A DNA stretch of 64,000 nt from Oikopleura dioica (Eukaryota; Animalia; Chordata), in contig OU015568.1 of the NCBI GenBank assembly GCA_907165135.1, positions 8,060,001-8,124,000 on the forward strand, written 5' to 3'. Each line of letters opens with the position of its first letter. Within the stretch, counting starts at the first letter, position 1. Of the stretch, positions 1-64,000 are shown one piece after another. Under the pieces are notes generated by a model. That model was not told the DNA's origin. It made no database searches and saw nothing but the letters and a program-made list of their open reading frames with translations. The translations under genes were made by a program, and so were the position numbers.

Positions 1-456
<456 letters not shown>

Positions 457-1322
457 TTTCGATTGGCGACTCCGGTTTTCCGATGCCCGATTTCTGCCGA
501 CTGACTCTAGAATTCCGCATTTAGCAGTACTTTCTCTCTCAGAGAATTTTTCAGAAAGGCAAATCTGATTTCGCAGCTCATGAAGTTGGATAAGAAGTTA
601 CTTTCGATTACATAATTTTCATACGGTTATATCTCTAGAATTTCGCTCTTCGGAAAATCTCTAAAGATTCATCAAAATGTCTCTTAATCGTGTCTCAATC
701 AAATTTCACGTAAATTTCGGTATCGGGAGGAATGCAGTGGGAGATAAGGAAAAAGGAAAGTTACGCTAGTGTTGTCTGAGAATTGAAGGATCGAGGCGGT
801 GGCCAATCAAAATCGCGAGCCGGCCAAATGAGAGGCCAATCGAGCGGGACGCTCTTGGGCGCGCGTTGTGCAATTCTCACGAATCGACGCGAAAATGAAG
901 AGATTCGCGCCCAAGGAAGACATCCAATCTACTGAAAACACGCCTCTGGCCAGATCTCATTAATTTTGCCATAGAATCTTACCCAGATTGATAGATCGAA
1001 ATATTAATTTTTCAGTATCAAATACCTAAATCTTTTAGATTTTAATATTAATTAGTAATAAATATTTATTTTAATCGGTAAAATTAATTATTATTTAGCA
1101 GAAATAGAATTTATACATTATGAATTATGCATAATTATGGTGGAATAAAGAAAACCATGGATAAAAGCGTTTTAAAGTTCTCTCTTTTTAGAAATTGATG
1201 GTACATTTCCTCTGACATTACACTTTTCCCATGTAATACTGTGTTAATCTTTCAGTCACACTTTGCACGTGGCTTTTCGAACTACAGTAACTCGACTAAA
1301 GATTACAAGTAATCTTCCTAGA
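457..1322. promoter_or_regulatory. Divergent promoter region between PRPF8 and the TMEM218 operon
   Basis: Lies between head-to-head start codons; GGCCAATC boxes at ~801-808 and ~834-841 in a GC-richer patch. Confidence 0.4.
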
Positions 1323-1838
1323 ATGATTGGCCCTGGAGTTTGGATCCTCATCGTTGCTTGGAGCCTCGCGCTCGTTGGGTTTCTCTTCTTCGTAAGAAAA
1401 ATGGCGTGATTCTGACTCTAGCGTTTCTTTTCAGAGCAGAGCAGAAAAGATGGTCTACGCGATATTTCTTCTCATGGTCGCCGTAGCCACTACGATTTTG
1501 CTTGCTGTACTGCCAGAGGAAAGCGCGAATCCGATCTCAAGAACAGTTGAAGAAGAGGAGACCAGTATCAATTCTATTTTGCAAATAGGTAATTATTTAA
1601 ATTCAAGATAGTACCCATAAAGTTCTCTATGTAAGAAAAAGTAAGAAATTAATAAATCGTCGGTCTTTGACTCAAGTTTTTAGATTTCCCCCTTTCTCAG
1701 ATGATACTCATGAGTTCAAATAAATTTTTAGTTTATATCATATTTGCTCCGACCGCACTTCTATCATCCTACGTCGCCTATTACTACACCACCGGGGTCA
1801 TTTCTCTCCGTCCGAAGCCGATCAACAAGCCCTGGTGA
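1323..1838 (+). CDS. TMEM218: TMEM218-like small ciliary transition-zone membrane protein
   Basis: Spliced MIGPGVWILIVAWSLALVGFLFFSRAEKMVYAIFLLMVAVATTILLAVLPEES...ISLRPKPINKPW*. Three hydrophobic segments; the G(P/A)GV(W/F)IL start and basic C-terminus resemble TMEM218. Confidence 0.6.
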
Positions 1839-1942
1839 ATCATTCTTCTTTGCTCAATGTACAAAACACTTGTTTTATTTTTCTACCTGTTTCAAATCTA
1901 TTCTTTTTTTAACGATTCGTGTGTAATTTTTTTATCGCAGAA

Positions 1943-4900
1943 ATGGAGGGGATCGAAATGGACGTAGACTATGAGCGAGACAGGCAGAAAGAAAAAGAGG
2001 AGTATGAAGACGAGAAGAAGCTCCTGCTGACAACGATGACTACCATTGGATTCGACGCAGATGGGAGCTATAAACTCGACCAATACGCCCTAAGTACGCC
2101 CTCTTTTTCCCAACTTCCTTATTATAGCTAATATTTTAAAAAGAGAGTATGAAATGATTTTTATTAAGATTGATAGGTATAAAAATAGTCTAGTCATCAT
2201 AGACATAGGTCGTTAAAATTAAATTTCAGACAGTATCCGAGTAATTATAAAACTCGTTATGAAGCGCGACCCTCACTGCGAAGTGCGTCAAGTAATTGGC
2301 AGCTCGAACATTTGGGAAACCGATTTGATCCCAATTTTAAAGCAGCATTCTGACAGTGAAGACCTCTTCCGATCAGTCATTCGGCTCATGTTCTTACTTT
2401 CTATGCCCACTGCTGAAGTATTCCGACAATACTACGGGAAAGAAGATTTTCCAAAAGACGCAGAGTTTCAGTATAATTACAGAAACGTGGAAGAGACTCT
2501 TTCGAAGTACAAAGAGCTCTTCGACGACGTCGACTTGTGGAAAGCTCTCAAGAGCGAGTTCCAGCGAGTTCTTTCAACTTCTTGGGAGGATCAGTCAAAA
2601 GCGGATTCTGTTTGCGTTGAGAGAATGCTCCATATTATCCGACAAATTCTCCATGTTCCGTCGAACGAAAATGATCAAAATCGAGCTCCTGGAGAGGATA
2701 CTGTCCACGATAAAGTTTGCCGAAGTCTTATAGAATCTGATCTTTCTTCTGTGCTTATCTTGATCGCTTCAAATGACGATTGCGTACAGTACAGACCCCT
2801 TGTCATGGAAATTATCGCGTATATGCTCAGAGAACAGGATCCAAAAGCTCTCGCGCAGGTGATTGTCTTCCTTGATTGCATTTTTTAAAAACGATTAGGA
2901 CAATACGAAAGCAGAAAGAGACGCAATGATGAGTGAGCTCAAAAAAGATGCAGATAAAGAAGCAATGGCCCGACGACTAGCCTCGCAAATGACAAGTTCG
3001 CGTCACTCGCGGTTCGGTGGCACATTCGCCGTCATCAACAATCAGGGAAAGAACATTGTGACAAACAAGCTCTACAAAAATGTTAATGAAGTTTCAAGAG
3101 ACAGAGTCAAGGACAGAACCAAAACGAGAACGAGAAAGTGCAAAGGAGAAGAACTGCATGTTCATAGAACTGCCTCGCGAAAGACGAGAGCGGTTATGCA
3201 GAAATTCTGTGACAGGAAAGATTTTTCAATCGTCTTTTCAAAATATATGAGTATTGAGAAATTCTTGACGTTTCAATTCGAAAATCTTCCGAAAGATTCC
3301 TAGACTACGGTTACAATTCTTGCATGGCATCAGCGCGCCATCAAATTCTCCGCGAAGGCGACACCCTTGAAGAAAACAACGAGGTCTTCTACTTCCACAA
3401 CATGACGGTGTTCATGAACTACGCAATAAACAGGCCAATCTGGAGCCTGTCGCAGAAAATCGGCTTTATTTCTGAGACGCTCTCAATCCCCGCGCTCTCT
3501 TTTATTGAGCGCTCCATGCACAAGTATGACGAGAATATACGCTGCGACAAGCAGAGACAGAATAAATGGACAACGAAACTTAATTTCGCGATTCGAGCTT
3601 TTCAGGTTTGTCTGTCAGCCCCTCCTGAGTCCTTGGGTGGCCCAGAGAATCAATACGGTAGCTTATCGAGTATTTCTAGCAAATTATGAAGACAATTTTG
3701 ACGATGCACAAGTCAAAAGATGAGAGTATGAAGCAATCGGCAAACCAGATCAAAGAACAGATCCTTTATACACCAGAATACAGAGAAATCATTCCAATGC
3801 TCATGAAACAATTCAAGTAAAATTCAAGTGGATTTTGATCGATTGCTTTTAATTTTTGATTAGGCCAAATTTCCAGACGAAAAACTATTTACGAGATCTG
3901 ATCATGGCGCAGCACTGGTTATTAAAGCTCCTCGACGGCAGTAAAGACGTCGTCGTGCGGGCTAAGAAAAAAGGATCAAATCGAAAGCGGGCAAAGAGAG
4001 CAAAGGATAAACCGCAGAAGCCAAAGCCGATTACAGACGAGGCGGAGAAAGATGGAACTTGGAATGATATCGTTGACGATATCAATCTTGCAAGAGTTGG
4101 GGATATTGACGTCGACGAGGTGATGCAATACGGATTGCTGTCAGTAGAAGATGGCTCTATGAAAGGTTAGTTTGATAGCCTTCAACTCTAGCGCTGTAGT
4201 TTCAATTTGTGATTCGTGATATGAATCATATGATTTGTTAATGCTTTGCAGAACGATTTTATATTCGAGTATGCGTTTATTGTCACAGTTTTTTAAATGT
4301 CTCAAGTTCACCCCAAGTTTTGCTTGTGCTATTGATTTCATTTTATAAGAATATCTTTTATCCTCAATCTAACATACTAACCGTAATCAAGGCTAAAGTT
4401 TTCATTTTATCGTTTCTGTAATGAAATGCGGTCTCAAAATGTATTTATATGAAAACTTACAGCTGATGTAGCAGCTGGGCTCTCCCCTATTTTGATGCGC
4501 TTACAGATGCCCTCTAACAGGCATATCAGTCAAAAACAGGCCGCCTAAAATAATAAACAACACTAGGAGAAAGGACATATTTCCTGCCTTGAGCCTTTCG
4601 AGAAATGAAGTTTGATTCTCATATATTCTCAATTAAAATATGATAATTAAGCACTTGGCGCGATTCAACTGGCGCTGCATGGGAGAGAACGCGTGAGAGA
4701 CGTTTCCTCAGCCGAGTTATCGCTTCGATTGCTACGCGCAGCGAAGCACTTGTGGCCTGAGAAGGTTGAATTCGGCGAGTTGGAGAACGAAGTTGAAACG
4801 CTAGAGATTTTATGCAAAGAAAAATTGCCCGACGAGGCGTTTCCTGAAGAACAGGAGAATCAAAGGAATGGGTTTATTTTATTTAGACTTCAAACAGATC

Positions 4901-7556
4901 ATCGTTATTTGCGACGATGTTCTTCATTTCGTGGATGTTGGCTCTAAAAGAAGATTCACAGTATGAAAAGATTAACTAAAATAACTGATGATCCTCCAGC
5001 ATATTTATAATATCTTGCTGAAATAGTCTATATATAATTGTAGTCGCTTCCTGCCCTATGTTTTAAGTATTGATAAGGAAGAAGTGCTTCGAAGCCACTC
5101 AAAAGAGATAAAAATATAATTTTGAAGTTCATTTTGCTCATTAAGATCTAGGCGAAGGCTTTTTATATAACATGGAAGTAATTGATAATTTCAGTCGTTG
5201 ACAAGTGACGGATATCAATAAGTTTGCTGTCAAAAATATCAATTTTCTGAAAAGAACTTACTTTCAAAAATGTGCTTGTTTTCTGACATGATCTTTTTCA
5301 TTCTCTCGACACTCTGTCTAAAGATTCATTTTTAATGATAAACGCTTCCAGTTTCATACCTTCTCTCTTTGATCAAGTTGAGGAGTTTCAAGTGCATTTT
5401 GTGGGTGGAAAGACCAAATGGATGATTGAACGCAGTGATCAAGCTCAAGAAAGCAAAAATGAAAATTTTGAAATGCATTTTTTTTTCTAATTTTTGTCTC
5501 TTTGAAGAGACGGTCGGCTCCTTTTATGTGATTCTAAATACGCTGATTGACCAAAATATGCGGTTACTTATCCTATTCCAACATGCGAATTTATCTTATT
5601 AATAAAATTATCCCATAAAAGTGATGGCGAAGAAATGGGCGAAGAAGCGGGCTACGACTACGAAGAAGTAACGGAGGCAATCATCGATGTTGAAGACATC
5701 ATTGAGGCGTACGCTCACCCAGATGTGCTACATAAGGCTGGCATGCTCCTCAAAGATTACAAAGTAGGGTTTTTGATATTTGCTCAGTCGGCGCGCAGCC
5801 GCATATTTGAGCGCTAATAAACTCCTCGAAATTCCCGCTTTCAAAAAATCTGTTCGTAGATGAACACCGTCGAGGTGAACCATGCAATTTGCAAACTCAT
5901 TCATCGCGTCGTCTACCAACTCCAGCGCCCGTCGATGTGCTTCCAAGCAACGCTTTTCCGCACTTTTCAAAAAATCAATGAAGAGAAAATAGAGCTCAAG
6001 ACGAATCCTGTGTATAAAGAAATTTGGACACTCGGCAAGTTCATTCTGGGGAAGTTCTTTCAAGTCATGCAAGATAACGAAAAACTGCCCATTGAGCTGC
6101 TTTTATGGACGACGCAGCGCGATTGGGAGCCGATCATGAAAGGTATCTAAAACAAATCTAGGAATTTCTTCAAAAGAAAGTATCGCGCGATCGGCGATAT
6201 TTACCTTTAGTGCTCAAATATTCATCTTTCACAGTTTTTAACAATCGTTTAGGTGACTTCGGAGACCATTATGTCAAGCGCTCTGGCATGTGGTCGGAAG
6301 AGATGGACGAAGAACTGCGAAAACTTGCCGAAGAAAATCGACTCATCAACGAAACTCTACCTCCAGATGAACAAGAAGACCTCATGAAGTACATCGAACA
6401 AAGCTTCTCAGACAGCTCCAAGACTTCCAAGCAACTTCGACTCCGCTGCGTCAAACTTGGTCTCATCCAAAGCGCTAACAAAGCCGGCCCCAGATCATCG
6501 GCTGTTTTCTGGACAGAAGATATGGCAGATAGTCTCACAATTCTTTGGCGCGAGTTTGCAGAAGCGCAAGATCCAGTTTCTAAAATTCAGGATAAACTCG
6601 ACCTCACCCGATCTGAAATAATAAATAAACTTCTTGGACTTGAACTGATCAAGGACAAAAGTGAAGTGGCCCGCAAAAAGAGCTCTCGAAAGGCAAAAGA
6701 GTCCTCTGAAGGTGATCTTAATAGGTCTTCAAATAATCGGGCGTTGCTGTACGAAAACATTCCGCAAGAAGATACTGAGGTGATTCTTCGGCGGTGCAGA
6801 TGGAACGACAAGCTAGAAAATGCGTTGAAATGGCTCCGTTCTGAGCTTCAAGACGAGATAAACGATCGTCAAGAATCCGCGCACGAAGATTGGGTAGAAC
6901 GCAGTCTTGTGCCTCAAGATCCGGCTGTGGCAGAATATCTTGAAAGAAGCCATATGAAGTCGCTACTCAAAAGTGGCTTCTTCTTGTGGCCAGACCATGA
7001 GCACATGTATTGGAGAATTGGAGTGGGTTGCTCACTCAATGATTTGGACTTTTACAACTCCTGTTTGAACGACTACGAGCCTGACGAAGCGCAATACGGA
7101 TCAGACATCGAATCAGAGCCTGAACCCGAGCCAGTTCAGGTCGCACAAGCTTTGGAATCTTCTGATGACGAGATCAATTTCTTCAAGAAAAATCTTGCTG
7201 CCACTCCGTCGCCCGATAAGAAAGAGAAACCAAAGAAACCGAAAAAGAAACGTATGAAGATCGCGCAGCGCCCTGAAACATCGGGCTCAGAAAATGAAGA
7301 CGAGAATCCAGGAAGTCAAGAGTCACCAACGAAGAACCTCAAAAACATGAGCCTCGAAGAAGAGCCAAAAGTCGATAGTCCCGCGCCAGTTAGTTCACCA
7401 GTGAAGAGAGCAACTCTAGAATCTTCCGATGAAGAGGACAATGGCCCGAAAGAACCATTTCCAGCTGCGAAGGAGTCACTCAATTCTGATTCTGACGAAG
7501 AGATGGATATCCGACCTCGAAAACGAAGGGCTATTTTGGACTCTGACTCTGATTAG
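1943..7556 (+). CDS. TIMELESS: Timeless (Tim1/Timeout, fork protection complex), multi-exon
   Basis: ORFs 2259-2888, 2926-3689, 3856-4170, 4693-4865, 5635-6150 and 6210-7556 carry Timeless motifs (DLIPIL, VIRLM, CVERMLHIIRQILHVP, SRHSRFGGTF, LLRAAKHLWPE, NHAICKLIHRV) and an acidic C-terminal tail. Confidence 0.93.
4141..4405 (-). CDS. Putative nested small secreted protein in TIMELESS intron 4167-4651
   Basis: TATA-like CATATAAAT ~40 nt upstream. ATG at 4405, MKTLALITV, then a 49-nt GT-AG intron joining the 4141-4341 ORF frame (TQAKLGVNLRHLKNCDNKRILEY...). The 3' end overlaps a TIMELESS exon by ~26 nt. Confidence 0.4.
4883..5132 (-). CDS. Nested small secreted peptide B (56 aa, acidic)
   Basis: MNFKIIFLSLLSGFEALLPYQYLKHRQDIINMLEDHQANIHEMKNIVANNDDLFEV*, built with a 37-nt GC-AG and a 42-nt GT-AG intron. 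TATATAAAA ~30 nt upstream, AATAAA right after the stop; paralogous to peptide A. Confidence 0.65.
5239..5478 (-). CDS. Nested small secreted peptide A (65 aa, basic)
   Basis: MHFKIFIFAFLSLITAFNHPFGLSTHKMHLKLLNLIKERRQSVERMKKIMSENKHIFESKFFSEN*, with one 42-nt GT-AG intron at the same aligned codon and phase as in peptide B. C-terminal end uncertain. Confidence 0.65.
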
Positions 7557-7666
7557 TTGAATTTAAAATTATCAGTTCATTTATTAGCACCGCACTGCCA
7601 TTACACGACACTCTTTTATTCCATTAGATCTTTAATAGGATATAAATTTTAAGATGCACCGATAAA

Positions 7667-9128
7667 ATGACTGAAAAGTCTCCCGTGTTTTTCGTCGTTG
7701 GCATGAGCCTCTGGTACCTAGCCACTGGAATGGAGTACGGATTCATCTTGCCGACGATCAACGACTACATCAAGTCAATCGGTGCGCCTGAAAGCACAAT
7801 CGGATTTGCCCTGACTCTGTTCGCCCTCAGTGGTCTCATCGCTTCACCTATCCTCGGCTGGTTCACCGATCGACAACAATCACTCAAAGTTTCACTAGTC
7901 TTCTCGGTTTTATGTTCTATCATTGGCTACGCTGCATATACGTTCTTCCAAACTTCTTCAATGATTCTCGCTGGTCGCTTCATCTCTGGAATCGGTTGGG
8001 GAGTTGACGGTGCCATCATCGGTCGAGTATCTCTTGCTACTGGTAAAAACAGCGGAACATTCATCGGAATCTGTCTTTTGTGTCGCCAAGTCGGGATTAT
8101 CCTCGCAGGGGTCCTCAATGCCGCTTGGATTTCGAACTGGTCTGTCTTCTCAATTTTCGGATTTGAGATCAATCAGTTCAACTCGGCTGGTTTTGTCTGT
8201 ATGATCATCTACCTCGTTTTCGGAGCTGTTTCAATTCTATCGCTGAAAGATGAACCAAGAGGCAACGAAAATGAAATTTCTGAATCTTCTGTCATGCTTG
8301 AAGAGAAGGAAATAAAAGAGTTCAAGTACAAACAGGTATTTAACATTTAATTAGTCATTGTTGAAGTCTATTTCTAGGTCGAAAAACTACCTCTTCTTTC
8401 TGAACAGCTTGTTATCTGCCTTACTGGGTCTGTAGCTGTCTATGTCTTCCAATCGATTATTGAAAGTATCGCGACTTTAATCTCGCGATACTACCTCGGC
8501 TGGACATCTTCTGAAAACTCCATCCTTTTCGCTGGTATTGGCGTTCTTGCTGTAATCGGCTATGGACTCACTGTGGTATGTACTTTTCTTTGGACGGGAC
8601 AACGTATTAAAATTTTTAAAGATCGTCCAACGATTCGTTGCTCCGCGATCTACCCTCCTTATCGGCGTTGCAGTTCAATTAGTTTGCCTTATTTGCTTTT
8701 CTTTCGTACTTCCCTTTGCACACTTTCGGTAAGAAAAATCTCTGCTTCTTATTTAACAATTTTCAGTGATTCCTGGCTAATTCCTTCACTGGGTTTTCTG
8801 ACAATCTTTTTCATAACGATGATCCCCTTCATGATCGTTTCGTCGGCGTCTATCCTCGCTGATTTCTCGGCTGAATCGAACAAATCCATGATTCAAGGGA
8901 TCAGAATCAGCTTTGAGCGTCTTGCACAACTGCTTGGGCCGCTCTGGGCTGCTAACATGCTTCACAATACTGCAATTATATTTATTTTCCCCGCCATTTT
9001 GCTACTTATGAACTTGGTAATGATCCTGATGAGCTGGAAATGGCTTGATGGAAGTAAATTCCAATTAGGTAAGACGTCAATCTTTGTATATAATGAAAAT
9101 TGTTTCAGATGCAAAACTTAACGAATAA
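7667..9128 (+). CDS. MFS transporter, MFSD8/CLN7-like, copy 1
   Basis: About 12 hydrophobic segments; MFS motif A-like GWFTDRQQ, AGRFISGIG, RLAQLLGPLW. Confidence 0.85.
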
Positions 9129-9340
9129 ACAAACGATTCTTCATGGGCTTACTTACTATTTACGACAATCTTAAAACAGTGTTCGACCAGGTTAAAAAAA
9201 TATTACATTTGTGCCTCGCTCCTGATCCTGAGAAGTCTCTAACATTGTGCTATCGAAACTTTGAATAATTCTGTGTTAATTCCAATATATTTTGCCTCAT
9301 TTCTCTTCTGATATTTCGAAACTTTCAGAAGACGATTTCG

Positions 9341-11180
9341 ATGAATGAGGACTCTTCCATACGGCTATTCTTGATAGGCATGAACCTATGGTACTTGATG
9401 TCCGGAGTAGAATACGGACTGATTTTACCGACTCAAAATGAATACTTGTTAACACTTGGGGCACCCCACGCCGCTGTGGGGTACGCCTTCATGCTTTTTG
9501 CTTTCGCTGGGCTGGCTTCTTCTCCATTTTGTGGGTAAGTTCAGTTTTAATCTAACATTTGCGGTTACGTATTCTTAGCTGGGCTACTGACAAATTGAAG
9601 GCGATAAAACTACCGCTGCTGGTCATGGTATCCTGCAGCATCGCTGGATCGTGTATCTATACCTTCTCCCGATCGATCGCTGGTATTTTTCTCGGTCGGC
9701 TTGTTCAAGGTCTTGGCTGGGGCATTGATGGAGCCATTATTGGCAGGGTGGCCCTAATTACTGAAAAATGTATGTATGCGCGTACACTTGGACTGTAGCA
9801 TAGTGACAGTGAGTTCATCATCTATTCAGCTGGCAATGGGTCGATGATGATTGGGCTTTGCTTGCTAATGAGGCAGGCTGGAATTATTGTCGGAACATTG
9901 ATTGGATCTGCTTTTGTAAATTCGTGGAAATTCGTGTTTTTGGGGATGTTTGAGATCGACAATCTGAATTCCGCTGGTCTTGCCGTTGCTCTTTTGTGGT
10001 CTTTTTGCCTTGGTAAACAGAATTAGCCTCGCTTTTAATTGAACATCTGACTTCCCATAGATTTCTTTCCACATGAGTTGACAAATGTTCATGCTCTTGT
10101 TTTAGTGTTCAGCTTCATCGCAACTGTGGCCGAACCGCAGGTGCGCTCAGACAGCGACCAAGTGACTTCCCAGGAGTCATTAAACTTAACGAATGGAAAG
10201 CTCGACTCAGAAGAGCAGCCGCTGCAGAAGAAAGAGCCCCGTGTGGACTCTGTGGAGGTCAATCAATCATGCAAGTTTATCCAGGTAGATTTGGCAAATG
10301 TTTTTAATTTTCCTGGTTCTGTAAAGGTGAAAAAACTGCCGCTAATGACGGAACAAATTGCTGTTTGTACGACGTGTTCATTCTCTGCTTACATTCTTCA
10401 ATCAACCTTGGAGTCGATTGTCACTCTTCTTACCAAGTCGCTGTTTGGCTGGGAAAACGAGGAGAACCTGAAACTCTTTACCATGATTGGAATCACTGCC
10501 GTTATTGGTTATGTTATTGTTATGGTAAAATTTATCGCTCTCTTCGTTGATTTCAGCAATACTTTAGGTTGCTGGAAGGTTTGTAACTTTGCGAGTGACG
10601 TTGTTGGTTGGTGTTGCTCTTGAAGGTTGTCTTTTGCTCGTAATGGGAACGATATTGCCAATGGCGCATTTCAGGTACCGTTTTTTCTAATCTAAAAATG
10701 AATTCACATTTGTTAAGGGAAACATGGATTACGTACTCGTTTATTGGAATCACAGCCTCGTTTATCATTCTTCTTCCTTTTGTGTTTGTTTCTTCTGCCA
10801 CGCTCATGTCTGAATTTACCGATCAGAGCCAAAAATCGACCATTCAAGGTAAGAAATTGCCGTCAATTCAGTGTTGAATATTTTCAGGACTACGAGTTAC
10901 CGCCGAAAGATTGGCCCAAATTTGCGGCCCAGTTTGGGGAACTGGCACTTTTCCTCAGTATATGTTGTGTAAGTATTATATGTTCAGTACAAGCATGAAA
11001 AATAATTATTGAATAGTGTTCACCTATCCAGCTGTTTTCCTGTTTATTTCCAGCTTTTTGATATTCCTGAGTTGGGAGTGGTTAGAGCCGACGAAGTTCA
11101 AAAATGGTAAATGACTTTGAATATTTTCGACTTTCATACGAATTTAAGTTCCCGATAAAATGCTGGAAGAAGAAAAATAA
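9341..11180 (+). CDS. MFS transporter, MFSD8/CLN7-like, tandem copy 2
   Basis: Paralog of copy 1: GMNLWYLMSGVEYGLILPT, GRLVQGLGWGIDGAIIGRV, LNSAG, PLMTEQ..., LQSTLESIVTL. Confidence 0.8.
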
Positions 11181-14100
11181 CCCAGTTCTTTACCCTTTCA
11201 GTTTTTTACTCCTAGCGGATTAGGCTTTTTTCATTTTCATGCAATTTCTTCAAAGCAACTCTCTAGCGTCTGTGGCTCACCTAGTTCCGATTCCCAATTT
11301 ATGTTTAGTTTGATATTTTTTAACTTGTCTGTGCTCGTCATGTTCGAAAACCCCCAACTTCCACCCTGTGTTTGCCAGTAGTTACCTATCTGTAACTTTT
11401 GACGGAATCGCATTTCCATACCTCATTTTTAACCTATTAAAATCCATACTTACGACTTACTTTGCAAATACGAAAACACGGTTAATTTACAACAAAAGGA
11501 GGCTTACCTCTCCTGTTCGAATAGCCATAGCAAAATCCCTCAAAACCGTGCCATTACCAGACCTTTTTTAATAACTCATGTCATGCGAAATTTTATATGA
11601 AAAAGTAGCGAATTGTGAACTTCTTTCTGACCTGACAGGTTCAACATTTCAGTTCATCACGAAATTTAACTCTCAAGGGCCGATATGCATACGCTCATTT
11701 ATATTAACGCTAACCTCCTTCGTGCGCGTTGACCAATTTTTTGGCATAGTAAATTTGAATATTGAAAATGATGCGGATCAACGATCAATTTCAACTATAA
11801 ACTAAATCTGCTTATATCTTCTTAAAACGGTGATTTATAATTTCACATATTTTATACTCATCATTACTAAAAAATGTCTGAACGTACACCCGAATGAAAT
11901 CATGGAAGAACTCTGTAGCAAGAAAAAAAAACACGCGAATTAGTGATTCTTCATCTCAAGTGCCTCCTAACAACTTGATCAAAAAGCTTCTTCCGAAATA
12001 AGTGCTATTATTTCCTTCTGTTTATTCTTTTATGTTATAAAGAAAAATACACACACATCCACGATATACATCAAGCTACAGTCTCTTCACTTTGCAGTTT
12101 GACATTCTGAGCCAAATTAGCGCATCGGATCTTGGATAATAGACAGGAAACTAGATTTTGATCGATTGTTTCAATTTCTCGGCCTATTTTGGCAGCGAAC
12201 TGTAACAATAAAAAAGTTTCCTAAGGATGGAAATTACCGGTATTTTTTCTACTTTCCGGGCAAAAGGTCAGTGTCCAGTTTAAATGAACAGAATTGATTC
12301 TAATTACATAATTGTCTTTTCACTGTCTAATACTTTTAAAGGTCGAGGAAGTATTAAAAATGTGCGTTGCCAATGAAATGCATTTTCTGTTTGAATTTGC
12401 TTAATTTTTCTTCAATTATCATTAATAAATCAATTCGCGGATGAAACGAGTGACTATCTGTTATTACCCCGTGTCAAGTTAAATTTATAATTACAGGTGG
12501 CGGCTAACGCGTGCAATATTTACAGAACAGTGATAACCTGTCACTGATTGAAATTTCCCTATCGGCTCGGATTATTTGATCTCTGGCGTCAGATAGTATC
12601 CGATAGCCGCCTTCCAGCTTTGAGGGAATTACTCGACGGTGATTGTTTTTCCAATGTCATGCTCAAGCGTCCCATTTCGAATTACAGAATAAATCGAGAA
12701 CGAGCCATTATTGCTGTTTATTGTGGCGAAATTGACATCTTTCCTTACTGAAATTAACAGAGAAGGAATTTATAGGATTCCAAAAAAGGAGATTTATCGT
12801 CTCACCCAAGAATCTACAGCCTGGAAATCCCTTCTGGTTACGATTTGATACGTCTAGGACCCGGGAAAGGAACCGGGAAAGGATAATCCTCTATCACTCA
12901 TGTTGTTATGAGAGGCTTTATTATTGTAAAAATTCGAATGAAAAGCTTTTCACTATTCTATAATGAAAGAAAATTTTCCGTACTGCGAATTTCCTATCTT
13001 ATTGAAATTCGCTAGATGTGAAAAGAACCTTCATGGTCTCGTGATCTCCCCGAATCGTCCTAAAATTGATTAAAATGCGAAAGAGGAAAAAAATCCTGCC
13101 AAAAATGAAGCACTGAGGGATTCGCTTTAACCCCCATTGAAATTGAAAAAAATACCATTATTATTTATCATCGAGCAACGTAAAACTCACGTTTTAACAC
13201 TTTTTTACCACAAAGAGGAAAAACCGAGGAATATAAAAAAATTGAGAAGAGCGCCGCACGCGCGTGTCTCCATCTCTCGACCTCCAAAAAGAGCTAACTC
13301 CTCGAAACGCCTCTTTCACACGTTCAAGCATTCCCAAACTTTTTTCCAAATCGAGATCAAAGAAGAAATAGAGAAGATACAGAGCTATTCAAAAAAGGTT
13401 AGGTTATGTAACCTTTTCACTCACCCGATTTTCGCGACGCATCTCAGCTCGTAGAAAAGGTCAATTTCCGAAAAGTTTTTTCAGACCCAAAGTGTAATAA
13501 AAACACAAGAGCTATTCTGAAGAGCGTTTTTGCCAGAGAACTTTTATGGGAAAATGTCTGTACTTCTACGGGCGATTAAATATTTACAGGGGGAGCTTAT
13601 AGTTTAATTACGTTTGTATTTCGCTTTTGATTGTCAAGAGAATCATGTAAGAAGTTTTCAACTCGCTCTTTCACTTTCTTTTCTGTGAACCTGGGTTGAT
13701 TTAAAATCTGTCAGAAAAAAGCTGGTTCGTACTAGCATTTTTTTCAAGCTCCTGTCAAGCATAATCATGTTTAAATGCCCTAAAAAAGGAAAGGGTTCAT
13801 ATGGTCCCATTGTTCATAATCAGACTTGTTGACAGATTTTCATCAAGGGCTTAGTCTGTACGGACGCAAAAGCCTGTCTTTTACATGTAGATATATTTGA
13901 TCTTTCGTCCTAGTTGTTTCGCAATGATTAAATTCAACTGGGGAAGAGCAACTTTTTTTGATTAAACTCTGAGTCCACTCAACTCTTTTTTCGTGGTTGA
14001 TGTGATAACTCAATTTAATATATCAAATATAAAAGGAAATCAGAGCGCTTCTTGTCCATAACAGGCGCTCTTAAATTATCCTCATCCCCTCATCAAAGGT

Positions 14101-14901
14101 GAGAGAGGAACATAGGGTCTAATCGAAGAACTAATCATTCAACATCTGCCAATTTTGAAAATAAAATAAACTGAAACCTTTAAATGTAAATTTTAACCCG
14201 GGGTTAAAATTTGAAAGCGGCTGTTTTCGCTGTTTCGGCCAAACAATTTGCCCCACTCATCTTCAATCAGCCGGAGACGGATTTCCCGATCGAATTTCCT
14301 CCTGCAGCGTGTTCCACTAACACAAACACTTTTTGAACATTTCACAAACTTTCCAGCCGATTGAGTTGAGCCCCTTGTACTTTTCTGAGTCACATGATCG
14401 GCTCATTTCTAATCCCATGTTTTCTTAACCTATACGCGCGTATGGAACTATTTCTGACCATCTACCAAAGAATTGAGCAATACCCGCGCTGGGGTTAATT
14501 TTAGGAAGCAACTTCCCAATGGATACGGAGAAAAAGCTCCTTGAGTTTTTCTTAATCTTTTGATGCTTTGTTTGCTCCCGGCTGCGATAAATTTTCTCGG
14601 GCAAGTTGAACAAATGTTGAATTGAATACGTCTCGTACTCTCGAACCCGTCAAAGACCTGTTTTGTTTTTGCGATTTATGTTTTTTTGATCGGACGCCAT
14701 TTCAAAAATGATAATAGAGAGCGAAAGATTGAAGCTACTACTTCCGCGGTCAATATTATTTCACGACTTCCGCAGCCTCTTGAGCTGGTTCCGACATAAT
14801 TGGCCAGATGTTTGGCCAAGGTTACGACCTCTAGATATTTTCTTGCCACTGCCCAATGCGAAAAGGATTGTGGTTGAAAAATGCAATAAGGGGAAGAGAT
14901 A

Positions 14902-15497
14902 GATGAAATTAAAAAACTTCACTTGAGGCAAAATTTCATAAAAAAATTTTTCGTGCTCAGAAGAAAGAGCAGAAAATTCTGAGTCGAATAGGCTAGATTT
15001 GACCCGAAAATTTTGACTTTATGACGTCAAAAATTGCGTAATAAAGTCCAGATTAGGGCATTTTTGGCAAACTTTTGGGGAACTTTTAAGGGGGTTTCTG
15101 TTGGATTTATTCGACGTTCTATGGCTCAAAAGAATCGCCGTCGAAAACTGAGGGGGGGTTTTTGAGGGTTTTGAAAAAACTCAAGAAAAAAATTTTGACC
15201 AAAATTCGACCGGTCGGTTTCAACGTGTTTCGCTTGGAATTTCTCAAAATCCAAGAAAACCCCCCCTCAATTTTCGACGGCGATTCTTTTCAGCCCAAGA
15301 ACGCCAAAAAACTCCATCGGAAACCCCTTCAAAAGCTCCCCAAAAGTTTTTTGGGGGAAATGAGTCATAATGACGTCATTTGATGGAATTATAGAGCCGG
15401 AAGTAGACCATTCGACTAAGAATTTCCTCCTTTTTCATATTAGCCAATAAAATTTTTTTGAAAAAATTTGCCTCAAGTCGACTTTTTTAATTTCATC
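14902..15497. repeat. Imperfect ~600-bp foldback/palindromic element
   Basis: GATGAAATTAAAAAA...CTTGAGGCAAA at the left end mirrors TTTGCCTCAAG...TTTTTTAATTTCATC at the right end. Complementarity continues inward (AAGAATCGCCGTCGAAAA, GAGGGGGGG) to the centre CGACCGGTCG at 15207-15216. Confidence 0.75.
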
Positions 15498-17105
15498 ATA
15501 GATAATATTATTCCACCGCACGAATTTGCACAAATATTTGAATACTAGAGATAGCACTCTTTTTCCGGACGAAAATTATTTTCGCAGAAATCGACGAATT
15601 TTTCGACTTTCGAGCAATTCTTTCAACAGGAAATATTTACCGATTCTTTGCCAATTTATGTCAAGGAATCTGTAATTTCGGTATTCCCCGCGATTAGGAG
15701 TTTTATAATTAGGGCGTTGTAAATCTTCACACTTGACCGAAAACGATCTCCGAGAGCGACATGTGTACACGAAAAGTACTTTCCGGAAAAATTTTTGGCA
15801 AAGCCTTAGAGACTTTTTTTTGACGCAGATGGCATTACGAATTTATTAATATTTAAGCCAGGCAATAAAGACACTTGATCAGAGAGCATTAGGGCTTTCT
15901 TTTGACATCCTTAATTGACAAAATAAAAAGAATTGATGTTTCAGACTTTTTTTCGGCAAAGATAAGAGGCTAAACACGACTTTGTTCTGTTCTTTTTGAA
16001 TTTTGCCATTTTCCGATCTGATTTGGAAGTTTTTACTTCAAAGCGAAAAGGTTTGATAACCGCATTTTTTCGCTTACTTTAATTAATTTTTCATAATTCT
16101 GGAGTACGGCCAAAGTTAGCAATTTGTCCTTCCGATTTGGTGTCAACCAATAACGATTAATTTCATCCCTTATCAGCTCATCTTGCCCAGCTGGCGCGTG
16201 AGAAAATAGGAAAGAATGAAATATGAATCTTTAATATGCCGTGACCATGATGGATGTGTTTTTTGGAGCGCGAAATTTACCACCAGGACACGAGAGTGGC
16301 AGAGTCAAAAACTAATACTTGTTTCGTTCATCCCCTGCGCTGATCCAGCCGCAGGACACAAATTTTTTTCTGCACAGATTGATCCCCGCCTTTTTTGATG
16401 TTTTTCTTCTAAGAGAATGAACCCCTCGCCTTACATGAATCTTTTAGACTGGAGAAGACTCTGAGTTTACTTTACTCGAACTGAAGACGATCGAAATTGG
16501 ACAAAGGAAAAGGGTCATTGATGGTTCATTTCGAACTCTCTAATTTTAACCGCTTTTGAATTTTGAATTTTTCTTCTGAAAGTGAACTACTAATTTGAAA
16601 CAATCGAAATGGATATCTTCTATATTCGCTTGGCTCATCAAATTTAGTTACTGAGTAGTCATAACGTAATTCTAGCTTTAAAAGCTCTGACAAGCCAATT
16701 TCCCGGTGATTAATCAGGAGAATCCTTTCAAATAAAACTCCTCATTCTAGCATTTTGGCCGTCCAGTTGTTTTTCTAATCATCAACAATCAAAGCTCATA
16801 ATTCGCCCGTTTTTATTGCACGAATCGTAAAGTAGACGAGAGAATCTGCAAATTGCAATTAAAAAAGAGAGGAGGCGCTTGTTAGACAGGAGCCTCGCAT
16901 TACAAGTATCGTAGCGATGAATTTTTAATTTGCGCTCATTTTCGGTCCCATCATCAGCCCCTTTGGACAGGCCGATTTTCATCCCTCTTTTCCTACAACC
17001 ACCGCCGCTCGTGAAATATTCAAATCTGTCAACGTTGGAGACAGTTACTCTCAAGAGAATACCGGATACACAAATTTACAATAGTGCAAGAAACACTGCT
17101 GCAAA

Positions 17106-19684
17106 ATGAGTTTCAAAAGGTAAGACAAGAGAATATCAACAGAGAAACCACTTACGGACCTGTGTAGAATCCTGAGTCAGGGTCCGCAAATGTGGCTTCT
17201 ATCAAGGCTCTTTCCGGACCCTGACAGAGGTTTCTACAGAGATTCCCGAGCGCACTCACTGCCAATTTGAATCCGTGTCAATATTAACTTGGACAATCAA
17301 TCATTAAAAATCCAACTCAGAATGCGGAAATCCCCTTTTGTTGTCTATTTATAAAGCAACTAACCAAGTTTTAGAATATTGATTTTCCTGCTGCTGCACA
17401 TATGTCAAGTTCTGGCTCAGTTGGAAATTCCTGAAACGATTCTATACGTCAAAGAAGGAGCAAACCAACGCATCCGGTGCAATATTCCGGGAAGTAAGAA
17501 GCTTCTCAGGGTGTCGACGGAAGATCAGATTCTTTTTGTGAAGATAAAGGGAAGCAAAACGACTCAAGTCGGAACCGGCTCTGATTCTTGGAGTCTTGTC
17601 GATGATACAACGTAAGTTTTGACCGTTATTTGTTTATTGAGTTACAGTAATAAGCCGCGTCCGTTTGCAGAGGTCCAAATGTACAGTAGAATATACAGTA
17701 GCAAATGTTATTAGATATAATTATGCACTTCTCTGGCCTCTTTGGCGATTCGACGTCCTTTTGATCGGATGTATCGGAATTTTAGCTTTTGGTTTGTTTT
17801 CTGCAACTCTTTCATCATCTTTTCCTGGCATTTCTCGCACTGGTCGATGGGAACACCTTCCTCGGAAAAGCGATTTTTGCCCTTGTCGCAAAGGGTCTTT
17901 TTGTTGTCTCTCAGTTTGAGCTTCTTGTTCGCCTTTTTGCGGCGCTGGAAATTTTCAGCTTCGTGCTCTGGCATCTTTTTGATGCTTTTTCGCGTTTTGG
18001 TGCAGAATGGAAGGAGACCGGAGCTTATATACCATCGGATGAGTTGTAAGGAGCAAGCTTGATGGCTCCGAAAGTCAGAGGGGACAAATAATGACTGTTT
18101 ACTCATCTCGTGACTCAAGGGCATTTTACGCTTATTCATCAAAAATTACTCAAGCACCTGCAGAAAATAGACTATAAGTTGAGTAATTTGGTTGTACTCT
18201 TGTACATTTTAACTATTCTTACAGTATTACCGGCTAGATCGATCTACTTGTCAGATTTTCTTCAAATTAATATGCCCGCCGTGCACAATGATGATAAATT
18301 ATTCACACGCAAAGTGACATATATTCTTTTAGTGACGATTTCTCGATCAATTTGGAGCTAATTTCAATGTCTCCTGAGAAAGCGCTCATCGTTTCCTGCG
18401 ATAATGATTCCGGCGATACGATCAAATACGATATTAGACTTCAAAAGGAGCCGAGCTTGGGCTTTACCGACGACTCGACCTATCCATTGCTGGAGTTTTC
18501 GCTGTTGAAGTTGAGTTGCAGCGCGAATGATGGAGTTCCGAAGCCAAAGATCAGCTGGGAGTTCTCTAGTGGGAGAACTTTCAACACTTCTCTTTCACAG
18601 GCTTCCCCAGAGTCCATCAAATCCACCATGACGGCAGGAATGACGAGGGAAGACAACGGCGTTGGAGTAAAATGCATCGTCAGGCAAAATAACGAAGTCG
18701 TGAAAACGAAAGACTTTGGAATGCTCGACGTGCAGTTCAAACCGACGAAAGAAGACATCCAGTTTTCAACGAAACCGAGCCTCGCGCATGGAGAAAAGCT
18801 TACTGCCCAGTGTACTGTCAACGCTAACCCACCGGCGGCTGTTTCTTACGAAATCGCTTACAAGGTATGTTTTCTTGGTTTATTTTGATATCGATATAAT
18901 AATTTAGGCAAGTGATCACTGGCAAGCGCTCGATCTGAACGAGCCATTCTCGTACGAAATGCACGATTTGGCGAAAGTCCGCTGCGTCGCCACAGTCGGC
19001 GATTATCGAGTTGAAAGTAACTTCGACATGATCTCGATGTTGAAAAAGCCAACGACTACGACAACAACAACTACGACAACCACAAGACCGTCAACAGCGC
19101 GGCCTTCGTCTTCGACCGTAGGTGAGCGAATACGAAGCGCAGAAGTATCAACAGACGCTGGAGTGACTTCAGCGACGCCGGAAGAGGTGGAGACAGACAG
19201 TGCTAATCTGGAAGTTGCGAAAGCTGGGCCAAGAGGAATTATTTTATCGATAATTGGTAAGCATTTATTTTTTGCGGTAGCGAATCATAAACTTACGAGG
19301 TTGCTAATCAAGAAGATATCATTTTATGTAATTATGAATTCAAATGGTCAAACCAGTAGGTCACGGCGGGCGATGATCCAGCGTGGCGCGCCGTTCCGAT
19401 TTGATGTTTTATCCTTAAGAAAAAAGTTTCATTTTGTAATTATTGAATACTGAAATTTCTTTCTTTTATTCCTACTACAGATGTTTCTTTGCCAGATGCT
19501 TACTTTTTGATATTCAGGTGTCAGCTGTTTTCTTGGGTTCGTAATCTTCCTGTTCTTCATCCGCCGCTGTCTGCAAGACAGGCAAGGTGATTCATATAAA
19601 ACAGAAGAAGCGAATCCCGACGAAGCGGTGAGCTTACACGATCCAGAACTGGAGGCACACAAGAAGAAAGAATACTTCATGTAA
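17106..19684 (+). CDS. CADM/SynCAM (nectin-like) Ig cell adhesion molecule
   Basis: Signal peptide, Ig domains (C...PKPKISW...VKC), poly-Thr stalk, TM (GVSCFLGFVIFLFFI), juxtamembrane GDSYKTEEA and C-terminal KKKEYFM*, matching the CADM FERM- and PDZ-binding tail pattern. Some internal exons unresolved. Confidence 0.8.
17711..17974 (-). CDS. Nested intronless small basic protein (87 aa) in the CADM-like gene intron
   Basis: TATATAAG at 18024-18031, ATG at 17974, Lys/Arg-rich ORF with CEKC, AATAAA at ~17633-17638. Confidence 0.55.
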   Translation of the reverse strand: MPEHEAENFQRRKKANKKLKLRDNKKTLCDKGKNRFSEEGVPIDQCEKCQEKMMKELQKTNQKLKFRYIRSKGRRIAKEAREVHNYI

Positions 19685-19994
19685 ATTTTCACAGCCAAAG
19701 ACGAACCAAATGCATTATTTAACATAAAAACTGTTCAAAACTCTCAACAAGAGAAGACGCTTCAAGCCGGCCCAGAAAACGAAGACCCGGACAAACCGTA
19801 CTAATATGAAAAACAAAATCGAAACCTGCCTCATGTACAGTAGAAAAATAATAATTCATCAATTGTACAGATAAACACAGCCTTCTTCGCCTTTTTTCTT
19901 ATTTTTAATTTATTCTGTCCAACAATAGTTCCAAGAATAAAATAAAATACGTTATCTATCTCTTTATAGAACTATTGAGAGATCAGTTGCGAAA

Positions 19995-21067
19995 ATGGAG
20001 GAGTTGACAAACGCTTTCGCAGAGACAGTTGAAGTTTCAAATAACGGTGCTTCTTCGCACAAAGAACCGCGAATTCGTCAGTGGAAAAGTAAAGGATTTC
20101 TCTTTGATCTTTCTTTTGACTCTTTCTAGCGTCTTCGAAATTCGGCGATCAGAAAATCCGCCGAGAGAATCGCCTCAAAGAGCTCAAGGAGAAACGTGAC
20201 CAGGCAAAAGCCACGGCTAGGAAGTTATCGAATGAGGAGACAGGCAATCGTCCTGAGGGAAAAGTGATGATGGAGTTCAAGGGAGCTCTGATGCAGTCGG
20301 AATGGCTGATTGATACGCCAGAGAATTTCGAGGACTGGGTGGTGAAGGTGTGCCCGATCGGAAGGCGAAGATTGCTTCATGCGAGCTACGGCGAAACTTG
20401 TCTGTATAACGGCCGAGGACAGAGGACTCATAAGTAAGAAATCCAACCTAAAGAACTTTAAAATTTATTCACATTTAGGACGTATTCTGGCTTGCCTGGA
20501 GGATTCTATGGCTCATCTCATTGTGAGACTCTTCTCGATGGAATCATGTGCTCTGATACTTGGACATTCTATGGTAAAATTCATCTTTGGTTCATTTTCT
20601 TATCAATGCATTTAGTTCTTGACATCCTGACATGGGACAACTACCATGTAAGAGACTGCGACTTTGAGTTCCGGCACTTCTGGCTCAATCAGAAATTAGA
20701 AGACTTCGCTCAGAAAAAAGGAGGGCTCCGAATTGTTCCCGCGCCGAGTTTTGAGATGACCAAAATCAACACCTTTTTGGAGCAAAGATTGGTGGAGATT
20801 TTCCCGAACGAGAGCATCGTGCCTCTTGTTGATGGGTTTATGTTTTACCATAAAGGCGCAGACTACACGAACGGGACCACGCCACTCGTTGGCTGGCTGA
20901 AACCGGAACATCTCCAAGATCAATTTCCAAACGCGAAGATAAGCTTGGTAAAGCCCTAGAATAAAACGCCGTCTAGATATCGATTTCAGGAGTACTTGAA
21001 GAAGCCCTTCATGGATCTTAGACGACAATTTGATGCTCCTGACGCACTTACTACTGTCATGAACTGA
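19995..21067 (+). CDS. SNUPN: Snurportin-1 (m3G-cap snRNP import adaptor)
   Basis: MEELTNAFA..., LMQSEWLIDTPE, VCPIGRR, LPGG, LDILTW, DCDFEFRHFWL, VDGFMFYHK...GTTPLVGWLKP. Confidence 0.93.
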
Positions 21068-21297
21068 CTGTATTTATTTCCATGCTAATGAGCTGCCAAT
21101 TTCTTACAGTTATCTTGAATACAGATATCATTTATCAACAGAACACTTTTTGTCTTTCCGAATCTTACTAAGGAAAGACAATTTTTGAACAATTGTTATT
21201 TGTTTGCGATTTCGACCGAGTACTATATTTGCATGGTAGTACAAAAAACAAGTGCAGGAATACGAGGTGGTGGTGGTTTTTAGAGAATTTGATTGCT

Positions 21298-22410
21298 TTA
21301 CTCCTGGATGCCGAGCTTCTTCTTGAGGGATTCGGGCATGGCTGGTGGTGGTGGTCGGGGGAGTCGGAGAGCGACCTTGACACCATCGTAGATGAACCAC
21401 TGGAGAGCAGTGAGGGTACCGATCATGATGATTCGGGCACCAAGTCCCTTCCAGACACCCTTGGGTCCCATCTCCTTGAGGACTAGAATATAGTTTAGTC
21501 TCTAGAATAGAGTTTGTTGACTTACTCTGTCCAGCAGATTTGGAGGGGTCCTTGTTGATGACGGAGACGACGGAGTCGGCGGGGTGGGAGACGATGGCAC
21601 AGAAGACACCAGCGATGTAACCGGCGGCGAAGGTGACCATGAGCTGCTCGGACTTGGAGCACTGCTCTCGTGGCTTGGGGACGACGTACTGGTAGATGGC
21701 CTCGACGGTCTTTTCGAAGCAGGCGAACTTCATCATGGTGTAAGGAATCTGTCGCATCCAGAGGGGCTTGAGACCCTTGTAGAAGGTACCGGTGCCTTCC
21801 TCAGCCTTCATTCGAGGGAAGCAGTCTCGGAGAGTGGAGGAGTAGTCAGAGGTCTGGATTCGGACCTATGAATAATTATGAAAGGAAGAAAGAAATCAAA
21901 GTTTTACCTTGACGGCTTCCATGGGAGCAAGAGCAATATCAGCGAAGAACTCAGCGGAAGCAGAGGCGATGAGGTAAAGAGAAGTTCGGTAAAGGAAGGC
22001 GTTCTCTTCACCCATGATGCCTCCGTAGACGTTCTTGAAGATTTCGTAGAAACCAAACTTGAAGCAACCCTGCATGGAGTAACCGATGAGGGTAGGAGCC
22101 CATCCTCGAGCAAGAGCCTTGACACCACCTTCGGCGATGGTGACTTTCATACCCTGTCCGAGGGAGGGATACTTGGCGGCATCAACCTGCATTCGGCACT
22201 TGACCAAATCAAGGGGGACGACGGCGGTGTGGGTGATACCGCAAGAAGCAGCACCACCGATCATGCATTTGGCATAGTATTCGGTAGAACCGAATTCGAC
22301 CTGAAGCGAATTAGAATTCGAAAGTTGGTTTTTGGACTTACCAGGCCCTGGTCAGCCACGGCGGGCTTGGAGAAGGGGTTAGTCTTCGCAACCTCCAACA
22401 AGGACGGCAT
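21298..22410 (-). CDS. SLC25A3: Mitochondrial phosphate carrier
   Basis: CGITHTAVVPLDLVKCRMQV, RGWAPTLIGYSMQG, ASASAEFFADIALAPMEAVKV, YKGLKPLWMRQIPYTMMKFACFE, VSHPAD. Confidence 0.97.
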
Positions 22411-23528
22411 CCCTTTCTAAAACAAATTATATCAGTCAAGCGCAACTCTCTTAATTCCAATCTCTTCACAGGGAAACGAAGTATTTTTGTATCTCGCCCA
22501 TCTGAGTCAAGAGTGGCTGGGCGGCTCAAGAAAAGTGATAAGCACTTACACACAGTGCGCTTTTATTATGTTCGTTCCCGCGTGAAAAAGACCTTTTATG
22601 CAATAGAAAAGAAACAAAAGTGCAAAAAATGCAAAATGCGACTTACCAGTAAACTTAGAACAAGGAAACTGAGAATTTAAATTTCATCGAACAACAAATC
22701 CTTCCTGTTCTAGAAACAACATGTTTTTGACAAAATTTTTTTTTCGTTTTTTTCGCTGTCTTCCATGACTTCAGTTGACTTTTGGCTTCTGTTGAAGAAT
22801 ACCAGAATGAAAGAAATGGTAATAAATTATTTTCTGTTGTCGAAGCGCTTGTTTGTGTTGATTAATCAGATCTCATGGTTTAATGAAATTGTTAATCAGA
22901 AGGGCGAATGATTTCGCTGAAGGCGAGATCGCAAAAATTGGTCACCAATTACACAATTTGTAATTTTTTTTTTATTTGATATTCGATCATTTTAGAGCAC
23001 GAGTTACGTAATCCCAAGATTGGAGTGTCTTCAGTCACACGTTTTTGTTATATCACGTGAGTCTTATTCTCTATCCTAGAGAAACTCGTTTCTTCTTTCT
23101 TTTGAAAGATTGATATTTTCTTAAAAACCGCTGTGAATATTTATTTCTATCCTTTTTCAGAGAAACCCTTTACTGAAGGAGGTAGAAGTCGGATTAGAAA
23201 AACGCCGGCGCATTCAATTGTCGGACAAATTATCCTGCACTACCCTATCCAAAATCGCGGGGCTACCCTAAAGCGACAAAAGGCGGACTTTTACCTCTTC
23301 GCGCTTTTACGGGACACACAAAATTAAAAAGAAAAGAGAACAGAAAAAGAAAACTGGATTACCGGATAATTGGCAAAGTAAATAATTGCGTTATTTTTGC
23401 CATAAATCGGCTAGTTAAATGGGCCCCTAATGACAACTAGGCTCGCCCGAGCTCATCAAAAATTCATCTGAGAGAGAGGACCAGCTCAGGTAAATTGGAA
23501 AAACAAAGCTGGCCAAAATCTGAATGAT

Positions 23529-25651
23529 ATGCAGAGAAACTCAACGCCCCAGGTACACCCTTGACACTAATTTTTATAAAGAGAGATCGATGTTTTCCAC
23601 CATAGAGAGACATTATCATTTATCCCGTTAATTCATGCGTCATTTTCTAGCCACCTGCCCAGTCCATTCCCGAGCACATCACCTTCACCCTCTGCGCCAC
23701 TTTCGCGATTCTATACAATCAGCTCTACAACGGCTCGCACTACCACTTTACCCGCGATGACCTCAAACGTCTCAGAAAGCATCTCCAACTCTCCAACACA
23801 GTTTCATCAACAATTGAGACATTTGCGAGCATGAAACTCAAACATAGCGAAGCGTCCTTGGATGGCTTTTTCAAAGGAATCGGGTTCAAGATGCATATTA
23901 TTTATGACGCACGCAATGGCCGTTAATTATTTAATTTTAGAATAGCCACGTAAAGACCCAGAATGATAGTTCTAGCGGAATATGGACACCAAGAAGATAT
24001 TATGAATGTTCTCCTCCGATGGGCAATCAGTGACAATGGTTATGATGCGAGAACGAGAGCTGTTTTAGAAAGCTTTTGTAAAAATCTAAAGCTGGATTTA
24101 AAACGCTACGAGGCGAATTTTGCAAGTGCGCTGCGGATTAAAGCATCGAAATCGTCCAATGAATTATCCAAAGAAGAAGAAGAAGAAAAGAAGAAAAAGA
24201 ACATCAAAAGAATCGCCATGATCTCAGTTGCCTCCATCGCTGGGGCTGGGTTGACTGCTTTGACAGCTGGTCTGGCGGCTCCGCTGGTTGCTGCTGGGAT
24301 TGGAACTGTTTTTGGCACTGGGGCTGTGGCAGGACTAAGCTCGGCAGCAACTGTCGCGATTGTGACGACAGTATTCGGAGCTGCCGGCGGCGGATTAGCT
24401 GGATATAAAATGAAAAAGCGTGTCGGGGGACTGGAAGAATTTCGATTTGAGAAGATACGAGAAAAGAACTCGCTTCACCTTGCTATAGGAAAATGTTAGA
24501 TATGATCCAAATGAGCTTACATCATCTTTAAACCATACCTGAAACTCATCGATTCAACACACAGTCGCTCATATTTAACCTTAGCAAAGCGATCTCAGGA
24601 TGGACTGGCGATGATGATTCTGGATTCACAAAGCCTTGGAAACGACTTGATCTGTCTACCGAGCAAGAATCGCTAATATGGGAGTCGGAGTATCTCCGTG
24701 AACTTGGCACGTCAATGGATAGGCTAATAAGCAGCGCTGCGTCAACTGGAGTTTACCAAATCCTCAAATTAACCGTATTAAGCAGCTTATTAGCGGCTGT
24801 TACCCTACCAGTGACTGTCATGTCCGCTGCGAGCTTGCTCGACAATCCATGGGAAAGGGTTGCTACTTTTACCTCAAATGATCTTTATCGGATAATTACA
24901 ATCTATCAAAGTCAGTTTGTTGCAGACGAGCACGCCAAGCTGGCGAAGAACTTGCGAATCTCCTCTATCGACGAGTTCATGGAAAGCGACCAGTAAGCTT
25001 GATCGGCTGCTCAACCGGAAGCTTAGTTGTTTGGCACTGCTTGAAAACTCTAGCTGAGAAAGGACCTGAAGCTTATGGCATCATCTCCAACGTTGTTATT
25101 CTTGGCGCGCCAGTTAGCACTGATGCGTGCGAATGGGAGAAAGTCCGGCTTGTTGTTAGTGGCAAGGTATGATTTTTGTCGAGTGATTTTTCTTACGAAG
25201 CCAAGGTGATAAATGGATGGTCAACAAATGACTGGGTACTTGGAATGCTTTGTACAAGTCAAGTGTGCGGGACTCATCGTGTCAACTGGCGAACTCTTTC
25301 TGACAAGCGGTGTCTCAACATCCGACTTGACAAGACTATTTCAGGGCATACTGGTAAGAGAAAATGTATTAAATTCAAGATGCAAAATGTATTTTAGACT
25401 ACCATCGGCGAATGACTAGAATCTTGAGCCTTATCAATGCCTGTCGAGAGGACTTTGAAGTCATCGATTTCTACGCGTCCGCTTCTTCGAGTCATACAGA
25501 GCTTCTTGCCAACAAAACCAGCCTGGGTCTACGCCGGGCATTCTCTCTTTCCGATCTCTCCTCAACCTCAACCGACCACGCACTGTTCTCCAAAACTTCA
25601 CAATTCTGTTCACGAAGTGCTTCAACAGACCAAATCCAATTGATAAGATAA
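23529..25651 (+). CDS. TMCO4: TMCO4 / DUF726 alpha-beta hydrolase-like membrane protein
   Basis: GYDARTRAVL, LTAGLAAPLVAAGIG, GAAGGGLAGYKMKKRVGGLEEFRF, LDNPW, NVVILGAPV, INGWSTNDWVL, ISGHTDY. Start approximate. Confidence 0.88.
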
Positions 25652-25799
25652 TACAATGATAAGCTTATTAGTATTATTTATTCGTATTGGTACATTATGT
25701 ATAGGTCGATACATTAGGTAAAATAGGCAGTAAAAGTTTTGGTAGGTAAACCACAGGATTGCAGCAATAAAAGTATCAAATATGAATTTTCAAGAAAGC

Positions 25800-26428
25800 C
25801 TAGACGGTCTCAGTTGGTGGCGTGGCCTCGGGTTCCTGAAAATAAGCATTTAAATCGGCAATGTCAGGCTTTTAATTTTTCAAATAGAGATTCATTACCT
25901 GGTATCTCGTCAGAGCATGGATCGCAATAACAAATGAAGATGCCCCAAGAGTCCAAAAGAGTGCATGACCAGCACTGGCGAGGAAAAATAACGGTCCAGA
26001 AACGACGGCAGAAAGTGCGAACTAAAACAATTAAGAATCATTTGAGCTTGTTGAAGAATACCTGTTGGTGGACTGGTAGATCACGTCCGATAATTTTTGG
26101 CCCTTTTTGCTCGATTAGGTTCATTAAAATGAAGAATAAAGAGATGGCAATGAGCAGGAGTGGTGATGTGATAATGGCGTATACCAAGAGCAAGGTTGTG
26201 AGAACCTTGAAATTGAATTAGTTAATTATCAATGCACATCTTATCTTTTCTCACCATATAATTCGCATGGTAGACTTCGACATTTTTGAGGAAGATTCTC
26301 TTTAGTTCTTGCGGACTCTCTGGCTTCCTGAAAGACGAAAAATCCAAAAACTCGGACCAGGGCTTAACCTTCTCCCGCTGGTGAGCAACCCACTCGCGGG
26401 CTACTGGATTGCGCAGAGAGAGGGCCAT
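25800..26428 (-). CDS. RABAC1: Prenylated Rab acceptor 1 (PRA1 family)
   Basis: KPWSEFLD...KNVEVYHANY motif followed by hydrophobic hairpins and AGHALFWTLGAS. Confidence 0.88.
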
Positions 26429-26711
26429 CCTTTTATACCACTTTCGCCGGTTTCACTTCGGTACCCCGCTAGGCACGAGAAAATTGCGTTTCTAGGTTGA
26501 ATGCATCAAAAAGACAAGCAAAATCAATAGTGCGTTGATTTCCGATATGGAAATGTTTCATGTTTATAAACTCAGAAAAACCAGCTGATAAGCGAAGAAC
26601 AGCTGACTGATAAAGATCTATGCGAAGCTGAACCGGTCCCTGAGCACACTAGTACGTCTTCTTTAGAAATCTCTTGTATTGGAAATTATAGTTTTGTTAA
26701 GTTTAGTGGCC

Positions 26712-29700
26712 TTATTGAGAATGTGGGTGTCCGGGCGGCGGTGGAGCTTCCAATGCCCGGGACACGAACCCTCCCTCCGGCCAGGTTTGGCGCTGAAATA
26801 AATATTGTCAGCAGAAGAAATCATGTTCACTAAATCTTTCGTATAACTTCGATATTTTGTCCCATAACAAGACGTTTTCACAAAGAACTTTAAAGGCAGT
26901 GTTTGAATTTATTTTAATAATTGAATGAACAGGAGCTTTATTAGATTCCCTAGATATGAAGCTCTCCATTTTGAATGCTTCCACCTCTTCTCAAAGTTGT
27001 GAGGTCGTTGTTTCCACGATGCGAGTCACAGCTTAATTTTGATGAAATTTATATACATAGAAGAATACTTACTTTTCAGAGCAGTCTGAATCTGAATCAG
27101 AGTCGGACAAGAACTTGCTTACTGGAGTTGTTACGACAAAATAGTTTTGCTCGAATCGGCATCCTTCATTCACTTATTAGGCTAGAAAAGAGGGTTGAAG
27201 AACTAAATAAGAGCACCGAATTGATGGTGTTTTTTCTATCCAGACCTAAAGGACTGCTTATATAATCCTTCATAATGGGAAGATCGTCGTCGGTGAGGAA
27301 TTTGGTTGTAGCAGTTTGGCTTATTTGAACTGTTTCTGAATTGGAATCATCTACCAAATTGCAAATTTTCTCCCTTGAATAAACGTCAGGAGTTGGATCT
27401 GAAGCGGTTCGGATCTCATCCAAGTGGTCTTTCTTTCGCTGATACATTAAAAAGGCGGCAGTGGCGATTGCGACAAGAATGACGACTGGAATTGACCAGA
27501 GGAAAAAATTAGGTGGATTGCTTCTCATGACTTTGATAGAAAAAACTGTTCGGCGGTCACCAGATGAAGCAATAAAACGCTCCTTGAAACTAGTGGAGAA
27601 ATTTCGCGCGATAAAAAAAACGTTGTTGTCATCGTCGACTTCCAGTTTTCGAGGCACTGTGAGGTCATCTTCGTAGTTGTAAACCTTGACGATGCTGTAC
27701 TTTCCTCCATCATTGTCTGTGAATTCTAAGGTTCCTATTTTCGTTCTTCTTGAGATCACCCAAGGAGTTGTGAAAGAGACGATATTGTTGTTCGCGTTTT
27801 TCACGACAGGGAAGAACTCGTCTACATCTTGGACTGAAATCTCAATTTTGCCCGTGTACAACATTGTCCCAGGATCCCACAAATCGACGGTATACGCTCG
27901 TTTCTCCTCGTAATTGAGCATCCTTGTCAATTTAAGCTTTCTAAATTTCAACTCGAATGGAAGCTGCTCAGATGACCGGTCCACGATCATCCCGTCAATT
28001 CCATTTAACAAAATCGATCCAGGCGATTTTGATTCTTCGACTTCAATCACCAGCTCAGCGAAGGAACGAGATTTTTGGAGGACATACATCGGACTAAATC
28101 CGGCTTATGGGGTTATCAATTTGCGTTTTTTTTTTCGTATATGAGTTAATTGATTTATTATCTGATGGTAATAATCCCGGTCTTGATTTCTTATTGAGGG
28201 GCGTAAATTGGGTCTGATGTTCAGGCTTCTCAACTTACGCCCCTTTCCTTAGAACGATGGGCTTGTCTGACGCAAAATTTTGGCAGGTAATAGCCCCAGG
28301 TTCACTTGAAATGAGCTAAAATAGACAAATTACCGTCATATAGAAGTGTGTCGACGCGACGAAGAAACATACTTCGGCTTTTAATAATAGAGCACAGTTG
28401 TTAGACAACCACTCACCGACGAACTGGAACAAGCTGCGCGAGTTGGCGAAATGATACCATCAATTTTGTATATGGGGTTCAGCTTCATCCGATTAGAAAC
28501 CGCCAAAGCCACTAGAATTAATACTGAATAAATCAATCCGAAAAGCGTTCATGAGTACCGGCAACGCTTTTATCCCCAATGCTTATTTGAATTTCATCGA
28601 TTCTTTTGACCTCTTCCGCCGCAAAACCTCTTGAGTACACAATTACTCGTCCATTATCCGGCGAAAACTTGGCATCAAAATATTCAACGGGCGAAATTTC
28701 AACTGAGACGTTTTCATCGAATCTGTAGCTTCTTTCAAATCGGATGTCCATGGAGTACAAGATTTCTCCGGGAGGTATCCAGCTCTTAGAAAGAGTCAGT
28801 GTGCCCAAATCAGCTGGTGGGATGATTTTCGTTTGAGAAGCGGATTGATGTGCAATCAGAAAGGTTCTTGAATTTGAGATAGAGCTGGAGGCAATGAATA
28901 TTGAAGTGAAATCTGCTTGACTGCTAGGAAAACTTAATTCCAGCGCATCTTTTTCTTTATTCAGGAAGACATTGTAATCCAACGCGACCTCGCCAAATCC
29001 GTCGGTAATTGTTAGATTTGAGCTGTCGAAGTTTGTCGAGTCCAGTTGGAAAGCATTTTCAGACGAATACAAAACAGTCTTTCCGTTTGCTGGTTGAATG
29101 AAAAAGCATTGATTGTCTGTATATTTCCCGTCAAAGACAGACACGCAAATGTCCACCGCATCAAAAGGATATCTTCTCAGATGCATAAAGCCGGAGAAAC
29201 GTTCTATGCTTACAAACTTTTTCCCCTTCGTTATGGAAAATTCAAAGAATGGCGTTTCATCGAGATCTGTGACTTCGACCCTGTAGAGAAGCATTCCAAC
29301 TGGATAATCTTCTTCCACGAATATGTCTCCGATCGGCTGAATGACAGGTTTCTGGTCATTTTCTTCGAGAACATGGATGAATGCTTCGATAAATCTGCTT
29401 TCTTTCTTCAATCGCGTGGCGATCAAAATTTTGATGGTGCTGGCAATTTCCCTGTCGACGGATCCAACAACCCAGAGTTCATTTTTCTTCATTTGAAAAA
29501 GCTGCCTTTCAGATTGTCCCACAATCGAGTATTTGGCACCAGCATTCAATGGCAAAGTGAGCAGGTGTTTTTTCACCGCATCATTTTCTTTCAAAAATGC
29601 ATGATACTCTTCCACGGGGAAATCGAAACCTAAATTTTGAATAGCCGGTCTTTTCCTCGAATAACAAACTGTTCCTTACCAATATTTTTGTTTTTGTCTT

Positions 29701-31162
29701 GATTTCTCCATGGCAGTATTTCAAAAGTTATTTGCGCTGGTATTGATTGCGCGCTTAAATCATATGCCAGAATCGTGCAGTTGATATTTCTGTCGAAATC
29801 TAATTTCCCGCGAGTTTGAATTTGACCCGTATAATAATTGACTCCGATTGAGCCGGGGCAATCTTTCGTCACTGTAAAACGCGACCGCCCGTTTGTCCCA
29901 GAATCCGGATCGGTGGTGTTCAAAACGGTCAATGGTGATATTTCGGCTGACTCCATCGCGTTTAAAGTGCGGAATTGATCGTTGATTATTGGGATGTTGT
30001 CGTTTATGTCGATGAGTTCAAGTGTTATATTGATTCGTGCAGAGGAGGATTCCGACACTGCTTCAACTTGGAAAAACAAAGAAGGGTCTGTTTCCCGGTC
30101 GATTGGGTCAGTGATGAAGATTTCTCCGGTTGTTTTGTTTATCTGGATGGACTTTATGCTTTGCTTTAGTCGGTATTCGATGCCGGTATTCCTGAAAGTT
30201 GCGAGCTCTATTTGAGCGATTGCTTGAGTCCGAGAGCTCCAATTTTCCGGCGCGCGGATTTTGTAGACATCGTTGACAAACGACAAGGGCTTCTTCTGTA
30301 GAATCGGAATAACCGCGTATTGAAGAATCGGGCGGTCGAGTGCGAAAGCGAACAATATTATTGCGTCCTTAGAGCACTTTCCGAGCGAGCCAGAAATGAA
30401 TATTTCATCTTGTTTTACGTAGAATTTAATCTTTGATTGGATTTAGAATGCCTGAATTTAGCCGTTCATTTCACTGTATTTTTCGATCCAAAGCTTATCT
30501 CCGAGGCAGGTCGAGTTCGCCACAAAGGTCAACGAAGAAGTTGAGTCGGGGAAAATGGCTTTTAAGCTGTCAATGGCTCGCCAAGTTGGGGAGTTAGTTA
30601 TTTAGATTTAGATATTTTAGAATTGATTTGTGGCCGTGCAGATGGTGAACCGGCCCTGAGTGATTGATCTACTAACTGACGGCTCTTAAGCAAAGGGCTT
30701 ACTCAATCAAGTAGTTAATTCTTTATACATGTATGCTTGTAGTAGACTGTGTAAATAAACTGTATCTGTAAGCCGTCCCTCTGCGACAATCGGCTTATCG
30801 TAGCTACTCCGTAAAGAAAATGAAACTCTGTCTAATAAAGCAGATGGAAGAAGAGCTGGATTCTGCGCGAGAACCTCGATCAGCAGTAAATTCCCATCAG
30901 AATCGTACAAATAGCTGTCTTTCTTTGACGTGCTCAAAGTTAAACTAAAAATTTGAAAAAATGAATTGTTCTAATTTTTCCACCTTTCAGAGCCCCAGAA
31001 ACACTCCATTTCTTCTTTCCACAAAACAACGGTCGTGTAAAATATTCTCCCCGTCAGATCTTTCTCGAAGTTCTTCGTTACTTCTCCATTGCAAGTCAAT
31101 AATCTCTGCGCTAAATTGCTTCTCAAGAATGTGAAAAGGAGGAGGATGATTTTGCAGCACAT
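26712..31162 (-). CDS. Divergent cadherin-repeat type I membrane protein
   Basis: Signal-like MCCKIILLLFTF; cadherin Ca-binding motifs IDRE, DINDNIP, DPDSG, LDFD, VDRE, EENDQKP, LNYE, DVDEFFP; TM FFLWSIPVVILVAIATAAFL. The 3' end is uncertain (26712-26950). Confidence 0.8.
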
Positions 31163-31536
31163 GTTTAAATTTCTGTGTGCTTATATTAGAAAGTATGGAA
31201 TGCGGCTCCAGAAGATCGCTGTAGATTGCTCTAGCCAAAGCTTGACACGTCAGATGGCGTCCGTCAGCACCAAGCGCTCCCCACTGGACACCCGTCAAAC
31301 GAGATTAATATTTTAATAAATATATCAGCGACAATTAAAATTGATGCCAATTTTCATCAAGGATCCTTAAAATAACATGCAGAGTACAATTTCTCCGCGC
31401 AAAATTTTGAACACCAACATCCTCAAAAAACATCTTGATAAACAGCTAAATGAGTCAATATTCCTGTTATTTCGTCGGCGATTTCATTTCCTCTTTAAAA
31501 ACGGGAAAAATCACTGCCCAAAGCTTGAGTTTCGCG

Positions 31537-33401
31537 ATGAACTCAAAAATCATTTTTCTCCTATTTTTTAAAAGAGAATGTTTCGGTGCGATTCCAACAG
31601 TGGAGGAAGCAAGTTCTTTGGTGAAATTCGGCCCTGGTACTTTGAATCAATGTCAAAACTTCAGGCAAAGTTTTTCGACAAACGATGATGGGACGCGAGT
31701 TTATGTCATAGAATCGAGCCATCCGTACTCAAACGATGAGCATTGTGTGCAGGTTGTTGGAGACGAAAATTGCTCAAAGATAAAGTTTCAAATCACGGAA
31801 TTTGCCATCGAAGATGAGGATCCAGGAGATGACTACAGACATGGGGATGGGATCTCGCACTGTGAGTTTGATGCATTTCAGATTTCTTGGAAGGATAATG
31901 GATTCTACAAGTAAGCATTCTACTCGCCTTCATATTATGTAACTACCTTTAGTACGACCGGACGACTTTGCGAGAAAATAACGGAACTAGACAATCCTCC
32001 TCCAAGGCAAGGACGAGTATCTGATTACGAAGGTGAAATTTCAGCGGTACTTTTTCACCGATAACTATTATAGGAAATGACCCAGACGAGTTAGGCTTCT
32101 ATAGGCGATGGAATACTATTCATGGAAATTGGTTCGCCATCTACTTTTCGACAGATGCTGCAACAGTTCTTCATGGCTTCAAAGTTGAATGGATGTGCGC
32201 GATGAAAGTTGAGGAAGATGCCTTACCTGAAGATGCTGTCGATGAATCAGGTAAATTTGAAATAAAATAACTTTTAAAAATTGAGTTTCAAATGATCTTG
32301 TAGTGAGGTCAGAAGAAGAGTTAGGGATGTACGAATGCGACAAAGAAGGATACGAAGTCCTGGACACTGAGAATCATCATATGGGAGAGCTAAACGGAAC
32401 ACCGGTCTACAATGGTTTATATAATTTCGACAGTCCCGGATTATATTTTATGACGAAAGAGTCCGGTCGCTGGACTTATAGAATGGAGCTTCTTTACGAT
32501 TCAGAAGAACTAGGTTAGCATAGACATCATATAAAGAGTCTTTTACTCATTTTTAGCGTGGGTGATCCGAGGTGCTCGAGCTGTACCGAGATTCGGTGGT
32601 TTCGATTATCCACCAGAAGAATGGCGAACACGCTTTGTCCTCGAGTCCGACCAAGCATGTCCTTCAAATGGCAATTGGTTTTTCGTGGATAATTTCAGAT
32701 ATCGACACGATGCTACTCTGCGTGTCATTCCTCAACAAAAAATTAGCGAGTTCGAAAGGTCAAATCTTCCGGACATGGATTCCCAGAATACAACTGCAGT
32801 CAATGACGTTGAAACAACTGCGTTACCGTTGTTCGACTACACAATTCAGACAAATGAAGATAACTCTACCACAGGAATCGAAGACCGGAGGCTTACAACG
32901 GGTTCTGTAGCTTCATTAGAAGTTACAACGAAAGCAGATTTGGAAGAAGTTGGCACACCAAATTCAAGAGCAAATTCAACAACAGCAAAATCATTAACGA
33001 CAACAACAGCAGCACCCACTGCTGAGCCAAAGTCAGCTACAACAACGCAGATGACAACGCACACAACTACAACTACAACAACAACGACGACGACACCAAC
33101 GAGAACGACAACAACAACAACGACCACAACGAGAAGACGACGCACAACTCCTCGACAAGCGACAAGAAGACACCTGAGAACACGGACAACAACAATTCCG
33201 AGAACAACTACTAAGCGATCTGTAACAACATCATTAGATAATATTTCAGGTAAATCAAGATCTTTGCTTTCAATTCAATGGCAATTTTTAGCGACTGAAG
33301 AAATTGGGAGCAACGGAGTCAGCATTTGGATAGTTTTAGGCATCATTCTCGCCTGTTGCATTGTTGTCATCCTTGTTTTCGACATCTGCAAGAAGTGTTA
33401 A
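31537..33401 (+). CDS. CUB-domain, Thr-rich mucin-stalk type I membrane protein
   Basis: Signal MNSKIIFLLFF; CUB-like SHPYSNDEHC...FAIE...CEFDAF...GRLC...FSTDA...GFKVEW; poly-Thr stalk; C-terminal TM. Confidence 0.75.
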
Positions 33402-33785
33402 ATCAATTAGAAATAAACGAAACTGAAAAAGATTCCGATTTGAATTTGCTTTTGATAGGAAACGCTCTTTATTTGTTCAAGATTAGGCCTATTGTTAGAA
33501 CTTGTGGACTTACGTCTATTCACATCTGTGTTTATTCTTGCCAATTCTGACGAGCTCGTTGTGGATTAATTGAAATTTTGGATCGAACAAGGAGTAAAGC
33601 TGTTTGGCGAATTTAACCACTTGTGGTGCAGTTTAGCGTTCAATAAGCCACTCGGAAGGGCATCAACTGCGCCCGAACACGCTTCCATCACCACGGAAAC
33701 AGAGAAATCCAAATTCCACTCTCCGTAATTTACTTTCCCTTTTTCGACTTTTTGATGATGCCGCCGACGTAAAATTATCAAAGAG

Positions 33786-36765
33786 ATGATTGAATATTTG
33801 TAAGCTTATAAATAAAACCGAAGAGATGAAAATTTAATTAAGAGGATCAGAAGTAAACGAAAAAGCTCATGGTTTTGGTCTGCAAAAATGCGAAGAATTT
33901 TCGCACTCTGGTTGGTGGAAAGATGGAAGGCCAAATGGGTTCGGCCTAAGAATTTATTCCGACAACACTGTTGATATTGGAGTATGGGAAGATCAGGAAA
34001 GGATTGCCTTCACAATATCTTTATGTTACGAACAAAAAAGTGATCCAAAAAGACTTTGATTCAAACTGCCACAATTTACCCAAAAGGTCTCCAATATCTG
34101 ATGGACAAGAAATACGGTCGTCTCGAGGCATTTGCTCATGCCAAGGTCAACTGTCAGAAGATGATCAGGAAATTTGACTTGGAAGAGCCCGTTTATACAG
34201 ATGTCACTTCTAGCAAGAAAGCGTTTTCCTCGATGATGAGAAAAATGAAATCGAGAAGGTCGAAAGTTCACTTTCTCTCAGGCAGATTTTGATAAATCAA
34301 AGATATAAGTGTTAGTATTAGTACAGGAACAGGTGCTTGTCCCGATGTGCAAACTTTTCTCATATGAAATGTCAAAATCGTGTGCAGCTTGAGACAGTAT
34401 TTGCGGACGCAGGATTGTGTATCGAAACCGTTGGGGAAGGCAAGGAAACGGCAACAGGACTTTGATATATCACAGGATCAGCATATCTTGAATCTATCTG
34501 AGGAGTCTTCTATTCATAGTTCCTTTTGGAATGAAGGTAAATTGTCATTATTCGAATTTATTTCTTATAAAAAAAATTAGTTCGATCTCTTGATAAAACT
34601 GGTGGAAACACATTCGATGCACTTCGTTTAGTCAAATCCTTTCCACCAGGTCCTCTCACAAAAAAGGGGTGTAGGGCGCCCAGGTTCACAATTGTGAACC
34701 CGGTTCACAATTTTGTGAACCCGGTTCACAATCTGTGTGAACCCGGTTCACAAAATTTTTAAAAGTATGAAATCAGGGGTCTGTATGCGCTCCGCGCCTG
34801 ATTTCTTAGAGAAACTCATTTTTGACGTTATGAGCTTTCTTTACAACCGCGCCTTCAGTCAATTTCAGTCACTTTTTTTGACCGAAATTGTGAACCAGGT
34901 TCACAAAATTGTGAACCGGGTTCACAAAATTGTGAACCAACCGATTGTGAACCTGGGCGCCCGCCACCCCAAAAAAGATAAGCAGTGCTCTAGACCTGAT
35001 TTCCTCCAAAAACTTTCCAGAGTTCTATCAGGTATCAGACAAAATATAAAAAACAATCAGCATTGTTTTCAGCTACTAAGGCAAGGCCTCAACCCAAATT
35101 CACGAGATCTGCTCGGATATTCCCTTCTTCACGCATCTGTTTTCACAAACAGTGCTCGCACTATTCAAATGCTATTGACTGCTGGTGCCATCTCACAGGA
35201 AGCGTTATGTCAACTCAACGGATAAAGAATACTGTAACATTGTCAGTATAAGTTTGTTGTATCAACAAGCATCGACCAAACGCATAACAGACATGCTTGG
35301 ATTTCACGCCATTGCACTTGGCAGTTTTCCTTCATTACCAGTCGCGGTTGGCGCATTTGATCAAGTTTCTGCCTGTTGAAAGCTCAGAAAAAGGAGATAT
35401 GGATAGACAAGACTCTGAAATTGACTCTGCTTACGGATCGCACGAAACAAGTCGCATCACGAGCTCGAGATACACGAAGAGACCGCGGTCATCTAAGTTC
35501 TCATCTATTCAAAGTACGCCAAGAAAACTTAATCGACCAAGAAGTACTCCGTCGCGATTTTCCCTCGTCAGAGAGCGTCCGTGTCGCCCTGCCGAGAGCT
35601 TTAAAAACATCATCAGTTTATTTCTCCGCGTTGGAATAATCGAGAAGCAGGCATCTAATGAAATTCCTCCTCTTCTATTCTACCCCGTGCTCGCAAAAGA
35701 TGAAGAAATCACCCGCGCGATGCTGCTATCCGGTGCCGAGACGTCGGATTGTTTTCTTCAGGACGGAATACTGCTGGAAGCAATAACGTTATCGCCAGAA
35801 ACGACGGCGGATATAACTGCCATGTTGGTTTATTCACGCGCCGTTGCTAGTAGACCTGCTCGTCTGTCAACACCGCCGGACAGGGTCAACAAGAAAGTTC
35901 GGCTGAATTTATCGCAGAAGATTACGCCCGAGTTTAGCAGTGCTTTGTTTAGATGTGCTAAGGGCGGACACATCGACCAGTGTATAAGCCTGATTCTAAG
36001 TGGATCTGATATCAACGAAGAGTTCAACGGAAACTCTGTTCTGGGGGTCGCCATTTTGAACGGCCATTATGAACTTGTTGTTGAGCTGATTAAACTCGGT
36101 GCAGATCCATCTTCAACCGAATCAAACGGAGGAAACCCTGTTGGTCTTGTTCTCCACCCATCGACAGATCATCTATTCACCATCACTCAAAAGATAGAGC
36201 TGGTAAATCTTCTGGTAGAATCAGGAGCCAAGGTCTATTCAAAATGCAAACTGCGACAAAAATCAACAAGTTTCATCAATACCATCGACTTCATTGATAA
36301 ATCCTATCATCCGAAATATGGAAATCCGCCATTGAGAGGTGGCTTCTTCTCCGAACTCACTCAAGACGAGAAAAGAAATTACTTGGCAAGGGGAGAGTTT
36401 CAGTCTTATCTTCTGTCGATTCTCAAAGAACAACTGACTGAATTGGCTCATGCAAAAGATCCTAAAGGTAGAAAATTAGTTGAAGATAGTGAAATTATTA
36501 GATAATTCTAGCTCTCTCTGCTTGTTTTGAATGTGGAACCGCGAGTAAGAAGCTTGTCCCTGATTCTCATTTCAAAGTCATCGCCTTTTGCGGGTATGAA
36601 AATTTCTAGTTATCAAATATTCATCCTTTTAGGTCAAAATGCAGAAAGCTGTTTTGGCGATCGAACCCGAGCAGGACAAAAATCATCAGTAGAAAGCGAA
36701 AAGTTTTCAACTTCGAGCCATTTTTCCTGCAAAGTAATCTTATCGACAACTATTCCTACAATTGA
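33786..36765 (+). CDS. ANKMY1: MORN + ankyrin + (degenerate) MYND protein
   Basis: MORN-like GWWKDGRPNGFGLRIY; ankyrins (GYSLLHASV, FTPLHLAVFLHY, SVLGVAILNGH); ANKMY1-like FSELTQDEKRNYLAR; spliced tail ACFECG...AFCGSKCRKLFW. One coding exon is interrupted by a MITE. Confidence 0.8.
34666..34970. mobile_element. 305-bp MITE with subterminal palindromic repeats, inserted in an ANKMY1 exon
   Basis: TIR GGGGTGTAGGGCGCCCAGGTTCACAAT / ATTGTGAACCTGGGCGCCCGCCACCCC (2 mismatches); AAAAAA duplicated at 34660-65 and 34971-76; repeated TGTGAACC(C/G)GGTTCACA units near both ends. Confidence 0.88.
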
Positions 36766-36847
36766 AAGAAGTGTGTGTTCTTTGTTTCATATTTTCTGCC
36801 CTACGATTGTACCTAAAAGTTCAAATAAACTCCTGTTGCATGTTCAT

Positions 36848-38638
36848 TTATTCTTCGCAAAGATCAGTTCCGGAAATGAGAGTGTCGGTGTAATGGAGAG
36901 CTGTCAATGACTTGAGGAGTGAGCAGGTTTGATCTGCGGGAGAGAACGTCCAGGATCGACATGTTGGGATGAGGTCACAGATCTTCGAGCAGTTTGATGA
37001 GCTCTGAACGGTGGGAATCGGATCTGCTGATCCCCAAGTGATGAGGTCGGAGTTCGAAAACCAGCCCTGCTCGAACTCTTGATTCTTCATCAGACTTTTT
37101 ATCGGATTCGCGACTTGTTGAGAGCGATTTGCCATTTATAAGGCTTTGTGAGTTTGCAAATCCGTTCCAGAATTCTGATTGACACTGAACAGGAGCGCTA
37201 ACATAATCTTCATCGTCTTCAATATTTTCAGGCGCGGAGGAATCTTTCAGATAGCAGCGGTTATCAGCTCGAAAGCTTATGGATACATTATCAGATTGTC
37301 TTAAACACACAGTACCTAACAAAATCGCATCCGTCAACATTTCGGCAGATCTCGAGACAGGTAAACACATCGGGGACTTCGTAAATGGCTCTTCTTCCGG
37401 TCAATGAATCAGAAGAATAGTAGGATGTGTAGTCAAAACCAGGTTTCTAAAATAAATGTTTTTGTCAAAAATAACCTTTATTCATACACCTCGCACTGAA
37501 AGCATCCATCAGATTTTCCAACAAAAGAAATTCCGTCTTGGTCGTATTCAAGTCCATCTAATGACGTGAATAACTCACAACTGTGATCTTCGCTATTCCA
37601 CGTGAAGTACTCGCAGCCTTGCTGGCTGTGAAGCTTGCAGTGGCTTTGGCAACCTTTTGCTGTGTAGACATTTTCGATATGATCGATAGAGTTGCCAGTG
37701 AAGATGCCAGGGCTAAAATGGGACTACGAATGGAAGGATTTAGTGTCTTACTTTATCGCTGCATTTTCTACAAAACATCCTTTTGAGTTTGATTCATCTT
37801 CAAATTGGATGATTTCTACAGTTTTCTTCGAAGAAGCCGTTGGTTGAAGTTGAATACGGTTGTTCTCTCGGACATTTACAGGGTATCTCGGCAGAACTTC
37901 AGGCTCCTCGAATTCATATTTCCCGGTAGTCGTCGTTGATTGCAACTCTGCATAAGGCCTCTTTGATGCAATTGCATCAGCAGCTTGTTGTTGCTTCTGG
38001 GTCATTATTTTCTGGAGAAGAGCTCGTTGATCACTGACTTCTTTCTGCACCTGTTGCAAAATTTTTAGTTTTTCTTCAAGTTTTTGAGCAAGAATCGCGT
38101 TTTGACTGGAGATCGCTTGTTGATCTTGGAATTGAAGATTCGAAATTTGGTTTGAGAGGCTTTGTTGTTGATGGTAAAATGAGTCGTCGCGCGCTTGATT
38201 TGGAGACATGTTGTTGTGATTTAAATATGCGTTTGCTTGTTGCTGGAAATGACTTTGGCCGGCTTGAATTTGATTTTGAGGCTGGTATTGATTCTGATAG
38301 AACTCGCGTTCGCGTTGGTGAGCTTGGGCCCATTGTTGGTTGAGTTGCGCTTGGGCAGCATTCGTCGCCGTAATTCTTGATGGTTGATAAATATCAAGAG
38401 CGGCTTGAGAAGCATACTGCTGGTTGAGTAACGCTTGCTGAGCTATAAGCGGTTCTATTTCATTTTGATAGAATTCCTGCTGCTCGATCGGTCGTGGCCT
38501 TGGTCCGCGCTCCATCGATTCTATCTGGTCTCTAGAAATAACTCGGCCGTATGGAACATCACTTCCGTGCCCATCGTTGTTCAGATCATGAGCCTCTTGA
38601 GCGGCAGTGATCGCTAGTAAACTCTGGAAAAGCTTCAT
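36848..38638 (-). CDS. Secreted Gln-rich protein with three C-terminal PAN/Apple domains
   Basis: Signal MKLFQSLLAITAA; ~200-aa Q/N-rich tract; then spliced GCQSHC...GCEYFTWNSEDHSCEL, TCLEICRNVDGCDF...RCYLK and CSKICDLIPTCRSWTFSPADQTCSL. Confidence 0.8.
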
Positions 38639-38810
38639 ACAGTCAAGTTCTATTTCTAAGCTTGATTTATTTCAATTCTTGTTTATATACCAAGATCAGA
38701 CGATCAGAGAGCAAACAAATGAATTGATGTCAGAGGGATGACTGAGCTAATAATTGTGCGTAATAGATTGTCTGGTTTATTAAAAAAAGCCGTTGAATAA
38801 ATGGAAGATT

Positions 38811-39202
38811 TTAAGCAGGGATGTAGCATTCACTGTCTTCGGGGAGGTTAAAGGGCCAGTCGCATTCGCCACTAACTGGGTTGTAAACTGCACCAGGGGC
38901 GCACCAAAACTGATCAAGAGTTAAGAAAGAAAGATGATAGATCTTTACCTTGTCAGCCCAGATGCCCTCATCCCAGCAAAGATAGTAAGCGTCGCAGTCC
39001 TTGAAGGATGGGTAGAATCCGTCTGGGCAGTAGCCAGTTCCAGGGAGAGCTTCTGGGGTACCTAAGCGGCAGGTCAGTAATGATGATGGTCTTTACAACG
39101 TTTTATACCTTGGCAGGCGTTGTGGCAGAAAGCGAGGGCCTCGGGATCGTGTGGGACCTCGTCGGTGGCAAGAGCAAGACCAAAGAGTGCGAAAAGTTTC
39201 AT
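38811..39202 (-). CDS. Small secreted chitin-binding (CBM14/peritrophin-A) protein 1
   Basis: MKLFALFGLALATDEVPHDPEALAFCHNAC...CPDGFYPSFKDCDAYYLCW...FWCAPGAVYNPVSGECDWP..C; two introns. Confidence 0.88.
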
Positions 39203-39470
39203 TTTTGTAATTCTCTGTGAATGAATTCTGAGCTGTACTGCATGCGAGTTTTATGCACCAGAAACTGCTGCATCATCATGATTTTATGGAAAAATATATA
39301 TTTCGTAGAGATGAACAAACAAAAGCCATGATGGGAAGTGTTTCAGGTGGTTAGTGGATTCTTTCATCTTCTCAACGCGTGATTGTAAAACCTGCTAGAC
39401 ATAATTGCGAGGAAAATTTATTGAAAAGAAATGAATAAAAGTTTGATCACAGGTTTAACGTAATAGTTCA

Positions 39471-40149
39471 CTACTTTGCTGGTACATAGCACTCGTGATC
39501 TTCCGGAAGATTAAATGGCCAGTCGCATTCTTTTGTAACAGGGTTGTAGACGGCGCCTGGCGCACACTGATATTTCTCTCCAATTTCTCCATCAGCCCAG
39601 CAGAGGTAGTAAGCATCGCAGTCTTTGTGAGAAGGATAGAAACCATTAGGGCAGATGCTGGAGTCTGGGCAATTTGGATTGGGGACGAGATCTTCCTCTG
39701 CACAAGCGATAGGAGAAGCCCCACGATCTTTTCCAGGGGCTACTTCTCCACAGGGAGTTTTGCAACAATCAATCGGGATCGGATCTTGAGCTTGAGCAGC
39801 AGCGGGAATAAAGCATTCGTTATCCTGAGGAAGATTGAATGGCCAGTCACATTCGCCTGTTGCAGGATTGAAGACGGCGCCAGGGCTACACCAAAACTAG
39901 AATTTAATTGAAAATAAAGGGGATTAGAATTCAATCGTGTACTTTGTCTGCCCAGTTGCCAGAGTCCCAGCAGAGATAGTAGGTATCACAGTCTTTCACC
40001 GATGCGTAAAATCCATCGTGGCAATATCCTGTATCGGGATATCCGATGTCTGTTCCTCTGCAAGCATTGTGGCAGTAAGCCAGAGCTTCTGGATCGTGTG
40101 GAACCTCGTCGGTCGCAAGGGCAAGTCCGAAAAAGCCGAAAAGTTTCAT
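39471..40149 (-). CDS. Secreted CBM14 protein 2 (two chitin-binding domains)
   Basis: Same N-terminus as protein 1; two CBM14 units (CHDGFY..KDCDTYYLC..CSPGAVFNPATGECDWP; CPNGFY..KDCDAYYLC..CAPGAVYNPVTKECDWP). Confidence 0.88.
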
Positions 40150-40519
40150 TTTCTTTCAGTTTGTCTCACAAGGACCAAGAAACTCGTTTTTATACTAAAA
40201 TTACTGCAGTTTTCTATGGAAAAACATATTTTCAAAAGGTCGACATTGAGTTCATCTTTGAGACGATCAAATAGAAAAATCAGTCGTCTGATTAGAAAAG
40301 AACTTGTATCGAAAACAAGTCCATATAATTTTCCATCTACAATATTTGATCATCTTCATTTTCAACGCAACAGACGACCACGCTCACGCAAATTACAGAG
40401 CCAACATAACATTCAAAATCAAATGGCGATTTTTATGAAAAGCAATCATATGTTGATTTTTTCTAAATAAAAGAATCGCGAAATCCGCTCACCAAGCACT
40501 TTTCAATTCACAAGAAAAA

Positions 40520-40904
40520 ATGAAGATTTTCGCACTTTTCGGTCTTGCTTTCGCTACCGACGAGGTTCCTCATGATCCCGAGGCGCTTGCATTCTGCCAC
40601 AATGCTTGTCAAGGTAGATTCAAACAACTCAAGCACAAATATAATGAGATAAGGTCGGCCGGACGCATTAGTCGACACCGGCTACTGTCCAGATGGCTTC
40701 TACCCCTCTTTCAAGGACTGCGATGCTTACTACCTGTGCTGGGATGCTGGAAACTGGGGCGACAAGGTATTGTTAAGAAAGAGATTAAACTAGTCTAACT
40801 TTTAGTTCTGGTGCGCTCCGGGAAATGTCTTCAACCCAATTACAGGCGAATGCGACTGGCCATTTAACCTTCCCGAAGATAGCGAATGCTACATTCCTCT
40901 CTAA
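40520..40904 (+). CDS. Small secreted CBM14 protein 3
   Basis: Close paralog of protein 1 with the same two intron positions; transcribed divergently from protein 2. Confidence 0.88.
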
Positions 40905-40964
40905 CTTTTCTTTCCGAAATAAAAGTACACGATAATCATTCTATATTTCACATGGCTATCAATT

Positions 40965-41511
40965 TTAATTCGAGACTTCAGATAAAAATTTCTCAGCAAG
41001 TCGATTTGATTTGCGGGTAATTTTGTTTCTCAATCGTTGAGTTGTGAGACAGTCTGAGACCGAGGCGAAGCGGGATAGAATTTCGCCGCTGGTTTTCGGA
41101 AGAGGGTCTCCATTTGGTTCCATCAATCTTAAATTCAGATAGAAAGTGCTATCGATCGCAAACTTACTGGTCGTAGCAAGACTCCAGGCAAACTGGATCT
41201 TCTTGGCATTCTGCGAAAGCTTTGGTGGCGAAATTCTTGAGTTCCACAAATTTATTCAACAATCGAGGACCTCTTCTTTTCATTGTATTTTTCTCTACTT
41301 GTTCGGCGAAAATGCTTTCAGAAATTTTTCCATAAATTTGCTAAAAATAACGCATCATTTCAATAGTTTTGGCAATTCTTACGAATAATTGAAGGCCTGT
41401 TTTCTGAGCGATCAAAATATCGAATAAAGATGGCTGTGTGTCAACCCTCTGAGCTTCTGTTTCAAACTCTTGGGCGGCGGAAAACGCAAAAAGTGCAATA
41501 CTTATTTTCAT
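40965..41511 (-). CDS. Orphan secreted helical protein (~154 aa)
   Basis: MKISIALFAFSAAQE...; 42- and 40-nt GT-AG introns give a continuous frame containing KRRGPR and AECQEDPVCLESCYD. Confidence 0.65.
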
Positions 41512-41986
41512 GCTTGTTATCCCTTTTTTCAGGCAAAAGTGAAGGGAGGCCCCGGTTTACTCCCTTTTATCCTTATTTTTGGCAATGATTCAGCGCGTCG
41601 GTTTAAGGTGGCGCTCGGACGGCGCTTACCATGATTGATCACGAGAAATTGAGAAGGCGCTCCAATTACTCTCGTCACACATACAAGTGGTTAGATTCGA
41701 GTGGGTACAGCTGATTTGGTCCGTCAGAAAACTAGGCTTTGGAATTTCTTCTTGAGAACTTTTTGGTTCAATTTAGTGTCAAGGTTAAATTTGCTGATCC
41801 TTACTACTATAATAAACAAGAATATTCGCCGACGAGTAACAAATTGTGCTGTATGGATTCTAAACAAAGTCAAACAGCCAATGTGCGAAAAATTTGCATT
41901 TCGCTGCTTCTTGTAATCTGTGCTGGAATTGTGCTGGAGCGGCGGCGAGAAGTTCAAGAAACAATTACACGAGAAACGATATAAAA

Positions 41987-44780
41987 ATGCGTTTACTGCC
42001 TTTATTGGCAGGAGCAGAAGCTTCGCTCAGACATTATGCCAATGTGACAGATGTGGCTGCTGAAGAAGTGACGATCGTAGAAGGCGCTCTACGAGATGGA
42101 TACTGTGGAAGTAGAAAATTTACACTTTGGTAAATTGAAATTTCGCGACAGTTCTTTTTATTTTCAGTTATCCACCCACTGAAGACAACCCAAACACAAA
42201 CTGCGTTGACGTCACCATCGACGGGCAACATGTTGATCAGGTTTCAGTGAACGGACAAATCGTTGATCCTGAAAAGTGCATCTTCGTCGTTATCGGACTA
42301 TGGGCCAGCTGGGCAGAGGCAGATATGATTTGCAAGACGCAAGCTGCGGGAAGTGTTAACGAGGAGGGACATCTTATGTCCATTCATAATGGCCTTCAAA
42401 ATACGAAAATCAAGCAAAGTAAGAGAAACATCGAAAATTGATTCGACAATTTTCTAGTTATCGACGCTTCTACCAACGAGCATGCACCGTGGTCGCCATA
42501 CTGGATTGGACTGCGACAACACTCACTCAACTCTGAGTTCGAGTGGTCTAACTTTTCCCCGGTCGATTATGTCAACTGGTACCCAGGAGAACCTAACAAC
42601 GCCGGCGATGGAGAAGATTGCGGACAGTTTACTGCCTGGGATTCGCACTGGAATGATGACAACTGCAACAAGGGATTTCAGTTTGTCTGTGAGGTGTACA
42701 AGGAACAACGACCACTGCCGCCAAATTTGGATCAAAATTGGCCATCTACTGGTTTTTGTAAAGAAGGATGGACCAAATACGCAAAGGTAAGACACTCAAT
42801 AGAAAATTTAATGAAGACTTTTCTCGAGGGTTGCTACCTAAAAGTAGGCCAAGACACAAAGAACCACGATGGTTATGACGACGAGAAATCTTTCAACGAT
42901 GCTCGAACCTACTGTAATGGCGTTTGGCCGGGAGCAGATCTTGTTATCCTCCATAATGTCTTCTACAACTTTTTCCTTGCTTCATTTGTGAAAGGCTTCG
43001 GTCGCAATGTTTGGCTTGGTGGACAAAGTACTACTCAGGATAGTCAATTTCATTGGATTGATAATTCTAGGTAATGGATTAGGATTTTTTAATTGGTAAA
43101 ATGCTCAGGTTGACATTTTCGAACTGGGTGGCCGGTAGACCTGTTGGAATTGTCGATGAAGACTCGACAAATTTAGAAGATGAAATGATTATGAGATACA
43201 GCGGAAACTTTGGTAAGACAAGGGAAAATTTTCGAAGACAAAATTTTTAGATGCTCCCGCCGGAACATGGTACGATAAAGATGGTCGAGTGCCTCATGGA
43301 TTCATCTGCGAGCACAAACTTGACAGCGGCGAGAAAGACCACGGTCATGAAATTTGCCCTGATGGTTGGATGTCATTTTCTTATGGCTGCTACAAACTCT
43401 CTTTTGAGGCAAAAGGCTACAATCAAGCGAACGATGATTGCAAAGCCCAGTGGCAGGCTTCTTCTGGCGATAAAGTAAGTATCAATTTTTTTCTTCCTTA
43501 ATTATTTATTCATTAGTCTTGGTTCTCAAATCTTGCTACAATCACAGATCAATTCGAAAACGACTTCGTTACATCTATGCTTTACGGAGAACAGACCAAC
43601 TTTGACTTGAACTTCAACTCATACGCTGGCGCTTGGATCGGCTACCACGGGAATAAAGATGGCGACAATGTTGTTTCCTTCAATTGGATGGACGAGTACT
43701 TTTCCTCTACTTACACTAAGTGGTATTATGGGGAACCAGCAGTAGAATTTGTCTTGCCGGATACGGAACTGTGTATTTATATGCTCGCGAAAAATGACAG
43801 AGGTAAAATCGTAACATAAAGGACTCATATTTAACATCTTTGAGGTGGTCAACAAGGCGCTGGAAACTGGCGAGTTGAGGGCCCTTGTGTCTCGCAACGA
43901 CCCTATGTCTGCAAAGCAGTACCACCAAAGGTTATTCCAGAGCTAGATCAGCGTGGCGAAATGAGACCCTGCAATGAATCTCACGGATGGCTTGACTCTG
44001 GAACTCATGTCGAGCCTGGCACAACTTGCATCAAAGCATTCAAACACGAAAAGAGAGTTTCATTCTATGAAGCAGAAACTTATTGTAATCAGCATTACGG
44101 AGGTCACCTTGCTTCGATTCATAGTAACGCTGGAAATCAACGACTCCTGGAAATTATTTCTTCTAGTATCGGAAATAAATACTGGACATGGATCGGTAAA
44201 TCGGTCAAAAGTACATTCATTCACCGTTATTTAGGTTTGAAAGACAACAACGCTGGCGGACACATGTGGACTGATGGATCCGCTGTCGACTTCCTCTACT
44301 GGGGTCCTGGGTGGGGACCCAAAGATCCTGACCTTGCTACTTGTGCTGATATTGGCTCAGAAGGACTTTGGAGTGCCGAAGGATGCTCAAGTAGAAATGA
44401 CTTCGTCTGCCAGGTTCAAAAGCCCTACGAAAAATGCATGTCTGTTCCAATCCAAAGCCGAGTGCCCTGCGGTTACCCAGGTATCACCATGAACGGGTGC
44501 ATGGATGAATTGAAGTGCTGCTGGGATGGAACGATGGGGAGCAAAGCTTGCTTCACTCCTGGAATCACTTCAGCGCCCTCGCCCAGCGGTGGCGGAATGA
44601 GTGTCGCTGGAGCCGTATTTTTGACGATGTTCATGTGGGCCATTCCAATGGGTAAAATTTAACTATCGGAAACACTCGGTTTATTTGTATATTTTAGCCG
44701 GAATGGTCTATTTTTACATGTTCAGAGGACCACAAGCAGGTGCCTCCGGAGGAATCGCTAACGTATCTGCTAATTTTTAA
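41987..44780 (+). CDS. Multi C-type lectin receptor: 4 CTLDs + trefoil (P) domain + TM
   Basis: CTLD1 has WIGL...EPNN..EDC...WNDDNC; three further CTLDs; CMSVPIQSRVPCGYPGIT...CCWD...CF trefoil motif; TM VAGAVFLTMFMWAIPM. Confidence 0.88.
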
Positions 44781-44884
44781 CTTTGTTCATAAATAAAACA
44801 ACATTTTGTATTTGATCTTTATTTAAACGTATTCTTCACTACTTTGAACGACTCTAAAATAACTTTTATGAAATGGAATAAAGA

Positions 44885-45465
44885 TTAAAAAACCTTTGAC
44901 AATACTTCCAAAACTTCCACGAGAAGGCGATCGAGATCTGCGTCGTTCGGTAGAGGGGAAGTTCCGCGGTGGTTTTTGCGGTGTAACTTGTATCCCTGCT
45001 GACGCTTCCTCAAAGTCATCAACTTTTACTCCCTATTGAATGATTTTATGAATGAAAAAAAATTATAATTAACTTGGCAATAGGTTAGATCCAAGCCGCT
45101 GTCGAATTTTGATGAAAATGCTGAATCCTCGTGGTCGTCTGCGTTTTCCTCAGATGCAACTTGATTTCCTCTATTTGTTAAAGCTTGTAGCAGAAATGAA
45201 GTTTTGACTATATCTCAAAAAATATATTTTGAACTCATTTCTTATTCAACGTGTTTTGAATACTCGCAAGCTCGTTTCTAAGAAGCTCGAGCTGATCCGA
45301 AAGATCGTCAATTGCCTGCCTGTGTTCAAGATTCTTGAGCTCTAAGTCAAGTCGCACTCGTCTGGAAATAAGCAATGACTTTGCCAATAAGCAAAAGCGT
45401 GCTGAATACCTTTCAGTTTCATCCTGACGCTTTAAAACTTTACGGCAAAGCTTTTCAAAACTCAT
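44885..45465 (-). CDS. Orphan coiled-coil protein
   Basis: MSFEKLCRKV...heptad-rich exon plus two further exons ending RRRSRSPSRGSFGSIVKGF*. Confidence 0.45.
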
Positions 45466-47054
45466 TTCCTCTTTTTGAATTACTCTGAGTGAGTAAAAAG
45501 TCATTGAAATTTGATGATATAATTTCAGAATAATTTCATTTACGAAAAGAAATGAACGAGATTGATGTCGAAATCAATTAATTTCAATACGGAATAATCA
45601 AGCCGTATCGTTGATAAGTATTCTTCCTTGATTTCAATTTTACCAATTCATCTATGGGTGTTAAAGCTAATAAAAAAAATAATAAAAAATAATAAACAAA
45701 CATAAAATTCAATCAATAATTTTCAGATGGCATCGAAAAATCTGTTCAAAATTGATCAATTTATGTTTTCTAAGAATTAAAAAATGTTGTTCAGCAAGCT
45801 GTTGAGATTTCAATAAAAAGGCAGTGTGTTATTATTGAAGAATCTACTTCAGTTGTTCAAATTGAAGTGTAAGTCATAAGAATTTCTTGATCTGATAACG
45901 GATATTCATCTTTCAGGAATTTTTAATACTAATACTAATTGGATTGATTACATTTTTATGGTGAAATATGCGCTATTTTTATGGTAAGTTATGCGTCATT
46001 TTTATGCTTTAATATGCTTTATTCTTACCAATTAATTTTGGTTCATTTCTTTGATATTCAGAAGACGAATCGGATAATATTTTTTTTATAAATTATGACA
46101 GATTCTTTAGCGAGGTTTAATCGGACCATAGAGTAAGAAAGGGTAACCTTATCGGTAAATTACGGTATTATACCGATGTTTAAATTTTAGATGTCAAATC
46201 AACTACGGCAATAATTCGCTCGGCGACATATTAACGCATTTTTTTTTCTTCAAATTTTAATAATTTCAAAAAAAGAAATTCTGGGGAAAAATAACTTAAT
46301 TTTTTTAACAAAAATAAATGATTATTTAACAGATTTCTACCGCACGATTTCAAAGCTGATGATGATGACTGTGAATGAGAAAAGCCTCTGAGTTAATCTT
46401 CATGCTCAAAGATAAAGAAACTGAAGCGACGTTTGATTAATTTTTAATCAAAATAAAGAACTTGAAAATGGATTGACCTTCTGTCAGGCGTGAATCTTCA
46501 TCTTTCAACTGCGGCCCATATTTAGCTTTTTAGATGCTCTCTATGGAGCTCTTCTGAGCCGATTGTACGGCTCAGCGGCGATTGTTCCTCCGGCTTGTTC
46601 ACTCCAGTTGTACATTATCGCCAGCAACAAAACTTATTTCCAACTTATTCGCGTTAAAAGAAGCCATTAGAGTCAGAAACCGCAATTCAAATTGCAATTC
46701 AGTCGCATGGGAACGTTTTTTTTATCGCTTTAGAATTATATCAGAGAAGGAAAATTTCATTCCCATTTGATAAGTACTTCCGAGCGAGTGTCTTTTAGAC
46801 AGGTAACGTTTTCAAATTGAAATCTTTTTGTTATCATTTTTTGAAGAGAAGTTTTCTGCTTACATGGAATCGTCATGTGGTTCTGCATTGTTTTATTTGT
46901 TATTGGAACGTTTACTTATCTCATTTATTACTGTCGAAAAGGAACTGGTTTTCAAATGTCTCTGGCTTTAGATTTTGCATATTCTTTTTGCCAACCCAGT
47001 TGAAAGAAAAGGAAGACATGTCCGAAATGATGAGAATGGCATAGAGAAAAAATA

Positions 47055-47277
47055 GGCTGCTCCTATTTTCTGGAGATTTTTTTCTGAGCCTATTTTTCAA
47101 GCCGATTTTTAAGGGTGTCAAGGGCCTCCCGGCCCCCTTAAACCTTGACAAAAACCCGGCCCAGGGCCCGGGCTTTCTTTTGACCAAGTCAGGTACCCTT
47201 AATTATAACTCTAACACCCTTAAAAATCGGTTTAAAAAATAGGTCCAGAGGAAAATTTCCAGAAAGTAGTAGTTGCC
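47055..47277. repeat. Short inverted-repeat element (MITE-like remnant)
   Basis: ~65-bp imperfect arms (TTTTCTGGA..CCTATTTTT..CCGATTTTTAAGGGTGT and its reverse complement) around a GC-rich core; no clear TSD. Confidence 0.6.
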
Positions 47278-47935
47278 GAAAAAACACTACTGTGATTATT
47301 TATCACTGTAGATTTTACAGTGTAAATAGAAAATTTATAAAGAGCAAAAAAAGGTACTTTCTGTTGAACTTTTTTCAGCATAAAATTCTGGAGAACTTAC
47401 TTGAAACTGTCGCCGGCGGAAATGGTCAGTCAAGTTTCTCACTTCAAAAAGCTACAATCACTTCTCAAAAATTAATCCTACCAGAAAAAATGTCAGACTT
47501 ACAAAACCGCAGGAGTCATTCGCGTGGATTCGCGAAATCCGCCAGATGTCCGAAATTCCGGAAAGTACACGTAGAAGCATTAGAGACTCTTTGATACCCG
47601 TCGAGTGGGCAAAATGACTGGTGCACTTTTGAAGCCGCTTCTAAACGGGCAGTTAAAATTTTGAGGTTCAAATAAATTGGAGTTGGGTAAAGTGGACTCT
47701 TATTTTTAGTCTGTTATTAGGCTCCTTTTTTGTATTTTATCTTTATGAGGTTCTTTGACTCATGGTTCAACAGATCTTCGTATCTAAAAAAGCGAATGAT
47801 ATTTGAAAAAAAAATGAATAAATTTATCACATGATAGCTGTTTTCAAATTGATATCAAATTCTTATTTCATCAAGTTTTTACTTTATTAGGAATCTTTTT
47901 CTTGAAAAAAAAATCAAAAAATACTTAAACAAGTA

Positions 47936-48336
47936 CAGTTAATTATGGAATTTTTGGACATTTTTGTCCCAAGATTTTCGCAAAAATGTCCAAAAATTTG
48001 ATACACGCGGCCAAAAAAAATGTCCCATCCAAAATTGCTTAAAAAATTTTTTTTGAGGAAAATCTCCATCATTCTTTGTTTAATCCTTCTTCTAAAGACA
48101 AAAAATGTTTTAGGGGTAGGAGATCAACCTTCAATCTTATCTTTCTCAAAGAAAAAGTAAGATTTTTAATAAGAAAAAACGTCATATCTGGCAAAAAAAA
48201 ACAGAAAATTTAAAAATTAGGCGCAGAAAATGTCCAAAAATTTGATACGGGCACTTTTGAAAAGTGTCCAAAGAAAACCCCTTAAAATAGCAAAAATGTC
48301 CAAAAATTTGATGTCCAAAAATTCCGTAAAAAACTG
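47936..48336. mobile_element. Tc1/mariner-type MITE
   Basis: TA flanks on both sides; TIR CAGTTAATTATGGAATTTTTGGACAT vs CAGTTTTTTACGGAATTTTTGGACAT; internal direct repeats AAAATGTCCAAAAATTTGAT. Confidence 0.75.
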
Positions 48337-48551
48337 TAATTTGTTTTCTTGCTCTCTTCGCATAAAACAAGAGAACCCGAAAAATATTACGAGCAAGATT
48401 TAACGGTTAGAAAAGTACTGATTTAGCAAAATATTCGGACACTCTCGCGCGCCCCCTGAAATACTTCGAGTACCGCGCGAGTATAAAAAGAGCTCGTTTC
48501 GCTAGCTCGGCATCGAGTTATCCAAAGCGATATAAAAGCCCAAAACACAAG

Positions 48552-49079
48552 ATGAAAATTTTTGCCCTTCTCAGCGCTGCAGTATTTGGCCAGACAACTG
48601 ATCCACCAACTTCTGCCCCACCAGCCACGATTACTCTAGGAACAACAGTTACCGCTCCAGAGGCTTTTGCGTAAGTGACCGTTTCCTATGCGCTTATTAA
48701 TCGGTGATTTAGTTGCTTGACTTGCAATGCTAACAACGTTGCCGACTGCATCGCCAATGGAACGATGGTTGAATGCCAAGACAGCCAGACGTCCTGCGCT
48801 GTCACCATGCGTAAACGACGAGGAAAAACCTACTTCGTCCAGGCTGGCTGCAAAGCCCTCGACGCCTGCCTCGTCAACAAGAGTCAGAACAACAGAGGTC
48901 CCTGGAAGCTACAGGAGTGCAAGCCATACAACAACAAAAAGATCGAAAATTCTGTCTGCCGCCAATGCTGCGACGGAGCTCCCGAGTGCGTCCAGAACAC
49001 CTTCTTCAACGCAGATGGAACCGACGGAATCCAAAAACGGGCCACATGGATAAACGACTACGTCAGCCAGGACGATTAA
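48552..49079 (+). CDS. Secreted single Cys-rich domain protein (oikosin-type / three-finger-like)
   Basis: Signal MKIFALLSAAVFG, Thr/Pro linker, CLTC...C..C...RKRRG...GCK..AC..NKSQN...QEC...SVCRQCC..C; TATAAAA at ~48482 and ~48532. Confidence 0.75.
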
Positions 49080-49391
49080 GCCCCTTTTTCGTGTATAATT
49101 ATTTTTCGACCGAAAAGTCTTCTTCAGACTTTGAACTCAAAAAACCTTTTCGACAACATTTTCCAAAGGCGCAATGCCAATTGGAAAGAAACTTCCGTGA
49201 AATCAAACTTTATAACCATTTATAACTGATCAATAAAATATCTTTAAAATATGCGGCTTTCCTTTTAATAAAACTCTGCTGAGAAAAGTGACGTGGCTGA
49301 GAAATTGATAAGTAAGAAAGAAGCGGTAGGGCGCTCGTCCGGATTTGAGAAAGCCAAAAAAGTAGATTCTTAGAGAGCAGTTGCTGGAAAA

Positions 49392-50463
49392 ATGTCTTTG
49401 AAAATAATTAAAGAATCAACAAAAAAGACGTGTAGCAGAGCAAAGAGTATATTCAGGTTTGACCAAGGCCGTATGCATCGATTTGATAAGTTTGTTACAG
49501 CAAACAAGTAGAAGAAGAGCCGATCGGGACGGAGATTGATTTAGAGCTACTGGAATACGTTGAAAAGGTCTGCTGATTTATAAAAATTTTCATGGCAAAA
49601 ATTAAGGGATACACTTTGATCAATGAAATTCGTGCTGAGATTTCAAGTCAACAAAAAATTCTTCAAAAAAGACGCGCTTCATTTTTCTTCCGAAAAGGAA
49701 AACGAAAACATGACTTTTCAAAAATCTCGCAGCTTCGTATGTTTCACAAAGAAATGGTAACACTTTTATATTGATAGAAATCTCACTTCTTTTAGAAAGA
49801 GAAGGGAAAGACATTGACAGGCATCGAGGCGAGAATATTAGAAATGCACTGCGAGGCTCAAGGGATTCTTCTTCAGACGCTTATCCACGTAAGTTTCGTT
49901 GATAACTTGTCGTTCTCACGAACTGATGTCTAGGATTACTTTGAGATCGTTGGGAAAATTGATGACACTAAGAGTCGTCTCAAAAACAAGGTATCTTCGT
50001 AAATTATTAAGTTTACAATTGGGATTACTACTCAGATGACTGAAATCGGCTTTGAAAATGCTTCGTACGTAGATGGGCCCCCTAGTCCAAGAATCGTCCG
50101 TTTTGTGGCTCCAGATTGTGCTGAAGAACTGGAGGAGCAAAATGAAACGATAAAAGCAATAGAAGACATAGAAGACAAAATCGACGAGGTTAATTTTCTT
50201 CACAACGTCATAAATCTCACCGTTCATGGTAAAACTAAATCATGTTTTACCGAGAATATCTGCTTTTACTAGGGCAGGGTGAAACTCTTGACAGAATCGA
50301 GCAATATGCTGAAGAAGGAGCATCGCAGCTGGAAAAGGGAGTGAAGAAAACCGCTAAAGCAGCGAGGCAGAAAAAATACTGCAGGATTCTGAAAATTGCT
50401 CTCTTCATTGTCTTGGCACCACTTTTGGTTATTGTCGGTTTGACAGTGATAACCTGGTTTTGA
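49392..50463 (+). CDS. Divergent Qa-SNARE (syntaxin-like)
   Basis: C-terminal SNARE motif IEDKIDEV...VHGQGETLDRIEQYAEEGASQLEKG, basic stretch and tail anchor ILKIALFIVLAPLLVIVGL. Confidence 0.75.
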
Positions 50464-50732
50464 GTTTCCATCGCTGATTCACATCGTGTAAATATAAACT
50501 TATGATTCACAGGATCAATATAAAAAAAGATCATAGAATAAATTTCTCAAAAATGTACTCGATCTTCTTCAAGCGTTCCTAAATGAACTTTCAGGTGACG
50601 AAATAAAGTAAAATTCACTTGCGTCAAGAGAAATTTAATTGCAAACAGCAAATTCATTTTGAACCGCTGAATGCATAAAAGCGAATTTCCCAGCCAACAT
50701 GATCAATTTAAATTTCACATTGTTTTCTAAAA

Positions 50733-52474
50733 ATGAAGCTTTTATCGACTTTTCTGGCGTCGGCCTTTTCTCAAACATGTCCGAAACTGGCCGATAATCC
50801 GAATTTTCAGGTTTATCCTTCGGAAGAGAGAGTTTTTAAAGAGAAGCTTTAGAATATTGCTCACGCTACTGGACACAATGGGTGTGCACAATCAACAATT
50901 ATCGGGCACAACCAGGAATGTAACGTCAAATGCGCAAGTGGTTACGAATTGAACAGTCAGGACTGGGCCCTACCCGCCAAATGCAAGGTTCTTGACGGCG
51001 TGGATCCCTACTGGACCTTTTCGGGGAAGTATGGAAGTGGCGAGTCAAACAAAGTCGCTGAATTCGGTTGCTGCCTCAAGCATTCTTTGAAAGTCGGACA
51101 CACGCTCAAGGCTTGGAATTTAAATAGAAACTTTGGCACACCCTATGCCGAGGCAGATGCTAACTTTGCTTTGTTCAACATGTTCGTAAAGAACAACTCC
51201 AAATGGTCCACTGCAGGTAATCTTCAAGTTTTTCCTACTCTAAATCATTTATAAGCGACAAATGGGTACTCTTTCTTACTCGTATTCCCAAACATTTTGC
51301 CGGCTGATGTCACCGTAAAGACTTTTGCTCGGCTAGAAGTCACTGACGTCTACAGAGATCCTCGAAGCGCGAAAACCCTCGTCAGGTTGAACTCTAAGCC
51401 TGGATTTGAGTCCTTTCCACTTGATTCGAAAATTGCACTTATGTTCGCGCTTGAATCGGCTCCTGGAGGAACGAATATCAAAGACTACGCAGATAATAAT
51501 GCTATCTCAGTGAAGTTTTACCATGAACGGCACCCGTGCTTTTGCGCAGGCAATACTGACTTGTGCAGTTATCTCGTGCCACCACCGACAAAATGTTAGC
51601 GATCATTTTTATCTTCCTTTTATAACTATTTTTATAGTCGCAAGTTTCAACATTCAGGTCTTCGGAACGACAAAATACGGCAAGACAGAAGTGAAGGATC
51701 AAATCGTTCAGATATTGAACAGATACGACATTGCTACAACTCAGGTTAAATTGTTTGAACATTGACATTTAAACTTTTCAGGAAATCCGCGATAGTAGTG
51801 AGACCGCGTTCCCCAGCCTTGTCGGAGACATCAACGCTGTGAACGACATCTATGACTGGTGGACTGGGGCTCGCCAAGGAACCACAAGCAGCAAAGAACA
51901 AGTCGGCTTTATCTGGGATCGAAACGATTTCTCCAAGGTCGATGGTTACGATTTCGACGACTCTTCAACCCTCTGGTTCGAGCGACCACCAACTGTGCTT
52001 GTTCTCGAGCGAGTAAGCGTTAATTATGAGCAATTTCAAACTCAAAAACTGGGAATCATTTCCGGCCATCTGAAGCCGGTCACTGGAGTCAGTGACATGG
52101 TTACTGAAGACGAAATCAACCACTTGCAAGATGTCTACAACGATCTCCTTGTTAAACACCCAGACATCAACGACGTTTTAATTGTTGGTGACTTCAACGC
52201 TGACTGCAACTATGTTGCGAATCCCGAAAGTCTCACTCTCTACACAGAACCTTCCAATGACTGGCTCATCCCCTTTGAAGCTGACACTACAGTATCCCCC
52301 ACCGACTGCGCGTACGATCACATCGTCCTTTATGGAAACATCCGAAACAATGTCGTCAGCTCCGGCGTTTTCGACTACCAGACATACTACGACACCGACC
52401 AGATTTTCTATAACGGAGACCCAATTACCGACCTAATCTCCGATCACTTCCCTGTAGAGTTTGAGTTTTTCTAA
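50733..52474 (+). CDS. Secreted modular DNase I: signal + sushi-like + unknown domain + DNase I (~526 aa)
   Basis: Four GT-AG introns (42, 39, 43, 37 nt) give one 527-codon frame. DNase I motifs FNIQVFG, QEIRD, KEQ, GHLKP, GDFNADC, YDHIV, ISDHFPVEF. Confidence 0.85.
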
Positions 52475-53183
52475 GTACCGACTGCAGAAAATAAACGACA
52501 TAGATTTCTTCCACTCCGTTTTCTACAGTTCTTCCTAACCGTTCACCATTTTTCTAAGCTAACGTCCTGCAAGAAATGACACAAAAAGAGTTTTACAGAG
52601 ATAGGTTTTTATTGCTTTTTTTTGCAATAATATCATCTTCTTTTTTCCTTTTGGCTTGAGATGCCGGTGGAAACTTGGATAATTCGGCAGGCTCGATGAA
52701 TCTCCATCTTGGAGTTCATAACAGAGAGTGCTTCTATGAAACCCTCTCTGAAGCACACTCTTTCGCGAATTCTTAATTATTTATAAATTTATAATTCACA
52801 GTCCGAAAAACACTTACCTGTAAAGTATCTGGGCCGGACCTTCAAAAATCCGAAGACTGACTCACTTCGCTCGCCGGAGCCCTGACATCAACAACAAATC
52901 TAGAGATTTTTCAAGGCATCTAGAGAAACAGCTTCTTCATTCATCAACACCCCTGAGGGCTAGAAGGGGAAAGCAACATCTACAGAGCTCTAGAAAATAA
53001 TCGTAAACAACCTTTGTCAATTCAGATTCCTTTGTATACGACCCTGAGGGTCAGGGTCTGAGCTTATATTCTTTCAAAGAGCATAAGTTCATAAATTGTG
53101 AGCAGGATTACTCGTAAAACCGCAAAATAAAGACTTTCGAGCAGAGGCGTTGCTTTTCAGTAGAGTTAATTTTCCATCAACGG

Positions 53184-55099
53184 ATGTTGTTAATTTTGCT
53201 TTTTCACGCTGTTTTTGCCCAAAACGGAGATGGGCCAATTTCAGATATAATAAATGGAAATGGAACGGTTAGGTACGATACAACAACAGTCGGAAACTCT
53301 AGCAATTATCAAGACGAAAGTAGAAGGCAAAAATTGAAAGAGGATGAGGTGCAAGTCCGGGCTATTTTCGGCATAATAGTTGGCAACGATGATTTAATCA
53401 ATGCATGTTACGAAGCTGCCAGAGCGTATCAAATCGTCGATGGCGATTTTCAAACAACCGTTTCCACAAATTTGACCAATATTTTCACGAATGGGCAAGT
53501 AGCAATAAGCGGGAACACGCCTTTGGCTGGTTATTTTAATCAAACTTTTACATCGGCGCTGGAACCCATCAACCCAGAAATATTAGAGTTTGGAGGAGAA
53601 GGATTTGATGATGATTTTCTCGATCGCACCGATTATGTGTTTTCCGATGATTTCATTTACTGCAACATTTTAAACCGCCAAGTTGAGCAGTACGAAAACT
53701 CGGTAAGTCGTCCGAAAATATCTTGATTGACTTTCAATGTCTAGGAGCTTCTTACAGTTACTTTCGCCTTTCGCTCAAAAATAGAAATTGACGAAGAAGA
53801 GTTTTCTGCTACTCTTGAATTCGCCCTCACAAAACGAAACCTGCAACTGCTCAAGATCATCCCTTACACTCCCGAAACAATGGTATATTTCATCGTCCAA
53901 ATCTGTACTGTCGCCATTGTCGGAGCTGGAGGATTGGGTCTTTTGATTGGAAACATCATTGCTGGTGGCTGTTCAACCGTTTTCCACTCACTCATGATGG
54001 GAGTATTGCAAGTAGTAGACATTTACCCTGATGTCTACACATGGTACGAGTACAACACTGATGATAAAATTGCCGTGTCCGTTAATTCCTACGTGTCAGT
54101 CTTCTTGATCGGTAGGAAGCTCTAGGATGACCTGAAAACTAAACTTTTGTCAAAGTATTCAGCGCGATGAAAGTCGTCAATTTTATGGTTACGTTGTTTC
54201 TTCTTTTCGCCAAAGAAAGAGTTGACAACAACGAGGACAAATGCCTTGGAAAATCATTCAGCTTGATTGTGGAAAATAATATCATTTTGGACAGTCTTGG
54301 CTGGATTCAGAAATTACTTCTTTACTTTTATGAATGATTTCAATTCTCTTAATTGTCTTAATCCTTCGTAAAGTAATGAAATCAAAAATAGATGGCTAGA
54401 AACATGATTCCAGGGAGCCAAGTAACAAATGCTTTCTGGGTCTCTATTTTTGCCTTTATCATTCTTCAAGCAATCAAAATCATTGAAGCGCTTGCATCTT
54501 TGTGTATGCCTAAATGTGGCTGCAAACAGGTTTTTGATAAAATAGTGGAAGTTTTCATTTCTAGTGTCTCCAATTTCACAAAGAGCAGAAAAAGCTGGAT
54601 AAAGCGACAGGAACTTGCTCGAAAAGGATGGGATTCGTTTTGCTCTTCATCAAGCTTTCTGCTGCGATTTGTTTTGCAGTAGAAACAGTTCAGGCGTACG
54701 TGATTGACAACTGCGTTGAGATCAATGTAAAAACAACGATTGAAGATGACAAAAGTGCCTTTTGTAAAAGTTTACCAGTACCGGTTGATCATAACTGGTA
54801 TCGGCGACGAGTACAAGGTATAAAGCCTGGGTTACCTAAATGAGAAAATATAATTGCTGTTCAGAGACCGGGTTTTGCATTGAAAATGAACTGATCGATG
54901 GTGCTCAAGATTTCAAAACAGTCGTCTATCCTTTCCGATCTGGCTGCACGAATATGATTGAACGAAGCTTTATTGGTATTCTTAGAGTAAAACTTTGTTT
55001 GCTCCAAACTTTTTAGCTTTCACTGGCATCTCGCTGATTTTGGCCTTCTTAGTCACAGTAACGACTCTACTTGGTCACAGACCGAAGTCATTTTTCTGA
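53184..55099 (+). CDS. Orphan multi-pass membrane protein with a ~200-aa extracellular N-terminus
   Basis: Signal MLLILLFHAVFA, N-glycosylation-rich ectodomain, then several hydrophobic segments across exons; ends GHRPKSFF*. Confidence 0.6.
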
Positions 55100-55327
55100 A
55101 AATCAGTCAAATTTTCATGAAATAAATTAATATTTCCTCGATTTTACGTCTAAATTCACTTGTCCAAAAATGGTTCGCCCAAAAAACGATCGTTTTTACG
55201 TCAATCTGACTCAGCGACAGGATTTCAGCGCATCTTTTCAGCGTCTCCCGTAAAAAAAATAAAATCGATACTGTTCCTCGATTCGGATTTTCATTCCCTA
55301 ACAATGAATTAAATCATTTTTGTGCCG

Positions 55328-56197
55328 ATGAGTTCTTTACAAGGAACTGATTACTACGCGGTTTTGGGAGTCTCGAAAAACGCGACAGAGGAAGAAATTG
55401 ATAATGCGTTTAGAAAAGCAGAGGCGAAATTCAAGTGGAAGAAGGAAAGCGTTGAAGGATTTTTGAATTTCAAAGATTTCGAATTTTTTAATTTCAACGC
55501 CGGAAAAGGATGCATACAATATCTTGAAAGAATTACTCTTCGTCGCGGAAGTTGGACAGAACGTAGAAGATATCCTCATGCTCGATAAAAATATTCAATT
55601 TATTCTTTTTCAGTGCAATGTGACAGATGAAATCTCGGAATCCTGGAAGCAACGGGAACTGGAGAAAATGAGAAGAGAGCTTGGACCTGTCGGGGGCGTG
55701 GGACACTTTTGGGGGAATGATCGAATGATTGCGACTGGTGGAGTGAGAAATTGGATGGAAGAATCGGAAATGGAGAATATTCTTATGCTCCTGGCTTTGG
55801 GAGAAACCAAAATTAACCTCAAGGAACGGGAGCTTTCTTGCAATTTTTCTATCGAATAAATGGTTTCTGAAAGCTCCAATTGAAGTTTTGGTGGAGCCAG
55901 GATCTGGAGGCAAAGGGAAACGGATGGAATATCAAGTTCAAAAGCGCGAAAGGAGGATATGGCACGTATAATCTTTGGATTTGGAAAACCGGTAAAGACT
56001 AGCGTGGAAAATTTGTTGATGAAAATTAAGAAGGGAATGTGCGATTTAAAGCGCTGACGCAAGAAATCAACTTTGTTAATGGAGACGAGTACAACAGAAA
56101 AGAAATCAACAGTGAACCAGACGATGGGAAGCAAGTTATCAAATACGAGAGCGAAGGCCGTTGCGGTTATTTCAGATTTAATGTCAACCTACTGTGA
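55328..56197 (+). CDS. J-domain-like protein lacking the HPD motif
   Basis: DYYAVLGVSKNATEEEIDNAFRK-AEAKFK...DAYNIL. The 3' exons to 56197 are tentative; AATAAA follows. Confidence 0.5.
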
Positions 56198-56277
56198 ATA
56201 AAGCTTTTGTAGACATGCAATAAAATTATAAACTTTAGAACATTTGGTTGATAAACAGACAAGCAGCAGCAGCCATC

Positions 56278-56396
56278 GCTTAGCGTCATACCGCGTAGAA
56301 TGAACCAGTTCTCGTCCGATCACTGAAGTTAAACTACGACGGGCGGGGTTAGTACTTACATGGGTGACCGGTTGGGAATACCTCGTGCGCTAAGCA
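56278..56396 (+). rRNA. 5S rRNA
   Basis: 119 nt, GCTTAGCGTCATACC...GATC...GTTAGTACTT..ATGGG.GACC...GGGAATACC..GTGCGCTAAGCA followed by a TTTT Pol III terminator. Confidence 0.96.
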
Positions 56397-56654
56397 TTTT
56401 GACGTTTTTGCGAAGAAAAACAATCATCCTTTTCCCACGTATACATTTTTGATTGCCGTTCACTCGAGCAATGAGAAGCTAGTAAGAAAATCGCTGTGAG
56501 TTCGCATCGAAAAGGTGTTTAGAGTGGAGCTTGCGTGGCGGGCGGCGTGGCACTTGAGAAAAAGCGCCCTCCACCGCGCGCTTCTGTGAAAAGAGGCCGA
56601 AAATAGGAGCGCGCAGCGACAAAACGACCTCGAAATCAAGCACCCCTTCTCTTT

Positions 56655-56745
56655 ACTCATCCCATTTTTGAGTCCGATTTCGATTGTCTAACAGGTAAGA
56701 ATCGTCTCCATGCCCTCTCTCTCCCATCCCTCTCGCCTCTTACAA
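56655..56745 (+). ncRNA. Spliced-leader (SL) RNA gene
   Basis: ACTCATCCCATTTTTGAGTCCGATTTCGATTGTCTAACAG (56655-56694), the 40-nt O. dioica leader as I recall it, followed by the GTAAGA donor. 3' end estimated. Confidence 0.93.
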
Positions 56746-57159
56746 ACAAGAACAAACTACGAAAGTGAAACCACGTACAGCTGTGTTCGTACTGACTCGC
56801 TTTTTGGAAATTCTTAAGAACTAAAGTGACCCTTTAAGTTTTCGAAAATTCCACTTCCGGTCCGATTCTAGAGCCGGAACTTGACGAAATTTAGGAGTTA
56901 GGGTAAAGTGATGATTTCCTATACTTTAAAAAAAGAATCGATCCCGACGGTGGTCAAACCAACCGGTTAAAACTGAATAAAATTTCATCAATTTATGTCT
57001 TTTTTCACTCCTAAATTTCGTCAAGTTCCGGCTCTAGAATCGGACCGGAAGTGGAATTTTCGAAAACTTAAAGGGTCACTTTAGTTCTTAAGAATTTCCA
57101 AAAAGCGAGTCAGTACGAACACAGCTGTACGTGGTTTCACTTTCGTAGTTTGTTCTTGT

Positions 57160-57250
57160 TTGTAAGAGGCGAGAGGGATGGGAGAGAGAGGGCATGGAGA
57201 CGATTCTTACCTGTTAGACAATCGAAATCGGACTCAAAAATGGGATGAGT
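57160..57250 (-). ncRNA. Spliced-leader (SL) RNA gene, mirror copy
   Basis: Exact reverse complement; leader exon at 57211-57250. Confidence 0.93.
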
Positions 57251-57508
57251 AAAGAGAAGGGGTGCTTGATTTCGAGGTCGTTTTGTCGCTGCGCGCTCCT
57301 ATTTTCGGCCTCTTTTCACAGAAGCGCGCGGTGGAGGGCGCTTTTTCTCAAGTGCCACGCCGCCCGCCACGCAAGCTCCACTCTAAACACCTTTTCGATG
57401 CGAACTCACAGCGATTTTCTTACTAGCTTCTCATTGCTCGAGTGAACGGCAATCAAAAATGTATACGTGGGAAAAGGATGATTGTTTTTCTTCGCAAAAA
57501 CGTCAAAA

Positions 57509-57627
57509 TGCTTAGCGCACGAGGTATTCCCAACCGGTCACCCATGTAAGTACTAACCCCGCCCGTCGTAGTTTAACTTCAGTGATCGGACGAGAACTGG
57601 TTCATTCTACGCGGTATGACGCTAAGC
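57509..57627 (-). rRNA. 5S rRNA, mirror copy
   Basis: Exact reverse complement of 56278-56396. Confidence 0.96.
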
Positions 57628-57779
57628 GATAGCTGCTGCTGATGGTCCGTTAATCAACCAAATGTTCTAAAGCATATAATTTTAACGCAAAGAACTCGAT
57701 TTCTAACGAAAGGATTCCTACGGCAACCAAATGATCAAGCATCTGAAAATATGACAGCTTTCATTTTTTTCTGTTTATT

Positions 57780-59893
57780 TTAAGCGATAGAGAAAGAAGG
57801 ATTATTCTCGCTAGTTGCTTCTTGATTCTGCTGTCCGGGAGGTGCTGGTTTCGTTGGAGAAACAGTGAAGAACATAGTTTTTATAGTCACAATGATTTTC
57901 AGGACAAGCAGAATGCATGTTAGTCCAATAACCGGCTGGAACATGAAGAGACTTTGATACTTGCTTCCTTGAGTTTTTCATGCTTTCAATTCCAAGACCT
58001 TCATGAAATATGAGAAACTCAGACTTTGCTCATTTCCAAGCTCCTGCATCAGTGACTCCCTCGATGCACTTATATCCTTGTTTATTGAATCAATTGAATA
58101 ATGAACTTCTTTGAAATGACTTTTGAGATAGTCATTGATGGTTTTCAAGCATTCCTCCGATTTTTCTAATCAAATAAAATTGCAAAATATTCGACAAATC
58201 GGTTTTCATTACTTGGCGCTCTGCATCCGCTCATTGGATAGTAGAGGAATTGAAGATGTTTCTGTCTTCTATATTCCTCATCGCGTCTTGACCAGTAATC
58301 AAGTTTGTTAAGATCCAAAGCTCCTGGATTTTCAACGAGCGGTGGCTCACATTCCTCGTAACCCAAATAGCATCCTCCCTTTTCGTCGATATCAAAACCA
58401 ACGCACGGCTTTTGCAACGGTTTAAACCTCTTTATCTAACGACAAATAATTTTAAAAGGCAAACCATTCCTTTCCATCGACTTTCGAACTTTCACAAAGA
58501 TTGTAGCAGTCGTCGATGCTGGTGACGGGAATTCGTGTTACATTTGCTGCGATTCCGGTCATGTTCCCTGGAGCAGCAGCGCATGAACCTTTTAGAACAT
58601 GTGTACACATAACAGAAAGCTCTTAAAAAAGTATGAGATCTGGCTGTTTTAGTTGTAAGGTCGAAGCCTATAAATTACCGTGACAATCAGTGTTTTCATT
58701 AATACACTCATAATTATGATTAATTTCGTTGACCTCAATGAGCCGATGGCAGTACTCGTCCTCTTTGCAGCTATGCGAGTCCAGACAAGGGTGACCTCAA
58801 ATATTCGTTTTCAGAAAAAAAACCTTTTGTACATACTGCTCCCTCGCCGGCAAATACTCCAAAAAGCAGAATAGCTTCCCTCGTTACAGCACTCGTAGAG
58901 ATGCTGACCTTCGGGAATGCATCTCTCCGTGGCGTGACAAACGTGGTCGCCGGTCCAGCATGGGTTAACTTAAGGATATAGCCTATGAAATTGAACTTTC
59001 ATAGCGCCTAAATGCGACGTCGGATCATTTTATTTCAAAAACAATCCTATCTAAAAATGTATGCAGAACTCGATTCTGGTACTTGTTTAAAAATTTTTAG
59101 TATATTTTTTCTCTGTAGAGCGTTTTGAAATCTTACGATCGCGATTTCTCGAAATTTTTACATTAAATCGCTAAAACTAAACCAATGACTGCATTAGCAA
59201 AATGCTAAACTAAAATATTGTGGCTAGAAAATCCTCAAACTCGGCCAAATTTTCATTCTAGTGTTTTCCTCTTTCTTGCTCTTGTTTTTCTTCCATGCGC
59301 GCTTTTTCGGGTCCAACCAATCAGAGCGCTCTTTCAAACGCGCAGACTCTCTCGGAAAAGAGGAGTCGAGAGATTGAGCACCCAGCGCAGCGCTTTTTAC
59401 ACTATTCACGCGCTGAGGAAGCCTCATGGAAATGGCTCTAAAATCGGTTTTTGTCGGGATAAGAGAAAACCGAAGCCACAATATTGTAGATAAGGGTCTA
59501 GATTACTTTTCTATCAAAAAAAAACTCGACCGATTTAATGTAAATATTTCGAGAAATCGCGATCGTAAGATTTCAAAACGCTCTACAGAGAAAAAATATA
59601 CTAAAAATTTTTAAACAAGTACCAGAATCGAGTTCTGCATACATTTTTAGATAGGATTGTTTTTGAAATAAAATGATCCGACGTCGCATTTAGGCGCTAT
59701 GAAAGTTCAATTTCATAGGCTATATCCTTAATTAACTTTGATAAACTGTAAATTGCAGCTTCTGCCGATTTTTGCCAAAATTCTCTTCAGCAAGCTTTGA
59801 TATCAAACAAAATACCCTTGACTTACGTGGATATGGAATATCACTCGCAAAACAGCTGACTAACAGGGCTAAGAAAAGATAAATTCCCGCCAT
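57780..59893 (-). CDS. EGF-like + PAN domain type I membrane protein (possibly disrupted)
   Basis: Exon 1 MAGIYLFLALLVSCFASDIPYP; LNPCWTGDHVCHATERC; HPCLDSHSCKEDEYC; IDDCYNLC...PCVGFDIDEKGGCYL; TM IGLTCILLVLKIIV. Needs a 1-nt frameshift fix or an atypical 34-nt intron near 58861-58870. Confidence 0.6.
58974..59727. mobile_element. 754-bp TTAA-target MITE with 197-bp TIRs (Kolobok/T2-like termini), copy 1
   Basis: TTAA on both flanks; TIRs 58974-59170 and 59531-59727 differ at one position that I could see; termini GG...CC. Confidence 0.9.
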
Positions 59894-60081
59894 CTGCTAC
59901 ACTCTTAGTCTCTAAAATGTCGAACTAAAACTCCATTCGCTCTCAGCTAGTTAACGATTGTGATATTTCTCGGATTTTATTTTAATCTACCACACCGAAA
60001 AGTATTTCTTCTCATAGAAAGGTCTCTTACTTATCTAGTAGATTACTTTTATAGCTATTTTGTCACTTCCACTGCAATTAA

Positions 60082-60834
60082 GGATATAAGCTATGAATTT
60101 GAACTTTCGTAGCGCCTAAATGCGACGTAGGATCATTTTCACTTCAAAAGTAGTCCTACCTAAAAATGCACGTAAAAGTCAAATCTGGTACTTTTAAAAA
60201 AAAATTTATAGAAAATTTTCGTTTTAGAGCGTTTTGAAATCTTACGCTCTCGATTTCTCGAAATTTTTCCACTAAATCGGTCGAGTTTTTTCGATGAATA
60301 ACTTCTCTTAACCCTTATCTACAAAATTGACGGATCAGTTTTCCCTAATTCCGACCGAAACCGATTTTAGAGCCATTTCCATGAGGCTTACCCAGCGCGT
60401 GAATAGTGTAAAAAGCGGCGCGATGGGCGCTCGCTCTCTCAGCTCCTCTTTTCCGTGAGAGTGGCGCGGTTGAGCGGAGCGCTTTGATTGGTTGCACGCG
60501 AAAAAGCACAAAAAGAAGAAAAACTCGAGCAAGAAAGAGGAAAACGCTAGAATGAAAATTTGAGGGAGTTTCGAAATAAAAGCCCGTCAATTTTCTAGCT
60601 TAACATCATCAAAATAAAAGACACGGTTTAGTTTTAGCGATTCAATGGAAAAAATTCGAGCAATCGAGAGCGTAAGATTTGAATCGCTCTAGAGAGAAAA
60701 TTTTCCATAAAATTTTTTTCAAAAGTTCCAGATTTGACTTTTACGTGCATTTTTAGGTAGGACTACTTTTGAAGTGAAAATGATCCTACTTCGCATTTAG
60801 GCGCTACGAAAGTTCAAATTCATAGCTTATATCC
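60082..60834. mobile_element. 753-bp TTAA-target MITE, copy 2 (diverged, opposite orientation)
   Basis: TTAA flanks at 60078-81 and 60835-38; ~200-bp TIRs with several mismatches; interior is the reverse complement homolog of copy 1. Confidence 0.88.
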
Positions 60835-61083
60835 TTAATATAATCAGATCTGGGCAAAATTTCAGAAAAAAAATATTTTCTTCCAAGAGCGCATCATTTT
60901 CAAGCGAGCAGAATCTTCCGCGCCGAGTTTCCCATAAGAGTCCTCCGCGCTCTTTCAACGAAACTTCATTTATTTTTAGAGAAATTTAAGAAGAAGATGG
61001 GTTTCTTATGCTTTTTTTCTCAAAATATAATTTTGTTGCTGAAAATGTAATGATAATCGTGGCTAAAATTTCGATTTTAGAAA

Positions 61084-62326
61084 ATGTATCGTCAAATCCC
61101 AGGTGGTCCTCAGGGGTTCGGCGATTTCGGCGGTGAATCGGAGAAGGCAGCGCGCTCGGTTTTTGTCGGAAACATTCCTTACGAAGCGACGGAAGAGCAG
61201 ATTAGAGACATTTTCAGCGAAGTCGGAGTGGTACTTAGTTTCCGGCTGGTTTATGATAGGGAAACGGGAAAACCCAAAGGATATGGCTTCTGCGAATACA
61301 AGGTAATTCCAAGAAAGTAACTAGCCGCTTACTCGTTTTAGGACACGGATACAGCCATGTCCGCGATGCGAAATCTAAACAGTCGAGAACTTCATGGGCG
61401 AAATTTGCGCGTCGATCACGCTACCCGCGACCACGGAATGGAAAAAGAACAGCCTCAAGCTTCAATTTCTCGCTCTGGCACTGTTGGCCTTGGTGGCCCA
61501 GTCGCTCCGCCAGTGGAGTCAATTTACGGACCATCTTGTAATCCTGCTGATGCACCGGAGCTGATATCGCAAGCGATTAATTCGCTACCACCAGAGCAGA
61601 TTTACAAACTCGTCAAAGAAATGAAAGATGTCATCATGGTTTGTAGCTTCTTGTTTGGTTTAGACTTACCTTGTCTCAGAAAAACCCAGTAGAAGCGAGA
61701 AACATGCTTCTCCAAAACCCTCAACTTGCGTATGGACTACTTCAGGCACAAGTAGCCATGAGGATTGTTACATCAGATCATGCAGTTACCATGCTTCATC
61801 CAAAGACAAACACGGTCAAAGCTGTTGAACCGTAAGTTACTGAACTATTTTCCATTGATAAATTGTTCCTTCAGAGCAGTGATAAACAAGCCAGCTCCTC
61901 AAGCATCCGCTCCTCCTCCTCAGCCACAAATGATGAGGCAACAAGCTGCTCCGCAAATGCCACCAATGCGCAGCGATTACGACCGATCCTACCAAAGAAA
62001 TGGTAAAATTCACAATTCACAAGCGGAAAATACACTCGAATTTCAGCTCCTCCTCAAAATCAACCGCCAGCAGCGCAAATGCGGCATGATCCTCGACAAC
62101 AACAAGCTCGCCAACAACAACACATTAAGACCGAGCCGCGCTCTGGAAATGACGATGACGAAAAAGCAAAGGTTCCCGTTCTTATCCTAATTCTGCCCTC
62201 TACCTATTTGTTCAGCTCATTATGCAAGTCTTGCAACTGACGCCAGAGCAGATTAATTTACTGCCGGAAGACCAGAGAACTTCGATTTTGCGACTGAAGG
62301 AACAACTAAAGAGCCAAAGTCGATAA
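61084..62326 (+). CDS. CSTF2: Cleavage stimulation factor 64 kDa subunit
   Basis: [47 protein letters not shown]; hinge [16 protein letters not shown]; C-terminal [14 protein letters not shown]. Confidence 0.96.
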
Positions 62327-62485
62327 GGAAAAATCACCGTTACTGTAACTTCGACCCAAACAGGCCATTTACTGATAGAAAGCTATCAAAACTGTCCTCC
62401 AATTTTAGACAAATTCTTTGACTCAAATAAAATGTCTTGTTCAGAAATCAGTTGTTTCTCTGTAGAAATCAAACCCTTTTCAGAA

Positions 62486-63610
62486 ATGGGACGAGTCAAA
62501 TTGACAAAGGAAGAGCGGTTTGTTCAGAAATATCTGAAAAAGCATGGAAGACTTCACGTGCTACAGATTTTTAACAAAGAATTGGAAGAAAGGGCAGAAA
62601 AAGGTATCTTATAAAAACTATTTGACTGTTAATATCTAGTTCCTCGACTTTAGCTGGAAGGAAATCTGAAGAAAAAGGATCGAAGAAGAATCAGAATTCA
62701 TCTGCAGAAGAAGCTCATTGTTCAAAATCATATTCAAATGCGAATGGTTTGTAATCAAAACCATGTATTGGGTATTTCAATTACCAAATCAATTGTAGCC
62801 GAATGTAAGCCTGTCAAACTCAGTTTTGCAATAAAGAAGCCACCTGAAAGAAAGAAAATTACTATCGAGCCGGTTAGCAAAAAGAAAAGGCCTCAGAAAA
62901 GGGAAGAAAACGAAAGGGAGAGTAAGACTGTCGACATTCCAAAAGACTTCAAGAAACTTGCCAAAACATTCGGGTTGCCAGAAGAGCATCTAGACTTTTT
63001 CTACGAAAACAGAACATCTTTCAACTGGGAATTTAAAGATTGGACGAATATTCAATGTACCGAAACTACCTGTAAATTGACAACTAAACTTGGTCCGAAG
63101 TGCCTTTTTGATCACATGATTACTGTTCACAGCTACCGGGAGATTCCATGTGACCACGTTGACTGCTCTTTTATCGCATACTCGTCGGTAAGTCTTAAGC
63201 ATCACAAATCGAAGTTTCACGGTCATGGTAAAAGACCAACAAATCATGGTCATTTTCCCTGTCCGTTTCAATCATGCAAAAGTTCTTTCGCTAGTACTAC
63301 CAATTTGCGCGATCATTTGAATGTTCACGAAAATCATCTTCTTTCGTGCAATTATTGTCCCTATAAATGTGCACTTAGTGCTCCTTTGCAAAACCATTTA
63401 AGTGCTCATTTCAATATCAAAAATTTTAAATGTGAGTTTTGCTCTCAAGGTTTCTCATCGCGTGGAAACTTGAATAACCATATTCGTGCACTTCACTCCT
63501 CAGACGATTTTGAGTGCATTGATTGCGGTTTTCAAGCGCAAAGTTTTCGAGGGTTGAGCTCACATAGACGGACATGTGAAAAGCGCCTTCAGTACTCAAG
63601 AATTCTATAA
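62486..63610 (+). CDS. C2H2 zinc-finger protein with a LisH-like N-terminus
   Basis: FVQKYLKKHG...IFNKEL at the start; ~6 C2H2 fingers (CPFQSC..F..TTNLRDHLNVH, CEFCSQGFSSRGNLNNHIRALH). Confidence 0.8.
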
Positions 63611-63700
63611 TTATCTTTGTATTGGTTCAATTTTTGAAGAAATTCCAACGGTTTGAAGAAAGCTTTCGACAGTAGTTTACGTTTTTATCGTTCAGACAAT

Positions 63701-64000
63701 ATGAATGTGACTCGTAAAAACTTCCTGGAACTGCTTCCAAAGATATTGAAGCAGATACAGAAATGCGAATTCGTATCAGTCGATCTTGAGTTCTGTGGTT
63801 TGCCCCATCCAAAAGCGTACAACAAATTGGATACAAGAGAAGACAGATATCGAAAAATCTCAAAGGAACCAGGACATAATTTTTTTAAGCTCTTCAATTC
63901 TCTAATAATGAGCAATGCACATCCTTCTCAAAAGTCGATCGAAAAATTCTTCATCCCTCAATATGGCCTTTCAATTTTCAGCAAAACCGCGAACGGGTAC
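63701..64000 (+). CDS. PARN: Poly(A)-specific ribonuclease (PARN/CAF1 family), 5' part
   Basis: MNVTRKNFLELLPKILKQIQKCEFVSVDLEFCG...DTREDRY...FIPQYGLSIF matches the PARN-family N-terminus with the first DEDD motif. PNLDC1/TOE1 not excluded. Confidence 0.8.
   Translation, partial: MNVTRKNFLELLPKILKQIQKCEFVSVDLEFCGLPHPKAYNKLDTREDRYRKISKEPGHNFFKLFNSLIMSNAHPSQKSIEKFFIPQYGLSIFSKTANGY

What the first reader, a model, noticed from the sequence alone, without database searches (positions are those of the whole stretch)
4866..5621. Two paralogous, oppositely charged secreted peptides hidden antisense in a GA-AG intron of TIMELESS
Seen: the 756-nt intron (GAATGG...AAAAG, joining ENQS-DGEE in frame) holds two minus-strand mini-genes that the ORF track misses. 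A is 65 aa (5239-5478) and B is 56 aa (4883-5132). Both start with a M-x-F-K-I signal peptide. They align without gaps over 34 aa (THKMHLKLLNLIKERRQSVERMKKIMSENKHIFE vs YLKHRQDIINMLEDHQANIHEMKNIVANNDDLFE) and share a phase-2 intron at the same codon. B has its own TATA box and AATAAA. The mature A peptide is about net +5 and B about net -4, with amphipathic hydrophobic spacing. Inference: an undescribed peptide pair, such as a heterodimeric coiled coil, a cationic antimicrobial/lytic peptide with an anionic neutraliser, or gamete/house peptides.
Basis: partly seen in the sequence, partly recalled or inferred. Interest (0 to 1): 0.75.

Follow-up and report, generated by a model that had tools for sequence, protein, structure and literature searches.

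The report
Two tiny paralogous genes inside TIMELESS intron
A 756-base intron of the TIMELESS gene of the plankton tunicate Oikopleura dioica (Okinawa strain) holds, on the opposite strand, two unannotated neighbouring mini-genes that look like real duplicates coding for small secreted helical proteins of opposite charge. Whether they are expressed and what they do is untested.

Summary

On the minus strand, gene A (5478-5239, 65 aa, one 42-nt GT-AG intron) and gene B (5132-4883, 56 aa, a 37-nt GC-AG and a 42-nt GT-AG intron) translate as described.

- **Relatedness:** the 34-aa core scores 49, against -21 +/- 13 for shuffles. An unbiased six-frame self-comparison of the intron gives p about 0.003 for the best match and 0.0003 for two collinear matches.
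- **Coding signature:** A and B are identical at 40/84/38 % of codon positions 1/2/3, and the proposed frame scores best and has no stops. This argues against neutral non-coding duplicates.
- **Charges:** mature A is +5 and mature B is -4, with identical hydrophobic positions.
- **Uniqueness:** the genome has no other copy, there is no Pfam match, no relative turned up among 1.84 billion proteins, and A was not found among the database proteins, which include this strain's annotated TIMELESS.

The intron ends also form a 14/16 inverted repeat. Earlier scan notes on other DNA of this genome report similar nested peptide genes and stem-clamped non-GT introns.

The parts
1943..7553 (+). Host gene: TIMELESS (OKI2018_I69 PAR g10673, CAG5084555.1). 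It has 10 exons and 9 introns, of which 7 are GT-AG and 2 are GA-AG.
   Evidence: The window's 448-aa open frame is 100 % identical to P0001, whose 90 %-identity cluster contains P0006 = CAG5084555.1. P0006 maps exactly onto the window's + strand. Pfam TIMELESS E 5.9e-47.
4866..5621 (+). Host intron 7: 756 nt, GA-AG, phase 2. It joins ...ENQ-S(AG|T)-DGEE.
   Evidence: Mapping the deposited protein gives exactly this junction. A canonical GG|GT donor at 4871|4872 would also stay in frame, but the deposited model does not use it.
4868..4883 (+). 5' arm of the terminal inverted repeat of the host intron. It begins 2 nt inside the 5' splice site. Its reverse complement carries gene B's two AATAAA signals.
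   Evidence: the repeat finder pair I2: 16 nt, 88 % complementary. A match of 14/16 between the first and last 25 nt has p = 0.0003 against Markov-1 simulations. The stem is present in both the MFE and the centroid fold of the pre-mRNA.
5601..5616 (+). 3' arm of the terminal inverted repeat. It ends 5 nt before the 3' splice site.
5521..5528 (-). TATA-like CATAAAAG, 50 nt upstream of gene A's ATG. It aligns with gene B's TATA box.
   Evidence: Sequence and DNA alignment of the two gene units.
5360..5478 (-). Gene A exon 1: 39 codons plus 2 nt. It encodes the signal-like N-terminus and the first part of the core.
5318..5359 (-). Gene A intron: 42 nt, GT-AG, phase 2.
5239..5317 (-). Gene A exon 2: 1 nt plus 25 codons plus TGA.
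5160..5169 (-). Gene B TATA box (TATATAAAAA), 37 nt upstream of the ATG at 5132. It may also act as a TATAAA-type poly(A) signal for gene A.
   Evidence: Sequence. The poly(A) role is inference.
5055..5132 (-). Gene B exon 1: 26 codons. An in-frame ATG also lies at 5141.
5018..5054 (-). Gene B intron 1: 37 nt, GC-AG, phase 0. This is the weakest element of the model. Read through, it meets a TAG.
   Evidence: No homology support (pre5 segment).
4986..5017 (-). Gene B exon 2: 10 codons plus 2 nt.
   Evidence: Codon position 2 is identical to A in 8 of 10 codons.
4944..4985 (-). Gene B intron 2: 42 nt, GT-AG, phase 2. It sits in the same codon, and has the same length, as gene A's intron.
4883..4943 (-). 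Gene B exon 3: 1 nt plus 19 codons plus TAA.
4873..4883 (-). Two overlapping AATAAA hexamers that start at the last base of B's stop codon. Cleavage would fall within or at the edge of the antisense TIMELESS exon.
   Evidence: Sequence.

Best explanation
A and B are a tandem pair of real protein-coding mini-genes that were not found among the database proteins, although that collection includes this strain's annotated TIMELESS. They sit antisense in a long, old, stem-clamped GA-AG intron of TIMELESS in Okinawan Oikopleura dioica.

They arose by local duplication of one small gene that already had a phase-2 intron. Each encodes a precursor of about 56-65 aa with a cleavable N-terminal signal peptide. 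The hydrophilic mature part, about 40-49 aa, has a hydrophobic pattern that has been kept position for position: core positions 3, 4, 6, 7, 14, 17, 20, 21, 27 and 28. This fits a short helix-loop-helix.

The solvent-facing residues have diverged to opposite charge (A +5, B -4). The most likely working model is therefore two small secreted helical proteins with a shared fold and divergent surfaces, which may associate with each other.

Shown here: the anatomy, the paralogy, the coding-type divergence, uniqueness in the genome, and absence from the annotation and from known families. Inferred: transcription, splicing, secretion, fold and any interaction.
For: - The models translate without stops, and their introns are of ordinary local size. 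They are 42, 37 and 42 nt, while the host gene itself has introns of 40 and 47 nt. The published median is 49 nt with 11 % non-GT introns (PMC8008620).
- Paralogy: core score 49 against -21 +/- 12.9 for shuffles. The unbiased six-frame self-comparison gives p 0.003 and 0.0003. A single 3-aa indel in the signal region puts the whole proteins in one register.
- Coding signature: over 45 aligned codons, identity is 40 %, 84 % and 38 % at positions 1, 2 and 3. My chi-square on these counts is about 25 with 2 df.
- In all three aligned segments the proposed frame gives the highest BLOSUM score and is the only frame that is stop-free in every segment.
- Both units keep a TATA-like box at the aligned position upstream. 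B has AATAAA at its stop codon.
- The mature-part exons have coding-like codon usage: +0.06, +0.13 and +0.23 per codon, against a coding mean of +0.07 and an off-frame mean of -0.07.
- The word search with A's 48-aa open frame found nothing, although the collection includes this strain's annotated TIMELESS, CAG5084555.1. Nested opposite-strand genes are known to be dropped by AUGUSTUS-type pipelines in this species (bioRxiv 10.64898/2025.12.04.692336).
Against: - There is no transcript evidence of any kind.
- B needs a GC-AG intron that only frame-keeping supports.
- The signal-peptide exons have neutral codon usage (-0.05 per codon), and codon usage discriminates weakly in this genome.
- The region is AT-rich (29-35 % GC). 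Open frames of 40-60 codons and hydrophobic runs are common there: the same intron has + strand open frames of 51 and 58 aa.
- B's best signal cleavage site has an atypical -3 residue.
- The few differences inferred from a 94 %-identical relative's read-through peptide fall 2:2 on B's codon positions 1 and 3, which shows no constraint.
Confidence: 0.58

Rival explanations
1. The two units are a duplicated stretch of non-coding intron DNA, or a pair of chance look-alikes. The open frames, the 'introns' and the signal-like starts are by-products of AT-rich sequence and of the reader's freedom to place splice sites.
For: - The intron is AT-rich and has many 20-58 aa open frames on both strands.
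- One of the three introns is non-canonical and was chosen only to skip a TAG.
- The codon-usage score is not decisive.
- No relatives, no annotation and no transcripts are available.
Against: - Neutral duplicates should differ evenly at the three codon positions. The observed identity is 40/84/38 %.
- The proposed frame beats the other five in every segment and is the only one that is stop-free in all segments.
- Similarity is significant without assuming any frame or splice site.
- The intron position, phase and length (42 nt) match in the two copies.
Confidence: 0.17
2. These are relics. One functional small gene, most likely A, sits beside a decaying copy, B. Alternatively both are former genes that are no longer expressed, and the coding signature records past selection only.
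For: - B needs a GC-AG intron to avoid an in-frame TAG, and the five residues before that intron do not align with A.
- B's signal cleavage site is atypical.
- B has low GC3 (0.30) in exons 1-2.
- The relative's read-through peptide shows no sign of constraint on B's last nine codons.
Against: - B keeps its start codon, its stop codon and the canonical second intron with a good acceptor.
- B keeps a TATA box and AATAAA signals.
- B exon 3 has the most coding-like codon usage of all the pieces, +0.23 per codon.
- GC-AG and other G-start non-GT introns are common in this species (11 %; PMC8008620).
Confidence: 0.15
3. The intron is a domesticated DNA-transposon insertion, an introner-like element with terminal inverted repeats and a 4-nt AAAG target duplication. 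A and B are its cargo or arose inside it. On this reading the inverted repeat is a transposon scar and was not selected for splicing.
For: - The terminal inverted repeat is 14/16, p 0.0003.
- AAAG occurs at both junctions, so removing the element plus one AAAG copy restores the exon exactly.
Against: - The genome holds no second copy of the 756 nt.
- The arm motif is only about 3-fold enriched over its reversed control. It contains AATAAA, which is enriched anyway, and no other inverted pair lies nearby.
- The arms are unrelated to the MITE at 34649-34990.
- Three other O. dioica-like contigs (78-94 % identical exon) read R-K-G past the same exon end, so the intron and its GA start are old.
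- A 4-nt repeat is weak evidence on its own.
Confidence: 0.1

Closest known systems
Intron-nested opposite-strand genes of Oikopleura dioica, a compact genome with one gene per about 3.7 kb
   Same: A small complete transcription unit lies inside a long intron of a housekeeping gene on the other strand. It is missed by ab initio annotation, as the CORAL preprint describes for this species. Earlier scan notes on other DNA of this genome describe several such nested secreted-peptide genes.
   Different: Here there are two tandem paralogues with opposite net charge.
Cationic alpha-helical antimicrobial peptides with anionic pro-pieces or partners (cecropin or magainin type; recalled from general knowledge)
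   Same: There is a signal peptide followed by a short, Lys/Arg-rich, cysteine-free, predicted helical mature part in A (+5). An anionic relative is encoded next door.
   Different: - There is no sequence similarity to any known family.
- The hydrophobic moment of the core as one helix is not significant.
- The anionic part is a separate paralogous gene. It is not a pro-piece of the same precursor.
- No activity data exist.
Charge-complementary heterodimeric coiled coils (Fos/Jun-like, E/K coils; recalled from general knowledge)
   Same: The hydrophobic positions are identical, and four direct K/R-to-D/E reversals occur at homologous polar positions of A and B.
   Different: Only about two heptads (core positions 14-28) show a/d spacing, and core positions 8-13 are hydrophilic. 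My hand assignment of e/g positions shows no systematic opposite-charge pairs. No multimer model was run, because joined sequences were left out.
Stem-clamped or introner-like non-GT introns (Huff et al. 2016 introners; earlier scan notes s1-393134, s1-378084, s1-336575)
   Same: The host intron starts with GA and has a terminal inverted repeat just inside both splice sites. The other GA-AG intron of the same gene (3216-3295) also has the highest terminal complementarity of the short introns, 9/10.
   Different: It is single-copy, 756 nt long and carries two gene-like units. Introners are multi-copy and usually carry no genes.

Membership tests
TIMELESS (host gene) | Pfam PF04821 Timeless N-terminal domain plus the Timeless C / PAB domain | tested here: met
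   P0006 gives PF04821 at E 5.9e-47 (160.7 bits). PF05029 scores 21.7 bits, just under the 23.8 cut-off.
Secretory proteins with a cleavable signal peptide | Basic n-region, h-region of about 7-15 hydrophobic residues, c-region with small residues at -3 and -1, and a hydrophilic remainder | tested here: inconclusive
   By hand only, since no SignalP-type tool was available. A has K4, a maximum 9-residue hydropathy of 2.9, and the site I-T-A|F, which fits. B has K4, a maximum of 2.4, and the sites F-E-A|L (atypical F at -3) or L-S-G|F. Both are hydrophilic after residue 20.
Cationic alpha-helical antimicrobial peptides | Net positive charge | tested here: met
   A is +5. B is -4, so B fails this feature.
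Cationic alpha-helical antimicrobial peptides | A continuous amphipathic helix with a high hydrophobic moment | tested here: inconclusive
   muH at 100 degrees is 0.26 for A (p 0.29) and 0.27 for B (p 0.09) against shuffles. Values are higher at 105 degrees (0.42 and 0.37), but that angle was picked after the fact.
Cationic alpha-helical antimicrobial peptides | Membrane-lytic or antimicrobial activity | not testable with these tools
   Needs synthetic-peptide assays.
Dimeric coiled coil | An uninterrupted a/d heptad pattern over at least 3-4 heptads | tested here: not met
   Hydrophobic positions 14, 17, 20/21 and 27/28 span about two heptads. Positions 8-13 are hydrophilic, and positions 3, 4, 6 and 7 form a separate short segment.
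Neuropeptide or prohormone precursor | Conserved dibasic cleavage sites flanking the conserved peptide, often with a Gly amidation donor | tested here: not met
   A has K-E-R-R and M-K-K. The aligned positions in B are E-D-H-Q and M-K-N. There is no G-K/R motif.
Introner / MITE-derived intron | Terminal inverted repeats at the intron ends | tested here: met
   14/16, p 0.0003.
Introner / MITE-derived intron | Many similar copies in the genome | tested here: not met
   The 756 nt match only themselves in G000. There are no paired copies of the arm motif elsewhere.
Introner / MITE-derived intron | Target-site duplication, one copy of which is spliced out with the element | tested here: inconclusive
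   AAAG occurs at 4862-4865 and 5618-5621, which gives four equivalent junction placements. Four bases is too short to be significant.
Any described protein family (Pfam, 1.84-billion-protein library, ESM Atlas) | Significant sequence match | tested here: not met
   - Pfam found nothing at E up to 10 for three exon pieces.
- phmmer with A exon 1 gave one hit, P0018, a tandem-repeat artefact with no local alignment.
- The Atlas gave no usable hit.
- Queries were single exons of 25-39 aa, so sensitivity is low.

The most novel reading that the evidence does not exclude
A and B are an obligate pair. After duplication, the polar face of one copy was recharged from + to - while the hydrophobic core was frozen. 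As a result the secreted cationic protein A (lytic, adhesive or signalling) is bound, neutralised or chaperoned by its anionic paralogue B, made from the adjacent gene. This would be a two-gene 'effector plus built-in antidote' or heterodimer module, born and kept inside an intron.
Probability: 0.1. Interest if true: 0.6.

Novelty: new member of a known kind. Interest (0 to 1): 0.33.

Why it matters
If they are transcribed, these are two more protein-coding genes missing from the reference annotation of a model chordate. They would also be a clean case of a lineage-restricted secreted-protein family that duplicated inside an intron and diverged to opposite charge while keeping its hydrophobic skeleton.

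That makes a small, easily synthesised system for asking how new secreted proteins evolve and whether paralogues pair. It also shows that codon-position asymmetry between tandem copies can flag real mini-genes when no homologues exist.

On present evidence it is a well-supported candidate. It is not yet a discovery.

Tried and rejected
1. **Paralogues in the genome.** I searched all four larger exon pieces, a 35-nt degenerate pattern of the shared 5' coding end with up to 3 mismatches, and the whole intron. Only A and B themselves were found.
2. **Word search with A.** A's 48-aa unspliced open frame gave no candidate. B's open frame is under 40 aa and could not be searched.
3. **Pfam on exon pieces.** Nothing found.
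4. **Big HMMER search with A exon 1.** The only hit was a repetitive artefact.
5. **ESM Atlas.** Nothing usable.
6. **Orthologous intron.**
   - The single metagenome scan returned L003, which has only 288 nt upstream of the match.
   - It also returned L004, which reaches only the preceding exon.
7. **A read-through trick.** I searched the host-exon open frame that runs into the intron. It gave three ENA peptides. They show the intron start is conserved, but they are uninformative on selection in B.
8. **Fragment alignment for a profile.** MAFFT misplaced the 10-aa piece, so I did not use it.
9. **Codon-usage log-odds.** Too weak in this genome to decide.
10. **Canonical GG|GT donor at 4871|4872 for the host intron.** In frame, but the deposited model does not use it.
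11. **Relation of the intron arms to the window's MITE at 34649-34990.** None.
12. **Joined (spliced) A and B proteins.** In the script that produced the statistics, the exon pieces were translated separately.

No contig looked human.

Full report
**Where we are.**
- The window is G000:C1:8060001-8124000 of a 64.28-Mb, 19-contig assembly. This matches the published size and scaffold number of the Okinawan Oikopleura dioica assembly OKI2018_I69 (PMC8008620).
- The window's 448-aa open frame 6210-7556 is 100 % identical to P0001. P0001's 90 %-identity cluster contains CAG5084555.1, 'Oidioi.mRNA.OKI2018_I69.PAR.g10673.t1' (P0006, 1262 aa), from a 17.09-Mb record.
- P0006 carries the Pfam TIMELESS domain (E 5.9e-47).
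- Mapping P0006 back onto the + strand reproduces it exactly with 10 exons (1943-7553) and 9 introns of 136, 40, 80, 74, 47, 486, 756, 96 and 110 nt. Seven are GT-AG and two are GA-AG.
- A canonical GG|GT donor six bases further on (4871|4872) would also be in frame, but the deposited model does not use it.
- GA-AG introns are known to be frequent in this species (PMC7072748), and 11 % of introns are non-GT in this assembly.

**The observation.**
- Reading the minus strand and translating exon by exon reproduces both models to the base.
- Gene A: exon 5478-5360, intron 5359-5318 (42 nt, GT-AG, phase 2), exon 5317-5239. Total 65 aa.
- Gene B: exon 5132-5055, intron 5054-5018 (37 nt, GC-AG, phase 0), exon 5017-4986, intron 4985-4944 (42 nt, GT-AG, phase 2), exon 4943-4883. 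Total 56 aa.
- The phase-2 intron interrupts the same aligned codon in both genes, and both copies are 42 nt.
- B has TATATAAA 37 nt before its ATG and two overlapping AATAAA that start at the last base of its stop codon. A has CATAAAAG at the aligned upstream position.
B has a second, non-canonical GC-AG intron that is needed to avoid an in-frame TAG. The five residues before that intron do not align with A (score -2).

**Is the A/B resemblance more than chance?**
Shuffles give -21 +/- 12.9, and none of 100000 reaches 49.
- That register was chosen after the fact, so I also compared the whole intron with itself in all six frames, with no assumption about frames or splice sites.
- The two best same-strand segment pairs are exactly the C-terminal exons (47) and the signal-peptide exons (37).
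- Against 3767 first-order Markov simulations, the top score has p = 0.003. The sum of two collinear pairs (84) has p = 0.0003.
- With one 3-residue indel in the hydrophobic N-terminus, the two proteins align in a single register from F-L-S-L to the shared F-E near the C-terminus.

**Is it coding?**
- Codon usage separates coding from non-coding only weakly here: coding mean +0.07, off-frame mean -0.07, sd about 0.1 per codon.
- The mature-part exons look coding (+0.06, +0.13, +0.23). The signal exons are neutral (-0.05).
- The stronger test is how the two copies differ. Over 45 aligned codons they are identical at 40 %, 84 % and 38 % of codon positions 1, 2 and 3.
- My chi-square on those counts is about 25 with 2 df. 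Neutral divergence of a non-coding duplicate should be even across positions.
- Position 2 sets the hydrophobic or polar class of the residue. Accordingly the hydrophobic positions of the 29-aa core are the same in both proteins: 3, 4, 6, 7, 14, 17, 20, 21, 27 and 28.
- In each of the three aligned segments the proposed frame gives the highest BLOSUM score of the six frames, and it is the only frame that is stop-free in every segment.
- I take this as good evidence that both copies have evolved under selection on the encoded protein. It does not show that they are still expressed.

**Uniqueness and annotation.**
- Neither the exon pieces, nor a degenerate 35-nt pattern of the shared 5' coding end (up to 3 mismatches), nor the whole intron finds anything else in the 64-Mb genome.
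- The word search with A's 48-aa open frame finds nothing, although the same collection includes this strain's annotated TIMELESS. I take it that A is not annotated.
- B's open frame is too short for that tool.
- The CORAL preprint notes that opposite-strand genes are under-represented by AUGUSTUS-type pipelines in this species.
- Pfam is blank.
- phmmer of A exon 1 against 1.84 billion representatives returns only a 1248-aa tandem-repeat protein with no local alignment, which is an artefact.
- The ESM Atlas gives nothing.
- All of these queries were single exons of 25-39 aa, so only close relatives could have been seen.
In the script that produced the statistics, the exon pieces were translated separately.

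**Relatives.**
Neither reaches the orthologous intron.
- As a substitute I searched the host-exon open frame that reads through into the intron. Three ENA peptides (94, 82 and 78 % identical) all continue R-K-G past the exon end instead of S-D-G-E-E.
- The intron and its GA start therefore exist in those lineages too, so the intron is old.
- In the 94 % relative, the read-through tail overlaps the antisense of B's last nine codons. The four inferred base changes fall two on B's third codon positions (silent) and two on first positions (L to M, N to Y).
- That split is what neutrality predicts for the sites this trick can see, so it is uninformative.

**The proteins.**
- Both start with a basic residue at position 4 and a 12-14 residue hydrophobic run. 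The remainder is hydrophilic.
- A has a good -3/-1 cleavage site (I-T-A|F). B's sites are less typical.
- Mature A is +5 (10 K/R, 5 D/E). Mature B is -4 (3 K/R, 7 D/E). Each has 3-4 His and no Cys.
- Four homologous polar positions are direct charge reversals, K or R in A against D or E in B.
- Treated as one helix, the core's hydrophobic moment is not significant (p 0.29 for A, 0.09 for B).
- The 3-4 spacing covers positions 14-28 only. A second short hydrophobic segment lies at 3-7, with a hydrophilic stretch at 8-13. A helix-loop-helix is at least as likely as a coiled coil.
- A's dibasic K-E-R-R is not conserved in B, which argues against a prohormone.

**The host intron has its own feature.**
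- Its ends carry a 16-nt inverted repeat with 14 pairs (4868-4883 and 5601-5616). It lies 2 nt inside the 5' splice site and 5 nt inside the 3' splice site.
- It has p = 0.0003 against simulations and is present in both the MFE and the centroid fold of the pre-mRNA.
- The 5' arm, read on the other strand, is B's double AATAAA.
- AAAG is repeated at both junctions.
- The gene's other GA-AG intron (3216-3295) also has the best terminal complementarity among the short introns (9/10).
- I found this before consulting the scan's notes. Those notes independently describe stem-clamped non-GT introns on other DNA of this genome.
- A transposon origin is possible, but the element is single-copy and unrelated to the MITE elsewhere in the window.

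**Verdict.**
- The reading 'two paralogous secreted-peptide genes' is the best explanation, with about 0.6 probability that both are real, currently coding genes.
- The specific functional ideas are untested, and none is favoured by the data.
- The scan has noted similar intron-nested secreted-peptide genes elsewhere in this genome. This pair is a further member of that kind and has no sequence relatives. Its one unusual feature is charge inversion on a conserved hydrophobic skeleton.

Noticed in passing
window 4868-4883 and 5601-5616 (+), with AAAG at 4862-4865 and 5618-5621: The 756-nt GA-AG host intron is closed by a 14/16 terminal inverted repeat just inside both splice sites (p 0.0003; present in the MFE and centroid folds). 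The 5' arm doubles as gene B's AATAAA signals on the other strand. A 4-nt direct repeat flanks the element.
   Followed up: partly
window 3216-3295 (+): This is the second GA-AG intron of TIMELESS (80 nt, phase 2). It has 9/10 terminal complementarity, starting at the 5' splice site and 5 nt from the 3' splice site. That ties with the 756-nt GA-AG intron for the highest value among this gene's introns.
   Followed up: partly
L004:120-1710 (JGI contig Ga0115100_10761872), against window 6143-6252: In a sister O. dioica lineage (82 % identical TIMELESS), the intron before the last exon is about 1.6 kb. It holds an antisense multi-exon aquaporin-like gene with an NPA motif. In the window that intron is 110 nt, and the closest aquaporin copy (86 %) lies on another contig, G000:C5:9687751-9688240. 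The genes nested in TIMELESS therefore differ between lineages.
   Followed up: partly
window 5227-5261 (-): A perfect GTAAGT lies inside gene A's last codons. A 35-nt GT-AG intron (5261-5227) would replace the last 7 residues with 28 others and run the frame through B's TATA box. This would be a possible alternative 3' end or isoform of A.
   Followed up: no
window 4166-4651 (+ intron), minus-strand ORF 4341-4141: The other long TIMELESS intron (486 nt, GT-AG) holds a 66-aa minus-strand ATG open frame with no signal-like start. It was not examined.
   Followed up: no
P0019, P0020, P0021 (ENA peptides), against window 4693-4944: Three gene calls from other O. dioica-like contigs read R-K-G past the same exon end, so the GA start of this intron is conserved across lineages whose exon is 78-94 % identical.
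   Followed up: partly
P0018 (1248 aa): The only hit of the 1.84-billion-protein search is a tandem-repeat protein. Its 56 bits are summed weak repeat matches with no matched stretch, and BLASTP finds no alignment. This is a false positive to ignore.
   Followed up: yes
window 5133-5238 (-): Only 106 nt separate A's stop from B's ATG, and A has no AATAAA of its own. A may end at B's TATAAA, or the two may be co-transcribed, since O. dioica has operons.
   Followed up: no

What the first reader, a model, noticed from the sequence alone, without database searches (positions are those of the whole stretch)
50733..52474. Secreted DNase I fused behind a sushi-like module and an unknown beta-type domain
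Seen: a 43-nt GT-AG intron (51595-51637) joins PPTK to FASFNIQ in frame. The DNase exons have no ATG or signal of their own, so the upstream ~270 aa belong to the same protein. Catalytic Glu/His/Asp motifs are intact. The middle domain (WST..GYSFLLVF...VKTFARLEV...VRLNSKP) resembles, by my recollection, a larvacean-expanded CBM2-like extracellular module. Known: animal DNase I enzymes are usually single-domain. Inference: a matrix-tethered nuclease that could clear extracellular DNA or biofilm from the cellulose filter house or gut, or salvage phosphate from eDNA.
Basis: partly seen in the sequence, partly recalled or inferred. Interest (0 to 1): 0.75.

Follow-up and report, generated by a model that had tools for sequence, protein, structure and literature searches.

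The report
Larvacean DNase I with extra domains
This is one real five-exon Oikopleura gene for a secreted DNA-cutting enzyme (DNase I) fused to a sushi-type module and a larvacean-only beta-sandwich domain, an unusual build for an animal DNase I with no evidence yet of what the extra domain binds.

Summary
Window 50733-52474 (+) is one five-exon gene with four GT-AG introns of 42, 39, 43 and 37 nt, encoding about 526 aa. The 43-nt intron 51595-51637 is real: a spliced transcript contig from a close relative joins 51594 directly to 51638. Three paralogs and about ten full-length metatranscriptome cDNAs keep the same junction. One cDNA starts with the Oikopleura spliced leader ahead of the N-terminal ATG.

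The C-terminal 264 aa align with human DNase I residues 2-257 (E 1.4e-39) with all catalytic residues kept. AlphaFold models of orthologs give a CCP/sushi fold for the N-terminal module. The middle ~160 aa form a beta-sandwich closest to CBM2/CBM3 modules (Z 6-8).

By sequence the middle domain is not CBM2. The Pfam CBM_2 model finds genuine CBM2 genes elsewhere in this genome but not here, profile comparison gives 0.3% probability, and no tryptophan strip is conserved. It is not a widely expanded module either: it occurs only beside DNase I genes, including a signal-less, cysteine-free paralog.

House tethering is unsupported. The public model (OKI2018_I69 PAR g10690) wrongly merges the upstream SNARE gene. 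I class it as a new variant of a known kind, of moderate interest.

The parts
50733..50810 (+). Exon 1: start codon, a signal peptide of about 13-14 aa (MKLLSTFLASAFS|Q) and the first Cys (TCP) of the CCP-like module
   Evidence: Read from the sequence. It is 100% aa identical in the sister-lineage contig L023 and has homologs in paralog L004. It aligns to residues 1-26 of full-length relatives P0026 and P0023. The public model P0025 skips it.
50811..50852 (+). Intron 1, 42 nt, GT-AG, contains an in-frame TAG
   Evidence: It is 81% nt identical to L023 with a 1-nt indel, against 95% for exon 1.
50853..51216 (+). Exon 2: the rest of the CCP/sushi-like module (to the GCC at 51066-51074) and the first ~47 aa of the beta-sandwich domain
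   Evidence: In paralog L004 exons 2 and 3 are contiguous in one ORF, so intron 2 is absent there. The CCP fold comes from the ortholog model.
51217..51255 (+). Intron 2, 39 nt, GT-AG, phase 1, contains TAA
   Evidence: It is absent in paralog L004 and 77.5% identical to L023 with a 1-nt indel.
51256..51594 (+). Exon 3: the main part of the larvacean DNase-associated beta-sandwich domain, ending ...CFCAGNTDLCSYLVPPPTK
   Evidence: Paralogs are 71% and 60% identical. Substitutions against L023 by codon position are 5/3/32, which shows purifying selection. Pfam finds no family.
51595..51637 (+).
   Evidence: The spliced contig L027 joins 51594 to 51638. A phase-1 intron sits at the same position in paralogs L002, L003 and L004. 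In L023 it is 42 nt.
51638..51744 (+). Exon 4: the N-terminal 36 aa of the DNase I domain (F-ASFNIQVFG...TTQ), equivalent to DNase I residues 3-38
51745..51781 (+). Intron 4, 37 nt, GT-AG, phase 0
   Evidence: It is removed in L027, P0033 and P0025.
51782..52474 (+). Exon 5: DNase I residues 39-260 equivalent, plus the TAA stop
   Evidence: E 9.6e-27 to human DNase I for this exon alone. E 1.4e-39 for the whole domain via P0025.
52490..52495 (+). AATAAA poly(A) signal 16 nt after the stop
   Evidence: Read from the sequence.

Best explanation
Shown: window 50733-52474 is a single Oikopleura dioica gene of five exons. Its ~526-aa product has four parts in order:
- a short cleavable signal peptide;
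- a cysteine-rich module with a CCP/sushi fold;
- a ~160-aa beta-sandwich domain known only from larvacean DNase I genes;
- a complete DNase I catalytic domain.

The beta-sandwich ends in the sequence that becomes the first strand of DNase I (...PPTK-F-ASFNIQ). So the two are joined with essentially no linker.

Inferred:
- The protein is secreted and cuts double-stranded DNA by the ordinary Ca2+/Mg2+-dependent DNase I mechanism.
- The beta-sandwich is a dedicated accessory domain of the nuclease. It is ancestral to the larvacean DNase I clade and is predicted to be packed in a fixed position on the catalytic domain. I propose it holds the enzyme on a polymeric substrate or particle. The ligand (glycan or nucleic acid) is unknown.
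- The most likely site of action is extracellular digestion of DNA from ingested plankton in the gut. A role in the house is less likely.
For: Gene structure:
- Three paralogs keep the same order of parts and the same phase-1 junction P[PA]TK|F|[AS]SFNI.
- Intron 2 is absent in paralog L004.
- The sister-lineage genomic contig L023 is 88-95% identical in exons and 70-81% in introns. It has 1-nt indels in introns 1-3, and substitutions fall mostly at third codon positions.
- The spliced contig L027 reproduces the 51594|51638 junction.
- About ten 502-520-aa relatives lie on 1.6-1.7 kb intron-free metatranscriptome contigs.
- The L022 cDNA begins with the last 23 nt of the spliced leader. That sequence also lies in the window's own SL RNA gene at 56672-56694 (the SL sequence is given in PMC6883708).

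DNase I:
- Residues 384-647 of P0025 (identical to window exons 2-5) align to human DNase I 2-257 at E 1.4e-39.
- N7, E39, E78, R111, H134, D168, N170, C173, C209, D212, D251 and H252 are all kept.
- Pfam Exo_endo_phos scores 36.2 bits against a cut-off of 24.5.
- The ortholog model matches DNase I with TM 0.88-0.92 and rmsd 1.8-2.6 A.

Accessory modules:
- The AF2 model of the ortholog N-terminal region has pLDDT 85.9 and pTM 0.83.
- Model residues 1-78 match C1s CCP2 (Z 6.8, rmsd 2.1 A, 27% identity). Residues 80-209 match the ChiA74 C-terminal domain (Z 8.0), a CBM2 (Z 6.7) and CBM3 (Z 6.2).
- The full-length ortholog model has pLDDT 91 and pTM 0.81.
- In this genome the domain occurs only beside DNase I genes.
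- On the tree, the one paralog that lacks the domain (L003) is nested among paralogs that have it.
Against: - There is no expression, localisation or activity data for this gene.
- The signal peptide is judged by eye and by the -3/-1 rule only.
- The structural models are of orthologs (37-46% identical in the middle domain), not of the window's own protein.
- Z scores of 6-8 lie in the range the tool calls common for unrelated sandwiches.
- Fixed packing of the domains is inferred from pTM alone, because I could not inspect the coordinates.
- The choice of gut over house is an inference. It rests on the digestive role of vertebrate DNase I, on the number of paralogs, and on the absence of nucleases from the house proteome paper by keyword search.
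Confidence: 0.7

Rival explanations
1. One reading: the middle domain is a working cellulose- or chitin-binding module of the CBM2 kind. It tethers the nuclease to the cellulose house, or to a chitinous or cellulosic surface in the gut, to clear extracellular DNA and biofilm.
For: - The nearest solved folds are cellulose- and chitin-binding modules: the ChiA74 C-terminal domain (Z 8.0), CBM2 3ndy_E (Z 6.7), CBM3 (Z 6.2), and Foldseek probabilities of 0.97-1.0 for CBM3/CBM2.
- O. dioica does build enzymes with binding modules: CBM2-GH9 (L024) and an LPMO-like protein with a sushi-like module and CBM2 (L025).
- Conserved cysteines lie near both ends of the domain, as in CBM2.
Against: - Pfam CBM_2 hits three other loci in this genome but none of the DNase loci at E<=1.
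- hhalign against the genome's own CBM2s gives 0.3% probability.
- No Trp is conserved in the domain, and several members have no Trp at all.
- The domain is kept in a conserved paralog clade without signal peptide or cysteines and with an acidic N-terminus. That clade is P0031 plus the O. dioica locus at C1:7.70 Mb.
- The domain is never found apart from DNase I.
- Keyword searches find no nuclease in the house proteome paper or its supplements.
Confidence: 0.15
2. There are two products. The upstream ORF ends at the TAG inside 'intron 3'. The DNase is made separately, either from an SL-trans-spliced mRNA or from ATG 51523 read through the retained intron. That start would give a stand-alone DNase with a hydrophobic leader (MNGTRAFAQAILTCAV...).
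For: In this window ATG 51523 is in frame with exon 4 through the intron, and its product begins with a hydrophobic stretch. Operons and SL trans-splicing are common in O. dioica (established knowledge; PMC6883708).
Against: - In paralog L002 the exon-4 frame has stops just upstream and no ATG.
- In L023 a 1-nt indel in the intron puts that ATG out of frame, and its ORF hits a stop.
- Substitutions in 51522-51593 fall 0/1/5 by codon position of the exon-3 frame.
- L027 is spliced exactly at 51594|51638.
- All full-length cDNAs carry both parts in one ORF. The one SL seen lies upstream of the N-terminal ATG.
Confidence: 0.02
3. The public gene model is right: a 650-aa SNARE-DNase chimera (OKI2018_I69.PAR.g10690) that skips exon 1 and carries a SNARE domain in place of a signal peptide.
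For: The model is in NCBI and UniRef. Its residues 1-156 map to window 49844-50445 and the rest to exons 2-5.
Against: - The SNARE ORF runs on through its own transmembrane anchor to a stop at 50461-50463, followed by AATAAA at 50537-50542.
- Exon 1 is conserved in L023, in paralog L004 and in all full-length relatives, which start MKL....
- No relative carries a SNARE part.
Confidence: 0.02
4. The beta-sandwich is an inhibitory or chaperoning pro-domain, removed by a protease at the ...TK|F boundary to release an ordinary single-domain DNase I.
For: The domain ends exactly where mature DNase I begins: K384-F385 aligns to K2-I3 of human DNase I. A Lys precedes the boundary in the window's protein.
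Against: - The Lys is present in only 7 of 14 family members. The others have T, L, F, A or N.
- The K/F residues are part of the first DNase I strand.
- The full-length model has high pTM.
- The domain is also kept in the non-secreted clade.
Confidence: 0.08

Closest known systems
Vertebrate DNase I (DNASE1; PDB 4awn, 1dnk, 1atn)
   Same: It aligns along the full mature enzyme (residues 2-257, E 1.4e-39) at 31-33% identity. All catalytic and metal-binding residues and the C173-C209 disulfide are kept. It is a secreted protein with a signal peptide.
   Different: This protein has about 245 extra N-terminal residues forming two folded modules. The C101-C104 loop is missing, there is a 6-residue insertion after H134, Y76 is replaced, and the actin-contact residues (Y65/V67 region) are not conserved (residue roles are from established knowledge of bovine and human DNase I).
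DNase1L3 (PDB 7kiu)
   Same: It is a DNase I paralog in which an appended segment changes what the enzyme can reach (E 6e-28).
   Different: The DNase1L3 addition is a short basic C-terminal tail (established knowledge). Here the addition is an N-terminal pair of folded modules.
CBM2 / CBM3 cellulose- and chitin-binding modules (ChiA74 C-terminal domain 6bt9; 3ndy_E; 4b9c; 6f7e)
   Same: The predicted beta-sandwich fold is similar: Z 8.0, 6.7, 6.2 and 5.4, with 91-117 residues aligned. Cysteines lie near both ends of the domain.
   Different: There is no sequence relationship: Pfam finds nothing, hhalign gives 0.3%, and identity is 6-11%. No Trp/Tyr binding strip is conserved. The domain is always attached to a nuclease rather than to a glycoside hydrolase.
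CCP / sushi modules of complement proteases (C1s CCP2, MASP-1/2) and IL-15R alpha
   Same: Model residues 1-78 superpose with rmsd 2.1-2.5 A over 62-64 residues at 19-27% identity. A Cys framework and a Trp are conserved.
   Different: The Pfam Sushi model does not detect it, even at E<=5. It has six cysteines rather than four before the CC junction.
O. dioica CBM2-GH9 cellulase (L024) and LPMO-like/sushi-like/CBM2 protein (L025)
   Same: They come from the same genome and share the same design logic: a secreted enzyme plus binding modules. One also has a sushi-like module.
   Different: Those carry a genuine Pfam CBM_2 domain (43 and 34.8 bits). The DNase domain is unrelated to it by sequence.
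Multi-domain bacterial extracellular EEP nucleases (for example Vibrio cholerae Xds; from my own knowledge, not tested here)
   Same: An EEP-fold nuclease is combined with non-catalytic binding domains for extracellular DNA.
   Different: The accessory domains are different (LTD and OB-fold types), and so are the EEP subfamily and the lineage.

Membership tests
DNase I (EEP superfamily, Pfam PF03372) | Sequence similarity along the whole catalytic domain | tested here: met
   P0025 residues 384-647 (identical to the window's exons) match human DNase I 2-257 at E 1.4e-39. Exon 5 alone gives E 9.6e-27. PF03372 scores 36.2 bits against a cut-off of 24.5 over profile positions 1-225.
DNase I (EEP superfamily, Pfam PF03372) | Catalytic and metal-binding residues (N7, E39, E78, H134, D168, N170, D212, D251, H252) and the C173-C209 disulfide | tested here: met
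   All are present in the alignment (FNI, QEIRD, SKEQ, GHLKP, GDFNADC, DCAYDH, SDHFP). The numbering is from established knowledge of bovine and human DNase I.
DNase I (EEP superfamily, Pfam PF03372) | DNase I three-dimensional fold | tested here: met
   The model of ortholog P0023 (66% identical to exon 5) matches 1dnk, 2dnj and 4awn with TM 0.90-0.92 and rmsd 1.8-2.2 A.
DNase I (EEP superfamily, Pfam PF03372) | Secretion signal | tested here: inconclusive
   Exon 1 reads MKLLSTFLASAFS|Q, with a hydrophobic core and small residues at -3 and -1. Equivalent leaders occur in all full-length secreted-type relatives. No signal-peptide predictor was available.
DNase I (EEP superfamily, Pfam PF03372) | Ca2+/Mg2+-dependent endonuclease activity on dsDNA | not testable with these tools
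   This needs recombinant protein and an assay.
CBM2 (Pfam PF00553) | Match to the family profile | tested here: not met
   A six-frame scan of the whole genome with PF00553 at E<=1 finds C4:13.49 Mb, C2:8.04 Mb and C4:11.45 Mb but none of the DNase loci. Pfam scans of the exons and of the ortholog N-terminal region find nothing.
CBM2 (Pfam PF00553) | Profile-profile relationship to bona fide CBM2 domains | tested here: not met
   hhalign of the 21-sequence family alignment against the three O. dioica CBM2s gives probability 0.33% and E 0.18.
CBM2 (Pfam PF00553) | Conserved surface aromatic (Trp) strip that binds the polysaccharide | tested here: not met
   No Trp column is conserved in the domain, and five of 14 members have no Trp in it.
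CBM2 (Pfam PF00553) | Beta-sandwich fold of the CBM2/CBM3 type | tested here: inconclusive
   Z is 8.0 (ChiA74 C-terminal domain), 6.7 (CBM2 3ndy_E), 6.2 (CBM3) and 5.4 (CBM2 6f7e). Foldseek E-values are 2e-3 to 5e-2. The tool warns that a best Z of 7-8 is common for unrelated models.
CBM2 (Pfam PF00553) | Binding to cellulose, chitin or xylan | not testable with these tools
   This needs pull-down or ITC with recombinant domain.
CCP / sushi (Pfam PF00084) | Match to the family profile | tested here: not met
   There is no Sushi hit at E<=1 on the exons or at E<=5 on the ortholog N-terminal region.
CCP / sushi (Pfam PF00084) | CCP fold with a conserved Cys framework and Trp | tested here: met
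   Model residues 1-78 match C1s CCP2 (Z 6.8, rmsd 2.1 A, 64 aa, 27% identity), as well as MASP-1/2, IL-15Ra and CD46. The conserved C...C.C...C...W...CC pattern is seen in the family alignment.
Oikosin / house structural proteins | Detected in the house proteome or expressed in the oikoplastic epithelium | tested here: not met
   Keyword searches (nuclease, DNase, Exo_endo_phos, endonuclease) of Hosp et al. 2012 (PMC3390340) give zero hits in the main text and 11 supplements. This is a weak test. Expression was not testable.

The most novel reading that the evidence does not exclude
The beta-sandwich would be a new, sequence-orphan binding module family that arose in larvaceans and was wedded to DNase I. 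In the secreted paralogs it would anchor the nuclease to a polysaccharide surface such as the cellulose house meshes, the food-concentrating filter or mucus nets. The animal would then enzymatically strip sticky extracellular DNA that would otherwise clog its filters. That would be an anti-fouling use of DNase I not described in animals.
Probability: 0.12. Interest if true: 0.7.

Novelty: new variant of a known kind. Interest (0 to 1): 0.4.

Why it matters
Animal DNase I enzymes are treated as single-domain secreted nucleases. Here a whole animal class has coupled the catalytic domain to a lineage-specific folded domain with no Pfam family, plus a CCP module. It then diversified the set into several secreted paralogs, a mucin-linked form that lost the domain, and a form without a signal peptide.

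This gives a defined, testable case of how an accessory domain changes the targeting or substrate handling of DNase I. It also adds a candidate new domain family. The result corrects a chimeric public gene model. Because larvaceans process large volumes of seawater particles, the enzyme's site of action (gut or house) bears on how they digest or shed DNA-rich material.

Tried and rejected
- Pfam scans of each exon and of the ortholog N-terminal region found no family for the first ~260 aa. The only hits were chance ones to Antistasin and Strabismus, below cut-off.
- The two ESM Atlas look-ups (exon 3; middle domain of P0023) gave no usable hit.
- A profile search of PDB sequences with the family alignment found nothing below E 0.7.
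- Two hits of the big profile search, P0011 (a LapA adhesin with 16 repeats) and P0012, are repeat-summed matches to short stretches. I discarded them as not homologous.
- The alternative start at ATG 51523 was considered and rejected.
- Protease activation at TK|F was considered. The Lys is not conserved.
- Literature searches found no description of this architecture. The terms were Oikopleura or larvacean with DNase I or deoxyribonuclease, and DNase1 with carbohydrate-binding module.
- An Rfam scan of 49000-58000 found only the two 5S rRNA genes. Base composition is unremarkable.
- I handed no joined spliced translation of my own to any search. Exons were searched one at a time by reference. 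The joined product was examined only through the public protein P0025 that a database search returned.
Full report
**What is in the sequence.**

Three-frame translation of window 50700-52500 gives a five-exon gene on the + strand:

| Part | Coordinates | Notes |
|---|---|---|
| Exon 1 | 50733-50810 | start codon |
| Intron 1 | 50811-50852 | 42 nt |
| Exon 2 | 50853-51216 | |
| Intron 2 | 51217-51255 | 39 nt |
| Exon 3 | 51256-51594 | |
| Intron 3 | 51595-51637 | 43 nt |
| Exon 4 | 51638-51744 | |
| Intron 4 | 51745-51781 | 37 nt |
| Exon 5 | 51782-52474 | ends in TAA |

- All four introns are GT-AG.
- AATAAA follows the stop at 52490-52495.
- The product is about 526 aa.
- The genome is Oikopleura dioica. 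It has 64.3 Mb in 19 contigs.
- The window carries the 40-nt spliced-leader exon ACTCATCCC...CTAACAG|GT at 56655-56694. That sequence is printed in PMC6883708.
- The SL exon lies between two 5S rRNA genes.
- The public protein with the same sequence is named Oidioi.mRNA.OKI2018_I69.PAR.g10690.

**Is it one protein?**

Four independent lines say yes.

- *Paralogs.* Searching the genome exon by exon found copies at C4:11.83 Mb (L002) and C1:8.80 Mb (L004). Both have the same order of parts on one strand.
  - All copies, and a fourth at C1:15.77 Mb (L003), share a phase-1 intron at ...P[PA]TK|F|[AS]SFNI.
  - In L004 intron 2 is simply absent, so exons 2 and 3 form one ORF.
- *Sister lineage.* A metagenomic contig from another O. 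dioica lineage (L023) is 88-95% identical in exons and 70-81% in introns.
  - It has 1-nt indels in introns 1, 2 and 3.
  - Exon substitutions are concentrated at third codon positions (exon 3: 5/3/32).
- *Transcripts.* L027 (Logan ERR9850596, 88% aa identity in exon 5) joins the base equivalent to 51594 directly to 51638. It also lacks intron 4.
  - About ten relatives of 502-520 aa sit on 1.6-1.7 kb intron-free metatranscriptome contigs, with signal peptide, both N-terminal modules and DNase in one ORF.
  - One of the cDNA contigs (L022, 1,166 nt, encoding the truncated 356-aa P0003) begins with the last 23 nt of the spliced leader, 58 nt upstream of the N-terminal ATG.
  - That frame is closed by stops in L002.
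  - It is shifted out of frame by the intron indel in L023.

**The nuclease.**

- Exon 5 alone matches human DNase I at E 9.6e-27.
- The joined product, seen through the public protein P0025 returned by the word search, aligns at residues 384-647 to DNase I residues 2-257 at E 1.4e-39.
- Kept residues are N7, E39, E78, R111, H134, D168, N170, D212, D251 and H252, plus the C173-C209 disulfide.
- The C101-C104 loop is missing and Y76 is replaced.
- The model of ortholog P0023 superposes on DNase I with TM about 0.9.
- The mature N-terminus of DNase I coincides with the exon 3/4 boundary. There is therefore no linker between the middle domain and the enzyme.

**The N-terminal modules.**

- Pfam sees nothing in the first ~260 aa.
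- A profile of exon 3 searched against 1.84 billion representative proteins found only 18 hits. Every hit long enough to judge also carries DNase I.
- An AlphaFold model of the ortholog N-terminal region (L021:142-837, 21-row alignment) is confident, with pLDDT 85.9 and pTM 0.83.
- Model residues 1-78 match CCP modules: C1s CCP2 at Z 6.8, rmsd 2.1 A and 27% identity, and also MASP, IL-15Ra and CD46.
- Model residues 80-209 match carbohydrate-binding sandwiches:
  - the ChiA74 C-terminal domain, Z 8.0, rmsd 2.3 A over 91 residues;
  - CBM2 3ndy_E, Z 6.7;
  - CBM3, Z 6.2;
  - Foldseek probabilities of 0.97-1.0 but E-values of only 2e-3 to 5e-2.
- So 'sushi-like' is supported at the level of fold. 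'CBM2-like' is supported only as a fold resemblance in a score range the tool flags as common.

**Tests of CBM2 membership fail.**

- The Pfam CBM_2 model, run over the whole genome, finds genuine CBM2 domains elsewhere:
  - a CBM2-GH9 cellulase at C4:13.49 Mb;
  - an LPMO-like protein with a sushi-like module and CBM2 at C2:8.04 Mb;
  - a third locus at C4:11.45 Mb.
- The same scan finds nothing at any DNase locus.
- hhalign between the family alignment and those CBM2s gives 0.3% probability.
- No tryptophan is conserved in the domain.
- The domain is not 'expanded' either. A profile search of the genome finds it only at the three DNase paralogs, plus a weak hit upstream of a fourth, divergent DNase gene at C1:7.70 Mb.

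**What the family says about function.**

- Conserved positions in the domain are mostly polar or core residues: E250, K263, G275-Y276-S277, P287, D289, F295, R297, D306, T312, S318, T344, R363, C368, G370 and N371 in P0025 numbering.
- C366 and C375 are present or absent together in all 14 members, which points to a disulfide.
- A clade represented by P0031 and P0035 has no signal peptide, an acidic N-terminus and none of the cysteines. It still keeps the domain fused to DNase I.
- O. dioica has the ortholog of that clade at C1:7.70 Mb, with a conserved MGDSDPEWE... first exon.
- On a tree of the exon-5 region, all larvacean sequences form one clade (100/99).
- The mucin-linked paralog L003, which lacks the domain, is nested among domain-bearing genes (100/99). 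So the domain is ancestral and was lost there.
- Rows left out of the tree:
  - truncated proteins (P0003, P0004, P0005, P0026, P0036);
  - P0025, which is the same as the window;
  - the protist tandem protein P0034;
  - the multi-exon C1:7.70 Mb gene;
  - vertebrate DNases, for which no sequence was available by reference.
- The full-length ortholog model has pTM 0.81. I take this to mean a fixed arrangement of the three parts, but I could not inspect the coordinates.
- Together these points favour an accessory domain tied to the nuclease itself over a general matrix-binding module.

**Site of action.**

- This is inference. Vertebrate DNase I is a secreted digestive and clearance enzyme (established knowledge). 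Larvaceans have several secreted paralogs, and full-length transcripts assemble from environmental metatranscriptomes.
- By keyword, the house proteome paper and its supplements mention no nuclease.
- The 2026 single-cell preprint lists other gut hydrolases but no DNase.
- My odds are: gut digestion about even, a house role about one in eight, and the remainder other extracellular roles.

**Public annotation.**

- P0025 (650 aa) maps its residues 1-156 to window 49844-50445 and the rest to exons 2-5.
- The first part is a separate tail-anchored SNARE gene. Its SNARE domain scores E 2.9e-7, its own stop is at 50461-50463, and AATAAA follows at 50537-50542.
- The model skips the conserved signal-peptide exon. 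I regard it as a merged gene call.

- No joined spliced translation of my own was given to any search tool. Exons were searched separately by reference.
- The joined product was studied only through proteins that the databases returned.
- The structural models are of orthologs, because the window's middle domain is split by intron 2.
- No contig that I take for human was met.
I used that SL exon sequence after checking it myself.

**Verdict.**

- This is a DNase I with a new accessory architecture, a new variant of a known kind. Interest is about 0.4.

Noticed in passing
window 49844-50463 (+): The upstream neighbour is a tail-anchored SNARE-domain gene with its own stop (50461-50463) and AATAAA (50537-50542). 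The public model OKI2018_I69.PAR.g10690 (650 aa) merges it with the DNase gene and drops both the SNARE membrane anchor and the DNase signal-peptide exon.
   Followed up: yes
window 51523-51765 (+): An 80-aa ORF starts at ATG 51523 and reads through intron 3 in the exon-4 frame, with a hydrophobic start. It is not conserved in frame in L002 or L023 and is taken as chance.
   Followed up: yes
window 56278-57627: Two 5S rRNA genes (56278-56396 +, 57509-57627 -) flank two inverted copies of the spliced-leader exon (the 23-nt 3' part at 56672-56694 + and 57211-57233 -). This is the usual O. dioica 5S-SL linkage, here arranged as a palindrome.
   Followed up: partly
L024 (G000:C4:13487752-13491045), ORF 268-1992 (-): A secreted protein has an N-terminal Pfam CBM_2 domain (43 bits), an acidic linker and a GH9-type cellulase region. 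It is a genuine CBM2 in this animal genome.
   Followed up: partly
L025 (G000:C2:8043230-8046478), ORF 1360-2340 (-): An ORF combines an LPMO-like region, a Thr-rich linker, a cysteine-rich sushi-like stretch and a CBM_2 domain (34.8 bits). The enzyme + sushi + binding-module layout parallels the DNase gene. The LPMO reading is from motif recollection only.
   Followed up: no
L030 (G000:C1:7699800-7704300), from about 904: A divergent DNase I paralog has no signal peptide. It has a conserved acidic first exon (MGDSDPEWELSEEDF...), a weakly matching middle domain and a multi-exon DNase. It is the ortholog of metatranscriptome proteins P0031 and P0035, which lack all the cysteines. It may be an intracellular DNase I.
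   Followed up: partly
L003 (G000:C1:15770566-15774261, - strand) and L005 (C1:15766684-15769986): This paralog replaces the middle domain with a Thr/Ser/Ala-rich mucin-like linker after one or two CPxL..NG-type sushi-like modules. About 4 kb away lies a partial second copy (exon 4 plus the first ~100 aa of exon 5), either a tandem duplicate or a pseudogene.
   Followed up: partly
L006 / L008 (G000:C1:134804-145198) and L011 (C1:11202586-11205960): There are further, more distant DNase I-like matches. The L011 match contains four stop codons and may be a pseudogene.
   Followed up: no
P0034 (EukProt Hpha transcript, 676 aa): A protist protein has two tandem DNase I domains and a Pro/Ser-rich tail. 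It shows that multi-domain DNase I proteins exist outside animals.
   Followed up: no
window 53184-53726 (+): The downstream neighbour is a 180-aa ORF with a signal-like start (MLLILLFHAVFAQ...). Its identity is unknown.
   Followed up: no
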